A stretch of 5,156 bases of DNA, from the IMG/VR virus record IMGVR_UViG_2740892258_000011. One strand, given 5' to 3'. The translations under genes were made by a program, and so were the position numbers. The stretch comes from a virus (lineage: Duplodnaviria; Heunggongvirae; Uroviricota; Caudoviricetes). Below are positions 1 through 5,156 of the stretch, piece after piece. The notes under the pieces are model-generated. The model had not been told where the DNA came from and ran no database searches. It saw only the letters and a list, made by a program, of their open reading frames with translations. The first letter of the stretch is position 1, and each line of letters begins with the position of its first letter.

Positions 1-631
<631 letters not shown>

Positions 632-870
632 TTACCGCCGCGCCATTTCGCGGATTGCCACAACCGGAAGCGCACGGTCGACGAAAATTTAACGACAGGC
701 TATCTATGAACCAGCTACCTCGCCGTGCGCTTTCGCGTTATGGTCTGACTTTTCAGGGAAATATCCTTTCAGTAAACTGTCAGTGCCGGATGCTCACCCG
801 TGTCCGGCGCACGCACTCCACCTCACCCGTGGAGAACTCCTTAATTACCAACCTTAGCTTCGTTGGTTAG

Positions 871-1092
871 CTATTCACGCGGGTATGTAATCATTCTGGC
901 AATGCTTAATGCCGCTGCTTTTTCCAGATTGGTGATATCCTGCTCCAGAGCGGACAGATTTTCAGCCTGCTTAGCCCTGGCTTCATTGGCCCATTTCAAA
1001 TCCTGCGCTGCATTAATTTTCTGGCGCATCCACTCATAAAGTTCATCATTGGTATAGTCTGGCGCGATGATGACGGGTTCTCGTTTCTGCAT
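871..1092 (-). CDS. YdfC-like small prophage protein (73 aa), function unknown
   Basis: ORF-track protein MQKREPVIIAPDYTNDELYEWMRQKINAAQDLKWANEARAKQ..., with GAGGAA RBS 6-8 nt upstream of the ATG at 1090-1092. Size and position (third gene of leftward operon) resemble ydfC of the Qin dicB operon; homology is recalled, not searched. Confidence 0.6.
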   Translation of the reverse strand: MQKREPVIIAPDYTNDELYEWMRQKINAAQDLKWANEARAKQAENLSALEQDITNLEKAAALSIARMITYPRE

Positions 1093-1121
1093 ACTGATTC
1101 CTCGCGGTGCTGCTTCGCTTA

Positions 1122-1250
1122 TCAGCCGTTAGATTTTGCCGAGCTGGAAAGCGCCTGTTTAAACTCACTGAAGCTGAGAGCTTCTTCGCCTTCGGCAAGG
1201 CCTTCGAAGTATTCTTCGTAAGCCTTTTCCATGATTGTGTCGAAATCCAT
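1122..1250 (-). CDS. YdfB-like micro-protein (42 aa), acidic, function unknown
   Basis: Hand translation of the minus strand gives MDFDTIMEKAYEEYFEGLAEGEEALSFSEFKQALSSSAKSNG*. ATG at 1248-1250 preceded by AGGTGA; stop TGA at 1122-1124. Below the ORF-track length cutoff. Size and position match ydfB/ydaG-type genes. Confidence 0.55.
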   Translation of the reverse strand: MDFDTIMEKAYEEYFEGLAEGEEALSFSEFKQALSSSAKSNG

Positions 1251-1251
1251 A

Positions 1252-1407
1252 TCACTCACCTGAGTTTCTTTCCAGCCAGCGACGGGCACCATTTTCGGTT
1301 TTAAACGTTTTGCTTTTGGTATACGTCATCGCGGTGAACGTACCGTCCTGGTTGGGGAACACGCCACATACCAGAGATTCGCTGTTGCCAAGATCGATAG
1401 TATCCAT
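1252..1407 (-). CDS. YdfA/YdaF-like (DUF1391-type) small prophage protein, 51 aa
   Basis: MDTIDLGNSESLVCGVFPNQDGTFTAMTYTKSKTFKTENGARRWLERNSGE*, with GAGG RBS 6 nt upstream of the ATG at 1405-1407. The ORF track offers a longer form starting at 1488 (78 aa); the 51-aa form is preferred by family size. Stop lies 1 nt from the ydfB-like start. Confidence 0.6.
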   Translation of the reverse strand: MDTIDLGNSESLVCGVFPNQDGTFTAMTYTKSKTFKTENGARRWLERNSGE

Positions 1408-1586
1408 GCTGACCTCATTTCCCCTTAACGCCGGGGTAGCGGAACAAAAACCTGCTGCATAGTTATTAAAGTTGAACCCTGCCGTCATGTTCTTACGCCT
1501 CGGGCTGGCTACTTAACCCCTGACCACTGCCTGGTAACTAGAAGTATTGCCCTGCATTCTGTGGGGTGGGGAGAGGGAATGAATTA

Positions 1587-1615
1587 AGTTTAGAAAAATG
1601 AACTTTTCAGGTCAA
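1587..1615 (-). promoter_or_regulatory. PL-like sigma70 promoter for the leftward early operon
   Basis: On the minus strand: TTGACC (reverse complement of 1610-1615), 17-bp spacer, TAAACT (reverse complement of 1587-1592). Sits in the 290-bp gap between the CI-like stop and the ydfA-like gene, oriented toward ydfA/B/C. Confidence 0.5.
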
Positions 1616-1699
1616 TGTTTTTTTATCAAAACATTTTAAGCAGGCAGCTGTTAAGCCATCACCACGATGGCATACAGTTAATCAAATAGATGAGGTCGG

Positions 1700-2338
1700 T
1701 TAAATATTTTGTTGAATTTTAAAGCATACGCCCAATATGCAAGATAGATCATCCAGCATAATTGAAGGGTAGCGAGGATTCGTGGGGACTAAAAGAATAT
1801 CCGGCCCTTCTATCTCCAGTTTACGAATGACAGGTGTTGTGGTCCCTTTGGGTAAGGCAAGGACAATATTTCCTGGTTGTACGGTTCGATCGGGATCAAC
1901 AAAAACTGTTGAACCATTTGGGATGGAAACTCCCCCACCAGATGTTGACATACTGTCACTCTCTAGAACAACTGCAAAGGTATTGGCCGGGATTTCTCCG
2001 ACAAGCTGCACACAAGAGGTTATTGAGGAATTTTTCATATAATCACTCCAGCTTGCTGCCTGCTGAAGTGATAGTAGCGGAACCGTTTTTATCGGCGGTA
2101 AAGATAGATCAAGCGAATCACCTGTATTTAACTCTCCTCCATTAAGAAGCCAATTTTCGTTTACTTTCAATATTTTTGCCAGTGAACTTATGTAACGCGA
2201 GGACGGCGCTCCTCCACCGTTCATCCATTGACTTACGGAGCCTTTTGATGCGCCAGTGGCATTGACAAGGTCTTTGCCTTTCAGGTTTAGCGCATGCATA
2301 CGTTGGGTTATGCGTTCAGATATTGTTTGCTTGTTCAT
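1700..2338 (-). CDS. CI-like prophage repressor: N-terminal HTH plus C-terminal LexA/S24-type autopeptidase domain (212 aa)
   Basis: C-terminal half aligns by eye to lambda CI: SDSM vs GNSM (catalytic Ser), VDPDRTVQPGN vs VDPEQAVEPGD, RKL vs KKL (catalytic Lys), NPRYP vs NPQYP. N-terminus has an HTH-like segment (GASKGSVSQWMNG). Divergent from the cro-like gene. Confidence 0.85.
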   Translation of the reverse strand: MNKQTISERITQRMHALNLKGKDLVNATGASKGSVSQWMNGGGAPSSRYISSLAKILKVNENWLLNGGELNTGDSLDLSLPPIKTVPLLSLQQAASWSDYMKNSSITSCVQLVGEIPANTFAVVLESDSMSTSGGGVSIPNGSTVFVDPDRTVQPGNIVLALPKGTTTPVIRKLEIEGPDILLVPTNPRYPSIMLDDLSCILGVCFKIQQNI

Positions 2339-2339
2339 G

Positions 2340-2400
2340 TTTTGATTTTAAAACACAGATGGTTTTGTTTCTTGACTTTCTTTGGTTTTGATTATTAAAC
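2340..2400. promoter_or_regulatory. Divergent PR/PRM control region with candidate operators
   Basis: PR candidate: TTGACT at 2372-2377, with AT-rich -10 candidates at 2392-2400. PRM candidate on the minus strand: TAAAAT (reverse complement of 2345-2350) 6 bp upstream of the CI-like ATG, no Shine-Dalgarno. Repeated motifs TTTTGATTTTAAAAC (2340-2354), AAAAC-N7-GTTTT (2350-2366) and TTTTGATTATTAAAC (2386-2400). Confidence 0.5.
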
Positions 2401-2429
2401 TTTTGGCGTTCAGTTTTATGGAGCGACTC

Positions 2430-2672
2430 ATGAAAAAATCAGAAGTATTAGGCTATTTTGGCGGAGTTGTTAAAACAGCCGCAGCTCTAGGAACGTCAAA
2501 AACCACAGTCAGCATGTGGGGGGAAGAGGTTCCGTGGAAATGGGCGTTGCTAATTCAGGCAGTCACTGCCGGGGCGCTCAAATATGAGTTACACATACCG
2601 ACGGTTGTCATTCCCGGTTCTGATCATAATCCGCCTTCTAACCAAGGGGGGATTCATGAAAATCAAGCATGA
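2430..2672 (+). CDS. Cro-like / YdaS-like HTH protein (80 aa)
   Basis: ATG at 2430 with GGAG 8 nt upstream. MKKSEVLGYFGGVVKTAAALGTSKTTVSMWGEE... has a Cro/YdaS-like HTH pattern (GG...A..LG.S...VS.W). Divergent from CI-like gene. The ORF-track 5' extension from 2382 is judged untranslated. Confidence 0.7.
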   Translation: MKKSEVLGYFGGVVKTAAALGTSKTTVSMWGEEVPWKWALLIQAVTAGALKYELHIPTVVIPGSDHNPPSNQGGIHENQA

Positions 2673-2934
2673 ACACATCCGCATGGCGATGAATGCCTGG
2701 GCGCGTCCTGATGGCGAAAAAGTTCCGGCAGCTGGAATAACCCAGGCTTATTTTGAGTTGGGTATGACGTTTCCTGAACTGTACGACGACAGCCATCCGG
2801 AAGCCCTGGCTCGCAATACCCAGAAAATTTTCCGCTGGATAGAGAAAGACACCCCTGATGCAGTTGAAAAAATTCAGGCGTTGTTACCAGCGATCCCCGC
2901 CACAGGAAGAGACGGTGGTCAGCATTGCCGTTGA
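2656..2934 (+). CDS. YdaT-like / CII-position regulatory protein (92 aa), function uncertain
   Basis: ATG at 2656 preceded by a GGGGGG run; overlaps the cro-like gene by 17 bp. MKIKHEHIRMAMNAWARPDGEKVPAAG.... Family assignment is from memory and position (gene after cro). Confidence 0.45.
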   Translation: MKIKHEHIRMAMNAWARPDGEKVPAAGITQAYFELGMTFPELYDDSHPEALARNTQKIFRWIEKDTPDAVEKIQALLPAIPATGRDGGQHCR

Positions 2935-2956
2935 TCCTGAGTCTCCGGAATCTTTC

Positions 2957-3247
2957 ATGAAACGACCTAAACGTCGCCGCTGGGTTAACGAGAAATACAC
3001 ACGCTGGGTGAAGACACAGCCGTGTGCGTGTTGTGGTAAGCCAGCCGACGATCCCCATCACCTGATTGGTCATGGTCAGGGCGGAATGGGGACAAAATCT
3101 CACGATATTTTCACGCTACCGCTGTGTCGGGAGCATCACAACGAGCTTCATGCGGATCCTCTGGCGTTCGAAGAAAAGCATGGTTCTCAGGTTGATTTAA
3201 TTTTTCGTTTTCTTGATCACGCCTTTGCAACTGGCGTGCTTGGGTAA
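2957..3247 (+). CDS. YbcO-like (DUF1364-type) zinc-binding putative nuclease, 96 aa
   Basis: MKRPKRRRWVNEKYTRWVKTQPCACCGKPADDPHHLIGHGQGGMGTKSHDIFTLPLCREHHNELH.... The pattern CxxC...H.IG.G.GGMGTKSHD...C..HH resembles DLP12 YbcO (HIRLTGLCGTGTKPPD...CSACHDE), which is the same length. Internal ATG chosen over the 2858 start because the N-terminal extension would overlap the upstream gene by 77 bp. Confidence 0.55.
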   Translation: MKRPKRRRWVNEKYTRWVKTQPCACCGKPADDPHHLIGHGQGGMGTKSHDIFTLPLCREHHNELHADPLAFEEKHGSQVDLIFRFLDHAFATGVLG

Positions 3248-3259
3248 AAGAGGTGACTG

Positions 3260-3634
3260 ATGCTCATAGATTTGGTTTTACCTTACCCGCCGACGGTGAA
3301 CACTTACTGGCGACGCCGTGGCAGCACATATTTTATCTCGGAGGAGGGAAAGCGTTATCGCCGGGCTGTGGCGCTTATTGTTCGCCAGCAGCGGCTGAAA
3401 TTAAGCCTGTCCGGAAGGCTGGCGATAAAGGTGATTGCAGAGCCACCGGATAAGCGTCGTCGCGACCTGGACAATATCCTGAAAGCACCGCTGGATGCGC
3501 TGACGCATGCGGGAGTGTTAATGGACGATGAGCAGTTTGATGAAATCAATATCGTTCGTGGTCAGCCAGTATCTGGTGGACGTATGGGGGTGAAGATTTA
3601 CCCCATAATGCATGAAGAGCAGGTCAAAAAATGA
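3260..3634 (+). CDS. rusA: RusA-family Holliday junction resolvase (124 aa)
   Basis: AGAGGTGA RBS before ATG at 3260. ...YPPTVNTYWRRRGSTYFISEEGKRYR...PPDKRRRDLDNILKAPLDALTHAGVLMDDEQ... aligns to E. coli RusA (PWPPSNNRYYRHNRG...PDRRRRDLDNLQKAAFDAL). Confidence 0.85.
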   Translation: MLIDLVLPYPPTVNTYWRRRGSTYFISEEGKRYRRAVALIVRQQRLKLSLSGRLAIKVIAEPPDKRRRDLDNILKAPLDALTHAGVLMDDEQFDEINIVRGQPVSGGRMGVKIYPIMHEEQVKK

Positions 3635-4452
3635 AACTGGAAGATTTACCGAAATACTACTCCCCAAAATCCCCTGGCCTGACCGATGCATCGGCCTCAA
3701 CGTCAAAAGATGCGCTGAGTATCACTGATGTGATGGCCGCGCAGGGCATGACACAGAATCGGGCTGAGATGGGGTTTTCTGCGTTCCTGGGGAAAATGGG
3801 CATCAGTATGAATGACAGGGCGCGGGCAACAGAATTACTGGCAGATTATGCACTCAGTCGGTGCGATCGTGTGGCGGCGTTGAGAAAACTTCCGGCAGAA
3901 ATAAAACCGGTAGTGATGCGCATTATGGCTTCGTATGCGTTTGAAGATTATGCCCGTAGCGCGGCGAGCAAAAAACAGTGCCCTTGCTGTCACGGAAAAA
4001 AATTTATTGAAAGCGAGGTTTTTACAAACAAGATCCAGTATCCGGATGGTAAGCCACCAGTGTGGGCAAAGTGCACAAAAGGCGTGTATCCGTCTTACTG
4101 GGAAGAATGGAAAAAAGTCAGGGAGGTGGTAAAAGTTGCCTGTCCGGAGTGTGGCGGAAAGGGTGAGGTTTCCACCGCCTGTAAGGATTGCCGTGGGCGT
4201 GGTGTCGCCATTCATCGTGAAGAGTCGGTAAAACGTGGTATGCCTGTTATCAGAGATTGCCAGCGTTGTGGTGGTCGTGGCTGTGAAAGGCTGCCATCAA
4301 CGGAGGCATTTAATGCCATATGCAAAGTGACGAGTGCTATCACGCTTGATACGTGGAAAAAATCAGTGAAACGCTTTTACGATACGTTGGTGGTTCGGTT
4401 TGACATTGAAGAGGCATGGGCGGAGCGGCAGTTAAAGAGGGTAACGCGATAG
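3631..4452 (+). CDS. Lambda-family late antiterminator Q with enlarged cysteine-rich region (273 aa)
   Basis: ATGA overlap with the rusA stop. N- and C-terminal blocks match lambda Q: YYSPKSP vs FHSPKSP, ITDVMAAQGM vs GTDVMAAMGM, YAFEDYARSAA vs FAYADYCRSAA, YDTLVV...RVTR vs YDALVV...AVTR. The central region carries four CxxCxGxG-like repeats where lambda Q has two. Confidence 0.8.
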   Translation: MKLEDLPKYYSPKSPGLTDASASTSKDALSITDVMAAQGMTQNRAEMGFSAFLGKMGISMNDRARATELLADYALSRCDRVAALRKLPAEIKPVVMRIMASYAFEDYARSAASKKQCPCCHGKKFIESEVFTNKIQYPDGKPPVWAKCTKGVYPSYWEEWKKVREVVKVACPECGGKGEVSTACKDCRGRGVAIHREESVKRGMPVIRDCQRCGGRGCERLPSTEAFNAICKVTSAITLDTWKKSVKRFYDTLVVRFDIEEAWAERQLKRVTR

Positions 4453-4454
4453 TG

Positions 4455-4500
4455 TTGTTGATTTTTCCCGAATCTGTGGTAAATTTGCTCTAACGATGGG
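4455..4500 (+). promoter_or_regulatory. PR'-like late promoter with qut-like element
   Basis: TTGATT (4458-4463), 16-bp spacer, extended -10 TGgTAAATT (4477-4485). Downstream GGTAAATTTGCTCTAACGATGGG closely matches the lambda PR'/qut sequence GGTAAATTTGACTCAACGATGGG as I recall it. Confidence 0.6.
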
Positions 4501-4534
4501 CGTTTTATGCCTGACGTTAGAAGATTTTTTACAC

Positions 4535-4556
4535 CCCGCCGCCTGGCGGGTTTTTT
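4535..4556 (+). terminator. Rho-independent terminator (tR'-like) about 45-60 nt downstream of the PR' start
   Basis: Stem CCCGCC (4535-4540), loop GCCT, stem GGCGGG (4545-4550), then TTTTTT (4551-4556). Confidence 0.7.
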
Positions 4557-4676
4557 ATGACTGAAATCGCGTCAGTACAGTAAACGCGCTGGTGGCGGTG
4601 AATACCTGTCTTTCAGCTTGCTGGCTTTTTCGACAAGAGTTATTGGTGTGTCACGTTAACCGGAAAAGGAAAAGAC

Positions 4677-4874
4677 ATGCTAAAACAGCAGGATATGACA
4701 GAAACCGCCAGAGTGGTGTTTAATGAATTAAGCGTTACCGACCCGGCGACAGTCGGGGAGATAGCGCAGAATACTTACCTTTCACGCGAACGCTGCCAGT
4801 TAATACTGACTCAGCTGGTTATGGCGGGTCTGGCAGACTATCAGTTCGGTTGTTACAGACGCCTTCCGCAGTGA
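4677..4874 (+). CDS. Small hypothetical protein (65 aa), possible winged-helix DNA-binding fold
   Basis: ATG at 4677 with AAGGA RBS 8-9 nt upstream. The segment VGEIAQNTYLSRERCQLILTQLVMAGLA looks like a recognition helix-turn-helix, loosely reminiscent of PapI/FaeA-type small regulators. No confident homolog recalled. Confidence 0.4.
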   Translation: MLKQQDMTETARVVFNELSVTDPATVGEIAQNTYLSRERCQLILTQLVMAGLADYQFGCYRRLPQ

Positions 4875-4885
4875 AGGCTTTTTTA
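4861..4885 (+). terminator. Rho-independent terminator overlapping the stop codon of the small ORF
   Basis: Stem GCCTTC (4861-4866), loop CGCAGT, stem GAAGGC (4873-4878), then TTTTTTAT. Confidence 0.6.
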
Positions 4886-4901
4886 TTTGTGGTAAATGGG
4901 C

Positions 4902-4932
4902 GGCTGGTGGGTGTTAGGGGCACCCACCAGCC
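4902..4932. repeat. Perfect 12-bp inverted repeat with 7-nt spacer (strong hairpin or palindromic protein-binding site)
   Basis: GGCTGGTGGGTG (4902-4913), ttagggg, CACCCACCAGCC (4921-4932); arms are exact reverse complements. No T-run follows, so not a canonical intrinsic terminator. Confidence 0.6.
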
Positions 4933-5024
4933 ATCTGCTCATGCGTCCGGATCACAAGCAAACCTCAGGCCCACTGCTTTGCGCAAAAGCAGAATGAGCC
5001 TATCAGAGACAGGCTTAATGATCC

Positions 5025-5156
5025 ATGCTTAATACTGTAAAAATATCCAGTTGTGAGTTAATCAACGCCGACTGCCTGGAATTTATCCGGTCGTTACCCG
5101 AAAATTCTGTTGACCTGATAGTCACGGACCCGCCGTACTTTAAAGTGAAGCCTGAG
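5025..5156 (+). CDS. DNA methyltransferase (N6-adenine/N4-cytosine class, DPPY motif), N-terminal 44 codons; truncated by window end
   Basis: MLNTVKISSCELINADCLEFIRSLPENSVDLIVTDPPYFKVKPE. The block SVDLIVTDPPY is the catalytic motif IV, closely resembling YhdJ/phage Dam-like enzymes (SVDLIFADPPY). Weak RBS. Confidence 0.7.
   Translation, partial: MLNTVKISSCELINADCLEFIRSLPENSVDLIVTDPPYFKVKPE

Follow-up and report, generated by a model that had tools for sequence, protein, structure and literature searches.

The two adjacent stem-loops downstream of the ydfC homologue probably form the first ~50 nt of a promoter and 5′-leader module for an accessory gene slot, a module that is orphaned in the window (the whole 5,156-nt stretch analyzed, from the Caudoviricetes record IMGVR_UViG_2740892258_000011). 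Judged by sequence comparison, the kind of system would be an independently promoted (predicted), antisense-embedded prophage accessory gene of the sieB type, with a shared leader. For the window itself, the main outcome is a correction: the hairpins do not represent a DicF-like sRNA, and a deletion has removed DicF along with part of cls. The copy in the window is ordinary, and the leader family is moderately interesting. A conserved leader, present in most sequenced E. coli genomes, fronts a hypervariable small-protein slot near the division inhibitors DicF/DicB/Kil. To our knowledge, and within the literature searched, this two-hairpin leader family has not been described previously.

Position and structure of the hairpins in the window

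From position 620 onwards the window carries a Qin/dicBF-type lambdoid prophage, joined there to the C-terminal part of cls (Table 1). Besides the genes in the table, the prophage carries ydfB, a ydfA-like gene, a cro-like gene, RusA, and Q. Every related locus aligns with the window only from 620, and the cls/prophage junction was absent from 5,426 complete E. coli genomes. An earlier note, made from the sequence of the window, had placed the hairpins downstream of a ydfC-like gene in a Qin-type arrangement. This was confirmed; in intact relatives the element lies inside the spacer that leads to DicF. These relatives carry both hairpins and DicF. The DicF gene starts ~85 nt past the point equivalent to window 620, and on the operon strand the hairpin module precedes DicF by ~190 nt. 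In the K-12-like Qin the ydfC-dicB spacer is 567 bp long, and DicF occupies a separate site there. It is concluded that the window has lost DicF, dicB, and the remainder of the left arm, with part of cls.

The earlier note had also pointed to the position of DicF and had considered the hairpins as a processed sRNA or the remnant of one. An Rfam scan of the whole window detected no DicF at E ≤ 1 and nothing at the hairpins; as a positive control, DicF (RF00039, gathering score 48 bits) was recovered with 76.7 bits in the K-12-like locus L001. The same scan applied to six related loci found nothing at the hairpins, and placed DicF, STnc100, C4, and isrK elsewhere only. Nor do the hairpins resemble a 52–53 nt RNA with a Rho-independent terminator between ydfC and dicB, as they are without a U-tract. 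The region has been described only as a dicF-containing long untranslated region (PMC5069750; PMC9438474). The hairpin sequence appeared in no paper searched, and the literature search found nothing on an antisense start at ydfC.

Table 1. Features of the window discussed in the text (positions count from the first nucleotide).
Feature	Position	Strand	Remarks
yciU-like gene	1-340	-	
cls (cardiolipin synthase)	365-619	-	C-terminal part only
Qin/dicBF-type lambdoid prophage	from 620 onwards		homology start
Conserved non-coding ydfC-dicF spacer (dicBF long untranslated region)	620-784	-	cut at 620
13-bp inverted repeat within spacer	665-677/723-735		repeat finder
-35-like hexamer TTTTCA	750-755	+	putative; 17 nt upstream of the -10-like hexamer
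-10-like hexamer TAAACT	773-778	+	6 nt before hairpin B; predicted start ~784-785
Hairpin B, extended form	783-810	+ (RNA)	G-U pairs, hexaloop UCACCC; folding
Hairpin B (first hairpin of the earlier note)	785-808	+	stem GCCGGA/TCCGGC, 785-790/803-808; 12-nt loop; repeat finder
Direct repeat, copy 1, CTCACCCGTG	793-802		exact 10 bp
Hairpin A (second hairpin of the earlier note)	816-834	+	stem CTCCAC/GTGGAG, 816-821/829-834; loop CTCACCC
Direct repeat, copy 2, CTCACCCGTG	822-831		exact 10 bp
Anti-Shine-Dalgarno-like tract CTCCTTA	837-843	+	complement TAAGGAG on -; complementary to the Shine-Dalgarno sequence of the downstream + ORF in relatives
Last bases common to gene-bearing relatives, ACCAACC	847-853		homology classes end at 853
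ydfC homologue, adjoining the leader	871-1092	-	phrog_1744
Weak terminator-like hairpin and T-run inside ydfC	897-924	+ (antisense)	speculative
cI/DicA-like repressor	1700-2338	-	

Both stems and the 10-bp repeat reported in the earlier note were recovered exactly, in the sequence itself and by a repeat finder. Matches to the 10-mer with no more than one mismatch number two in the window, compared with 0.19 expected, a count reached by 4 of 200 shuffles. Folding of the + strand RNA from 770 to 850 gave -29.4 kcal/mol (z = -4.48), with none of 200 shuffles equally stable, and on this strand hairpin B is lengthened to 11 bp (783-793/800-810) by three G-U pairs. The - strand RNA of the same interval gave -23.9 kcal/mol (z = -0.07). 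Over 42 distinct homologous variants the mean fold z was -3.2 on the + strand vs. -1.4 on the - strand, and the + strand fold was the more significant in 40 of them. The hairpins exceed chance, mainly on the strand opposite to that chosen in the earlier note. The leftward transcript, on which the loops would read GGGUGAG, is the weaker reading; fold significance, the -10-like element, and the Shine-Dalgarno sequence, ATG, and ORF of relatives favor the rightward (+) direction. A scan for intrinsic terminators on both strands flagged neither hairpin. No U-tract was present in the tails (AACUCCUUAA on +, ACUGACAGUUUAC on -), and identity as an intrinsic (Rho-independent) terminator was rejected.

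A weak sigma-70 promoter is predicted to begin + strand transcription at or beside the base of hairpin B. In the window the combination TTTTCA-17-TAAACT scores 8/12, where the null probability of at least 8 at a fixed position is ~0.045; a standard promoter scan left it unflagged and found no promoter of at least 9/12 in the window. A -10-like hexamer, defined by A2 and T6 at the same distance, ends 5–6 nt before hairpin B in six of nine upstream context classes vs. a null expectation of 5.4%; the nine classes are partly non-independent, and the conservative count is four of six. The hexamer is TAAACT in the window and where the DicF cassette forms the context, GATAAT, TAACAT, and TAAAAT in three unrelated upstream contexts, and TAAGCT in another. 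The arrangement TTGAGA-17-GATAAT, in the context of locus L169, reaches 10/12 (null ~0.001). At the predicted start, the first base of hairpin B, almost all copies have G or A.

The window retains intact promoter-like elements and two intact hairpins. Past 853, gene-bearing relatives run into CTCAGGAGGGTGAAATG and a + strand ORF, and the window runs into the 3′ end of ydfC. No + strand ORF with a Shine-Dalgarno sequence was found after 834 in the window, and homology to the gene-bearing relatives stops at 853. Because ydfC adjoins at ~853 and both the ORF and its Shine-Dalgarno sequence are absent, the window copy is most likely an orphaned leader without its gene. The term "remnant" used in the earlier note does not hold for DicF, but would apply in another sense, to a leader that lost its downstream gene. 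Such a leader could yield at most a short RNA antisense to the ydfC 3′ end. A single terminator-like site was found compared with 0.7 expected by chance, and a hypothetical ~140-nt + strand RNA running from ~785 to this site folds with z = -2.8.

Homologous copies and the genes that follow them

The element is kept in thousands of E. coli genomes. Of 5,426 E. coli genomes, 4,322 were found to contain homologues of window 620-870, frequently as multiple copies; homologues were also detected in 45 phage records. Copies number one to nine per genome (median 2), and prophage-type contexts were found in every locus examined. In a scan of one genome per species with 18-mers, true copies were restricted to Escherichia and Shigella and other matches were due to chance; a first gapped scan of viral sequences returned mostly chance matches. 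When sorted by where they end (window 870, 853, 831, 753, and others), the homologues form classes, a pattern that indicates a mosaic of modules. It should be mentioned that conservation may partly represent recent common ancestry, all copies being from freely recombining Escherichia/Shigella prophages.

Approximately 240 copies were gathered by four scans with different anchors. The core of hairpin B, CCGGA/TCCGG, is essentially invariant among them, including those from scans anchored outside the core. Among 35 distinct Qin-type copies the stem of hairpin A does not vary; the loop of this hairpin has four extra alleles over seven sites. The loops are the most variable positions and the stems are conserved. 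In - strand notation, the alleles of loop A are GGGTGAG, GGGTCAG, GGGTGAA, GGATGAG, GGGTTAG, and GGGTAAA, and those of loop B are GGGTGAGCA, GGGTGAACA, GGGTGCGCA (K-12), and GGGGGAACA. In the K-12-type Qin, loop B carries GGGTGCG and the closing pair is broken. In the large T3 subfamily loop B is GGATAAGAA, and hairpin A is swapped for an unrelated hairpin, GACC(A)ACACG-CTGTCA-CGTGTGGTC, which was found in both orientations. The identity of the two loops, to which the earlier note had drawn attention, is real in the window; as a conserved property it failed, being confined to one subfamily and absent in K-12. A protein-binding site shared by both loops is unsupported, because the identity of the loops is not conserved. 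The conserved property is the presence of two stem-loops at the same place.

Several changes within the family were traced. A 29-bp deletion mediated by the 10-bp repeats was seen in two related loci. One compensatory pair was observed, C-G to U-A, with a U-G intermediate. Among 21 distinct T3 leaders 95.8% of the cells are paired, with one double-sided change, a result matched by 48 of 500 shuffles in what is an underpowered comparison. One-sided substitutions favor each strand in roughly equal numbers.

Past the module, 51 of 123 homologous copies carry a small + strand ORF whose ATG is preceded by a strong Shine-Dalgarno sequence (counted were + strand ORFs of 30 aa or more that have a Shine-Dalgarno sequence and start 57–68 nt past hairpin B). 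The sequence ahead of the ORF is CAGGAGGGTGAAATG or TAAGGAGGGTGAAATG in the T1 subfamily and CAATGGAGGATAAAATG in T3. These ORFs encode 33 distinct proteins of 32–101 aa, belonging to at least 16 unrelated families; most of the proteins match different PHROG families of unknown function over the full length. A Pfam search with ten of the proteins gave one marginal GhoS-like match only. The ORFs are under purifying selection (pN/pS 0.20 over seven families). When T3 leaders were collected by a scan anchored at the ribosome-binding site and blind to the hairpins, hairpin B and a second hairpin were present in 119 of 119. No clear terminator was identified for the slot genes.

The + strand genes have been annotated independently in the phages Evi and PPompW, in Rac-like prophages, and in the Stx-like podophage phi367. 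The annotated gene is the lone opposite-orientation gene inside the - strand early-left operon, and at the 3′ end it overlaps with the - strand gene that precedes it. In Evi and PPompW the order is repressor, ..., ydfC, a 135-aa gene, the + strand ORF, the hairpin module, DicF, and dicB or kil. The order in Qin and in the window is the same minus the 135-aa gene and the + strand ORF, with ydfC adjoining the leader at ~853. Linkage of the hairpins to the DicF cassette is common in Qin-, Rac-, and other prophages. In phi367 and in loci L169, L219, and L302, hairpins B and A occur without the DicF cassette, always beside a + strand ORF. Since the hairpins are present ahead of a + strand ORF in loci without the cassette, they belong to the + strand gene module rather than to DicF.

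Alternative readings of the hairpins

The most serious alternative places the function on the - strand, in the dicBF/PL transcript, where the hairpins could act as 3′ stabilizers of the ydfC message, as structural determinants for the RNase E/RNase III processing by which DicF arises from the long untranslated region, or as the stable body of a sas-like antisense RNA cut from the PL transcript. We consider this possible, though with a distinctly lower probability than the leader reading. It would account for the travel of the module with the DicF cassette and for stems that are invariant in Qin-type copies without any + strand ORF, and it has a precedent in P22 sas, a functional PL-derived antisense RNA at the same map position (PMC12197685). 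However, on the - strand the fold is no better than shuffled sequence (the window z of -0.07, the mean of -1.4), and the G-U pairs that extend hairpin B turn into C-A mismatches. The occurrence of both hairpins beside + strand ORFs in phi367, L169, L219, and L302, where the DicF cassette is lacking, also argues against it, as does the DicF-cassette variant T2, in which hairpin A is half destroyed. For the window, from which DicF is deleted, a part in DicF maturation is inapplicable. That the hairpins are DicF itself, a diverged paralogue, or a decayed remnant has next to no probability: map position between ydfC and the expected dicB site is the one point in favor, against which stand the negative Rfam search, the 76.7-bit DicF at a separate site downstream of the hairpins in the K-12-like locus, and the joint presence of hairpins and DicF in relatives.

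A feature of the DNA without RNA function, such as a recombination linker, a pair of direct-repeat protein sites, or a REP-like palindrome, is unlikely. Several homology classes do end in or beside the hairpins (window 831, 853), deletions have arisen through the 10-bp repeats, hairpin A of T3 was found inverted, and hairpin B begins like a REP element (GCCGGATGC) and is a GC-rich imperfect palindrome. In contrast to REPs, of which there are hundreds, the copies number one to nine per genome and stand in prophage-type contexts; hairpin B is also shorter (24–28 nt), with a different loop and tail, and REP identity was rejected on copy number. The repeat sequence, i.e., the loops, is the most variable part of the element, which argues against a sequence-specific DNA site, and a linker would explain the mosaic break points but not the constant geometry of -10 hexamer, hairpins, and Shine-Dalgarno-ATG. 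A tiny peptide, read from the open - strand frame VIKEFSTGEVECVRRTRVSIRH (closed by a stop) with TAAGGAG ahead of its start, is very improbable. The Shine-Dalgarno-like TAAGGAG is present at 838-844 of the - strand, a TGA at ~782 closes the open frame, PHANOTATE called a 37-aa ORF through the hairpins in phi367, and an ATG stands in the same frame in the T3 subfamily. Against these points, pN/pS is 1.14 in the open - strand frame and 0.43–1.49 across the six frames, stop-related changes (four in the open - strand frame) were found among 27 variants, the candidate GTG start is lost in the common GGGTCAG variant, and the inverted T3 hairpin shifts the frame. A small protein-coding gene was rejected on the pN/pS values of all six frames and the stop-related changes. 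The outcome named in the earlier note as refuting, that the region is a fragment of a protein-coding gene, did not materialize, the region being non-coding by pN/pS.

Proposed role of the leader and comparison with known systems

According to the leader reading, transcription of the module would follow the + strand, in antisense orientation relative to the early-left (PL/dicBF) operon that Qin-, Rac-, and Stx-type lambdoid prophages carry. The complete order would be a weak sigma-70 promoter, hairpin B, hairpin A, the CUCC tract, a strong Shine-Dalgarno sequence with ATG, and a small "moron" ORF. Stem-loops at the 5′ terminus are known stabilizers against 5′-end-dependent decay, and the 5′-terminal stem-loop(s) of the module may stabilize the mRNA in this way. 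Together with the stem-loops, the anti-Shine-Dalgarno tract and the C-rich loops may modulate ribosome access. The tract can form a duplex with the Shine-Dalgarno sequence of 7 bp in phi367 and of 8 bp (CUCCAUU-type) in T3, and the loops are complementary to the spacer between Shine-Dalgarno and AUG (UCACCC:GGGUGA in T1, UUAUCC:GGAUAA in T3). The energies of the loop-ribosome-binding-site and anti-Shine-Dalgarno duplexes were no better than those of composition-preserving shuffles (p 0.1–0.27), and no covariation of the loop-ribosome-binding-site complementarity was detected within families. A lock of the ribosome-binding site by the loops and the CUCC tract is a possibility. The leader is exactly complementary to the PL transcript, so that sense/antisense contact is expected at the two stem-loops; these would be natural kissing sites for this transcript, through which the accessory gene could be silenced or re-programmed after induction.

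A bolder extension of this scheme, which we regard as rather doubtful, is that the portable leader drives a hypervariable small-protein slot (possibly for exclusion or anti-defense) in lysogeny, and that the lock of the ribosome-binding site or kissing with the PL transcript lets induction switch the slot off or re-program it. This would generalize the P22 sieB/sas arrangement to at least 16 families. Qin-type copies (the window, K-12) would make a ~140-nt RNA antisense to the ydfC 3′ end that helps to silence the toxic dicBF.

The closest known arrangement is that of sieB. In lambda, Rac, and P22, sieB is a + strand gene embedded in the - strand PL operon and driven by a promoter of its own, located between N and orf28/ral in lambda and beside kilR and the KilS sRNA in K-12 Rac. 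The slot has the same position and orientation. The -10 hexamer of P22 PsieB is TAAACT, as in the module, with the annotated start at the seventh nucleotide downstream, and the PL transcript is likewise antisense to the leader. In P22 the translation of sieB is controlled by sas, a 105-nt cis-antisense RNA (PMC12197685, PMC7067206). A sas-like antisense RNA made from the - strand is compatible with, and complementary to, the leader reading. Unlike sieB, the slot ORFs are small (32–101 aa), hypervariable, and unrelated to SieB; no sequence similarity links the module to the regions upstream of sieB in P22, lambda, or Rac-K12, and the slot 5′ UTR of ~90–100 nt with two stem-loops contrasts with 31 nt in P22. 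A sieB-type gene of opposite orientation in the PL operon was found in relatives, whereas in the window the gene is missing altogether.

Other systems share single traits with the module. Emory, Bouvet, and Belasco are said to have described, in 1992, the 5′-terminal stem-loop of the ompA 5′ UTR as an mRNA stabilizer. The leader resembles stabilizers of the ompA type in the predicted order of a stable hairpin at the very 5′ end, a second hairpin, and the ribosome-binding site, the start being predicted here. Prophage "moron" cassettes, attributed to Juhala et al. in 2000, reportedly consist of a promoter, a gene, and a terminator inserted between phage genes. Like these, the slot gene is predicted to be independently promoted in an operon of opposite orientation and varies between similar phages; unlike these, many unrelated slot genes share one conserved leader, which is unusual, and a clear terminator is lacking. 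The dicBF long untranslated region has in common with the module the prophage family and the intergenic region, and the module is linked to DicF in most relatives, but the hairpins are a separate element without a match to the DicF model, and DicF is deleted from the window. A put-type antiterminator RNA as in HK022, with paired two-stem-loop elements in the PL and PR operons, was rejected on the number of motif copies, since no second one was present in the window, including the start of the PR operon.

Slots expressed in lysogens tend to house superinfection-exclusion and anti-defense genes, and for this reason the leader sequence may serve as a handle for finding slot genes and testing their switching. 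As a side observation, the orphan copy of the Qin type is the most common form, with stems that have stayed invariant; this could mean a function independent of the + strand ORF, for example in the - strand transcript.

Rearrangements of the hairpin pair and the adjoining coding slot

Comparison of related prophages showed that the two hairpins of the putative + strand leader have been rearranged. In two homologues of window 785-834 (L243 and L247), one a gene-bearing copy and the other a Qin-type copy lacking the + strand ORF, 29 bp have been lost exactly between the 10-bp direct repeats, so that hairpin B, the first of the pair, has its 5' arm joined to the 3' arm of the second, hairpin A. 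In the T3-type loci, where an unrelated hairpin occupies the site equivalent to hairpin A (window 816-834), the replacement hairpin was found in either orientation (e.g., L192 vs. L196), with the loop reading TGACAG or CTGTCA accordingly. The occurrence of both orientations indicates that a palindromic unit has inverted in situ.

The + strand position directly after the hairpins is a hypervariable slot (L005, L007, L169, L241, L242, and about 50 other loci). It encodes a minimum of 16 mutually unrelated, uncharacterised small proteins of 32-101 aa, the majority representing separate PHROG families. One of them has a marginal Pfam match to a GhoS-like protein (antitoxin endoribonuclease).

Deletion of the DicF region

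The truncated cls gene (cardiolipin synthase) is joined to the prophage remnant at window 619/620. A search of 5,426 complete E. coli genomes found the cls/prophage junction in none of them; this genome therefore carries a deletion that took out DicF, dicB, the remaining left arm of the prophage, and most of cls. The DicF-proximal spacer contains a 13-nt inverted repeat (CGGAAGCGCACGG / CCGTGCGCTTTCG), whose arms are 92% complementary and separated by 45 nt. The repeat is kept in all DicF cassettes, where some of the changes are G-U-compatible on the - strand, and may contribute to the structure of a DicF precursor.

Coordinates of the features compared
Feature	Coordinates	Position or source
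cls, C-terminal part only	window 365-620	
13-nt inverted repeat	window 665-677 and 723-735	DicF-proximal spacer
STnc100 match	L001 (K-12-like) 2657-2866; also L003, L005, L006	DicF-dicB or DicF-kil spacer
sRNA KilS (b4833)	L238 1906-2003	E. coli K-12 Rac; RefSeq annotation

Small RNA matches

In the spacer from DicF to dicB or kil, the Rfam model of the Salmonella sRNA STnc100 gives matches of 31-38 bits, below its gathering score, which suggests that STnc100 is the homologous 5' leader of the division-inhibitor gene. KilS is located upstream of kilR at the position equivalent to that of DicF, adjoins the oppositely oriented sieB, and includes a DicF-like terminator hairpin; no paper on KilS was found in the literature searched. 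At the other end of the window (4902-4972, - strand), a sub-threshold Rfam match to the Pseudomonas sRNA P26 (21.4 bits, E = 0.41) was observed; it probably reflects no more than a GC-rich hairpin, terminator-like in form, that lies downstream of the Q-like gene.

Follow-up and report, generated by a model that had tools for sequence, protein, structure and literature searches.

The dicBF operon and related systems

Prophage Qin in E. coli K-12 carries ydfA, ydfB, and ydfC (b1571-b1573) ahead of dicF and dicB in the dicBF operon. Their promoter, dicBp, is repressed by DicA and has been observed to give a ydfABC transcript (bioRxiv 10.1101/2023.04.14.536235). The literature leaves the functions of the three genes unassigned (PMC5069750; a 2026 preprint), as the initial annotation had said. 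The Rac prophage encodes YdaF, a DUF1391 paralogue of YdfA (about 86% identical), in the same early-left slot and with the same leader motif ahead of it. Its partner, YdaG (44 aa), has a weak UBA-like match and is located upstream of YdaF, and sieB and kilR come next. Unlike the ydfA studied here, the YdaF gene is not followed by ydfB, ydfC, or dicF. In lambda, the PL-operon products N, Ral, CIII, and Kil are also small, early, and leftward, and their genes lie by the immunity region.

We analyzed a window of 5,156 nucleotides from a Caudoviricetes record (IMGVR_UViG_2740892258_000011). It contains the three Qin genes, unchanged in order and in spacing (1 nt between ydfA and ydfB, 29 nt between ydfB and ydfC), and here too they follow the gene for a repressor and a leftward promoter (Table 1). 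The three genes are already named and are not new; they are ydfA, ydfB, and ydfC from a decayed prophage of E. coli. The repressor differs from that of Qin, which is the 135-aa DicA in K-12 and a 212-aa HTH and S24 (LexA/CI-type) protein in the window. YdfC of the window has one extra C-terminal residue. In addition, dicF, dicB, ydfD, and everything beyond are deleted.

Table 1. Features of the cassette and its surroundings in the window
Feature	Positions	Strand	Description
ydfA	1252-1407	minus	51 aa, ATG...TGA, pI 5.2; DUF1391; first cistron of the early-left operon
ydfB	1122-1250	minus	42 aa, ATG...TGA, pI 4.05
ydfC	871-1092	minus	73 aa, ATG...TAG, pI 5.1
Truncated 3' untranslated spacer after ydfC	620-870	minus	Runs toward dicF; ends at the cls deletion junction (620-625)
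CI/LexA-type repressor (HTH and S24 peptidase)	1700-2338	minus	Upstream of the cassette, same orientation; PF00717, E 2e-13
Putative sigma-70-type promoter TTGACC-17-TAAACT	1615-1587	minus	Consensus scan, 9 of 12 matches; counterpart of dicBp (PL analogue)
Leader motif GTTCCGC-N-CCCC-GGCGTTAA-GGGG	1421-1445	minus	Putative hairpin (4-bp stem, 8-nt loop); immediately upstream of the SD of ydfA

The cassette is the ydfA-ydfB-ydfC unit of a Qin/'PPompW'-type lambdoid prophage, stranded in a dead-end remnant. It closely matches the 'PPompW' prophage of UTI89 and ATCC 11775, which lies beside ompW. Positions 620 to 2895 of the window are 99.8 to 99.9% identical to it, and the three proteins are 100% identical. 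Compared with 'PPompW', the window has two deletions (cls to dicF and a YdaT-like gene to DUF968), and these were found in 0 of 5426 complete E. coli genomes. Prophage homology begins at 620, cls homology extends up to 625, and cls and yciU lie to the left of 620. A deletion of about 11.9 kb joins the prophage to cls, and the window lacks dicF, dicB, exo, xis, and int. An Rfam search that covered the full window and admitted E values up to 1 returned two sub-threshold chance matches and no DicF. DicF of UTI89 (76.7 bits) is located 87 nt past the end of the window homology. No dicF was therefore present downstream of ydfC, and a tblastn search of the window with DicB found nothing. The initial annotation had described the genes as equivalents of Qin ydfABC, which precede dicF and dicB. 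The equivalence holds, with 96, 100, and 99% identity to YdfA, YdfB, and YdfC of K-12, respectively. The order holds for Qin and for intact relatives but not for the window, where dicF and dicB are deleted.

Relatives of this region are common. At least part of the stretch from 600 to 1700 is matched in 4573 of the 5426 complete E. coli genomes, and 1428 genomes hold at least 80% of it. The cassette is also present in isolated temperate phages such as Tritos, Evi, and PhiR42_1. Among 182 loci, the module patterns were ydfABC with dicB (102), ydfAB with dicB (27), ydfC with dicB (17), and ydfA alone (10), and the three genes occur independently of each other.

Genes, products, and leader of the cassette

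All three open reading frames are intact on the minus strand, exactly as first described (51, 42, and 73 aa within 871-1407). A single base separates the ydfA stop from the ydfB start (TGAtATG), and this junction is present in 144 of 145 loci. Each gene had been credited with its own ribosome binding site, and SD-like sequences do precede every start. They are GAGG (1416-1413) for ydfA, AGGTGAG for ydfB, and GAGGA for ydfC. Short open reading frames are not in themselves evidence of genes, as the window contains 67 of at least 25 aa. These three stand above chance because they have family matches, RefSeq names (ydfA, ydfB, and ydfC), variable sites enriched at the third codon position, and dN/dS values below 1. 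The values were 0.14 for ydfA, 0.22 for ydfB, and 0.40 for ydfC, compared with 0.35 for DicB, a proven protein. The profile matches were to PF07151 (96 bits) and to phrog_751, phrog_2061, and phrog_1744 (E 1e-27 to 1e-39). None of the products contains a hydrophobic segment. The three genes are also carried by inducible phages. YdfA, YdfB, and YdfC appear to be soluble, acidic small proteins encoded by genuine genes. A literature search for translation evidence on ydfB returned nothing specific. NCBIfam contained nothing meaningful for any of the three, and a sequence search of the PDB returned nothing below E 0.3.

YdfA matches PF07151 (DUF1391) with an E value of 8.8e-28. The score is 96.2 bits, and the cutoff is 27.3. 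Residues 2 to 49 cover model positions 1 to 48. It also matches phrog_751. The AlphaFold2 model (pLDDT 71.6) has three beta strands followed by a C-terminal helix, and Foldseek against BFVD found nothing with E below 0.2. DUF1391 is also present in Serratia, Pantoea, and Salicola phages. Some gene calls extend YdfA at its N terminus (78 to 86 aa). We rejected these, since the extensions vary by locus and agree only where they cover the conserved leader motif and the SD. A tblastn search of plasmids with YdfA returned 19 records, most of which were chromosome-like or misassigned. Plasmids rarely carry DUF1391 as a stand-alone protein, and a role as a conjugative-plasmid leading-region gene is unsupported by this search. 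A literature search on DUF1391 found nothing specific.

YdfB is strongly acidic, as had been noted from its sequence. It contains 10 D and E residues and 3 K and R residues, with a pI of 4.05 and a net charge of about -7.5. It belongs to the YdfB family (b1572 in K-12; phrog_2061, E 1.3e-27), and its conserved core is KAYEEYFxxLAEGEEALSFSEF. The invariant TGAtATG junction and co-occurrence in a first sample had made YdfB a candidate for an obligate YdfA partner. We rejected this, since YdfB is the first gene, with no DUF1391, in Citrobacter, in Cronobacter, and in one metagenome prophage. The acidic 48-aa gene that follows DUF1391 in Pantoea phage LIET2 was also rejected as a relative, since the YdfB HMM found no match to it.

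YdfC belongs to the YdfC family (b1573 in K-12; phrog_1744, E 4e-39). It was found in Escherichia and Shigella phages only. Shigella phage SfIV and a further locus (L261) encode distant homologues, in each case in the first gene after cI. AlphaFold2 predicts disorder in residues 1 to 14 and then a single 55-residue helix (residues 15 to 69), with a mean pLDDT of 87. The initial annotation had predicted this product to be helical or coiled-coil. The model confirms the helix, and the coiled coil is suggestive only, as 144 of 2000 shuffles reach its heptad a/d occupancy of 0.73.

The cassette contains the first cistrons after the leftward promoter by the repressor gene. This is where lambda has N, as had been proposed. 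RefSeq names the repressor 'LexA family protein', and its HTH_3 match (E 2.4e-4, 21.5 bits) is just below the 23-bit cutoff. A repressor-adjacent sigma-70 promoter is present upstream of ydfA as a consensus match, at the position that corresponds to dicBp. It probably drives the cassette. The rightward operon carries Cro-like and YdaT-like (CII-analogue) genes.

The leader motif has the RNA form GUUCCGC-N-stem-GGCGWUAA-stem. In prophages of Escherichia, Citrobacter, and Cronobacter, it is conserved before seven or more first genes that are unrelated to each other. Its stem appears to covary. A scan of the collection gave 39 unique variants. In 18 of them, three or more pairs close the loop, against 5% expected, and there are 10 distinct stem sequences. 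RNA folding of the leader and the 3' spacer gave stabilities that were not unusual (z = +0.8 and -1.3, respectively).

The lambda products offer no detectable counterpart. An N-type antiterminator was rejected on pI (5.2, 4.05, and 5.1 for YdfA, YdfB, and YdfC) and the lack of any arginine-rich stretch. By inspection, the leader (1408-1586) contains no CGCTCTT(T)A boxA and no boxA/boxB nut site. With hhalign, YdfA showed no similarity to lambda Ral (probability 0.2%), and YdfC gave nothing against lambda Kil. Lambda Kil is toxic, whereas K-12 ydfABC is not (PMC5069750). Identity with Kil or KilR was rejected on this difference and on the lack of any match in Pfam (PF06301 and PF27398) or hhalign.

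DUF1391 in polyvalent proteins

The DUF1391 profile found 339 representatives, and about 15 of the best 150 were proteins of 200 to 3348 aa. These fusions are a minority of the family representatives, and all are metagenomic. Their Pfam architectures include DarA_N with DUF1391 (five proteins), DarA_N with DUF1391 and ddrB-ParB (P0485), and ArdC-N with DUF1391 and DUF3560 (two proteins). DUF1391 scores 62 to 81 bits within the large proteins, against the cutoff of 27.3. The motifs GNNES...DGTFTA...SKTFKT..GA.RW are common, residue for residue, to YdfA and to the DUF1391 of polyvalent proteins. One fusion (P0433) is encoded in a gene row like that of P1 dar. The row encodes a DarA_N protein, a protein with InPase and ddrB-ParB, and a protein with LPD29, helicase, and methylase domains. 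Another (P0436) has SLT, integrase, and methylase genes as neighbors. DUF1391 thus recurs with DarA-N, DdrB-ParB, and ArdC-N in phage and mobile-element settings. Only YdfA of the three products has this property, and the YdfB and YdfC profiles gave no match to polyvalent proteins.

The polyvalent-protein concept and the anti-restriction role of injected DarA, DdrB, and ArdC have been described (PMC5512222; Iyer et al. 2017). DUF1391 is absent from the main text of that publication. The polyvalent anti-restriction proteins (P1 DarA/DdrB type and ArdC type) are like YdfA in having a genuine DUF1391 domain, and they act when an invasion begins, as the early-left operon does. They differ in that they are multidomain proteins of 440 to 1572 aa that enter with the DNA, whereas YdfA is the domain alone and is made after phage transcription. 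This distribution suggests that YdfA may act in early counter-defence or DNA binding. The link is one of guilt by association. Because DNA-binding, processing, and adaptor domains are found in polyvalent proteins as well, DUF1391 may be a general-purpose binding module and not an effector. The tie of YdfB and YdfC to counter-defence is operon position only.

Possible roles of the cassette

The reading we favor, to which we give a little under even weight, is that these are genuine ydfABC proteins of an early-left operon. YdfA would have an early function in protecting or establishing DNA, and YdfB and YdfC would be similar modules. Inactivation of the CI-like repressor would allow transcription from the putative promoter. 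The transcript would pass through a leader of about 170 nt that contains the conserved hairpin motif. ydfA and ydfC would each be translated from their own SD, and ydfB is probably translationally coupled to ydfA because it starts one base past the ydfA stop. The three genes would be accessory modules, each separate and exchangeable, in a hypervariable 'first-gene slot', and not N-like regulators or Kil-like division poisons. YdfA is a free-standing copy of a domain of about 48 residues, with a predicted beta-beta-beta-alpha fold. In large polyvalent proteins the same domain is combined with DarA-N (phages, beside DdrB-ParB and helicase-methylase proteins) or with ArdC-N and DUF3560 (integrative elements). 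Given the presence of the domain in those proteins, YdfA would most likely protect or establish incoming or induced phage DNA. Its target would be DNA, a nuclease of the host, or a host restriction complex. Further modules of the same kind may be the acidic helical microprotein YdfB and YdfC, with its long and possibly coiled-coil helix.

The initial annotation regarded the three products as candidates for host takeover or superinfection exclusion, acting like kil on the host or on incoming phages. The same slot elsewhere does contain a KilR-YdaE fusion and genes of the P22 gp17 family ('superinfection exclusion'). DicB and DicF, downstream in intact prophages, are directed at the host (PMC5069750, PMC6832061), and ydfA, ydfB, and ydfD were among many oxidant-resistance hits in ASKA overexpression screens (PMC8228696). 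Results with the K-12 operon nevertheless disfavor both takeover by toxicity and exclusion. A Plac-driven operon that lacks dicF and dicB and retains ydfABC gave wild-type growth, viability, and morphology (PMC5069750). Resistance to lambda-vir is mainly dicB dependent, as deletion of dicB returned plating to near the control level, and 7 of 9 phages plated normally on operon-induced cells (PMC6832061). YdfA, YdfB, and YdfC also lack a membrane segment, unlike many exclusion proteins, and PADLOC-DB yielded no match for any of them with E values up to 1. We consider this role unlikely. The broader class of accessory conflict proteins is a reasonable one for the cassette.

Lambda CIII is a small helical product of the PL operon that inhibits FtsH and so protects a CII-like regulator. 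A CIII-like modulator of lysis and lysogeny would protect the YdaT-type CII-like regulator, and YdfC would be the best candidate, with its single long, amphipathic helix. The cassette is at the operon position of cIII, and the Cro-like and YdaT-like genes lie in the rightward operon. In hhalign, 13 residues of YdfC (15-27) align with CIII (15-27; xExLxExxxxKx), but the probability is 0.3% and the E value is 0.22, which is no detectable homology. There is also no Pfam Lambda_CIII match. The modules are dispensable and are missing from many otherwise similar prophages, which would be unusual for a core regulator. This role appears distinctly improbable. A mainly RNA-level role, in which ydfABC is the 5' part of the DicF precursor or a regulatory leader and the reading frames are incidental or weakly selected, is very improbable. 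The narrow range of YdfC and its weakest constraint are consistent with it, as are the frameshifted and fused copies that are common in cryptic prophages. However, all three dN/dS values are below 1 and comparable to or below that of DicB. DUF1391 and YdfB are also found in phages and prophages that lack dicF, and DUF1391 is a domain of large proteins as well. The reading frames of the window remain intact although dicF is deleted, which is a weak point, as the deletion looks recent.

The protective role of YdfA that we favor can be taken further, to a bolder and more doubtful proposal. YdfA may be a minimal counter-restriction or DNA-protecting module, the same unit as in injected Dar- and ArdC-type proteins. 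The first-gene slot of Rac-, Qin-, and PPompW-type prophages may then be a hotspot of exchangeable anti-defence and host-directed micro-proteins, including YdfB and YdfC. It would be marked, and perhaps controlled, by an undescribed covarying leader hairpin with a nut/put-like or translational function.

For this window the result is an ordinary one, a known cassette in a doubly deleted prophage remnant. Many E. coli genomes hold the matching stretch more than once. The genes are also present in active temperate phages, some of which reside beside Stx2a converting phages. ydfA, ydfB, and ydfC have had no assigned function for 35 years. If the presence of DUF1391 in Dar- and ArdC-type proteins reflects function, YdfA, at 51 residues, would give access to a counter-defence or DNA-binding activity that is widespread. 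If that link is true, the first-gene slot would be a place to mine for more small effectors.

The ydfABC cassette in a prophage remnant

The three small ORFs described in the initial annotation were intact (see the table of features). A single base separates ydfA from ydfB (TGAtATG), and 29 nt lie between ydfB and ydfC. SD-like sequences precede each start (GAGG for ydfA, AGGTGAG for ydfB, and GAGGA for ydfC), in line with the tight packing and individual ribosome-binding sites claimed for the genes. The 42-aa product was indeed strongly acidic, with 10 acidic and 3 basic residues and a pI of 4.05. The window contained 67 ORFs of at least 25 aa. Short ORFs are common by chance, so the reality of ydfABC must rest on other evidence.

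Features of the ydfABC region and its surroundings
Feature	Coordinates	Strand	Details
yciU	1-340	minus	RefSeq HI1450-family dsDNA-mimic protein
Left deletion junction	620-625		cls 3' part to 625; prophage ydfC-dicF spacer from 620
WP_001331716.1	~708-872	plus	54-aa "hypothetical protein" (RefSeq, some genomes)
Hairpin GCCGGA-...GGGUGAG..-UCCGGC	808-785	minus	Predicted
Hairpin CUCCAC-GGGUGAG-GUGGAG	834-816	minus	Predicted
ydfC	871-1092	minus	73 aa
ydfB	1122-1250	minus	42 aa, start MDFDTIMEKAYEEYFEGLAEGEE...
ydfA	1252-1407	minus	51 aa, start MDTIDLGNSES...
Leader motif 5'-GTTCCGCTACCCCGGCGTTAAGGGG-3'	1445-1421	minus	Directly upstream of ydfA SD; outside cassette coordinates
Promoter TTGACC-17-TAAACT	1615-1587	minus	Upstream of cassette, same orientation
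Repressor gene	1700-2338	minus	212 aa, HTH and S24; upstream of cassette, same orientation
YdaT-like N-terminal part	2656-2934		ORF
DUF968 C-terminal part	2957-3247
Terminator-like hairpin	~4534-4556
Terminator-like hairpin	~4902-4935
DNA methyltransferase-like gene	5027-5156	plus	Start of gene; DPPY motif

In thousands of E. coli genomes, RefSeq annotates this DNA as ydfA (DUF1391 family), ydfB, and ydfC. Window bases 600-1700 were matched at least in part in 4,573 of 5,426 complete E. coli genomes, 1,428 of which covered at least 80% of them. Identity to the K-12 prophage Qin was 96% for YdfA, 100% for YdfB, and 99% for YdfC. YdfA matched Pfam DUF1391 with 96 bits, and all three products matched PHROG families of unknown function. 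The cassette is almost certainly ydfABC. It belongs to the established ydfABC set of the dicBF operon, and the finding, as stated, was already known biology. Phage records ON470580, ON470583, ON470614, and others annotate ydfA/DUF1391 as "head-DNA stabilization protein D." The sole basis found for this label was a nonsignificant phmmer match to gpD/SHP (E 0.32), and it is probably a propagating annotation error.

The window is a mosaic. Bases 1-625 matched yciU and the cls 3' end of B2-type strains with 100% identity. Bases 620-2895 were 99.9% identical to the prophage adjoining ompW in UTI89, ATCC 11775, and relatives. The two parts overlap by a few bases at the left junction, where about 11.9 kb is missing relative to ATCC 11775. 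As read from the UTI89 annotation, this loss contains dicF, dicB, ydfD, exo, xis, int, ompW, yciABC, tonB, yciI, and the 5' part of cls. dicF lies 87 nt past the corresponding point in UTI89. Neither a DicF match nor dicB was present in the window, so the locus is an incomplete dicBF operon and the cassette is stranded. The proposed equivalence to Qin holds for ydfABC, but the dicF and dicB genes that follow it there are deleted here. The adjoining yciU is unrelated to the cassette.

A second, internal deletion at ~2895 joins the YdaT-like and DUF968 parts. About 5.9 kb is gone relative to UTI89, including replication genes and hokD, as estimated from the gene table of locus L001. The DUF968 remnant is followed by rusA and a Q antiterminator. 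The methyltransferase-like gene starts downstream of the antiterminator, with the two terminator-like hairpins upstream of its start. The deletion arrangement and cls junction were absent from all 5,426 complete E. coli genomes compared. The cassette here is part of a dead prophage remnant.

By position, the upstream promoter corresponds to dicBp of K-12, which DicA represses; in K-12, a Northern blot detected a ydfABC transcript from dicBp (bioRxiv 10.1101/2023.04.14.536235). The three genes are the cistrons nearest the promoter in a leftward operon that adjoins the repressor gene. Just 3' of ydfC (785-834, minus strand), two adjacent hairpins were predicted that share the loop sequence GGGUGAG. 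Immediately upstream of them is a strong SD-like AAGGAG, with no obvious ORF after it. The hairpins may bear on how the ydfABC-dicF transcript is processed. The WP_001331716.1 call, antisense to the ydfC-dicF spacer, is probably spurious.

Conservation and modularity of ydfABC

The comparison took in 182 related loci, drawn from genomes, phages, and IMG/VR. Among unique alleles, pairwise dN/dS (Nei-Gojobori) was 0.14 for ydfA (42 alleles), 0.22 for ydfB (27 alleles), and 0.40 for ydfC (32 alleles), with dicB as the benchmark at 0.35 (33 alleles). In each of the three genes, variable sites showed an excess at third codon positions. TGAtATG was found at the ydfA-ydfB junction in 144 of 145 loci, and the 29-nt ydfB-ydfC gap in 119 of 119. 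Isolated temperate phages also carry the cassette; the order in Tritos is cI, ydfA, ydfB, ydfC, dicF, dicB, ydfD, exo, xis, int. Judged from these alignments, ydfABC is conserved and under purifying selection. Conservation across related prophages, whose absence together with a lack of phenotype the initial annotation had named as a refuting outcome, was found, with dN/dS below 1. The literature search returned no direct translation data for the cassette; all three ORFs are very probably translated. Decayed copies were also seen (P0001, P0352, and L022): YdfB fused to YdfC by an in-frame deletion, YdfA fused to YdfB by a frameshift, and an E. coli chromosomal cassette with multiple frameshifts.

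The three genes are separable, independent modules. In the 182-locus sample, which is biased towards loci containing ydfA and ydfC, the patterns were ydfA+ydfB+ydfC+dicB (102 loci), ydfA+ydfB+dicB (27), ydfA+ydfB+ydfC (20), ydfC+dicB (17), ydfA only (10), and ydfA+dicB (4). mEp460 encodes an acidic protein of ~125 aa after YdfA instead. The prophage Rac differs in having YdaG before the DUF1391 gene. In Citrobacter and Cronobacter prophages, the first gene encodes YdfB and DUF1391 is absent altogether; a 29-aa core version of YdfB also exists. YdfC was found solely in Escherichia by word-indexed protein search; in Shigella phage SfIV and one IMG/VR contig, relatives 27 to 40% identical occupy the first position after the repressor. 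DUF1391 extends to Serratia, Pantoea, and Salicola phages. In a 75-kb Pantoea myovirus, it sits upstream of the portal gene, surrounded by small genes without assigned function.

A leader motif upstream of ydfA

The leader motif has the form GTTCCGC-N-[4-bp stem]-GGCGWTAA-[stem]. It forms an island directly ahead of the first early-left gene in many enterobacterial prophages, irrespective of that gene's identity. At least seven unrelated first genes stand behind it in prophages of Escherichia, Citrobacter, and Cronobacter, and its flanks differ on both sides between prophages. Among these genes are ydfA, ydfB, ydaG, one resembling ydfC, a KilR-YdaE fusion, a member of the P22 gp17 family, and several of unknown function. 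An IMG/VR scan for GTTCCGC-N4-7-GGCGWTAA, with the stem left free, retrieved 39 unique variants. The loop was closed by at least three contiguous pairs in 18 of the 39 (expected, 5%). The stem covaried: ten different stem sequences occurred, including CCCC/GGGG, GCC/GGC, GCCG/CGGC, CCGC/GCGG, and GCCU/AGGC. A formal count found both-side changes at all four stem pairs in an alignment preselected for pairing, so 18 of 39 is the unbiased figure. Rfam gave no match, and the motif does not fit a lambda-type boxA/boxB. It may have a nut/put-like, processing, or translational role. Its loop resembles the RfaH ops element (GGCGGTAG) at some positions, as a lead only.

YdfA calls of 77 to 86 aa in databases (e.g., P0100-P0110; window ORF 1252-1488) were rejected as artifacts starting upstream. 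Their N-terminal extensions vary by locus, except over the leader motif and SD. The "conserved" PALRGNEV in them is translated leader motif plus SD and not protein.

The YdfA domain and possible functions

The AlphaFold2 model of YdfA has beta strands at 2-5, 11-18, and 24-30 packed on a C-terminal helix at 38-48 (pLDDT 71.6). A BFVD search with it gave no significant match. YdfB appears by inspection to contain an acidic turn flanked by two short amphipathic helices. The YdfC model has a disordered N terminus and then a single 55-residue helix (pLDDT 87), which agrees with the predicted helicity. The suggested coiled coil fared less clearly: residues invariant in divergent homologues (K25, A28, L32, R39, L46, I53, and L56) have heptad spacing, but a single-sequence heptad score was not significant. 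No membrane-like segment was present in any of the three.

A DUF1391 profile search against 1.84 billion representative proteins gave 339 matches, mostly of 45 to 110 aa. About 15 of the best 150 were proteins of 200 to 3,348 aa. By Pfam, five proteins (440 to 935 aa) contain DarA_N and DUF1391, a 1,572-aa cluster member (P0485) contains DarA_N, DUF1391, and ddrB-ParB, and two contain ArdC-N, DUF1391, and DUF3560; DUF1391 scored 62 to 81 bits in these architectures (cutoff, 27.3). YdfA and the large proteins have GNNES, DGTFTA, SKTFKT, and GA.RW in common. A ~70-kb JGI metagenomic contig (L188/L189; genes at 10001-12604 and neighbors) encodes in a row a DarA_N protein, a DarA_N-DUF1391 protein (867 aa), an InPase-DdrB-ParB protein (1,267 aa), and an LPD29-helicase-methylase protein (>1,570 aa). 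This row resembles the dar operons of phage P1. One ArdC-N-DUF1391-DUF3560 protein is neighbored by SLT, integrase, and methylase genes.

The large proteins belong to the polyvalent proteins described by Iyer et al. 2017 (PMC5512222), which have multiple domains, are delivered with invading DNA, and counteract host restriction. According to that paper, DarA-N and DdrB-ParB are specific to the phage type; its main text does not name DUF1391. The YdfA domain recurs in Dar- and ArdC-type polyvalent proteins. This recurrence, an association and not proof, does put the domain with modules that operate as an invasion begins.

The host-takeover or superinfection-exclusion role first suggested for the three products was not borne out and is unlikely. 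In K-12, a Plac-driven operon without dicF and dicB that kept ydfABC left growth, viability, and cell shape wild type (PMC5069750), so the K-12 orthologues are nontoxic. Resistance to lambda-vir from the induced operon was mainly due to dicB, deletion of which returned plating nearly to the control level, and plating on induced cells was normal for seven of nine phages (PMC6832061). Under those conditions, the orthologues are neither kil-like nor broad exclusion factors. A 2026 preprint still terms YdfC a peptide of no known function. A CIII-like modulator of lysogeny is quite improbable; CIII was rejected after comparison as an identity of the products, as were N, Kil, KilR, and Ral. A mainly RNA-level role is very improbable next to the selection on all three coding sequences.

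A counterdefense or DNA-binding role is the likeliest of the readings considered, though tentative and short of probable. Upon derepression, the promoter would fire, and coupled translation would give a fixed YdfA:YdfB ratio, with YdfC produced separately. Acting early, YdfA may bind either DNA or a nuclease or restriction complex of the host, and so protect or establish phage DNA. YdfB and YdfC would be additional, exchangeable effectors. The interest of the cassette is modest; the polyvalent-protein link and the leader element are what could justify follow-up.

Follow-up and report, generated by a model that had tools for sequence, protein, structure and literature searches.

Loss of the replication module from a Qin/CP-933P-like prophage remnant in one Escherichia coli isolate, very probably by a 5,877-nt internal deletion

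The absence of replication genes from the prophage DNA described here is a loss in one E. coli isolate, that is, ordinary prophage decay and not a new kind of element. On the plus strand of the window (the whole stretch of 5,156 nt that was analysed), a cro-like gene and a YdaT-like gene are followed by an ORF at 2858/2915-3247, rusA and Q, without a replication gene. The replication genes are missing because 5.9 kb have been deleted from the middle of the prophage, and the junction at 2895|2896 (joint B) very probably arose when a Qin/CP-933P-like prophage located beside ompW spontaneously lost 5,877 internal nt. Such a deletion would have linked codon 80 of the 141 codons of ydaT, out of frame, to the final 116 of the 348 codons of the DUF968/ydfU gene, and would have taken with it the gene of a 356-aa initiator together with the iteron-like repeats that it contains. 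Another private deletion, of 11,937 nt at 625|626 (joint A), would have removed the attL side of the prophage and nine host genes.

The window forms the 3' end of contig CVOH01000063.1 (GCA_001245225.1; locus L003, 7346-12501), which stops 2 nt beyond it. It comes from one short-read draft assembly of one isolate, and no publication was found in a literature search with the assembly accessions. The parent is the ompW-integrated Qin/CP-933P-like lambdoid prophage of E. coli UTI89 and other ST95 strains (NC_007946, about 1388571-1407800); apart from the two joints, the window is identical base for base to the UTI89 copy. Window positions 555-625 correspond to UTI89 cls (positions 1-71 of the UTI89 locus, L001), 626-2895 to L001 12009-14278 and 2896-5156 to L001 20156-22416, each with 0 mismatches, the three segments being colinear and separated in UTI89 by gaps of 11,937 and 5,877 nt. 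All retained prophage bases (626-5156) are therefore found in UTI89 in the same order and orientation, the genes in common being ydfC, ydfB, ydfA, the cI-like gene, cro, ydaT, DUF968, rusA and Q. What UTI89 has in addition are the 5,877 nt from ydaT codon 80 to DUF968 codon 232, the entire int-to-dicF arm and the flanking host genes. Since the flanks are 100% identical to UTI89, both deletions appear to be very recent. The features of the window are collected in Table 1; the other listed ORFs correspond to host yciU and cls or to overlaps within the listed genes, and an Rfam scan of the window returned no RNA family above threshold.

Table 1. Features of the 5,156-nt window and the evidence for each (L001, UTI89 locus; L003, locus holding the contig)
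Feature	Positions	Strand	Evidence
yciU (DUF440), intact host gene, left chromosomal flank	1..330	-	L003 7346-7675, PF04269
cls (cardiolipin synthase) 3' fragment, host: last ~86 codons + stop	365..625	-	UTI89 identity over 555-625
Joint A, 625|626	620..631	.	base-by-base comparison with both parents
ydfC, 73 aa	871..1092	-	identical to UTI89 ydfC, L001 12254-12475
ydfB, 42 aa	1122..1250	-	UTI89 annotation L001 12505-12633; called gene L003 8467-8595
ydfA / DUF1391 gene	1252..1488	-	PF07151, 2.9e-27; UTI89 annotation ydfA
cI-like repressor, 212 aa, HTH + S24 peptidase	1700..2338	-	identical to that of UTI89
Divergent control region (putative function)	2339..2429	.	repeat search and promoter consensus scan
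cro-like gene, 80 aa, intact	2430..2672	+	P22_Cro 1.1e-15; UTI89 Cro/CI family gene L001 13813-14055
ydaT' pseudogene	2656..2934	+	YdaT_toxin 4.5e-08 (Pfam); translations compared with UTI89
Joint B, 2895|2896	2886..2905	.	base-by-base comparison with UTI89
'ydfU / DUF968 (HNH-type) 3' fragment	2896..3247	+	DUF968 4.9e-60 (Pfam)
rusA, Holliday-junction resolvase, intact	3260..3634	+	RusA 2.6e-17 (Pfam); identical to UTI89
Q-type late antiterminator, 273 aa, intact	3631..4452	+	Antiterm PF03589 2e-49; identical to UTI89
Terminator-like hairpin CCCGCCGCCTGGCGGG + T-run 3' of Q, candidate tR' by position	4535..4560	+	consensus scan
65-aa ORF, UTI89 hypothetical	4677..4874	+	weak TrmB-like match
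Prophage DNA methyltransferase gene, 5' end	5025..5156	+	UTI89 annotation L001 22285-23334, offset 17260

According to the UTI89 annotation, the 5,877 nt removed at joint B (UTI89 1395523-1401399) hold ydaT codons 81-141, the 356-aa replication initiator, a DUF977 gene (DUF977/Ren-like), two unknown genes, hok/sok (hokD), a small ORF and DUF968 codons 1-231. The lost 356-aa protein matches phrog_3729 "replication initiation protein" (5.4e-258) as well as DnaD-like loader families, to which NCBIfam adds only a weak DnaT C-terminal resemblance, and its gene carries iteron-like GTCACG repeats with a 10-nt spacing. In the parent, Rfam places sok and DicF within deleted stretches only, and neither the two deleted genes of unknown function nor the small ORFs of the window matched a PADLOC defence-system model. 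The sole stretch that the two parents of joint B have in common, ACCAGC, lies 4 nt before the joint. None of 5,426 complete E. coli genomes contains joint B, an exact 32-mer spanning it is absent from metagenome contigs, and neither joint is present in the 50,697 phage records searched, in which the two halves of the window match different phages, with matches ending at or within ~35 nt of 2895|2896. The YdaT'/DUF968 fusion ORF is on record for one contig only. With the deletion, the distance from the cro start to the Q start became 1.2 kb as compared with 7.1 kb in the parent, and a terminator-like site close to hokD (L001 19082-19099) was lost.

An earlier note on this DNA had described an immunity region leading directly into nin-type genes with no replication module, and on this the ORF list and the profile scans agree, none of ten candidate window genes having matched a replication family in Pfam and PHROG searches. 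Judged as a lambdoid early-right operon, in which initiator and origin lie between the cII-equivalent and nin/Q, the window has neither at that place, where the parent prophage of UTI89 carries both its initiator and the iteron-like repeats. ydaT and the 356-aa initiator occur together on one stretch in 1,639 of the 5,426 complete E. coli genomes, and among the matches listed all those that reach past ydaT carry a replication-type gene alongside. A gene-order comparison with Rac, proposed in the same note and run here, gave ydaU and ydaV after ydaT, the expected canonical order. Likewise, the int/xis side reported as missing is absent from the window, and the comparison with UTI89 puts both genes within a deletion. 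With int/xis and the initiator absent and ydaT', 'DUF968 and cls' truncated at the joints, the element is a defective (cryptic) prophage, in agreement with its earlier description as replication-defective; lacking both the replication module and the int/xis side, the remnant should therefore neither replicate nor excise. What does not hold is the picture of an intact YdaT-like gene abutting the nin-type genes, as the ORFs on both sides of the deletion joint are fragments.

The cro-like and YdaT-like genes overlap by exactly 17 nt (2656-2672), as had been noticed before, and a 17-nt overlap is likewise annotated for cro/ydaT of UTI89 and dicC/ydfX of K-12 Qin, unlike Rac ydaS/ydaT, which do not overlap. 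The ydaT' pseudogene retains native codons 1-80 (2656-2895) and then reads through 12 out-of-frame codons of the DUF968 gene to a stop at 2932-2934. It scores 33.8 bits against the YdaT family PF06254 (cut-off 21) and matches the CII-like phrog_163 (1.6e-34) over residues 1-81 only; Pfam finds YdaT_toxin and no replication family. Full-length UTI89 YdaT (141 aa) matches PDB 3C4R and 8BT1 end to end, 8BT1 being the CP-933P protein of E. coli O157:H7 (E = 2.9e-79), and the UTI89 type is 88-95% identical to solved YdaT proteins and 33% identical to Rac YdaT. Only residues 1-80 survive in the window. With the domain limits placed by aligning YdaT in full length to 8BT1, the cut falls within the POU DNA-binding domain (residues 3-90) and before helix alpha6 (residues 100-120), which forms the DNA-binding tetramer (PMC9986795), and ydaT' contains neither a complete POU domain nor this helix. 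CP-933P YdaT(1-96) showed no DNA binding (PMC9986795), and an inactive YdaT' would be the expected consequence of the truncation. A search for the CP-933P operator TTGATTN6AATCAA gave one match with 2 mismatches at the ydaT start (2649-2666), which is at chance level because shuffled sequences produced one or more matches in 71 of 200 cases. That YdaS/YdaT were once proposed to be a toxin-antitoxin pair is historically correct (PMC5917428), but this reading has been superseded: the two are argued to be Cro/CII equivalents, and toxin-antitoxin activity was not found (PMC5917428, PMC9986795). The ydaT copy of the window is in any event a truncated one.

The ORF downstream of joint B, previously taken for a YbcO-like gene, is DUF968. 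Its BLASTP resemblance to K-12 YbcO (14/44 identical, 32%, E = 7e-4) is confined to 44 residues around the Cys/His motif, and all that it has in common with ybcO (DLP12 putative nuclease family) is its position upstream of rusA. It represents the C-terminal third of the parent ydfU/DUF968 gene and scores 202.9 bits over profile positions 60-171 of 171 in Pfam, where nothing else was found apart from a sub-threshold HNHc_6; against phrog_96 (HNH endonuclease) it covers positions 220-333 of 334. It is a family member by descent and yet a gene fragment. Its possible fortuitous starts are an ATG at 2858, inside ydaT', or an in-frame GTG at 2915 behind AGGAAGAG; the gene caller chose the latter, giving a 110-aa product that is also called on 186 further contigs. 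The annotation of the contig is corrected in that its "toxin YdaT family" ORF and its small DUF968 ORF are not intact genes, nor is the element one that lacks replication genes by design.

Joint A removes UTI89 1381316-1393252 and fuses cls, which in many genomes is 100% identical as far as window position 625 and whose called fragment gives a weak PLDc_2 match, to the dicF-ydfC spacer of the prophage. On the attL side of the prophage, int, xis, exo, ydfD, dicB and dicF are lost (UTI89 annotation), the DicF match lying inside the deleted stretch of the parent (L001 11863-11914); the nine host genes affected include ompW, tonB, yciABC, kch and most of cls. At the joint, the parents have an imperfect TAACCC(C)GCC motif in common, 2 nt are missing relative to a simple crossover, and joint A is also absent from the 5,426 complete genomes. 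Neither joint is a clean microhomology joint.

The repressor gene, for which both RefSeq and the gene caller give just 112 aa, encodes a protein with Pfam matches to Peptidase_S24 (2e-13) and HTH_3 (2.4e-4) and a match to phrog_4 (1.5e-40) across residues 2-210. For an SOS-cleavable repressor of the LexA/cI type, the features looked for were an HTH, the Ser-Lys dyad of S24 peptidases and a scissile bond of Ala-Gly or Cys-Gly. In the window repressor, Ser (ESDSM) and Lys (IRKL) align with Ser149 and Lys192 of lambda cI (3BDN), but the position of the lambda scissile bond Ala111-Gly112 reads Ala-Ala. The intact SOS switch suggested earlier was borne out only in part, as the HTH and the dyad are kept, whereas the cleavage position is altered and the cII-equivalent partner is broken; the late antiterminator, also suggested to be kept, is an intact gene. 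Within the control region, two 16-nt near-palindromes (2339-2354 and 2385-2400) were recovered as repeat matches, and a consensus match (TTGACT-18-TAAACT, 2372-2401) is a putative pR-like promoter. What is left over would be the cI-like repressor, Cro, a possibly translated HNH fragment, RusA and Q. With Q lying 1.2 kb from the cro start and the terminator-like site gone, late transcription that depends on Q is therefore the most that derepression could drive, with no amplification of phage DNA.

A comparable loss is seen in K-12 Qin, a cryptic prophage. At the protein level, Qin (dicA-dicC-ydfX ... hokD-ydfU-ydfT) has the same set and order of gene families as the window; its YdfX (96 aa) aligns with YdaT residues 1-83 only and so is a cII-equivalent cut short like YdaT', again with no replication initiator behind it, and its int side is likewise degraded (pseudogenes ydfE and intQ, plus IS2). 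Unlike the window, Qin retains dicB, dicF, relBE, hokD and a full-length ydfU, and an S24 domain is absent from its repressor DicA. The Qin losses are also old and common to K-12, whereas the deletions in the window are private and recent. The Rac initiator YdaU shares with that of UTI89 only the C-terminal PD..IPPGFRG motif. In how it would work, the joint B deletion resembles lambda nin5: lying between the early-right genes and Q, it shortens the path from pR to Q and takes away a terminator-like site. nin5 leaves O and P in place, whereas the deletion in the window takes the replication module too.

Other origins of the joints were weighed. An assembly artefact, in which two parts of an intact prophage have been wrongly joined and the isolate carries a full UTI89-like element, is very unlikely. 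The joints are slightly untidy and known from one contig of one draft assembly, and the contig end 2 nt past the window shows that the assembly was breaking in the prophage region; however, the parents share 6 nt near each joint, far less than any assembler word size, and the joined pieces lie 5.9 and 11.9 kb apart in UTI89, presumably beyond an ordinary read-pair span unless the DNA between them was deleted. Two separate joints with perfect flanks on one colinear contig also argue against misassembly, as do finished genomes, AST205 for example, that hold independent deletions of the same prophage. That the window represents a natural satellite-like or streamlined element, designed without a replication module and carrying YdaT and YbcO-like genes that are intact, would agree with ORFs that tile the region without large gaps, with a DUF968 fragment that has a whole HNH-type motif and an in-frame GTG behind the Shine-Dalgarno-like AGGAAGAG, and with the lack of replication genes behind the short YdaT-like gene of K-12 Qin. 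The boundary ORFs are nevertheless both truncated versions of parent genes, 100% identical to them, which rules out such a design almost completely; furthermore, ydaT' closes with 12 out-of-frame residues, the junction is in no other genome or phage searched, and the window lacks int, a primase and other genes that are hallmarks of satellites. A phage satellite of the PICI type was also rejected, since the window has no integrase and no primase/replicase and its sequence is a colinear part of a complete prophage. Mosaic exchange between two prophages was discarded since both flanks are colinear with, and 100% identical to, the same prophage, and an engineered deletion since neither joint bears an FRT or other scar sequence.

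A spontaneous deletion being very probably the origin of joint B, it may be asked whether selection retained it. That both deletions are the footprint of surviving derepression, by removal of early functions harmful to the host (dicB, dicF, ydfD, in-situ replication, hokD), is conceivable but rather unlikely. The losses do include dicB, dicF, the ydfD "lysis protein", hok/sok and the initiator with its iteron-like repeats, the perfect flanks imply very recent events, and non-excisable derepressible lambda fragments kill their host, the survivors being unable to initiate phage replication (PMC6022878), a loss of initiator/origin in a non-excisable prophage as in the window. Speculatively, a non-excisable prophage with an inducible origin would be lethal ("replicative killing"), and loss of initiator and origin would then be favoured. 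Nonetheless, a single isolate is concerned, Q and maybe the lysis genes are kept so that derepression would still be lethal, and the loss of tonB, ompW and cls fits phage or colicin selection on host genes, or chance, equally well. More doubtful still is the wider proposal that the deletions are a natural counterpart of the laboratory "replicative-killing" survivors, leaving a repressor/Cro switch 1.2 kb from Q that may respond to DNA damage by driving late or lysis genes without producing phage; if true, the excision arm would have been lost first, and the inducible origin and other host-killing early genes would then have been selected away.

Taken together, the window offers a cleanly resolved and very recent case of a lambdoid prophage turning cryptic, by two deletions with the rest unchanged. 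Its decay parallels that undergone long ago by K-12 Qin, and for the biology of the isolate the co-deleted tonB, ompW and cls probably weigh more than the prophage scar itself.

The lack of replication genes between the cro/YdaT-like genes and the nin-type genes is a private deletion scar in which both boundary genes are broken, a cause missed by the earlier note, whose reading of the element as defective for replication and excision nevertheless stands. The joints were mapped by local BLAST and direct string comparison of the window with the E. coli UTI89 locus carrying the ompW-adjacent Qin/CP-933P-like prophage (L001), and three colinear blocks without a single mismatch were recovered (Table). 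The window therefore corresponds to this UTI89 prophage with two internal segments missing, deletion A of 11,937 nt (UTI89 1381316-1393252) and deletion B of 5,877 nt (UTI89 1395523-1401399). By megablast, positions 620-2895 matched ST95-type strains, UTI89, S88 and APEC O1 among them, at 99.9%, the match ending at 2895, and none of 5,426 complete E. coli genomes covered at least 80% of the window. The ORF list and the Pfam/PHROG scans used for the gene map bore out the gene order previously proposed (cro, YdaT-like, next ORF, rusA, Q), the 17-nt overlap of cro and ydaT and the lack of a replication gene in the window. The window comprises the last 5,156 nt but two of contig CVOH01000063.1 (36,137 nt); further upstream on this contig, ychE (a MarC-family gene), oppABCDF and yciU follow normal E. 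coli synteny.

Features of the window and its blocks of identity to the UTI89 locus L001
Feature	Window position	Strand	L001 position	Remark
host yciU	1-330	-		
host cls, last ~86 codons	365-625	-		
ydfC	871-1092	-		
ydfB	1122-1250	-		
ydfA (DUF1391)	1252-1488	-		
cI-like repressor, 212 aa	1700-2338	-		HTH + S24
control region, 91 nt	2339-2429	.		
cro	2430-2672	+		P22_Cro
YdaT-like ORF	2656-2934	+		
DUF968 ORF	2858 or 2915-3247	+		
rusA	3260-3634	+		
Q	3631-4452	+		
terminator-like hairpin	4535-4550	+		consensus match
65-aa ORF	4677-4874	+		
DNA methyltransferase gene, start	5025-5156	+		
block: cls	555-625		1-71	
block: left prophage segment	626-2895		12009-14278	
block: right prophage segment	2896-5156		20156-22416	

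According to the UTI89 annotation and family scans, deletion B took out ydaT codons 81-141, the gene for a 356-aa protein that aligned over its full length with phrog_3729 ("replication initiation protein", 5.4e-258) and also hit DnaD-like helicase-loader families, a DUF977/Ren-like gene, two neighbouring cargo genes of 320 and 333 aa without assigned function (L001 16261-18240, flanked by the DUF977 gene and hokD), hokD itself with the associated sok RNA (Rfam RF01794), a 92-aa ORF and DUF968 codons 1-231. The two cargo genes gave weak matches alone (HEPN/RES N-terminal-like and GNAT-like), and no PADLOC or NCBIfam family matched them. The C-terminal PDNEIPPGFRG motif of the 356-aa initiator is common to Rac YdaU and bears a weak likeness to the DnaT C-terminus. 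Within the initiator gene, GTCACG repeats with a 10-nt spacing form two clusters (L001 14664-14702 and 14924-14972), a layout resembling the iterons inside lambda O; they look iteron-like and mark a putative prophage origin, which on this resemblance was probably lost together with the initiator gene. In 1,639 of the 5,426 complete genomes, ydaT and this initiator occur together on a single stretch, and among the matches listed that run past ydaT the adjoining gene is always replication-type. The canonical order expected in the earlier note, with replication genes after the cII-like gene, is thus the norm in this phage group too.

At the left boundary, the truncated ydaT' retains native residues 1-80, followed by 12 out-of-frame codons in the DUF968 gene and a stop at 2932-2934; the full-length UTI89 YdaT (141 aa) aligned along its whole length with the YdaT structures 3C4R and 8BT1. 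In CP-933P YdaT, the POU DNA-binding domain spans residues 3-90, helix alpha6 (100-120) forms the tetramer, and YdaT(1-96) showed no operator binding (PMC9986795). Since ydaT' is cut at residue 80, its product almost certainly no longer works as a CII-type regulator, judging from this close homologue. At the ydaT start, GGGATTCATGAAAATCAA (2649-2666) has two mismatches to the CP-933P YdaT operator TTGATTN6AATCAA (PMC9986795), a match not distinguishable from chance, at least one being obtained in 71 of 200 shuffles. The gene at the right boundary, formerly called YbcO-like, is not of the YbcO family; it matched DUF968 (4.9e-60) across the last 112 positions of the profile, its likeness to K-12 YbcO being confined to the surroundings of the Cys/His motif, and it occupies the same place as ybcO, just upstream of rusA. 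It keeps the last 116 of 348 codons, and the gene caller placed its start at an in-frame GTG (2915) that follows AGGAAGAG; an HNH-motif fragment may be translated from there. Gene calls of the same 110-aa C-terminal DUF968 product (GTG start, 2915-3247) exist on 186 other contigs, finished genomes among them; either disruption of DUF968 genes is frequent or gene callers often choose this internal start.

The 92-aa YdaT-like product was recovered by exact look-up from a single contig only (GCA_001245225.1, CVOH01000063.1), none of the 5,426 complete E. coli genomes covered 80% of the 200-nt queries spanning joint A or joint B, and the exact 32-mer across joint B was absent from metagenome contigs. 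In phage records, the halves of 2430-3260 matched different phages, the left matches ending exactly at 2895 and the best right match beginning at 2896. String comparison revealed clean microhomology at neither joint: at joint B, ACCAGC is common to both parents with the crossover 4 nt beyond, and at joint A, TAACCC(C)GCC occurs in both parents, the product being 2 nt short of a simple crossover. No FRT-like or IS sequence was found at either joint. An assembly misjoin in place of real deletions is very improbable, because the parents have only 6 nt in common near each joint and distances of 5.9 and 11.9 kb separate the segments that were joined. The ompW prophage has also decayed independently in the finished genome of E. 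coli AST205, in which a shortened ydfA (DUF1391) is joined to a 5'-truncated DUF968 pseudogene (AST205 locus L002, 7225-8309), the deletion taking the whole immunity and replication region.

Taken as a real loss, deletion A places the 3' end of cls directly next to prophage sequence (window 365-631, joint 625|626) and, by the UTI89 annotation, removed most of cls together with yciY, kch, yciI, tonB, yciA, yciB, yciC and ompW on the host side and int, xis, exonuclease, ydfD and dicB on the prophage side; DicF also lies within it (Rfam match L001 11863-11914). The missing int/xis side pointed out earlier was therefore correct, a host gene block having been lost as well. With these losses the isolate is expected to be deficient in TonB, OmpW and Cls, a state that points to possible selection of deletion A by phage or colicin. 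A speculative addition to the main explanation, which we consider rather unlikely, is that survivors of prophage derepression lost the replication module. In lambda fragments that are non-excisable but derepressible, replication from the prophage origin kills the host, and survivors of this killing have lost phage replication initiation (PMC6022878). After deletion A, a UTI89-type prophage would equal such a fragment, deletion B is the type of lesion expected among survivors, and dicB, dicF, ydfD and hokD, all host-damaging functions, were also deleted; however, Q was retained, the two deletions may have arisen in either order, a single isolate is concerned, and the advantage that favoured deletion A may instead have been losing tonB or ompW.

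In the repressor, control region, cro, rusA and Q, the window does not differ from UTI89 at any position. The 91-nt cI-cro spacer contains two 16-nt near-palindromes 46 nt apart, GTTTTGATTTTAAAAC (2339-2354) and GTTTTGATTATTAAAC (2385-2400), which are likely operators, the second overlapping the -10 element of a pR-like promoter (TTGACT-18-TAAACT, 2372-2401, consensus match). Deletion B shortened the distance from cro to Q from 7,078 nt in UTI89 to 1,201 nt, and the terminator-like site after hokD (L001 19082-19099, consensus match) is absent from the window. Starting 83 nt past the Q stop codon, there is a strong GC hairpin with a T-run after it (4535 to 4560), placed where a tR'-type terminator for a short pR' transcript would be expected. 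In alignment with lambda cI, the repressor retains both residues of the Ser/Lys dyad and reads Ala-Ala at the position of the scissile Ala111-Gly112, so that its RecA-dependent cleavage is not assured. Of the 212-aa ORF, the C-terminal 112 aa alone are annotated ("LexA family protein") in RefSeq UTI89 and by the contig's gene caller, probably a start-site miscall. Lacking int/xis, initiator and origin, the element would neither excise nor amplify. Upon inactivation of the repressor, pR transcription would reach Q quickly, and Q may then switch on any late genes left, which would sit past the contig end.

In Rac (racR-ydaS-ydaT-ydaU-ydaV), the replication genes lie directly 3' of ydaT, and ydaS and ydaT do not overlap; the idea that YdaS/YdaT form a toxin-antitoxin pair has been disputed, Cro/CII roles being preferred (PMC5917428; PMC9986795). 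The closest precedent is Qin of K-12, where dicC and ydfX overlap by the same 17 nt as cro and ydaT (K-12 locus L006, 15347-15851), YdfX (96 aa) is a truncated YdaT homologue aligning to YdaT residues 1-83 only (38% identity), and no initiator follows ydfX, ydfU (DUF968) and ydfT (Q) being found further along. The end of YdfX homology (residue 83) falls almost at the ydaT' cut (residue 80), which may reflect coincidence or a preferred breakpoint. Given Qin, a truncated cII-equivalent with a lost replication module is already textbook for a cryptic prophage; the window represents the ordinary decay of an already known prophage.

Follow-up and report, generated by a model that had tools for sequence, protein, structure and literature searches.

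A long-armed, phi80-like Q antiterminator with four cysteine knuckles and probable tandem zinc ribbons in a lambdoid prophage

The four cysteines in the arm of the lambda Q antiterminator bind one zinc in crystal structures (PMC9388147). Residues 1-44 of lambda Q refold with NusA into a torus at the RNA-exit channel (the "nozzle"), residues 110-112, 117 and 122-126 contact the zinc-binding domain of beta', and residues close to the zinc ligands touch the Q-binding element at positions 11-13 (PMC9388147). The Q protein of phage phi80 was compared with that of lambda by Guo and Roberts (J Bacteriol 2004), a work cited in PMC9388147. Here, we describe a Q gene in a window of 5,156 nucleotides (IMG/VR record IMGVR_UViG_2740892258_000011; the window is the whole stretch of DNA that was analysed), in which the following features were recognized:

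3260-3634 (+): rusA (Holliday-junction resolvase), upstream neighbour of Q, as in other lambdoid nin regions
3631-4452 (+): Q antiterminator gene, 273 aa plus stop, with an intact reading frame
3631-3762 (+): N-terminal segment, aa 1-44, homologous to the lambda Q "nozzle" segment (HMMER alignment)

The ATG start codon of Q overlaps the stop codon of rusA (ATGA). We found that the encoded protein matches the Q-lambda family PF03589 of Pfam with 166.1 bits (E=2e-49; curated cut-off 26.7), while PHROG 127 ("anti-termination protein Q-like", 253 positions) covers aa 1-273 with E=1.8e-111. When aligned by HMMER with lambda Q (PDB 7ubm_Q), aa 1-113 correspond to lambda residues 1-113 without gaps (i-Evalue 2.4e-22) and aa 182-273 to lambda residues 116-207. 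Both the Pfam score and this alignment agree with the initial annotation, made from the sequence alone, which had recognized a lambda-type Q with N- and C-terminal blocks alignable to lambda Q. An N-terminal segment homologous to lambda residues 1-60, which are responsible for the torus and flap-tip-helix contacts, is present. AF2 confidence over the nozzle segment (aa 1-44) is low (pLDDT 50-54), as expected, because this segment is disordered when free. G39 is kept, as are L268 and T272, the counterparts of lambda L202 and T206, and the protein has the four-helix body with a helix-turn-helix, of the fold seen in 4mo1. The gene is also placed as in the rest of the family, i.e., after rusA and before a late promoter, pause element and terminator, with lysis genes downstream in relatives. 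We consider it quite probable that this Q belongs to the common phi80-like subtype with a long arm, that as a standard late-gene antiterminator of the lambdoid kind it would act as lambda Q does, and that its arm would carry two tandem zinc ribbons.

The arm and its cysteine knuckles are composed of the following parts:

3970-4173 (+): insertion of 68 aa that lambda Q lacks (aa 114-181; HMMER alignment gap), with knuckles 1 and 2 on either side of a long beta-hairpin whose tip loop varies
3979-4002 (+): knuckle 1, CPCCHGKK, aa 117-124, with C117 and C120, and with C119 likewise kept in at least 90% of homologues
4141-4164 (+): knuckle 2, CPECGGKG, aa 171-178, with C171 and C174
4174-4284 (+): lambda-like arm, aa 182-218, a predicted zinc ribbon with strand-helix-strand between knuckles 3 and 4 (HMMER, AF2)
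4180-4203 (+): knuckle 3, CKDCRGRG, aa 184-191, with C184 and C187, equivalent to lambda C118/C121
4258-4281 (+): knuckle 4, CQRCGGRG, aa 210-217, with C210 and C213, equivalent to lambda C144/C147

The four CxxCxGxG-type motifs had been reported before, together with the statement that lambda Q carries just CRDCHGTG and CGRCKGVG. All four are found at the positions then given (the former end coordinate, 4284, takes in Cys218 too), and the two lambda motifs are seen in the alignment. Such a number of motifs is not reached by chance: against the four real C..C.G matches in Q, 20,000 residue shuffles gave one match in 701 cases, two in 7 and three or more in none. No C..C.G motif was detected in the other reading frames of the window. 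The eight cysteines C117, C120, C171, C174, C184, C187, C210 and C213 are invariant across the alignment (108 sequences, down to 55% identity). Knuckle 1 reads CxCCxGxG in at least 90% of the homologues, as opposed to CPCCHGKK in the window allele, and the CxCC form adds a third conserved cysteine (aa 119; 3985-3987). In turn, knuckle 3 takes the form CxC in phi80 Q and in many distant relatives (P0123, P0128 and others; L003 5138-5947). These variants of knuckles 1 and 3 imply that the ligand spacing of both sites varies across the family. A three-knuckle class, which a pattern count had suggested among distant homologues, was rejected, as the alignment shows that their third knuckle is CxC and that they thus have four. 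The distances between knuckles 2 and 3 (13) and between knuckles 3 and 4 (26, the same as for lambda C118-C144) are constant in all homologues, whereas knuckles 1 and 2 lie 14 to 63 apart, with 54 in the window Q.

The central region had been estimated to be about 65 aa longer than in lambda Q, which is close to the 68 aa of the insert and the 66 aa by which the whole protein exceeds lambda Q. Length variation among the homologues is confined to a loop between two conserved flanks, GFIEAEVFTNK after knuckle 1 and REVVRVxC before knuckle 2. The AF2 model (pLDDT 83) predicts, within the insert, a strand at 114-116, knuckle 1, a strand at 125-136, the loop, a strand at 159-170, knuckle 2 and a strand at 179-181. 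The lambda-like part that follows consists of knuckle 3, a strand at 192-194, a helix at 196-202, a strand at 207-209 and knuckle 4. Here, C184, C187, C210 and C213 align with the lambda Cys4 ligands, and both the spacing of 26 and the predicted strand-helix-strand order match. The arm tip (aa 199-203) corresponds to lambda 133-137, and its Gly203 is invariant. The possibility that the insert is a duplicate of the lambda-like arm is not supported, as hhalign aligned one knuckle alone (10 columns, probability 17%); this lack of a duplication signal counts against two ribbons in tandem.

Downstream of Q, we recognized a set of lambda-like elements:

4458-4485 (+): putative late promoter PR', with -35 TTGATT (4458-4463), a 16-nt spacer and -10 TAAATT (4480-4485), aligned with lambda PR' and Evi
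4485-4500 (+): putative sigma-dependent pause module, with TTGCTC (4485-4490, -35-like), one base, AACGAT (4492-4497, -10-like) and GGG
4535-4556 (+): strong intrinsic terminator (6 G-C pairs, then a run of T), which aligns with those of lambda and Evi

The putative PR' was not called by a simple promoter scanner. In phi80, the Q site is annotated between the -35 and -10 elements. Counted from the -10 element of PR' onwards, the spacing of the pause module is identical to that of lambda TTGACT-C-AACGAT-GGG, and the terminator, located approximately 45 nt downstream of the pause element, would be the target of Q (tR'). The leader predicted to arise from PR' (4492-4556, from the start of AACGAT to the terminator T run) spans about 65 nt; the 6S RNA of lambda has about 190 nt. 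An Rfam scan of the window gave no matches, hence the short leader does not represent a catalogued RNA family. As for the Pas sRNA, considered as a link to the PR' leader, it was dismissed, because the preprint ties nothing to the window locus. Further downstream lie a 65-aa ORF (4677-4874), a second terminator-like hairpin (4861-4878) and the start of a DNA methyltransferase gene (5028-5156, DPPY motif). The same order (small ORF, hairpin, methyltransferase) is found in S88, followed by tRNA-Ile/Arg/Arg and lysis genes. More generally, the late region of related genomes includes methyltransferase, tRNAs, holin and lysozyme, and lysis genes follow Q in Evi, S88 and phi80. The methyltransferase/tRNA/lysis order is typical of the late regions of Stx phages.

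At the other end of the window, positions 1-620 hold yciU and the 3' end of cls, which are core genes and directly abut the immunity genes of the prophage. The immunity region, 99.9% identical to that of ATCC 11775, encodes a LexA/CI-type repressor of 212 aa (1700-2338, minus strand), divergent from Cro-like and YdaT-like ORFs (2382-2934, plus strand). ATCC 11775 and S88 have about 5.9 kb between the YdaT-like gene/immunity region and rusA that the window lacks (at about 2895-3260), and of a DUF968 gene of 348 aa a 129-aa remnant (2858-3247) is left. The window prophage looks deleted or mosaic.

The likeness of the knuckles to those of DnaJ is real at the level of motifs: as the initial annotation had held, they are of the DnaJ CxxCxGxG kind and four repeats are present, the profile matches being weak. 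Q scores 28.0 bits (E=2.7e-6) against the DnaJ cysteine-rich family PF00684, below its cut-off of 32.7, and 21.9 bits against TIGR02349 (DnaJ_bact), for which the cut-off is 377. The DnaJ cysteine-rich domains 2ctt and 1exk of the PDB are matched with E=0.005-0.015. Anti-TRAP (RtpA, NF058604) is matched with 19.9 bits, against a threshold of 65, over aa 169-193. The precomputed Pfam lists for the homologues do include PF00684, and also PF27659.1. One Serratia homologue (P0033) carries the automatic name "chaperone protein DnaJ" in its source database, probably through misannotation caused by the knuckle motifs.

The arrangement of the zinc sites can be read in two ways, of which two ribbons in tandem, formed by knuckles 1+2 and then 3+4, are the most likely, judging by the AF2 secondary structure, lambda homology and confidence patterns from which zinc binding and pairing are deduced. 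A long hairpin with knuckles 1 and 2 at its ends represents the classic layout of a zinc ribbon and so points to tandem ribbons, while knuckles 3 and 4 repeat the spacing of the lambda Cys4 ribbon and its strand-helix-strand order, which favours two such units. Moreover, when the arm was modelled alone, AF2 confidence was higher near knuckles 1 and 2 (76-81) than near knuckles 3 and 4 (56-61), a split that puts 1 with 2 and 3 with 4. As an arrangement, the double zinc centre of DnaJ type proposed earlier is thus probably wrong. Pairing in the DnaJ cysteine-rich domain is nested (1+4 and 2+3) within a compact V-shaped hairpin, with motifs 3 and 4 binding different zinc ions. For Q to contain a true DnaJ-type domain, the sites would have to be interleaved: knuckles 1 and 4 would make up lambda's site, knuckle 1 being the counterpart of C118/C121, and knuckles 2 and 3 an anti-TRAP-like centre at the tip of the inserted hairpin. 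The sequence before knuckle 1 indeed runs on continuously with lambda, and the pair of knuckles 2 and 3 looks anti-TRAP-like (PDB 2bx9, E=0.03; RtpA, at the 19.9 bits given above); adjacent anti-TRAP knuckles share one zinc, which would suit a 2+3 site. Yet the best DnaJ match of the same pair is to DnaJ motifs 3-4, i.e., to two motifs with separate zinc ions, which agrees with the tandem reading. In the AF2 model, moreover, knuckles 1 and 2 are linked by the long beta-hairpin, and knuckles 3-4 correspond to the lambda ribbon; the segment that follows the knuckle in lambda is homologous to the residues after knuckle 3, not after knuckle 1. We therefore regard interleaved sites as unlikely. It is highly improbable that the insert endows Q with a second activity of the DnaJ zinc-domain type, be it chaperone-like substrate binding or a thiol/zinc redox switch gating the late genes, as might be suggested by the motif-level resemblance to DnaJ cysteine-rich domains, the automatic naming of P0033 and the literature on DnaJ zinc-domain redox activity, which does not concern Q. 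The Pfam scan of Q revealed no J domain and no DnaJ C-terminal domain, the insert alone matches just Q families among PHROGs, and it sits in the arm of a protein in which all other functional segments are kept with lambda Q. A conserved substrate-binding surface is also hard to square with the hairpin tip, which varies and which short-insert relatives lack. Hence, nothing points to a chaperone-like role for the insert, for which a second function had initially been suggested.

Another question is whether this particular copy is functional, as it could be a decaying gene in a defective prophage, the arm features having no present function in this genome. Position aa 218 (4282-4284), right after knuckle 4, is occupied by Cys in the window allele and by Tyr in 106 of 107 homologues, and Tyr is also found in lambda (Y152), phi80, YdfT and the free phage Evi; the change from Tyr218 to Cys, seen only in the window allele, could be a weakening mutation or neutral. 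Together with the deleted-looking prophage, it implies that the window copy of Q may not be fully active. Decay would also be in line with the absence of the approximately 5.9 kb, the truncation of the DUF968 gene and the finding that no complete E. coli genome has the window contiguously. However, the reading frame is intact with all eight knuckle cysteines kept, the identical allele occurs in many ExPEC genomes, and PR', the pause element and the terminator are intact. Departures from strongly conserved columns are no more frequent than in close relatives, numbering 12 in this protein, compared with 14 in both P0002 and P0003. On balance, decay appears a possible but rather doubtful explanation, and we retain the reading of Q as a standard, long-armed antiterminator.

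For such an antiterminator, the key segments of lambda Q (the nozzle, G39/L202/T206, the helix-turn-helix body and the arm tip) are all kept and accompanied by PR', the pause element and the terminator, which leads us to assign the standard Q mechanism. Q would bind the Q-binding element in the PR' spacer just downstream, by means of its helix-turn-helix body and zinc-ribbon arm, and would engage an RNA polymerase held at AACGAT, the sigma-dependent pause element. With NusA, aa 1-44 would refold to form the nozzle at the RNA-exit channel, which would let the polymerase pass the terminator at 4535-4556 and transcribe the late genes. The insert of 68 aa would form a second zinc ribbon, directly preceding the lambda-type ribbon of knuckles 3 and 4, with knuckles 1 and 2 clamping the base of the long beta-hairpin. 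Since the insertion enters between lambda residues 113 and 116, the additional ribbon and hairpin would have to lie at or beside the beta'/DNA interface. Most likely, the insert stiffens or enlarges the contact surface at the base of the arm, a role suggested by its position; that it adds an unrelated activity is unlikely, and since the hairpin tip is variable, a conserved additional binding site at that place is not favoured. The extra ribbon and hairpin might also change the docking of Q on the paused polymerase, through extra DNA or beta' contacts, a different NusA dependence or a zinc/redox-sensitive step, but we see only a slim chance of this. If docking were indeed changed in the phi80-type majority, lambda would be an atypical model for its own family. 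From the structure of a loading complex with a phi80-type Q, one would see whether its larger arm touches the beta' zinc-binding domain, sigma region 4 or DNA in a different way.

We determined that the long-armed subtype is widely distributed. The Q gene (at least 80% identity) is present in 2,495 of 5,426 complete E. coli genomes (46%), and many ExPEC strains (S88, NU14, ATCC 11775) encode a 100% identical protein, annotated as "antitermination protein". A protein search returned 599 relatives; among the matches listed, none of the 107 full-length ones (55-95% identity; Escherichia, Salmonella, Klebsiella, Enterobacter, Citrobacter, Serratia and others) has lost any of the eight knuckle cysteines. 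Of 249 records with a match in the phage collection, 131 align with Q in one piece and hence carry the insertion, among them Evi (97% identical), mEp237, ST104, Stx2c phages and Fels-1; for lambda, P22, HK022 and related phages, the match is split in two. When representatives of 50%-identity clusters (190-300 aa long) were compared, 29 had four knuckles and 6 had the two of lambda. Four knuckles are thus the usual state of the Q-lambda family and lambda's two the minority. What the initial annotation had taken for an unusual replacement of lambda's arrangement is not unusual, considering these representatives, phi80 Q, YdfT, Evi and nearly half of the E. coli genomes. The subtype is widespread and includes phi80 Q, and the protein thus simply belongs to a known, standard subfamily of Q, an outcome that the initial annotation had itself named as refuting its reading. 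RefSeq contains the exact protein with an annotation, and this, along with its presence in nearly half of the complete E. coli genomes, makes the discovery value small. The four-knuckle subtype is already known, and the gap is one of characterisation, not of discovery. In the open literature (searched for quuQ/ydfT, PF03589/PF00684, Q with zinc and DnaJ, and phi80 with zinc), we found no paper on the four-knuckle arm and no experiment on the window Q protein. Likewise, no four-knuckle arm was found among PDB sequences and folds, the sole Q match being the short-armed Q of lambda. To our knowledge, structural and mechanistic work on the Q-lambda family has all been done with lambda Q, i.e., with the minority two-knuckle arm.

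CxxCxGxG knuckles are common to Q, the DnaJ domain and anti-TRAP, and DnaJ also contains four copies per polypeptide. The knuckles of DnaJ are compactly spaced, roughly 17/22/14, unlike the 54/13/26 of Q, which are embedded in a DNA- and RNAP-binding arm with a predicted tandem topology in contrast to the nested one of DnaJ. Anti-TRAP is a stand-alone protein of about 53 aa, whereas the matched stretch in Q is internal to 273 aa. Lambda Q (PDB 4mo1, 7ubj-7ubn) has no equivalent of aa 114-181, its arm comprising 39 residues versus about 105 in the window Q, and its leader RNA is longer (about 190 nt, compared with about 65 nt). The K-12 protein YdfT/QuuQ (b1559, Qin cryptic prophage, 250 aa) is 44% identical and has four knuckles in the same order, with a shorter hairpin and CGRCNGNR as the last knuckle. 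The Q protein of phage Evi (VUF53504), 97% identical and with four knuckles in the same order, is encoded upstream of working lysis and terminase genes. As for phi80, its Q (gp17, YP_007947979, 269 aa) shows 39% identity over the full length, the insertion included, with four knuckles of the same order and spacing and the common hairpin sequence VFTNK..YP.GKPP.W.....PS.WE.W...REVV.V.C. It differs in knuckle 3, which is CxC (CRCHGKG) instead of CxxC. The phi80 locus has the same layout, composed of Q, PR' with the Q site between -35 and -10, terminator and lysis genes, yet the sequence of its promoter spacer is unlike that of the window, and the DNA specificity of the two proteins presumably differs.

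Follow-up and report, generated by a model that had tools for sequence, protein, structure and literature searches.

A probable lambda-type late promoter cassette next to a lambda-family Q gene in a remnant of a widespread E. coli prophage

Results and discussion

The features described below indicate that positions 4453-4560 of the window (the whole stretch of 5,156 nt of viral DNA that was analysed, IMG/VR record IMGVR_UViG_2740892258_000011) very probably make up the cis-acting half of a lambda-family Q antitermination cassette, whose Q gene lies immediately upstream. The cassette is an uncharacterised member of the textbook Q/PR'/qut/tR' class and comes from a very common E. coli prophage type.

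The putative late promoter and its match to lambda

The 23 bases at 4478-4500 (GGTAAATTTGCTCTAACGATGGG) are identical at 19 positions to 44573-44595 of lambda NC_001416 (GGTAAATTTGACTCAACGATGGG). The first ten of them (GGTAAATTTG), which hold the lambda PR' -10 hexamer TAAATT, and the last nine (AACGATGGG), which correspond to lambda +1 to +9 and include the sigma-dependent pause hexamer, are the same in both, and all four mismatches fall at 4488-4491, in the 6-nt stretch between the -10 and +1. A pattern search allowing up to three mismatches misses a site that has four, and the mismatches were then counted by script. The spacing from -10 to +1 is 6 nt in the window and 6 nt in lambda; since register and spacing equal those of lambda, +1 was placed at A4492. 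The -10 and pause element is located 28-48 nt past the Q stop codon, in the exact register of lambda. The initial annotation had described this region as nearly identical to the lambda PR' -10/qut/pause region, which holds for the -10 and for the pause half of qut but not for the Q-binding region between the -35 and the -10.

The motif is short and could in principle resemble lambda by chance. However, this explanation is extremely improbable and can be considered as already refuted. The best score among 300 dinucleotide-preserving shuffles was 17/23, none of them reaching 19, and the binomial expectation of a 19/23 match over the window is about 1e-4; the second-best lambda match within the window is 15/23. 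Moreover, the motif sits in the right place after a lambda-family Q gene and is conserved in hundreds of genomes. Read at the level of sequence, the resemblance to lambda is real and the cassette is intact.

Regarding the promoter itself, the putative -35 hexamer of PR' (TTGATT, 4458-4463, plus strand) agrees with TTGACA in four of six positions and is kept in nearly all loci with this Q type. It lies 16 nt before the -10 hexamer TAAATT, which is identical to that of lambda PR' and belongs to an extended -10 (TGg plus the hexamer, 4477-4485, plus strand), the TG at 4477-4478 being read from the sequence. The two promoter hexamers match the consensus in 8 of 12 bases, and a generic promoter scan, which needs 9, made no call. 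A 10-nt repeat, TGTGGTAAAT, found at 4475-4484 and 4888-4897, was dismissed as chance-level in a 5-kb window; its second copy reads TAAATG, without the final T of the -10, and has no -35. A terminator-like scan call at 4486-4502 was also dismissed, because it lies across the start site and only part of it would be transcribed.

The putative +1 at A4492 opens the pause element, AACGAT followed by GGG (4492-4500, plus strand), and the pause would be expected at +16/+17 (4507/4508). Natural variants of the hexamer (AATGAT, AAAGAT, AACAAT, AACTAT, AATAAT and AATTAT) change only positions 3 and 4, and A2, A5 and T6, the residues important for a -10-like sequence, are retained in every variant. Loci with this Q (about 80) show hardly any change in the -35, the spacer or the -10, and none at positions 1, 2, 5 and 6 of the pause hexamer; its positions 3 and 4 vary, as do the six bases that precede +1. 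As far as an alignment can tell, this variation has the shape expected from purifying selection on cis sites.

In lambda, TTGACT serves as a -35-like site for the repositioned sigma region 4 (PMC9388147). The same register of the window holds TTGCTC (4485-4490, plus strand), which retains TTG, differs from lambda in its three last bases and agrees with TTGACA in three of six; the fourth mismatch to lambda is the single base separating TTGCTC from the pause element. Close relatives vary freely at this stretch (TGCCCT, CGTCAT, TTCCAC, CACCCT). Judged by its bases, the window's counterpart of the lambda sigma region 4 site is either degenerate or lacks conservation, and TTGACT is a feature of lambda's own that may not define the whole family. 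It can be added that the loading of Q may differ in detail from that of lambda, because this site is degenerate and not conserved in the clade.

The Q protein and its candidate binding site

The gene upstream of the promoter (3631-4452, plus strand) encodes a Q antiterminator of 273 aa. Its stop codon is at 4450-4452 and the -35 begins at 4458. PF03589, PF06530 and PF06323 are the families of Q-lambda, Q21 and Q82, respectively (Yin et al. 2022, PMC9388147). The window Q matches PF03589 with E 2e-49 (lambda Q itself gives 6e-58), and its best match in the PDB is the Q-lambda chain 7ubm (7UBM; E 2.3e-38), covering residues 1-113 and 182-273 of the window Q. Both matches bear out the initial assignment of this Q to the lambda family, and the homology to Q-lambda extends through the entire body and the C-terminal part.

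Where the zinc-ribbon 'arm' (residues 114-152 of Q-lambda) begins, the window Q has an insertion of 68 residues that brings in extra CxxC pairs. This long-arm architecture is common to the Qs of SfV, ST104, YeP1 and mEp237 (250-276 aa), and the long-arm Q is the commoner form. The window Q is 95% identical to the Q of the Stx2a phage Stx2_EH1910, and an identical protein is present in 6 of the 77 full-length Qs from IMG/VR viral contigs. Residue 218 is Cys in the window and in 33 of those 77 Qs and Tyr in the other 44; the equivalent residue is Tyr in lambda and EH1910 and Phe in SfV. By the count of these sequences, the Cys218 Q is a common natural allele.

The Q-binding element (QBE) of lambda lies between the -35 and the -10 (PMC9388147), and the same position in the window holds TTTCCCGAATCTGTG (4464-4478, plus strand). 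This spacer is conserved in window-type loci as TTTCC[C/G]GAAT[C/T]TGTG (TTTCC[C/G]GAATCTGTG), and is also kept in the mEp237 group, whose Q is 55% identical, and in Klebsiella phage Kpn_R1 (Q 62%). Erwinia phage EhrS_49 (Q 51% identical) shares it in part, as TTTCCCGAAACTG, and the spacers of the SfV, ST104, YeP1 and lambda cassettes differ from it. Cassettes whose Qs have 51-100% identity share the spacer of the window, and those of other Q subtypes have a different one; this is the pattern expected of a Q-binding site co-varying with its Q. Because it is conserved among Qs only 51-62% identical, it is regarded here as a candidate Q-binding site.

The terminator and the length of the leader

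The strong terminator noticed initially at 4535-4556 (plus strand) was confirmed by both scan and folding (-12.6 kcal/mol). It is an intrinsic terminator, equivalent to tR', of the form CCCGCC-GCCT-GGCGGG plus U6, in which 4535-4540 pair with 4545-4550 through six G:C pairs around a GCCT loop, followed by T6 at 4551-4556. The homologous hairpin carries a terminator annotation in phages SfV and Ayreon, and in an alignment of 42 leaders the cells of the terminator stem are 97.6% paired, with compensatory changes in three of five pairs.

Counted from A4492, the terminator reaches from +44, the first base of the stem, to +65, the last of the U-tract. It had been placed about 45-60 nt from the start site; a short transcript is still predicted, with a somewhat greater expected length of 65-67 nt. 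The predicted unmodified PR' leader RNA occupies 4492-4558 (plus strand) and scores 87.3 bits with the covariance model R1.

A leader of this size is far from unusual. Lambda-family Q loci were gathered from annotated phages and IMG/VR, giving 330 loci with 215 distinct downstream sequences, and 187 of these 215 contain a recognisable -10 and pause element. Among the 168 distinct cassettes with a pause element and a detectable terminator, the leader has an estimated length of 50-79 nt in 158, 90-109 nt in 8 and more than 200 nt in 2. In lambda the U-tract lies about 193-194 nt from +1. On this survey the short leader, of about 60-70 nt, is the usual layout and normal design of lambda-family Q cassettes, and the 194-nt 6S RNA of lambda is the exception.

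A promoter-proximal hairpin is not proof of efficient termination, because phage 933W has a similar hairpin with U7 at about +27 to +49 and yet the 3' end of its PR' RNA was mapped in vivo at +258 (PMC7547250). The hairpin at 4535-4556 would, in addition, end any unmodified early transcript reading through the Q gene, which is compatible with the switch.

Many Stx2 phages match the window only from 4535 on, that is, over the terminator, orf65 and the methylase, and in Stx2_EH2201 that module follows a 126-aa Q of the unrelated Q21 family with another promoter and pause region. The recombination joint between the Q/qut and the late-leader modules therefore sits at the terminator, and this position fits a Q-modified polymerase that is indifferent to the terminator it meets. 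A mosaic joint exactly at the hairpin, together with the recurrence of this terminator and its downstream module behind unrelated Q21-family Q genes in many Stx2 phages, could also mean that the hairpin is mainly the terminator of the early (Q) transcript or a module boundary, and that the lambda-like motif upstream is a promoter relic. Nevertheless, this reading is very unlikely, given that promoter, spacer and pause are conserved far above the neighbouring bases (about 80 loci, 1667 genomes) and that the way in which they vary is that of a -10-like element, which is not expected of a relic.

Proposed mechanism

The match to lambda, the family of Q, the terminator, the pattern of conservation and the broad distribution are shown by the sequences. 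The preferred reading of the segment, as a Q-dependent late switch, takes its start site, pause, Q binding and read-through from the lambda paradigm, from which we infer the following sequence of events. Sigma-70 RNA polymerase would start at A4492, guided by the weak -35 TTGATT, the 16-nt spacer and the extended -10 TGgTAAATT. Sigma region 2 would then re-bind the -10-like AACGAT (+1 to +6) on the non-template strand, and the complex would pause near +16/+17. Without Q, the polymerase would resume and stop at the hairpin and U6 (+44 to +65), releasing a leader of about 65 nt and leaving the late genes off (orf65 and the methylase and, in intact relatives, also the tRNAs, the cargo and the lysis genes). 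With Q present, the protein would bind the spacer TTTCCCGAATCTGTG and load onto the paused complex, and the Q-loaded polymerase would resist both the 4535-4556 terminator and the next one, at 4861-4884. In cassettes of this class, such read-through depends on Q and is stimulated by NusA.

Neighbourhood and state of the prophage

At the left end of the window (1-625) lie, on the minus strand, the 3' portion of yciU and the final ~80 codons of cls. Early lambdoid genes come next, including ydfC/ydfB/ydfA-like ORFs, a P22-Cro-like gene and a gene for a repressor of 212 aa with HTH and S24 domains (1700-2338, minus strand). Then come a fusion of a truncated YdaT-like ORF with the final third of a DUF968 gene, rusA and the Q gene. 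Past the terminator, the first gene encodes a 65-aa protein (orf65, phrog_331; 4677-4874, plus strand), with a Pfam match to TrmB at E 0.0044 that is below the curated cut-off. The second terminator (4861-4884) comes after orf65, and a DNA methyltransferase gene starts at 5025 and runs off the window at 5156 (plus strand; phrog_6025, E 5e-22). The gene order in relatives is orf65, methylase, three tRNAs, cargo (stx2 in EH1910 or other insert), a DUF6645 gene, holin and lysozyme.

Positions 1-625 match yciU-cls in B2-type strains, for example ATCC 11775, NU14 and ZJ3920, with 100% identity, and positions 620-2895 are 99.9% identical to the ompW-site prophage of those strains; in ZJ3920 the two pieces sit 11.9 kb apart. 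The first deletion took away the 5' portion of cls, some 6 kb of chromosome reaching to ompW and the left arm of the prophage (int, xis, exo, ydfD and dicB). In the K-12 gene order, the stretch of chromosome from cls to ompW includes kch, tonB and yciA-C. A second joint, at 2886-2895, removed the replication region, between ydaT and the last third of the DUF968 gene. The joints show overlaps of 6 bp and 10 bp, and neither junction is present in any of 5426 complete E. coli genomes; an exact-match scan of the genome_contigs set for the cls/prophage junction gave no hit either. By these alignments the element is what deletions have left of an ompW-site prophage. These results agree with the initial view that the element is defective elsewhere, now accounted for by two large deletions, and with its claim of an intact late switch in terms of sequence only, Q and the cis sites being common natural alleles.

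On the other hand, a cassette that is intact in sequence could be idle in such a remnant, either with Q unexpressed or inactive or with nothing useful downstream, and could survive only as a result of the deletions being recent. This is possible, albeit unlikely. The left arm from int to dicB, the ~6 kb of chromosome and the ydaT-DUF968 region are indeed lost, the absence of the junctions from the 5426 genomes suggests recent events, and flanks that are 99.9-100% identical to intact relatives imply little time for decay. However, no break is seen from the repressor and cro-like genes through the rightward operon to Q, so that derepression could express Q. In addition, the Q allele, including Cys218, is common in nature, and a genome may hold up to four cassettes, which could allow this Q, or its target, to work in trans with other prophages.

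Distribution of the cassette

With a coverage threshold of 80%, the 108-bp cassette (4453-4560) was found in 1667 of 5426 complete E. coli genomes (31%); 935 E. coli records match it with an identity of 99% or higher, and a single genome may contain up to four copies. Its carriers include 55989, O104:H4 and O157:H7 strains and the Stx2a phage Stx2_EH1910; in 55989 it occupies NC_011748 1110814-1110921 (plus strand). In a set of 80 viral-contig loci that carry this Q, the cis block of 120 nt recurs unchanged in 26 IMG/VR occurrences. None of the E. coli records listed has a RefSeq annotation at the site of the cassette, and the cassette sequence was not found printed in the literature searched.

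These findings add little to the Q/PR'/qut/tR' switch as such, which is textbook. The allele is nonetheless present in 31% of complete E. coli genomes and lies upstream of stx2 in at least one Stx2a phage. Since the allele is so common and would drive stx2 in at least one such phage, Q and its binding specificity bear on the cross-activation of co-resident prophages and on toxin output.

Structure of the leader RNA

The leader is predicted to begin with a 5'-terminal hairpin (4492-4518, plus strand; MFE -9.3 kcal/mol, z -3.0), formed by an AACG/CGUU outer and a GGGC/GCCU inner stem. It is followed by a single-stranded, A/U-rich linker of 16 nt, AGAAGAUUUUUUACAC (4519-4534, plus strand), which is unpaired in both the MFE and the centroid folds, and then by the terminator and UUUUUUAU. 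The whole 67-nt leader folds at -21.9 kcal/mol (z -2.45). Hairpins starting at +1 or +2 are likewise predicted for the leaders of lambda (-9.1 kcal/mol, z -3.4), SfV, YeP1 and mEp237, and that of the ST104 type begins at +9. A leader peptide (a 22-codon ORF with its ATG at 4496) was rejected: it has no ribosome-binding site, the ATG being at +5, and the ORF is not conserved, since relatives have ATA at this position or a frame that closes after two codons, as in lambda and mEp237 (ATGGGTTAA).

A covariance model built from 13 leaders recovered 42 leaders in 100 sources. In the alignment of these 42, which was fitted to the model, 96.6% of the cells are paired and double changes occur in 6 of 13 pairs; the two stems of the 5' hairpin have 94.5-97.6% of their cells paired, with few double changes. 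The observed pairing values were reached by none of 500 shuffles, and slid controls were 30-48% paired. RNAalifold on a plain MAFFT alignment of 33 leaders was uninformative (3 pairs), with the terminators and the mEp237-type hairpins out of register. The support for the 5' hairpin comes mostly from G:C to G:U changes, and the 5' strand of its outer stem is constrained regardless by the pause element at the DNA level. Compensated changes are seen in deeper clades (AAGG/UCUU in YeP1-type leaders, AACA/UGUU in L131), and in the clade of the window itself most of the recent point variants at pause positions 3 and 4 lack a compensating change. A cousin of the leader was found after ydfT/quuQ in the Qin prophage of K-12 (60.7 bits; NC_000913 1642422-1642356, minus strand), where it is unannotated. 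The Rfam search of the whole window at E<=1 gave no match at the leader and two chance-level matches elsewhere.

Besides its part in the switch, the leader could be a trans-acting small RNA like StxS, constitutive in lysogens, stabilised by its 5' hairpin and bound by Hfq via the AGAAGA/U-rich linker and the U-tail. StxS derives from the terminated PR' transcript of the Stx phages Sp5, Sp15 and 933W, of 258 nt, which is processed by RNase E to 74 nt, and it is a regulatory sRNA (Sy et al. 2020, PMC7547250). Antitermination-regulated promoters have also been proposed as a general source of sRNAs, citing lambda 6S and the short late-leader RNAs of phages 21, phi80, 82 and P22 (PMC7547250). This role of the leader is favoured by that precedent, by a shape typical of Hfq-dependent RNAs (a hairpin at the 5' end, then an unpaired A/U-rich linker, then a terminator ending in a U-tail), by the conservation of the two-hairpin structure and by the Qin cousin. 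Nevertheless, it is rather improbable. The fixed 5' half of the outer stem is explained by the pause element, the recent changes at pause positions 3 and 4 go mostly uncompensated, and the pairs were counted on an alignment fitted to the model. The linker, moreover, differs between clades in sequence and length, which argues against a conserved seed, the leader has no Rfam match, and blastn against the 933W PR'-tR' region gives only a 22-nt match, in the terminator hairpin.

More speculatively, and with low probability, the leader of about 65 nt could represent a widespread family of constitutive regulatory RNAs, present in about a third of E. coli genomes and with its cousin in Qin, that acts in trans like StxS, or else its 5' hairpin could have a mechanical function in Q antitermination, for example by holding the threaded RNA so that it does not slide backwards through the Q nozzle. 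In this reading the 5' hairpin contains the RNA of the pause element and the linker is of ARN/U-rich type. If this were true, the leader would be more than a by-product of the switch. Being short, unannotated, structurally conserved and outside any Rfam family, it could be sought at little cost in Term-seq, RIL-seq and Hfq-CLIP data already available for E. coli.

Comparison with known systems

The order of Q gene, promoter, pause element and terminator in the window is the layout described in PMC9388147. One close reference is lambda, whose Q belongs to the same family (PF03589) and aligns over lambda Q residues 1-113 and 116-207. Both systems share the -10 TAAATT, the 6-nt spacing from -10 to +1, AACGAT plus GGG, a 5'-terminal hairpin and an intrinsic terminator that follows it. 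The differences lie in the Q protein, which in the window has the 68-aa arm insertion with extra CxxC pairs and is 39% identical to that of lambda, in the Q-binding spacer, which is unrelated in sequence, in TTGCTC instead of TTGACT, and in the leader, of ~65 nt versus ~193-194 nt for 6S RNA. Unlike lambda, the window promoter also has the extended -10 TG and a 16-nt spacer.

SfV, mEp460, Ayreon and the K-12 Qin prophage (ydfT/quuQ) likewise encode long-arm lambda-family Qs (250-276 aa), with the pause element AACGATGGG as in the window. Their leader is homologous, with a 5' hairpin and a terminator at about +45 to +66, and BLAST gives 78% identity from window position 4489 on. However, their Q is 44% identical and they differ in the -35 (TTGCAT), the spacer (TTTTCAAAAAATATGGA) and the -10 (TAAGAT or TAAAAT); these differences therefore imply a different Q-binding specificity.

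With StxS, the window leader has in common that both would be by-products of a constitutive, Q-regulated late promoter halted by a downstream terminator. Both cassettes are also upstream of a cargo region able to hold stx, the window type preceding stx2 in Stx2_EH1910. On the other hand, the Q of 933W belongs to the Q21 family (PF06530), unlike the window Q, and a regulatory role has been demonstrated for StxS, whereas the window leader is a prediction from sequence and fold.

Finally, in the cassettes of the Q21 family (phage 21, Stx2_EH2201) the Q is unrelated (PF06530, 126 aa), and the promoter and pause region differ from those of the window. Q21 binds a direct-repeat site as a dimer (PMC9388147). 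The functional logic is nevertheless the same, and EH2201 shares with the window the downstream terminator, orf65 and the methylase.

Mosaic organization of the late control region

The predicted intrinsic terminator of the PR' leader RNA (window 4535-4556) and everything downstream of it, that is, the 65-aa ORF orf65 and the start of the methylase gene, are also found in Stx2 phages that carry an unrelated Q of the Q21 family. The shared segment (window 4535-4680) corresponds to positions 1301-1447 of Stx2_EH2201, and the terminator hairpin is the exact position of the mosaic joint with these phages.

Concerning the region between orf65 and the methylase gene, a second intrinsic terminator (GCCTTCCGCAGTGAAGGC followed by T6) is located at window 4861-4884, overlapping the orf65 stop codon. 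The methylase gene would be reached only if Q-modified polymerase read through this terminator. Furthermore, a strong 12-bp hairpin, GGCTGGTGGGTG-N7-CACCCACCAGCC, lies at window 4901-4935 and lacks a U-tract; it gave a weak, sub-threshold match to Rfam P26 on the minus strand (E = 0.41).

The 10-nt sequence TGTGGTAAAT occurs twice in identical form: at window 4475-4484, where it forms the extended -10 of PR', and at 4888-4897, just past the second terminator, where it reads TAAATG, a poor -10. The repeat is probably due to chance.

The Q protein

The Q encoded here contains 68 residues (114-181, window 3970-4175) that lambda Q lacks; they are inserted where the zinc-ribbon arm begins and include additional CxxC pairs. 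Most of the lambda-family Q proteins sampled (250-276 aa) share this insertion. Residue 218 (window 4282-4284), at the end of the Q arm, is Cys, the equivalent residue being Tyr in lambda and Stx2_EH1910 and Phe in SfV. Among 77 close relatives of this Q, 33 carry Cys and 44 carry Tyr; therefore, the Cys/Tyr difference is a natural polymorphism.

Deletion joints

At about 620-625 (window 600-640), a truncated cls is joined straight to prophage DNA beside ydfC, with an overlap of 6 bp at the joint. Compared with ZJ3920, an E. coli strain with a prophage at ompW, 11.9 kb are absent here: the remainder of cls, the chromosome as far as ompW, and int, xis, exo, ydfD and dicB of the prophage. In the K-12 gene order, the lost chromosomal stretch contains kch, tonB and yciA-C. 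A search of 5426 complete E. coli genomes and of the species-representative genomes did not find this joint. Prophage DNA of about 245 bp (window 626-870) separates the junction from the ydfC-like ORF. In K-12 Qin, DicF lies in the ydfC-dicB interval; neither DicF nor any other Rfam family matched window 626-870 at E ≤ 1.

A second deletion joint was observed at window 2886-2895, where a truncated YdaT-like ORF runs into the final third of a DUF968 gene. The overlap is 10 bp, and approximately 5.9 kb were removed, comprising replication and hokD-region genes present in ZJ3920.

Comparison with Qin and 933W

An unannotated SfV-type PR'/pause/leader/terminator cassette is located directly after ydfT (quuQ) in the K-12 Qin prophage. 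Its leader (NC_000913 1642356-1642422, minus strand; 10357-10423 of the extracted region, L345) was matched by R1, a covariance model built from 13 PR' leaders, with 60.7 bits (E = 1e-11).

Regarding 933W, a hairpin followed by U7 at about +27 to +49 of its PR' transcript (L346 3727-3749) resembles the terminator described here. Published in vivo mapping, however, places the 3' end of that transcript at +258 (PMC7547250). Either the 933W hairpin is leaky or the short product was missed.

Follow-up and report, generated by a model that had tools for sequence, protein, structure and literature searches.

A winged-helix gene, a covarying RNA leader and an M.EcoGII-type methyltransferase gene: a putative anti-restriction cassette at the front of a lambdoid late operon

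Results

The locus and its setting

The window, i.e., the whole stretch of 5,156 nucleotides analysed here, is 100% identical to DNA of UTI89, and its setting is a lambdoid E. coli prophage. The gene order in UTI89 is RusA, Q, a small open reading frame, a methyltransferase gene, tRNA-Ile/Arg/Arg, holin/lysozyme and terminase. A like order is found in phiP27 and the Stx2 phages, together with stx genes, and also in SfV and mEp460; in many Stx phages the small gene, the methyltransferase gene and the spacer between them are located between Q and stx. DNA matching positions 4400–5156 is carried by 2388 of 5426 complete E. coli genomes (about 44%) and by 24 phage records, chiefly Stx2 phages and phiP27. 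The features of the region are collected in Table 1. The reading frame, ribosome-binding site, terminator, palindrome and DPPY-motif methyltransferase of the original prediction are all present where it had placed them.

Table 1. Features of the window, with position, strand and basis of assignment
Feature	Position	Strand	Basis
Late-gene antiterminator, Q-type, 273 aa, with DnaJ-like CxxCxGxG zinc motifs	3631–4452	+	Pfam PF03589 Antiterm, E = 2e-49
Candidate late promoter pR' (TTGATT, 16-nt spacer, TAAATT)	4458–4485	+	Read from sequence
tR'-like intrinsic terminator, 6 G-C pairs and T run	4535–4558	+	Terminator scan
Chi site (third)	4588–4595	+	Motif match
Conserved 5'-UTR element of small gene: hairpin CTTG/CAAG (4617–4620/4634–4637), then AGAGTTATTGGTGTGTCAC	4617–4655	+	Conserved alignment block
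65-aa winged-helix protein gene, ATG start	4677–4874	+	PHROG 331; RefSeq UTI89 WP_000917749.1, identical coordinates
Hairpin (4861–4878) and TTTTTT, overlapping stop codon of small gene	4861–4884	+	Terminator scan
Structured RNA leader of methyltransferase gene, about 136 nt	4893–5029	+	Covariance model R1, 110 bits
Leader helix P1	4896–4901/4969–4974	+	
Leader helix P2 (the palindrome)	4902–4913/4921–4932	+	
Chi site (GCTGGTGG) within 5' arm of P2	4903–4910	+	Motif match
Chi site (second)	4924–4931	-	Motif match
Leader helix P3	4937–4942/4954–4959	+	
Leader helix P4	4975–4980/4986–4991	+	
Possible leader helix P5	4997–5001/5011–5015	+	
Beta-class N6-adenine DNA methyltransferase, M.EcoGII type, first 44 codons, running off the window	5025–5156	+	DPPY at 5127–5138

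Downstream of Q, which is labelled 'antitermination protein' in UTI89, lies a candidate late promoter, pR', with a score of 8/12 that is under the cut-off of the promoter scanner; its position and the CTAACGATGGGCGTTTTATGCCTGAC that follows it resemble the annotated late promoter of N15 and phiKO2. The tR'-like terminator has a counterpart in an annotated terminator at the equivalent place in SfV, and, according to megablast, the homology common to phages with different Q genes starts at about 4532–4536. The conserved element in the 5'-UTR of the small gene has an identity of 0.66, compared with 0.43 in the surrounding region, and its stem covaries (CTTG:CAAG, CTGG:CCAG, CTGT:ACAG). The stem of the hairpin at the end of the small gene is kept in other species by compensatory changes (GCCTTC/GAAGGC, GCCTCC/GGGGGC, CTCCGC/GCGGAG, GCTGCC/GGCAG), several of which have only a poor T run. 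The hairpin may be a weak terminator or an RNA-stabilising structure. Neither scanning nor inspection by eye revealed a sigma-70 promoter in the spacer between the small gene and the methyltransferase gene from which the latter could be transcribed separately.

The small gene and its protein

The small gene has a ribosome-binding site of its own (AAGGA at 4666–4670, 6 nt upstream of the ATG, as read from the sequence) and, at its stop codon, a terminator-like hairpin with TTTTTT, as had been claimed. When it is aligned over 23 loci from different species, the mean pairwise identities at codon positions 1, 2 and 3 are 0.75, 0.77 and 0.49, and the median dN/dS over 89 pairs is 0.089 with a maximum of 0.23. 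Judged by this substitution pattern, the gene is under purifying selection, far beyond what a chance reading frame would display. A lack of conservation, which would have been fatal to the original prediction, is thereby contradicted (dN/dS about 0.09), as it is by the match of the protein to PHROG 331 (E = 2.8e-37). A set of 5.8 billion proteins contains 333 homologues at E ≤ 1e-3, and among the 120 listed every named source belongs to Enterobacterales.

The helix-turn-helix-like fold, at first a speculative assignment, is in the AlphaFold2 model a complete, minimal winged helix (pLDDT 92.2) with three helices and a beta-hairpin wing. DSSP assigns helices to residues 9–16, 26–33 and 37–49, a bridge to residue 24 and strands to residues 53–56 and 59–62, which is the winged-helix topology H1-b1-H2-H3-b2-b3. 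Foldseek aligns the model to winged-helix domains with TM scores of 0.75–0.83, the top structural matches being MarR/OhrR, IclR and the N-terminal winged-helix domains of O-methyltransferases. The predicted protein thus shares the topology of MarR, ArsR and TrmB at a TM of about 0.8, but at 65 aa it is without their dimerisation helices or ligand domain. Its acidity (pI 5.1, net charge about -1.5) is uncommon among proteins that bind nucleic acids. The residues L44, T45 and Q46 of the recognition helix are invariant, although identity over the remainder of the protein falls to about 45%.

Fold searches in the PDB and the viral BFVD gave generic winged-helix matches alone (MarR, IclR, MotA, Z-alpha-like, ArsR), with no specific function indicated. 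A sequence search of the PDB gave a single chance match (E = 0.63), NCBIfam nothing meaningful and PADLOC one match at chance level. All Pfam matches (TrmB, MarR_2, HTH_24, DprA_WH) are sub-threshold. A typical TrmB carries an additional C-terminal domain, and the score against TrmB PF01978 is 17.3 bits with a gathering cut-off of 25.6, which places the protein outside the family; the label 'TrmB family transcriptional regulator', given by PGAP to the small gene in some records, is therefore an over-annotation. In the literature covered, to which subscription journals do not belong, the pair of small protein and methyltransferase appears as annotation alone (PMC9729726), and no work devoted to either the small protein or the leader was found.

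The methyltransferase

When the sequence is extended past position 5156 in the source genome, the full methyltransferase gene is found at L001:7626–8675 as an intact frame of 349 aa. It is therefore not a pseudogene, a possibility to which the original prediction was vulnerable, but is cut by the end of the window alone. The protein matches Pfam PF01555 (N6_N4_Mtase; E = 4.3e-43, residues 29–340) and has the beta-class order of motifs, with DPPY at residues 35–38 and FFMGSG near residue 310. It is identical to M.EcoGII at 331 of 350 positions (95%) over 349 aa, and the 44 residues within the window are 100% identical; the M.EcoGII sequence for this comparison came from a machine reading of the SUPREM supplement and has a few misreadings. 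The two enzymes are also alike in length, N-terminal DPPY, C-terminal FxGxG, prophage location and orphan status.

According to their description (PMC5778455), M.EcoGII and M.EcoGI are non-specific N6-adenine methyltransferases from a prophage of E. coli O104:H4 C227-11, and M.EcoGII is unexpressed in the lysogen and harmful under constitutive expression. The same paper names a homologue in phage 1720a-02, which is among the best DNA matches to the window. Members of the M.EcoGII family at 58–67% identity have a specificity that is relaxed or absent, relaxed specificity being reported for PhiOS31_p25 and ARM81ld_p56 (PMC7556043); the phiP27 homologue is also named in that paper. The methyltransferase of the window is a distinct allele with a function predicted from homology, by which it would methylate adenines non-specifically and be silent in the lysogen.

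The methyltransferase gene is followed by tRNA-Ile/Arg/Arg and lysis genes, and the 7 kb downstream of it in the source genome, with tRNAs, lysis genes and terminase, contain no restriction endonuclease gene. The annotated neighbours in UTI89, phiP27, SfV, mEp460, N15 and phiKO2 are tRNAs and lysis genes. Given the absence of an endonuclease, the Q-dependent late operon carries the methyltransferase as an orphan enzyme. Between the two options originally offered, an orphan anti-restriction enzyme or a component of a restriction-modification or other defence module, the 95% identity to M.EcoGII and the missing endonuclease thus single out the former as correct and leave the latter unsupported. 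The PADLOC model 'MTase_II' matches with E = 5e-166, which reflects methyltransferase homology only.

A structured RNA leader

The spacer between the two genes has an overall identity of 0.80, rising to 0.97 for 4896–4916, and so exceeds codon positions 1 and 2 of the small gene in conservation. Most of it is predicted to fold as a leader of the methyltransferase mRNA, with a minimum free energy of -76.2 kcal/mol (z = -4.85). In 69 distinct sequences, 86% of the cells are paired, compared with 28–40% when the partners are slid, and 26 of 30 base pairs display compensatory change; these values are reached by none of 500 shuffles, and the covariation, being counted on a model-fitted alignment, is somewhat inflated. 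RNAalifold applied to a lambdoid-only alignment returned a structure with almost no covariation because these sequences are too similar, and the N15-like and Vibrio loci were needed.

The covariance model R1 has matches in 74 of 99 sources, one per locus and always on the + strand, in a range that includes N15-like and Vibrio phages. In 72 of the 74, the match is directly upstream of the methyltransferase gene or of a Com-like reading frame followed by the methyltransferase gene; the other two (L022 and L047) are remnants in which the methyltransferase has been replaced. Rfam 15 has no family at E ≤ 1 on the + strand of 4893–5029, nor in six diverse loci, its sole match in the region being a chance-level P26 on the opposite strand (E = 0.41).

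The start codon of the methyltransferase gene is without a Shine-Dalgarno sequence. Adjoining it is a GATC (5020–5023), which is invariant in the lambdoid group and missing in N15-like and several other leaders. As regards the exact architecture, the 5' strand UGGGC has two alternative partners, a proximal GCUCA and a distal GCCCA, and both pairings are possible; the single-sequence minimum free energy favours the proximal one. A possible pseudoknot that would pair the P3 loop (GGUCA) with UGAUC immediately before the ATG was not counted, as the only changes in support of it are one-sided ones in the enterobacterial group. A leader peptide from the invariant ATG of AAATGGGCGG was rejected, since the frames that start there have from 3 to 45 codons and are not conserved.

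The original prediction treated the palindrome as a potential binding site of the small protein. Its perfect 12-bp arms are real, but the sequence of P2 is completely different in N15-like and Vibrio phages with pairing kept, and the leader occurs in phages without the small protein. On this comparative evidence, helix P2 of a leader RNA with covarying pairs is a better explanation of the palindrome than an operator.

Linkage of the three parts

The pairing of small gene and methyltransferase gene, pointed out in the original prediction, is persistent. The methyltransferase gene follows the small gene in 22 of 24 species-level GTDB loci, with a spacer of 147–154 nt, and in 75 of 76 IMG/VR loci. 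Among 253 methyltransferase loci with sufficient upstream DNA, the winged-helix gene accompanies the leader in 178, and a single locus without the leader has it, by a weak match. In 36 loci, which make up about half of the non-redundant leader lineages, the winged-helix gene does not accompany leader and methyltransferase. Conversely, the small gene occurs without this methyltransferase in PhiR5_1, phiSTEC1575-Stx2k and L047 (loci L003, L004 and L047), and in L020 and L025 it is decayed next to an intact methyltransferase gene. SfV and mEp460 have small-protein alleles that are about 50% identical in front of identical leaders, which argues against tight co-evolution; their methyltransferases are each about 82% identical to that of the window. 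No part of the cassette is strictly dependent on another.

Discussion

Given the gene identities, fold, synteny, RNA covariation and absence of a restriction gene established above, the region is best explained as the front of a lambdoid, Q-dependent late operon with a three-part anti-restriction hypermethylation cassette, consisting of the winged-helix gene, the leader and the orphan methyltransferase gene. This reading, including the mechanism proposed for it, has a probability of roughly 0.6. In the lysogen, transcripts from pR' would halt at tR', and the toxic methyltransferase would as a consequence remain silent. Upon induction, RNA polymerase modified by Q would pass tR' as well as the hairpin downstream of the small gene. 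The methyltransferase would then be made late and would methylate adenines of the progeny DNA in nearly any sequence context, by which this DNA would be protected from many restriction systems of the next host. Since the start codon has no Shine-Dalgarno sequence and lies at the 3' edge of the folded leader, the leader most likely gates or limits translation of the methyltransferase. The winged-helix protein would be an accessory regulator of the cassette, in a part analogous to that of Com for Mu mom; this role, suggested by synteny and analogy, is put forward tentatively.

In Mu-like prophages, com is followed by a gene for a non-specific adenine methyltransferase (hin1523, nma1821, hia5), and translation of mom depends on Com (PMC3299994). 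In both arrangements a small gene lies directly upstream of the gene for a toxic, late and broad anti-restriction DNA-modification enzyme, and an RNA structure at the beginning of the enzyme gene is suspected of a role in controlling its translation. The window has the gene order of the Com-Mom type and a methyltransferase start that abuts a strongly folded leader, but the protein is a winged helix and not a Com zinc finger, a multi-helix leader of 150 nt separates the genes whereas com and mom overlap, and the methyltransferase belongs to a family other than that of Hin1523 and Hia5. In Vibrio-type phages, Com-like zinc-ribbon reading frames are found between the leader and a methyltransferase of the M.EcoGII family.

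The original prediction had been right about a real helix-turn-helix gene, its pairing with the methyltransferase and the option of an orphan anti-restriction enzyme, and it had likened the arrangement to two regulatory systems that fare less well. If the small protein were a controller (C) protein of a restriction-modification or defence module continuing beyond the window, it would bind the palindrome and time the expression of endonuclease and methyltransferase. As for C.PvuII, C.AhdI and C.Esp1396I, a small protein of DNA-binding type adjoins a methyltransferase with an inverted repeat nearby, and the 'MTase_II' match, methyltransferase homology though it is, points the same way. C proteins, however, have the five-helix Xre-type fold (HTH_3), to which the small protein has no Pfam match; C-boxes lie upstream of the C gene itself, whereas the repeat here is downstream of the small gene; the small gene precedes a methyltransferase and not an endonuclease gene; and the changes in the palindrome are compensatory, and phages devoid of the small protein have it too. 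Neither the source genome nor phiP27, SfV, mEp460, N15 and phiKO2 have an endonuclease gene in this place, and no cognate site-specific endonuclease would be compatible with a methyltransferase of a non-specific family. The controller reading is essentially refuted. That the small protein acts like PapI, as a cofactor that sets heritable, methylation-dependent ON and OFF states, is very improbable. PapI is a small winged-helix protein too, and an invariant GATC abuts the methyltransferase start codon in the lambdoid group; yet Pfam PapI/FaeA has no match to the small protein at E ≤ 1, there is a single GATC instead of a pair of Lrp-site arrays, this GATC is missing in N15-like and several other leaders, and the cassette resides in a lytic late operon. 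The methyltransferase, being toxic and, according to PMC5778455 and PMC7556043, of a non-specific and not GATC-specific family, would be unsuited to the maintenance of heritable patterns.

Two further explanations concern parts of the cassette. The spacer could be a DNA-level element, either a pair of Chi recombination hotspots or a protein operator, and not an RNA structure. The window has three Chi matches within 344 bp where 0.13 are expected, a number reached in none of 200 shuffles; of 22 sequences aligned across species, 21 have an unchanged Chi-bearing 5' arm of P2, whereas the 3' arm has drifted; and the recombination breakpoints of PhiR5_1 (about 4914) and phiSTEC1575-Stx2k (about 4943) lie in this spacer. 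Outside the lambdoid group, however, the same helix is formed by wholly different sequences without Chi, with pairing retained, and three further helices of the leader covary as well, so that this explanation is improbable; Chi is probably a secondary, DNA-level constraint laid over the RNA helix, and is retained in that capacity alone as an explanation of the invariance. The winged-helix gene, for its part, could be an independent passenger of the late operon, a 'moron' that encodes a host take-over or anti-defence factor, its adjacency to the methyltransferase gene reflecting shared ancestry of a recombination module and all regulation being due to the leader, alone or with the methyltransferase. 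This would account for the 36 loci without the winged-helix gene, the three where this methyltransferase is missing, the shuffling of small-protein alleles relative to the methyltransferase, the acidity of the protein and the mosaic breakpoints at or just downstream of P2, where Chi is located. Against it, the winged-helix gene occurs with leader and methyltransferase in 178 of 179 loci, the adjacency is kept across genera with saturated synonymous divergence and, in N15-like phages, despite a promoter and a terminator between the two genes, and L44, T45 and Q46 have stayed invariant in an otherwise divergent protein. The passenger origin is possible but on the unlikely side, and the three-part cassette is preferred.

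A more far-reaching and rather doubtful proposal is that the leader represents an undescribed class of cis-regulatory RNA for non-specific adenine hypermethylase genes of temperate phages, which would gate translation of the toxic enzyme. Different small phage proteins would be its interchangeable trans-acting ligands; lambdoid and N15-like phages would use the 65-aa winged helix for this and Vibrio-type phages the Com-like zinc ribbon. In an alternative form, the leader would respond to the methyltransferase itself. M.EcoGII also methylates RNA, and the leader could therefore mediate an m6A feedback of the enzyme on its own mRNA.

M.EcoGII-type enzymes are widely used as laboratory reagents, and they are broad anti-restriction tools of temperate phages, many Stx phages included. 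The literature on them, in the parts available, contains no account of how their expression is controlled and no mention of an upstream winged-helix gene or conserved leader. The three-part cassette defined here is present in some 44% of complete E. coli genomes. Its most constrained part, the covarying RNA leader, has no Rfam family, and the analysis ties the arrangement of the cassette to the Com-Mom paradigm. If leader and small protein gate translation, they would constitute a new regulatory RNA-protein pair and a lever on how phages evade restriction, and perhaps also on the expression of all that follows in the late transcript, stx included.

A related arrangement is found in the linear plasmid-prophages N15 and phiKO2. 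Their gp51 is distantly homologous to the small protein (hhalign probability 86%, E = 5e-6), its gene neighbours the leader and the methyltransferase gene, and in phiKO2 it is annotated as a winged helix-turn-helix. The leader is the same (R1 67–92 bits), as is the methyltransferase family (gene 52, 56–60% identity), and lysis genes follow. The gp51 gene, however, lies upstream of an annotated late promoter and terminator and hence in a separate transcription unit, and P2 is there formed without Chi.

An Orphan Methyltransferase at the Start of the Late Operon

The gene that leaves the window at its 3' end encodes, as predicted, a DPPY-motif methyltransferase (...VTDPPYF...) of the beta class (N6_N4 MTase, PF01555, E = 4e-43). 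It is cut only by the window end and is not a pseudogene, the full gene encoding 349 aa, and over its full length the enzyme is 95% identical to M.EcoGII (comparison sequence from the SUPREM supplement), a characterised non-specific N6-adenine methyltransferase. The M.EcoGII report (PMC5778455) describes methylation of adenine in any context, silence in the lysogen and deleterious effects of constitutive expression, and places close homologues in enterobacterial phages including 1720a-02, which is itself among the phages that match the window best at the DNA level. In the distant family members PhiOS31_p25 and ARM81ld_p56 specificity is relaxed or absent, and the phiP27 homologue was explicitly included by the authors of that work (PMC7556043). 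Homologues occur in 95 phage records, such as those of SfV, mEp460, cdtI and Stx2c phages, and also in N15, phiKO2, PY54, VHML and phiO18P.

The segment 4400-5156 is 100% identical to chromosomal DNA of ExPEC strains (UTI89, S88, APEC O1 and others), similar DNA is present in 2388 of 5426 complete E. coli genomes, and 24 phage records match it, chiefly those of Stx2-converting phages and phiP27. In UTI89 the annotated order is DUF968 protein, RusA, antitermination protein, hypothetical protein (198 bp) and DNA methyltransferase (1050 bp), followed by tRNA-Ile, tRNA-Arg, tRNA-Arg, holin, lysozyme, spanin and terminase, so that tRNAs and lysis genes, and no restriction endonuclease, lie past position 5156. 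In phiP27 the same pair of small gene and methyltransferase is followed by tRNAs and stx2e. From these gene orders follows that the pair stands at the start of the lambdoid late operon. No endonuclease gene was found near the methyltransferase in any record examined (UTI89, phiP27, SfV, mEp460, N15, phiKO2 and others). Since the enzyme belongs to the non-specific M.EcoGII family and no endonuclease gene is nearby, the orphan anti-restriction option of the original prediction is right, and its restriction-modification or controller-protein option is wrong. The probability that the locus is an orphan, late-expressed hypermethylase cassette and not a restriction-modification system is put at about 0.9.

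The late-operon position behind the gene for the antiterminator Q and a terminator, like the identities of the parts and the orphan status of the methyltransferase, is established. In phages with three unrelated Q genes, homology to the window starts only at about 4532-4536, which fits the expectation if a Q-specific segment with the late promoter pR' and qut ends at the terminator tR' and a common late module comes next.

The Q protein is long, with four CxxCxGxG motifs ahead of its Antiterm domain that resemble the DnaJ zinc-finger domain (PF00684, 28 bits, under the cut-off). The region from pR' to tR' (4458-4558, CTAACGATGGGCGTTTTATGCCTGAC...) is similar to that behind the annotated late promoter of N15 and phiKO2, and its equivalents in PY54 (L114 1287-1362) and Serratia OS31 (L116 1215-1276) have a weak, sub-threshold Rfam match (E = 0.03-0.8) to isrK, an Hfq-binding prophage sRNA. 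It might be a StxS/IsrK-like terminated late-promoter sRNA.

Features of the late region (plus strand unless marked otherwise)
Feature	Position	Strand	Remarks
Q-type antiterminator, 273 aa	3631-4452	+	PF03589, E = 2e-49
Promoter-like TTGATT-N16-TAAATT	4458-4485	+	Spotted by eye; under promoter scanner's cut-off
Strong intrinsic terminator	4535-4558	+	Terminator scan
Chi	4588-4595	+	GCTGGTGG match
5'-UTR element of small gene	4617-4655	+	Covarying 4-bp hairpin, then near-invariant AGAGTTAY.TGTGT
Small ORF, 65 aa	4677-4874	+	
Hairpin + T run	4861-4884	+	Overlaps small-ORF stop codon
P1	4896-4901 / 4969-4974	+	
P2 (palindrome)	4902-4913 / 4921-4932	+	
Chi	4903-4910	+	GCTGGTGG match, arm of palindrome
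Chi	4924-4931	-	GCTGGTGG match, other arm of palindrome
P3	4937-4942 / 4954-4959	+	
P4	4975-4980 / 4986-4991	+	
Possible P5	4997-5001 / 5011-5015	+	
GATC (Dam site)	5020-5023		1 nt 5' of methyltransferase ATG
Methyltransferase ATG	5025	+	

The Small Gene Encodes a Predicted Winged Helix

The small ORF, which had been proposed to possess its own ribosome binding site and terminator, indeed starts with ATG, has AAGGA 6 nt upstream and ends within a hairpin followed by a T run. It is conserved and under purifying selection: it is encoded in 24 loci, each from a different GTDB species, in genera that include Escherichia, Salmonella, Klebsiella, Citrobacter, Kluyvera, Buttiauxella, Enterobacter, Mixta, Mangrovibacter and Scandinavium. 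Mean pairwise identities at codon positions 1, 2 and 3 are 0.75, 0.77 and 0.49 (23-locus alignment), and the median dN/dS (Nei-Gojobori) is 0.089, no pair exceeding 0.23; synonymous sites are saturated. The protein belongs to PHROG 331 (E = 2.8e-37), of unknown function, and its family is small and narrow, with 333 cluster representatives at 90% identity and 61 among 1.84 billion at 50% identity; the named sources among the 120 matches listed are all Enterobacterales. Near-identical enterobacterial prophage modules in Firmicutes- and Bacteroidota-labelled assemblies (L005 and L014, GTDB records titled Bacillus sp. MAG and Chryseobacterium sp.) most likely reflect contamination or mis-binning and not real host range. 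The 5'-UTR element of the gene, whose hairpin covaries (CTTG:CAAG, CTGG:CCAG, CTGT:ACAG), is found in all lambdoid-type loci, Hafnia and Morganella among them, and contains no match to a sigma-70 promoter.

The helix-turn-helix suspected in this ORF is modelled by AlphaFold2 (20-sequence alignment) as a winged helix of canonical H1-b-H2-H3-wing topology with pLDDT 92.2. Foldseek matches the model to generic winged-helix domains only (TM up to 0.8-0.83, E no better than about 1e-3), among them OhrR/MarR, IclR, an O-methyltransferase N-terminal winged-helix domain, MotA, and ArsR/TrmB-like and Z-alpha-like viral proteins. Because all Pfam winged-helix matches are below their gathering cut-offs (TrmB 17.3 bits against 25.6, DprA_WH 15.1 against 22.9, MarR_2 14.3 against 27, HTH_24 12.9 against 21.9), the RefSeq label "TrmB family transcriptional regulator" is an over-annotation. 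Residues L44, T45 and Q46 of the recognition helix are invariant and the N-terminal D6, M7 and T8 nearly so; elsewhere in the protein, identity falls to about 45%. Given the invariant recognition-helix residues but acidic pI (5.1), nucleic-acid binding is plausible, not assured.

A Covarying Leader RNA Precedes the Methyltransferase

The spacer between the two genes is the most constrained part of the cassette, with a mean pairwise identity of 0.80, and 0.97 for 4896-4916, above codon positions 1 and 2 of the small ORF (23-locus alignment). It is recognisable 5' of the methyltransferase in N15, phiKO2, PY54, Hafnia, Serratia, Morganella and Vibrio VHML phages, where helices P2 and P4 have wholly different sequences and the pairing is kept. 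A further 152 loci were collected with the VHML and phiKO2 methyltransferases as queries, and 30 representatives below 85% identity were chosen; from these, RNAalifold by itself recovers the closing helix (UGGGC:GCCCA) as well as the upper part of P2.

A covariance model of 136 positions, with 30 pairs in four helices, was run over both strands of 99 sources (about 0.5 Mb) and matches 74 times, once per locus and always on the plus strand. Of these matches, 72 lie immediately 5' of the methyltransferase, or of a small Com-like ORF and the methyltransferase, and two (L022, L047) are remnants in which the methyltransferase is replaced. Among 69 distinct sequences, in an alignment that was itself fitted to the model, standard pairs fill 86% of cells against 28-40% with the partners shifted by 1-3 columns, compensatory changes occur in 26 of the 30 pairs, and the covariation score is 0.32 against 0.12 (shuffled) and at most 0.10 (shifted); none of 500 shuffles attains the observed values. 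P1 is informative, with AUGGGC:GCCCAU, GUGGGC:GCCCAC, UGAGC:GCUCA (L027) and GAUAGC:GCUAUC (L267); its 5' strand could also pair with the proximal GCUCA(U), and does so in the MFE fold of the single sequence (-76.2 kcal/mol, z = -4.85). Neither the leader of the window nor that of any of six diverse loci matches an Rfam 15 family. No conserved leader peptide was found, and no Shine-Dalgarno sequence precedes the methyltransferase ATG. The spacer quite probably functions as a structured RNA.

The Dam site next to the start codon is invariant in lambdoid-group leaders and missing from N15-like ones; it could also pair, as the 3' strand, with GGUCA in the P3 loop.

Is the Methyltransferase Regulated by the Winged-Helix Protein?

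The methyltransferase lies 3' of the small ORF in 22 of the 24 species-level loci, at 147-154 nt wherever the ORF is intact, and in 75 of 76 IMG/VR loci with room downstream. Among the exceptions are PhiR5_1, with a different 662-aa protein, and phiSTEC1575-Stx2k (L004 4482-5195) and L047 (3335-4048), where the gene for a 237-aa protein with an annotated helix-turn-helix domain, and a C terminus that appears AraC-like by eye, replaces the methyltransferase and the 3' two-thirds of the leader while the small gene and P2 are kept; in phiSTEC1575-Stx2k it lies directly 5' of tRNAs and stx2k. The small gene has decayed in Mangrovibacter yixingensis (L025 4001-4069, stop after 22 codons) and Buttiauxella ferragutiae (L020 3995-4171, internal deletion, no start codon), and in both the leader and methyltransferase are intact. 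SfV orf47 and mEp460_052 are alleles of the small protein about 50% identical, followed by identical leaders and by methyltransferases that are each about 82% identical to the query. More distant homologues, the 75-aa gp51 of N15 and of phiKO2 (hhalign probability 86%, E = 4.8e-6), the latter annotated as winged helix-turn-helix, are encoded just 5' of the late promoter and terminator annotated ahead of the methyltransferase.

Among methyltransferase loci with at least 450 nt upstream, in redundant and not independent counts, 178 have both leader and winged-helix gene, 36 the leader only (13 of them with a 36-48-aa CxxC...CxxC ORF between leader and methyltransferase), 38 neither (including P2-like phiO18P, with the methyltransferase within the lysis cassette), and one, a weak match, the winged-helix gene only. 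From this follows that the sets are nested, winged-helix gene within leader within methyltransferase family. The palindrome between the genes, which is a perfect 12-bp inverted repeat, cannot be primarily an operator of the winged-helix protein. By our own tally of 28 non-redundant leader lineages, 14 have the winged helix, five a zinc-ribbon ORF and nine neither. The zinc-ribbon ORFs, before M.EcoGII-family methyltransferases of Vibrio-type phages (L123-L131, L133, L137, L139, L252; e.g. L123 1337-1462), score 16.3-16.6 bits against Pfam Zn_ribbon_Com (cut-off 22.9) and recall com-mom of Mu.

In Mu-type phages the small protein Com controls the toxic modification gene mom via mRNA structure, and com-linked non-specific methyltransferases are probably under Com control likewise (PMC3299994). 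The cassette resembles Com-Mom in general kind, a small regulator together with a toxic modification enzyme that counters restriction. Late delivery of the methyltransferase would come from Q-dependent read-through at tR' and at the hairpin behind the small gene, the leader would limit or gate translation of the enzyme, and the winged-helix protein could have an accessory regulatory role in the cassette. The RNA structure and the adjacency of the genes are established as conserved, and the small protein as being under purifying selection; that the winged-helix protein regulates the methyltransferase is a tentative reading, rather doubtful in itself. Its main rival, a co-inherited passenger with another target, is unlikely too, and slightly more so.

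The methyltransferase was already known and the small gene is a known "hypothetical", mentioned in passing in annotation-level papers (e.g. PMC9729726). No description was found in the accessible literature of the three-part cassette or its extension to N15-like phages, of the interchange between winged helix and Com-like ORF or, the foremost new point, of the covarying leader RNA. At the protein level the finding is largely explained, and the leader is the concrete, testable new element.

Chi Sites in the Palindrome

The window contains three Chi sites (GCTGGTGG), all within 344 bp (4588-4931), where 0.13 would be expected over its whole length. The plus-strand orientation is the one that RecBCD reads when it comes from the cos/late-gene side. 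Of 22 lambdoid-group sequences aligned, each from a different species, 21 share an unchanged Chi-bearing 5' arm of the palindrome; wobble pairs and a bulge are tolerated in the 3' arm. Chi may impose a second, DNA-level constraint over the RNA helix. The mosaic breakpoints of PhiR5_1 and phiSTEC1575-Stx2k lie at or just past P2.

Follow-up and report, generated by a model that had tools for sequence, protein, structure and literature searches.

A conserved RNA leader with covarying helices upstream of an M.EcoGII-family methyltransferase gene in lambdoid prophages of Enterobacterales, and its possible part in translational control

The palindrome located upstream of the DNA methyltransferase gene in the window (the whole stretch of prophage DNA analyzed here, 5,156 nt) was shown, through comparison of homologous loci, to be the apical helix (hairpin P) of a + strand RNA stem-loop that is base-paired under selection, and the same comparison showed a second helix, F, to be base-paired RNA under selection as well. 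Both helices belong to a structured 5' leader of the methyltransferase mRNA, which was shown by searches of the homologous loci to be specific to this gene. Judging from the predicted folds, the leader probably keeps the methyltransferase untranslated, and here it is proposed, with moderate confidence, that it is a two-state translational control leader for an M.EcoGII-family methyltransferase in the late operon of lambdoid phages. From the folding and the alignment we infer the remaining helices A, B, D, and G, as well as the on/off logic and the trigger for switching between folds.

The methyltransferase module and its leader

The window originates from a lambdoid prophage of E. coli, having 100% identity over positions 4400-5156 to S88, NU14, APEC O1, ATCC 11775, and others, and DNA similar to its Q-to-methyltransferase stretch was found in 2388 of 5426 complete E. 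coli genomes. The genes on the + strand are, in order, a Q-type antiterminator, a 65-aa ORF, and the DNA methyltransferase (Table 1), which in full-length prophages is followed on its 3' side by tRNA genes and then by lysis genes or stx. The context claimed in an earlier note on this DNA was found as described, with a terminator hairpin and T-run 5' of the second copy of a repeated decamer, the first copy in a PR'-like region, and the methyltransferase starting at 5025. Homology to phages with unrelated Q genes (SfV, phiP27, mEp460, cdtI, Ayreon, and Stx2 phages) starts at ~4532, which places the left edge of the shared module at the first terminator. By this sequence comparison, the first terminator, the small ORF, the second terminator, the leader, and the methyltransferase constitute a portable module.

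The stop codon of the small ORF (4872-4874) falls within the stem of the second terminator. In 72 of 88 loci the small ORF is found alongside the methyltransferase and the leader, and 13 loci have kept the long-form leader without it. Homology to lambda orf-64, which occupies the same position, was considered and rejected, as the two share no homology. The structure of the product, predicted without an alignment, reached a pLDDT of 56, too poor for a fold search.

The downstream gene is, by its sequence, a member of the M.EcoGII family. It encodes 349 aa in the full-length S88 copy (Pfam N6_N4_Mtase, E = 4e-43), with the DPPY motif inside the window, and the full-length product is 95% identical to the enzyme of phage 1720a-02, which Murray et al. 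named as very similar to M.EcoGII (PMC5778455). M.EcoGII is a non-specific adenine methyltransferase of both DNA and RNA, whose constitutive expression is deleterious and which is not expressed in the lysogen (PMC5778455). The homologs of O111 STEC are likewise silent (PMC6602927), and M.EcoGI and M.EcoGII, both of them close homologs of the methyltransferase in the window, are silent in lysogens (PMC5778455, PMC6602927).

Table 1. Features of the window, with their positions, strand, and the basis for each.
Feature	Positions	Strand	Basis or remark
Q-type antiterminator	3631-4452	+	Pfam Antiterm
First decamer copy (4475-4484), in lambda-like late promoter PR'	4475-4485	+	lambda PR' alignment
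First intrinsic terminator (tR'-like)	4535-4556 (stem 4535-4550 + T-run)	+	terminator scan
Small ORF, 65 aa, phrog_331 (function not known)	4677-4874	+	weak TrmB-type winged-helix match
Second intrinsic terminator	4861-4887 (stem 4861-4878, then TTTTTT)	+	terminator scan
Structured 5' leader of methyltransferase mRNA, long form, ~135 nt	4888-5024	+	conservation, covariation, specificity
Second decamer copy	4888-4897	+	TGTG (4888-4891) near-invariant; predicted 5' strand of helix G
Hairpin P	arms 4902-4915 / 4919-4932 as RNA (DNA palindrome 4902-4913 / 4921-4932)	+	folding, covariation
Helix A	AUGGGC 4896-4901 with GCUCAU 4937-4942	+	predicted; 5' strand holds invariant AUG of uORF 4896-4997
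Helix B	4950-4954 with 5019-5023; 4956-4959 with 5013-5016 (region 4950-5023)	+	predicted; closes domain 2
Helix C	4967-4970 / 4998-5001	+	inner helix of domain 2
P4 hairpin	4976-4980 / 4986-4990	+	inner helix of domain 2 (4967-5001)
Helix D	UGGGC 4897-4901 with GCCCA 4969-4973	+	putative alternative pairing
Helix F	4934-4939 with 4957-4962	+	holds top covarying pair of leader
Helix G	UGUGR 4888-4892 with UCACA 4952-4956	+	predicted basal helix, RNAalifold on alignment A3
UGAUCC directly 5' of AUG 5025, putative weak Shine-Dalgarno element	5019-5027	+	sequence, conservation, established E. coli 16S 3' end
M.EcoGII-family beta-class N6-adenine DNA methyltransferase, start	5025-5156	+	DPPY motif; Pfam N6_N4_Mtase
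Chi octamers GCTGGTGG	4903-4910 (+), 4924-4931 (-), 4588-4595 (+)		exact match

The sample comprised 80 genomic loci with methyltransferase homologs (Escherichia to Proteus, Providencia, Morganella, Photorhabdus, and Xenorhabdus), 10 phages, and 120 viral contigs. The leader spans Escherichia to Proteus and is no less conserved than the genes on either side of it: in Enterobacteriaceae its nucleotide identity to the window is 82-85%, compared with 72-83% in the methyltransferase gene and 61-86% in the small ORF. The single-nucleotide indels of the leader, as well as the length of the upstream ORF (uORF) starting at AUG 4896, which ranges from 3 to 46 codons, indicate that the leader is not coding; the uORF was accordingly rejected as a protein, neither its length nor its frame being conserved. 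The leader was found in every fetched long-form homolog and was missing in 2 of 78 genome loci with upstream sequence, and in 114 of 121 IMG/VR matches the ATG of the methyltransferase lies 130-133 nt downstream of the leader match. In a profile search of the 1.48 Mb of fetched loci, each methyltransferase gene had one leader and no extra copies were found elsewhere in this phage DNA, the second nhmmer matches being weak ones in which the palindromic P4 region matches itself on the opposite strand. This one-to-one association, together with the conservation and covariation of the helix described below, supports the suggestion that the hairpin is tied to the downstream methyltransferase.

A cmscan of the whole window against Rfam 15 (E <= 5) gave no relevant match; the sole match was P26, on the opposite strand and below threshold (21.4 bits vs a gathering score of 36, E = 0.41). 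A search of the literature found no description of the leader motif, and a paper on the pR' regions of Stx phages mentions neither the methyltransferase nor the hairpin nor the palindrome. Two types of small RNA were also considered as the identity of the region and rejected: the anti-sRNAs AgvB and AsxR (51-60 nt long, found 3' of PR', and conserved in their 3' region), given that the AgvB, AsxR, and EcOnc03 sequences share nothing with 4888-5024, and the Pas sRNAs, whose sequences and contexts do not match.

Hairpin P and the other helices of the leader

The inverted repeat consists of GGCTGGTGGGTG (4902-4913), a 7-nt spacer, and CACCCACCAGCC (4921-4932), with arms that are 100% complementary, which confirms exactly the perfect 12-bp palindrome reported earlier. 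It is the only perfect 12-bp inverted repeat (loop of 3-10) in the window and lies far above chance expectation: of 300 dinucleotide shuffles, one had any, for an average of 0.0033 per shuffle. As RNA, P extends to 14 pairs, including two U.G pairs, with a loop of 3 nt. A hairpin at the homologous place folds in 55 of 55 distinct long-form leaders and also in 25 of 25 distinct foldable short-form leaders (Photorhabdus/Xenorhabdus), the stems of the latter being very different, with a basal GGUGAA/UUCACC helix and, in several of them, a resemblance to terminators or 3' hairpins. Two-sided changes were found in 10 of the 14 P pairs; the compensated arms include GACUGUAAAGGUG/CACCCUUACAGUC in Providencia and GACAGUGAGGAUG/CAUCCCCGCUGUC in Proteus, in place of GGCUGGUGGGUG/CACCCACCAGCC.

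The pairs of P, counted outside-in over the 55 leaders, comprise 497 Watson-Crick, 41 G.U, and 8 A.C, and the helix is more stable as + strand than as - strand RNA in 51 of the 55. Transitions accumulate in the C/A-rich 3' arm, whereas the G/U-rich 5' arm is near-invariant, as expected if only the + strand pairs. Within such an RNA helix, C-to-U and A-to-G changes opposite G and U keep the pairing, and G-to-A and U-to-C changes break it; the reversed pattern is expected if the other strand is the one that pairs, and a symmetric pattern for a protein-bound DNA palindrome. Most relatives also have a 1-nt bulge in the 3' arm, which makes the perfect palindrome peculiar to the lineage of the window. 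Absence of the palindrome from homologous phages, which the earlier note gave as grounds for refutation, was not observed: the helix is present in all of them, and its perfect form is lineage-specific. The G.U departures on one strand only, the common bulge, and the asymmetry of the arms point to a helix of the + strand RNA and do not support the DNA operator proposed in the earlier note.

In four loci (L108, L146, L172, and L191), P has been retained although the rest of the leader and the methyltransferase were replaced, the latter by a 238-aa ORF, with the mosaic junction directly after the hairpin and P staying with the small ORF. This persistence, and that in the short forms, suggests that P may have a function of its own. 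As an intrinsic terminator, P lacks a U-tract on its 3' side in the window and the long-form relatives (AUCUGCUCAUG), and it was not listed by the terminator scan.

For the remaining helices, RNAalifold on the raw MAFFT alignment gave only 16 pairs, the gap placement in the hairpin being misleading, and a register-corrected alignment (A3), passed through the aligner with N replacing gaps, was used instead. On A3, the proposed structure is 89% paired, vs at most 45% with the partners slid by 1-3 columns, and it outscores every one of 500 shuffles by four of five measures and 499 of them by the remaining one.

When every pair of columns in 102 leaders was scanned without bias by MI-APC, the top pair was U4936-A4960 (alignment columns 66-92), with UA in 43, CG in 35, AU in 15, and UG in 4 (95% paired). 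This pair belongs to helix F, which joins UCUGCU with AGCAAA (consensus UUCGCU/AGCGAA) and has a score of 0.256 vs 0.094 in shuffles, none of 500 shuffles reaching it. Helix F is mutually exclusive with helices A and B. It appears in the MFE of no representative, and enforcing it in the window costs 7.7 kcal/mol, with the enforced fold recruiting UGGGC/GCCCA to form a three-way junction. Because the best-supported extra helix is absent from the MFE, the ground-state picture may be incomplete, with tertiary or pseudoknot contacts or a bound factor missing from it.

The minimum-energy folds of nine diverse representatives (E. coli to Proteus) include helix B in eight cases, and in these folds the positions -12 to -1 before the AUG have an unpaired probability of 0.12-0.28. 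In Morganellaceae, the AAG of the strand that B shares with F changes to GGA and is matched on both partner strands; two-sided changes in B amount to 15 cells vs 12-13 in two slid controls, and its 3' strand has uncompensated changes in several sequences. Helix C also has compensatory support, the column pair 100-136 being GC in 39, AU in 4, and GU in 3. Helices A and G are 98.8% paired (A by itself 98.6%, with one-sided changes only) and have no two-sided changes; as their columns barely vary, their pairing is not separable from that of shuffles. Helix D was dropped as an independent helix, its single supporting double change (L019) being equally explained by A and C, and it is kept only within the alternative fold.

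Control of methyltransferase expression and competing explanations

In the proposed two-state control of translation, Fold 1 would be the thermodynamic ground state, with helix A beneath P and domain 2 closed by helix B. Helix B (GGAUCAC-AAGC with GCUU-AAUGAUCC) would bury the nucleotides 5' of the AUG and thereby block initiation. In Fold 2, helix F would take one strand each of A and B, and the start region would be freed. The start of the methyltransferase has no canonical Shine-Dalgarno sequence, so the sequestration of a ribosome binding site would depend on a putative weak element, the UGAUCC directly 5' of the AUG, which, going by the established rRNA sequence, is complementary to GGAUCA at the 3' end of E. 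coli 16S rRNA; the GGAUCAC of the leader (4949-4955) mimics this segment of the rRNA. With the two upstream terminators and the leader acting together, the methyltransferase would be unexpressed in the lysogen and made during lytic growth. PR' is constitutively active, and a gene deleterious to the cell would need tight insulation from it, which the two terminators and the start-hiding leader would supply.

Alternatively, P may be an autonomous element for RNA processing or stability, forming with A an irregular stem of ~20 bp that resembles T7-type RNase III sites, which we regard as unlikely. After cleavage, the mRNA of the small ORF would keep a hairpin protecting its 3' end, and the released downstream RNA, having lost AUGGGC, could adopt helix F and be translated. 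The predicted stem (6 + 14 bp, with a 0x4 asymmetric internal loop at 4933-4936) has the appropriate form; P stays with the upstream module where the methyltransferase has been replaced and occurs alone in the short-form leaders, many of which are terminator- or 3'-hairpin-like, and processing would account for the conservation of both A/B and F. However, RNAfold of the 5'-truncated RNA (4933-5050) still favors helix B by ~8 kcal/mol.

The leader could also be a new two-state, possibly pseudoknotted, signal-sensing regulatory RNA, gating a promiscuous DNA/RNA adenine methyltransferase in lambdoid phages of Enterobacterales, a reading that we hold to be quite unlikely and put forward tentatively. 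Here, the contiguous strand UCACA-AGCN'AA would be the pairing partner of UGUGR as well as of UUNGCU, and P would lie in the loop that connects them. The exclusive covarying helices, the possible pseudoknot, and the invariant unpaired stretches would leave room for a switch responsive to a ligand or a protein. The signal could be a small molecule such as SAM or SAH, a protein of the phage or of the host, or adenine methylation placed on the leader by the methyltransferase that it precedes, the last of these being based on the methylation of RNA by M.EcoGII (PMC5778455).

A very improbable explanation, along the lines of the earlier note, is a second extended -10 sigma-70 promoter formed by the repeated decamer TGTGGTAAAT, with the start at the base of the palindrome and the palindrome serving as operator for a dimeric regulator (the product of the small ORF, or Q). 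The decamer does have two copies in the window, the second at 4888-4897 as reported and the first at 4475-4484, one base away from the position assigned to it (4476-4485); the second was also said to be immediately followed by the palindrome, which holds only loosely, since four bases (GGGC, 4898-4901) lie between them. The window has 23 pairs of exact 10-mer direct repeats, vs 16.4 +/- 4.9 in shuffles, and at this chance level the repeat of the decamer is unremarkable. Around the first copy, positions 4478-4500 align with lambda PR' (common stretch GGTAAATTTG.....AACGATGGG), including the -10 hexamer TAAATT (4480-4485) and a pause-type AACGAT (4492-4497). The second copy, arranged as TG-G-TAAATG, has TAAATG (4893-4898) as its hexamer, with G at -7 vs T in the PR' copy.

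In line with a promoter are the TGn with an A/T-rich hexamer at 4888-4898, the commonest variant outside the window (TGTGAAAAT), which fits TGn-NAnnnT, and the weak winged-helix match of the small ORF found alongside the leader in most loci (72/88, above); a 5'-terminal hairpin could also stabilize the transcript. Nevertheless, the TGn-NAnnnT pattern (A-11 and T-7) is kept in only 29 of 102 distinct leader variants, the versions of the decamer in relatives being TGTGAAAAT, TGTGGAAAT, TGTGAAAT, or TGTGGTAAT, variable in length, with the bases between TGTG and ATGGGC differing in both length and sequence. The would-be -11 position, which is the helix G column after TGTG, is split between A (25) and G (22) over 47 sequences and lies opposite an invariant U, fitting A-U and G.U pairing instead; pairing within helix G, in which no compensatory changes were found, would likewise explain the near-invariance of the TGTG. 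A consensus promoter scan of 4300-5156 returned no promoter. The asymmetric arms, the bulge, and the one-strand G.U bias of P are unlike a symmetric operator, the long-form leader stands without the small ORF in the 13 loci mentioned above, and the silence of M.EcoGI and M.EcoGII in lysogens also speaks against a second promoter.

The possibility, also raised earlier, that the decamer marks a partial duplication of the qut/PR' region is not supported, its two copies assorting independently among loci: many phages have the leader copy only (e.g., L010 and L011, with other Q modules) and some have the copy at the PR' position only (e.g., L114), and relatives read TGTGAAAAT or TGTGGAAAT in the leader. 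The similarity between the two decamer regions covers 13 nt with one mismatch and no more. On these comparisons, the decamer common to PR' and the leader is a coincidence.

Another reading, in which selection for Chi sites (GCTGGTGG) set back to back on the two strands gave rise to the palindrome as a side effect, the sites shielding phage DNA from RecBCD or forming a recombination hotspot or mosaic joint, is highly improbable. Three octamers occur in 350 bp vs 0.13 expected from shuffles, and in the S88 prophage they number 10 on the strand of the late genes and 4 on the opposite strand. In lambda genetics Chi is active in the + orientation when RecBCD enters at the right, cos-proximal end, which would apply to the + strand copies in the window, whose orientation agrees with that of the late genes and with the 10:4 bias. 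A mosaic junction lies directly after the hairpin in the four loci cited above, and the Chi-bearing arm is invariant in Enterobacteriaceae. However, the - strand copy is confined to the lineage of the window, relatives having CACTCACC, CACCTGCC, and similar sequences; the conservation of the 5' arm reaches beyond the octamer; Providencia, Proteus, Xenorhabdus, and others without Chi keep the helix by compensatory changes; and both the covariation and the conserved 100 nt downstream would be left unexplained. Chi may still be a real secondary property, adding to the conservation of the 5' arm.

Attenuation by a leader peptide, in which a ribosome translating the ORF from AUG 4896 (MGGWWVL in most relatives, overlapping the 5' arm of P) would disrupt helices A and P, shift the pairing to F, and open the methyltransferase start, is scarcely probable: AUG 4896 is invariant in 55 of 55 long-form leaders, tandem Trp codons are found in most, in 20 of 55 the stop codon falls within the loop of the hairpin, and the overlapping A, F, and B resemble 1:2/2:3/3:4 attenuators, but the uORF has no Shine-Dalgarno sequence and changes in length and frame, Trp-Trp is absent in Providencia and Proteus, some Xenorhabdus leaders have no AUG there, and AUG 4896 is itself sequestered in helix A, whose pairing explains its invariance equally well.

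Comparison with known systems and significance

The two-state leader proposed here would resemble, by analogy of function and from established knowledge, the hok mRNA and the sdi stem-loop of the lambda S gene, as in both a cis-acting 5' structure precedes the gene for a harmful product, alternative pairings exist, one of which hides the initiation region, and the gene is part of an accessory module of a phage or plasmid. They differ in that no sequence or architectural homology is shared, no antisense partner was found for the leader, and the gene here is that of a DNA/RNA adenine methyltransferase. With attenuators of the trp leader type, the leader has in common three overlapping helices in series (A, F, and B) and an upstream short ORF with tandem Trp codons; however, its last helix would hide a start site, there is no terminator, and the uORF has neither a Shine-Dalgarno sequence nor a conserved length or frame. 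RNase III hairpins (T7 R1.1 type and the lambda N leader) are likewise intercistronic irregular stem-loops of ~20 bp with an asymmetric internal loop, whereas the stem of P forms part of a longer conserved leader that contains other covarying helices.

Where a restriction-modification methyltransferase is controlled by C proteins or by its own binding to palindromic operators, a small ORF of helix-turn-helix type likewise precedes its gene, and an inverted repeat separates the two; here, in contrast, the repeat has the properties of an RNA helix, 13 loci with the long-form leader do without the small ORF, and there is no restriction enzyme partner. Similarly to intrinsic terminators and Chi hairpins, P has a GC-rich stem with a Chi octamer in its arm, and in some Xenorhabdus relatives the hairpin is terminator-like, having a U-run after it and flanking A/U tracts; the window and the long-form relatives differ from these in the missing U-tract noted above, and a separate canonical terminator is located just upstream.

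Enzymes of the M.EcoGII type methylate adenine in any context and are widely used as tools. Many lambdoid prophages, those with Shiga toxin among them, carry such genes in their late operon, and the mechanism by which they are silenced in lysogens and switched on in the lytic cycle has so far not been described. Leaders that act in cis by hiding a start site are already known as a kind, and the motif of this one is new to Rfam 15. The apparent "second promoter plus operator" is an RNA element, which bears on models of Q-independent expression in the Q-to-stx region. The conserved leader with its covarying, mutually exclusive helices offers a new RNA motif for annotation and, for the silencing of these methyltransferases and their lytic expression, a concrete mechanism that may be tested by mutation.

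Reading frames, Dam sites and Chi octamers around the methyltransferase leader

An upstream open reading frame (uORF) runs through hairpin P, the apical helix of the leader of the M.EcoGII-family adenine methyltransferase, starting at the invariant AUG of AAUGGGCGG. Its product has 33 aa in the window, and in 20 of 55 relatives it is MGGWWVL, having the stop codon in the hairpin loop; neither length nor frame is conserved among the relatives. The Trp-Trp codons correspond to the in-frame reading of a Chi octamer. Three such octamers are found inside 350 bp of the window, compared with 0.13 expected from shuffles. The whole S88 prophage locus (L001) contains 10 Chi on the late-gene strand versus 4 on the opposite strand. 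These Chi sites include a palindromic double Chi of 14 nt, CCACCAGCTGGTGG, within the methyltransferase gene.

Both strands of helix B, a predicted pairing before the methyltransferase AUG, contain GATC (Dam sites), and the GATC just 5' of the ATG (UGAUC) is kept in nearly all leaders of the long form (~135 nt). Further upstream, the stop codon of the 65-aa small ORF is located inside the stem of the downstream terminator, and therefore ribosomes ending translation there would melt that terminator. No such terminator follows the small ORF in Providencia and Proteus, where its stop lies ~5 nt upstream of CUGUGAAAAUGGG.

Coordinates of the features discussed (window positions unless a locus is named)
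Feature	Position	Strand
Left-end ORFs (within 1-660)	1-408; 365-604	-
DUF968 ORF, window	2858-3247
DUF968 ORF, S88 prophage	L001 9802-10848
Late promoter region	4478-4500
Chi octamer	4588-4595	+
Terminator after small ORF	4861-4878
Small-ORF stop codon	4872-4874
uORF	4896-4997	+
Chi octamer	4903-4910	+
Chi octamer	4924-4931	-
GATC in helix B	4950-4953; 5020-5023
Double Chi	L001 13318-13331

Late promoter, Q and a possible prophage end

Around the -10 (TAAATT) and at the sigma-dependent pause element (AACGATGGG), the late promoter region matches lambda PR' almost completely. The Q protein belongs to a 273-aa type that carries DnaJ-like CXXCXGXG zinc-finger repeats. It does not resemble lambda Q, which is shorter, at about 207 aa (its gene spans 624 bp in the lambda record).

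The DUF968 ORF encodes 129 aa in the window, whereas it encodes 348 aa in the S88 prophage, and replication genes are absent between the cro-like gene and rusA in the window; therefore, the window prophage looks like a deletion derivative of an S88-type element, upstream of rusA. The left-end ORFs presumably resemble genes of the host and not of a phage, so that a junction between prophage and chromosome may lie near 600-700.

Hairpin variants and loci lacking the leader

In six Xenorhabdus loci (L064, L067, L069, L072, L077 and L080), a homologous hairpin is present ~60-100 nt upstream of the methyltransferase. This short-form hairpin often lies between an A-tract and a U-tract, e.g., GGUGAAAAG...CUUUUCACC or GAAGCACUGGC...GCCAGUGCUUCUUUUCG, and therefore resembles an intrinsic terminator. 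Hairpin P may have evolved from such a terminator-like form.

Four IMG/VR contigs (L108, L146, L172 and L191) keep the small ORF, terminator and hairpin, the latter staying paired via four G.U pairs, and have a mosaic junction directly 3' of the hairpin, with a 238-aa ORF (MVVVCSVIMVCSPINIF...) in place of the remaining leader and methyltransferase. Additionally, Erwinia endophytica (L032) and Pantoea sp. (L048) have methyltransferase homologs without the leader and without the small ORF; these two are natural comparators for the contribution of the leader.
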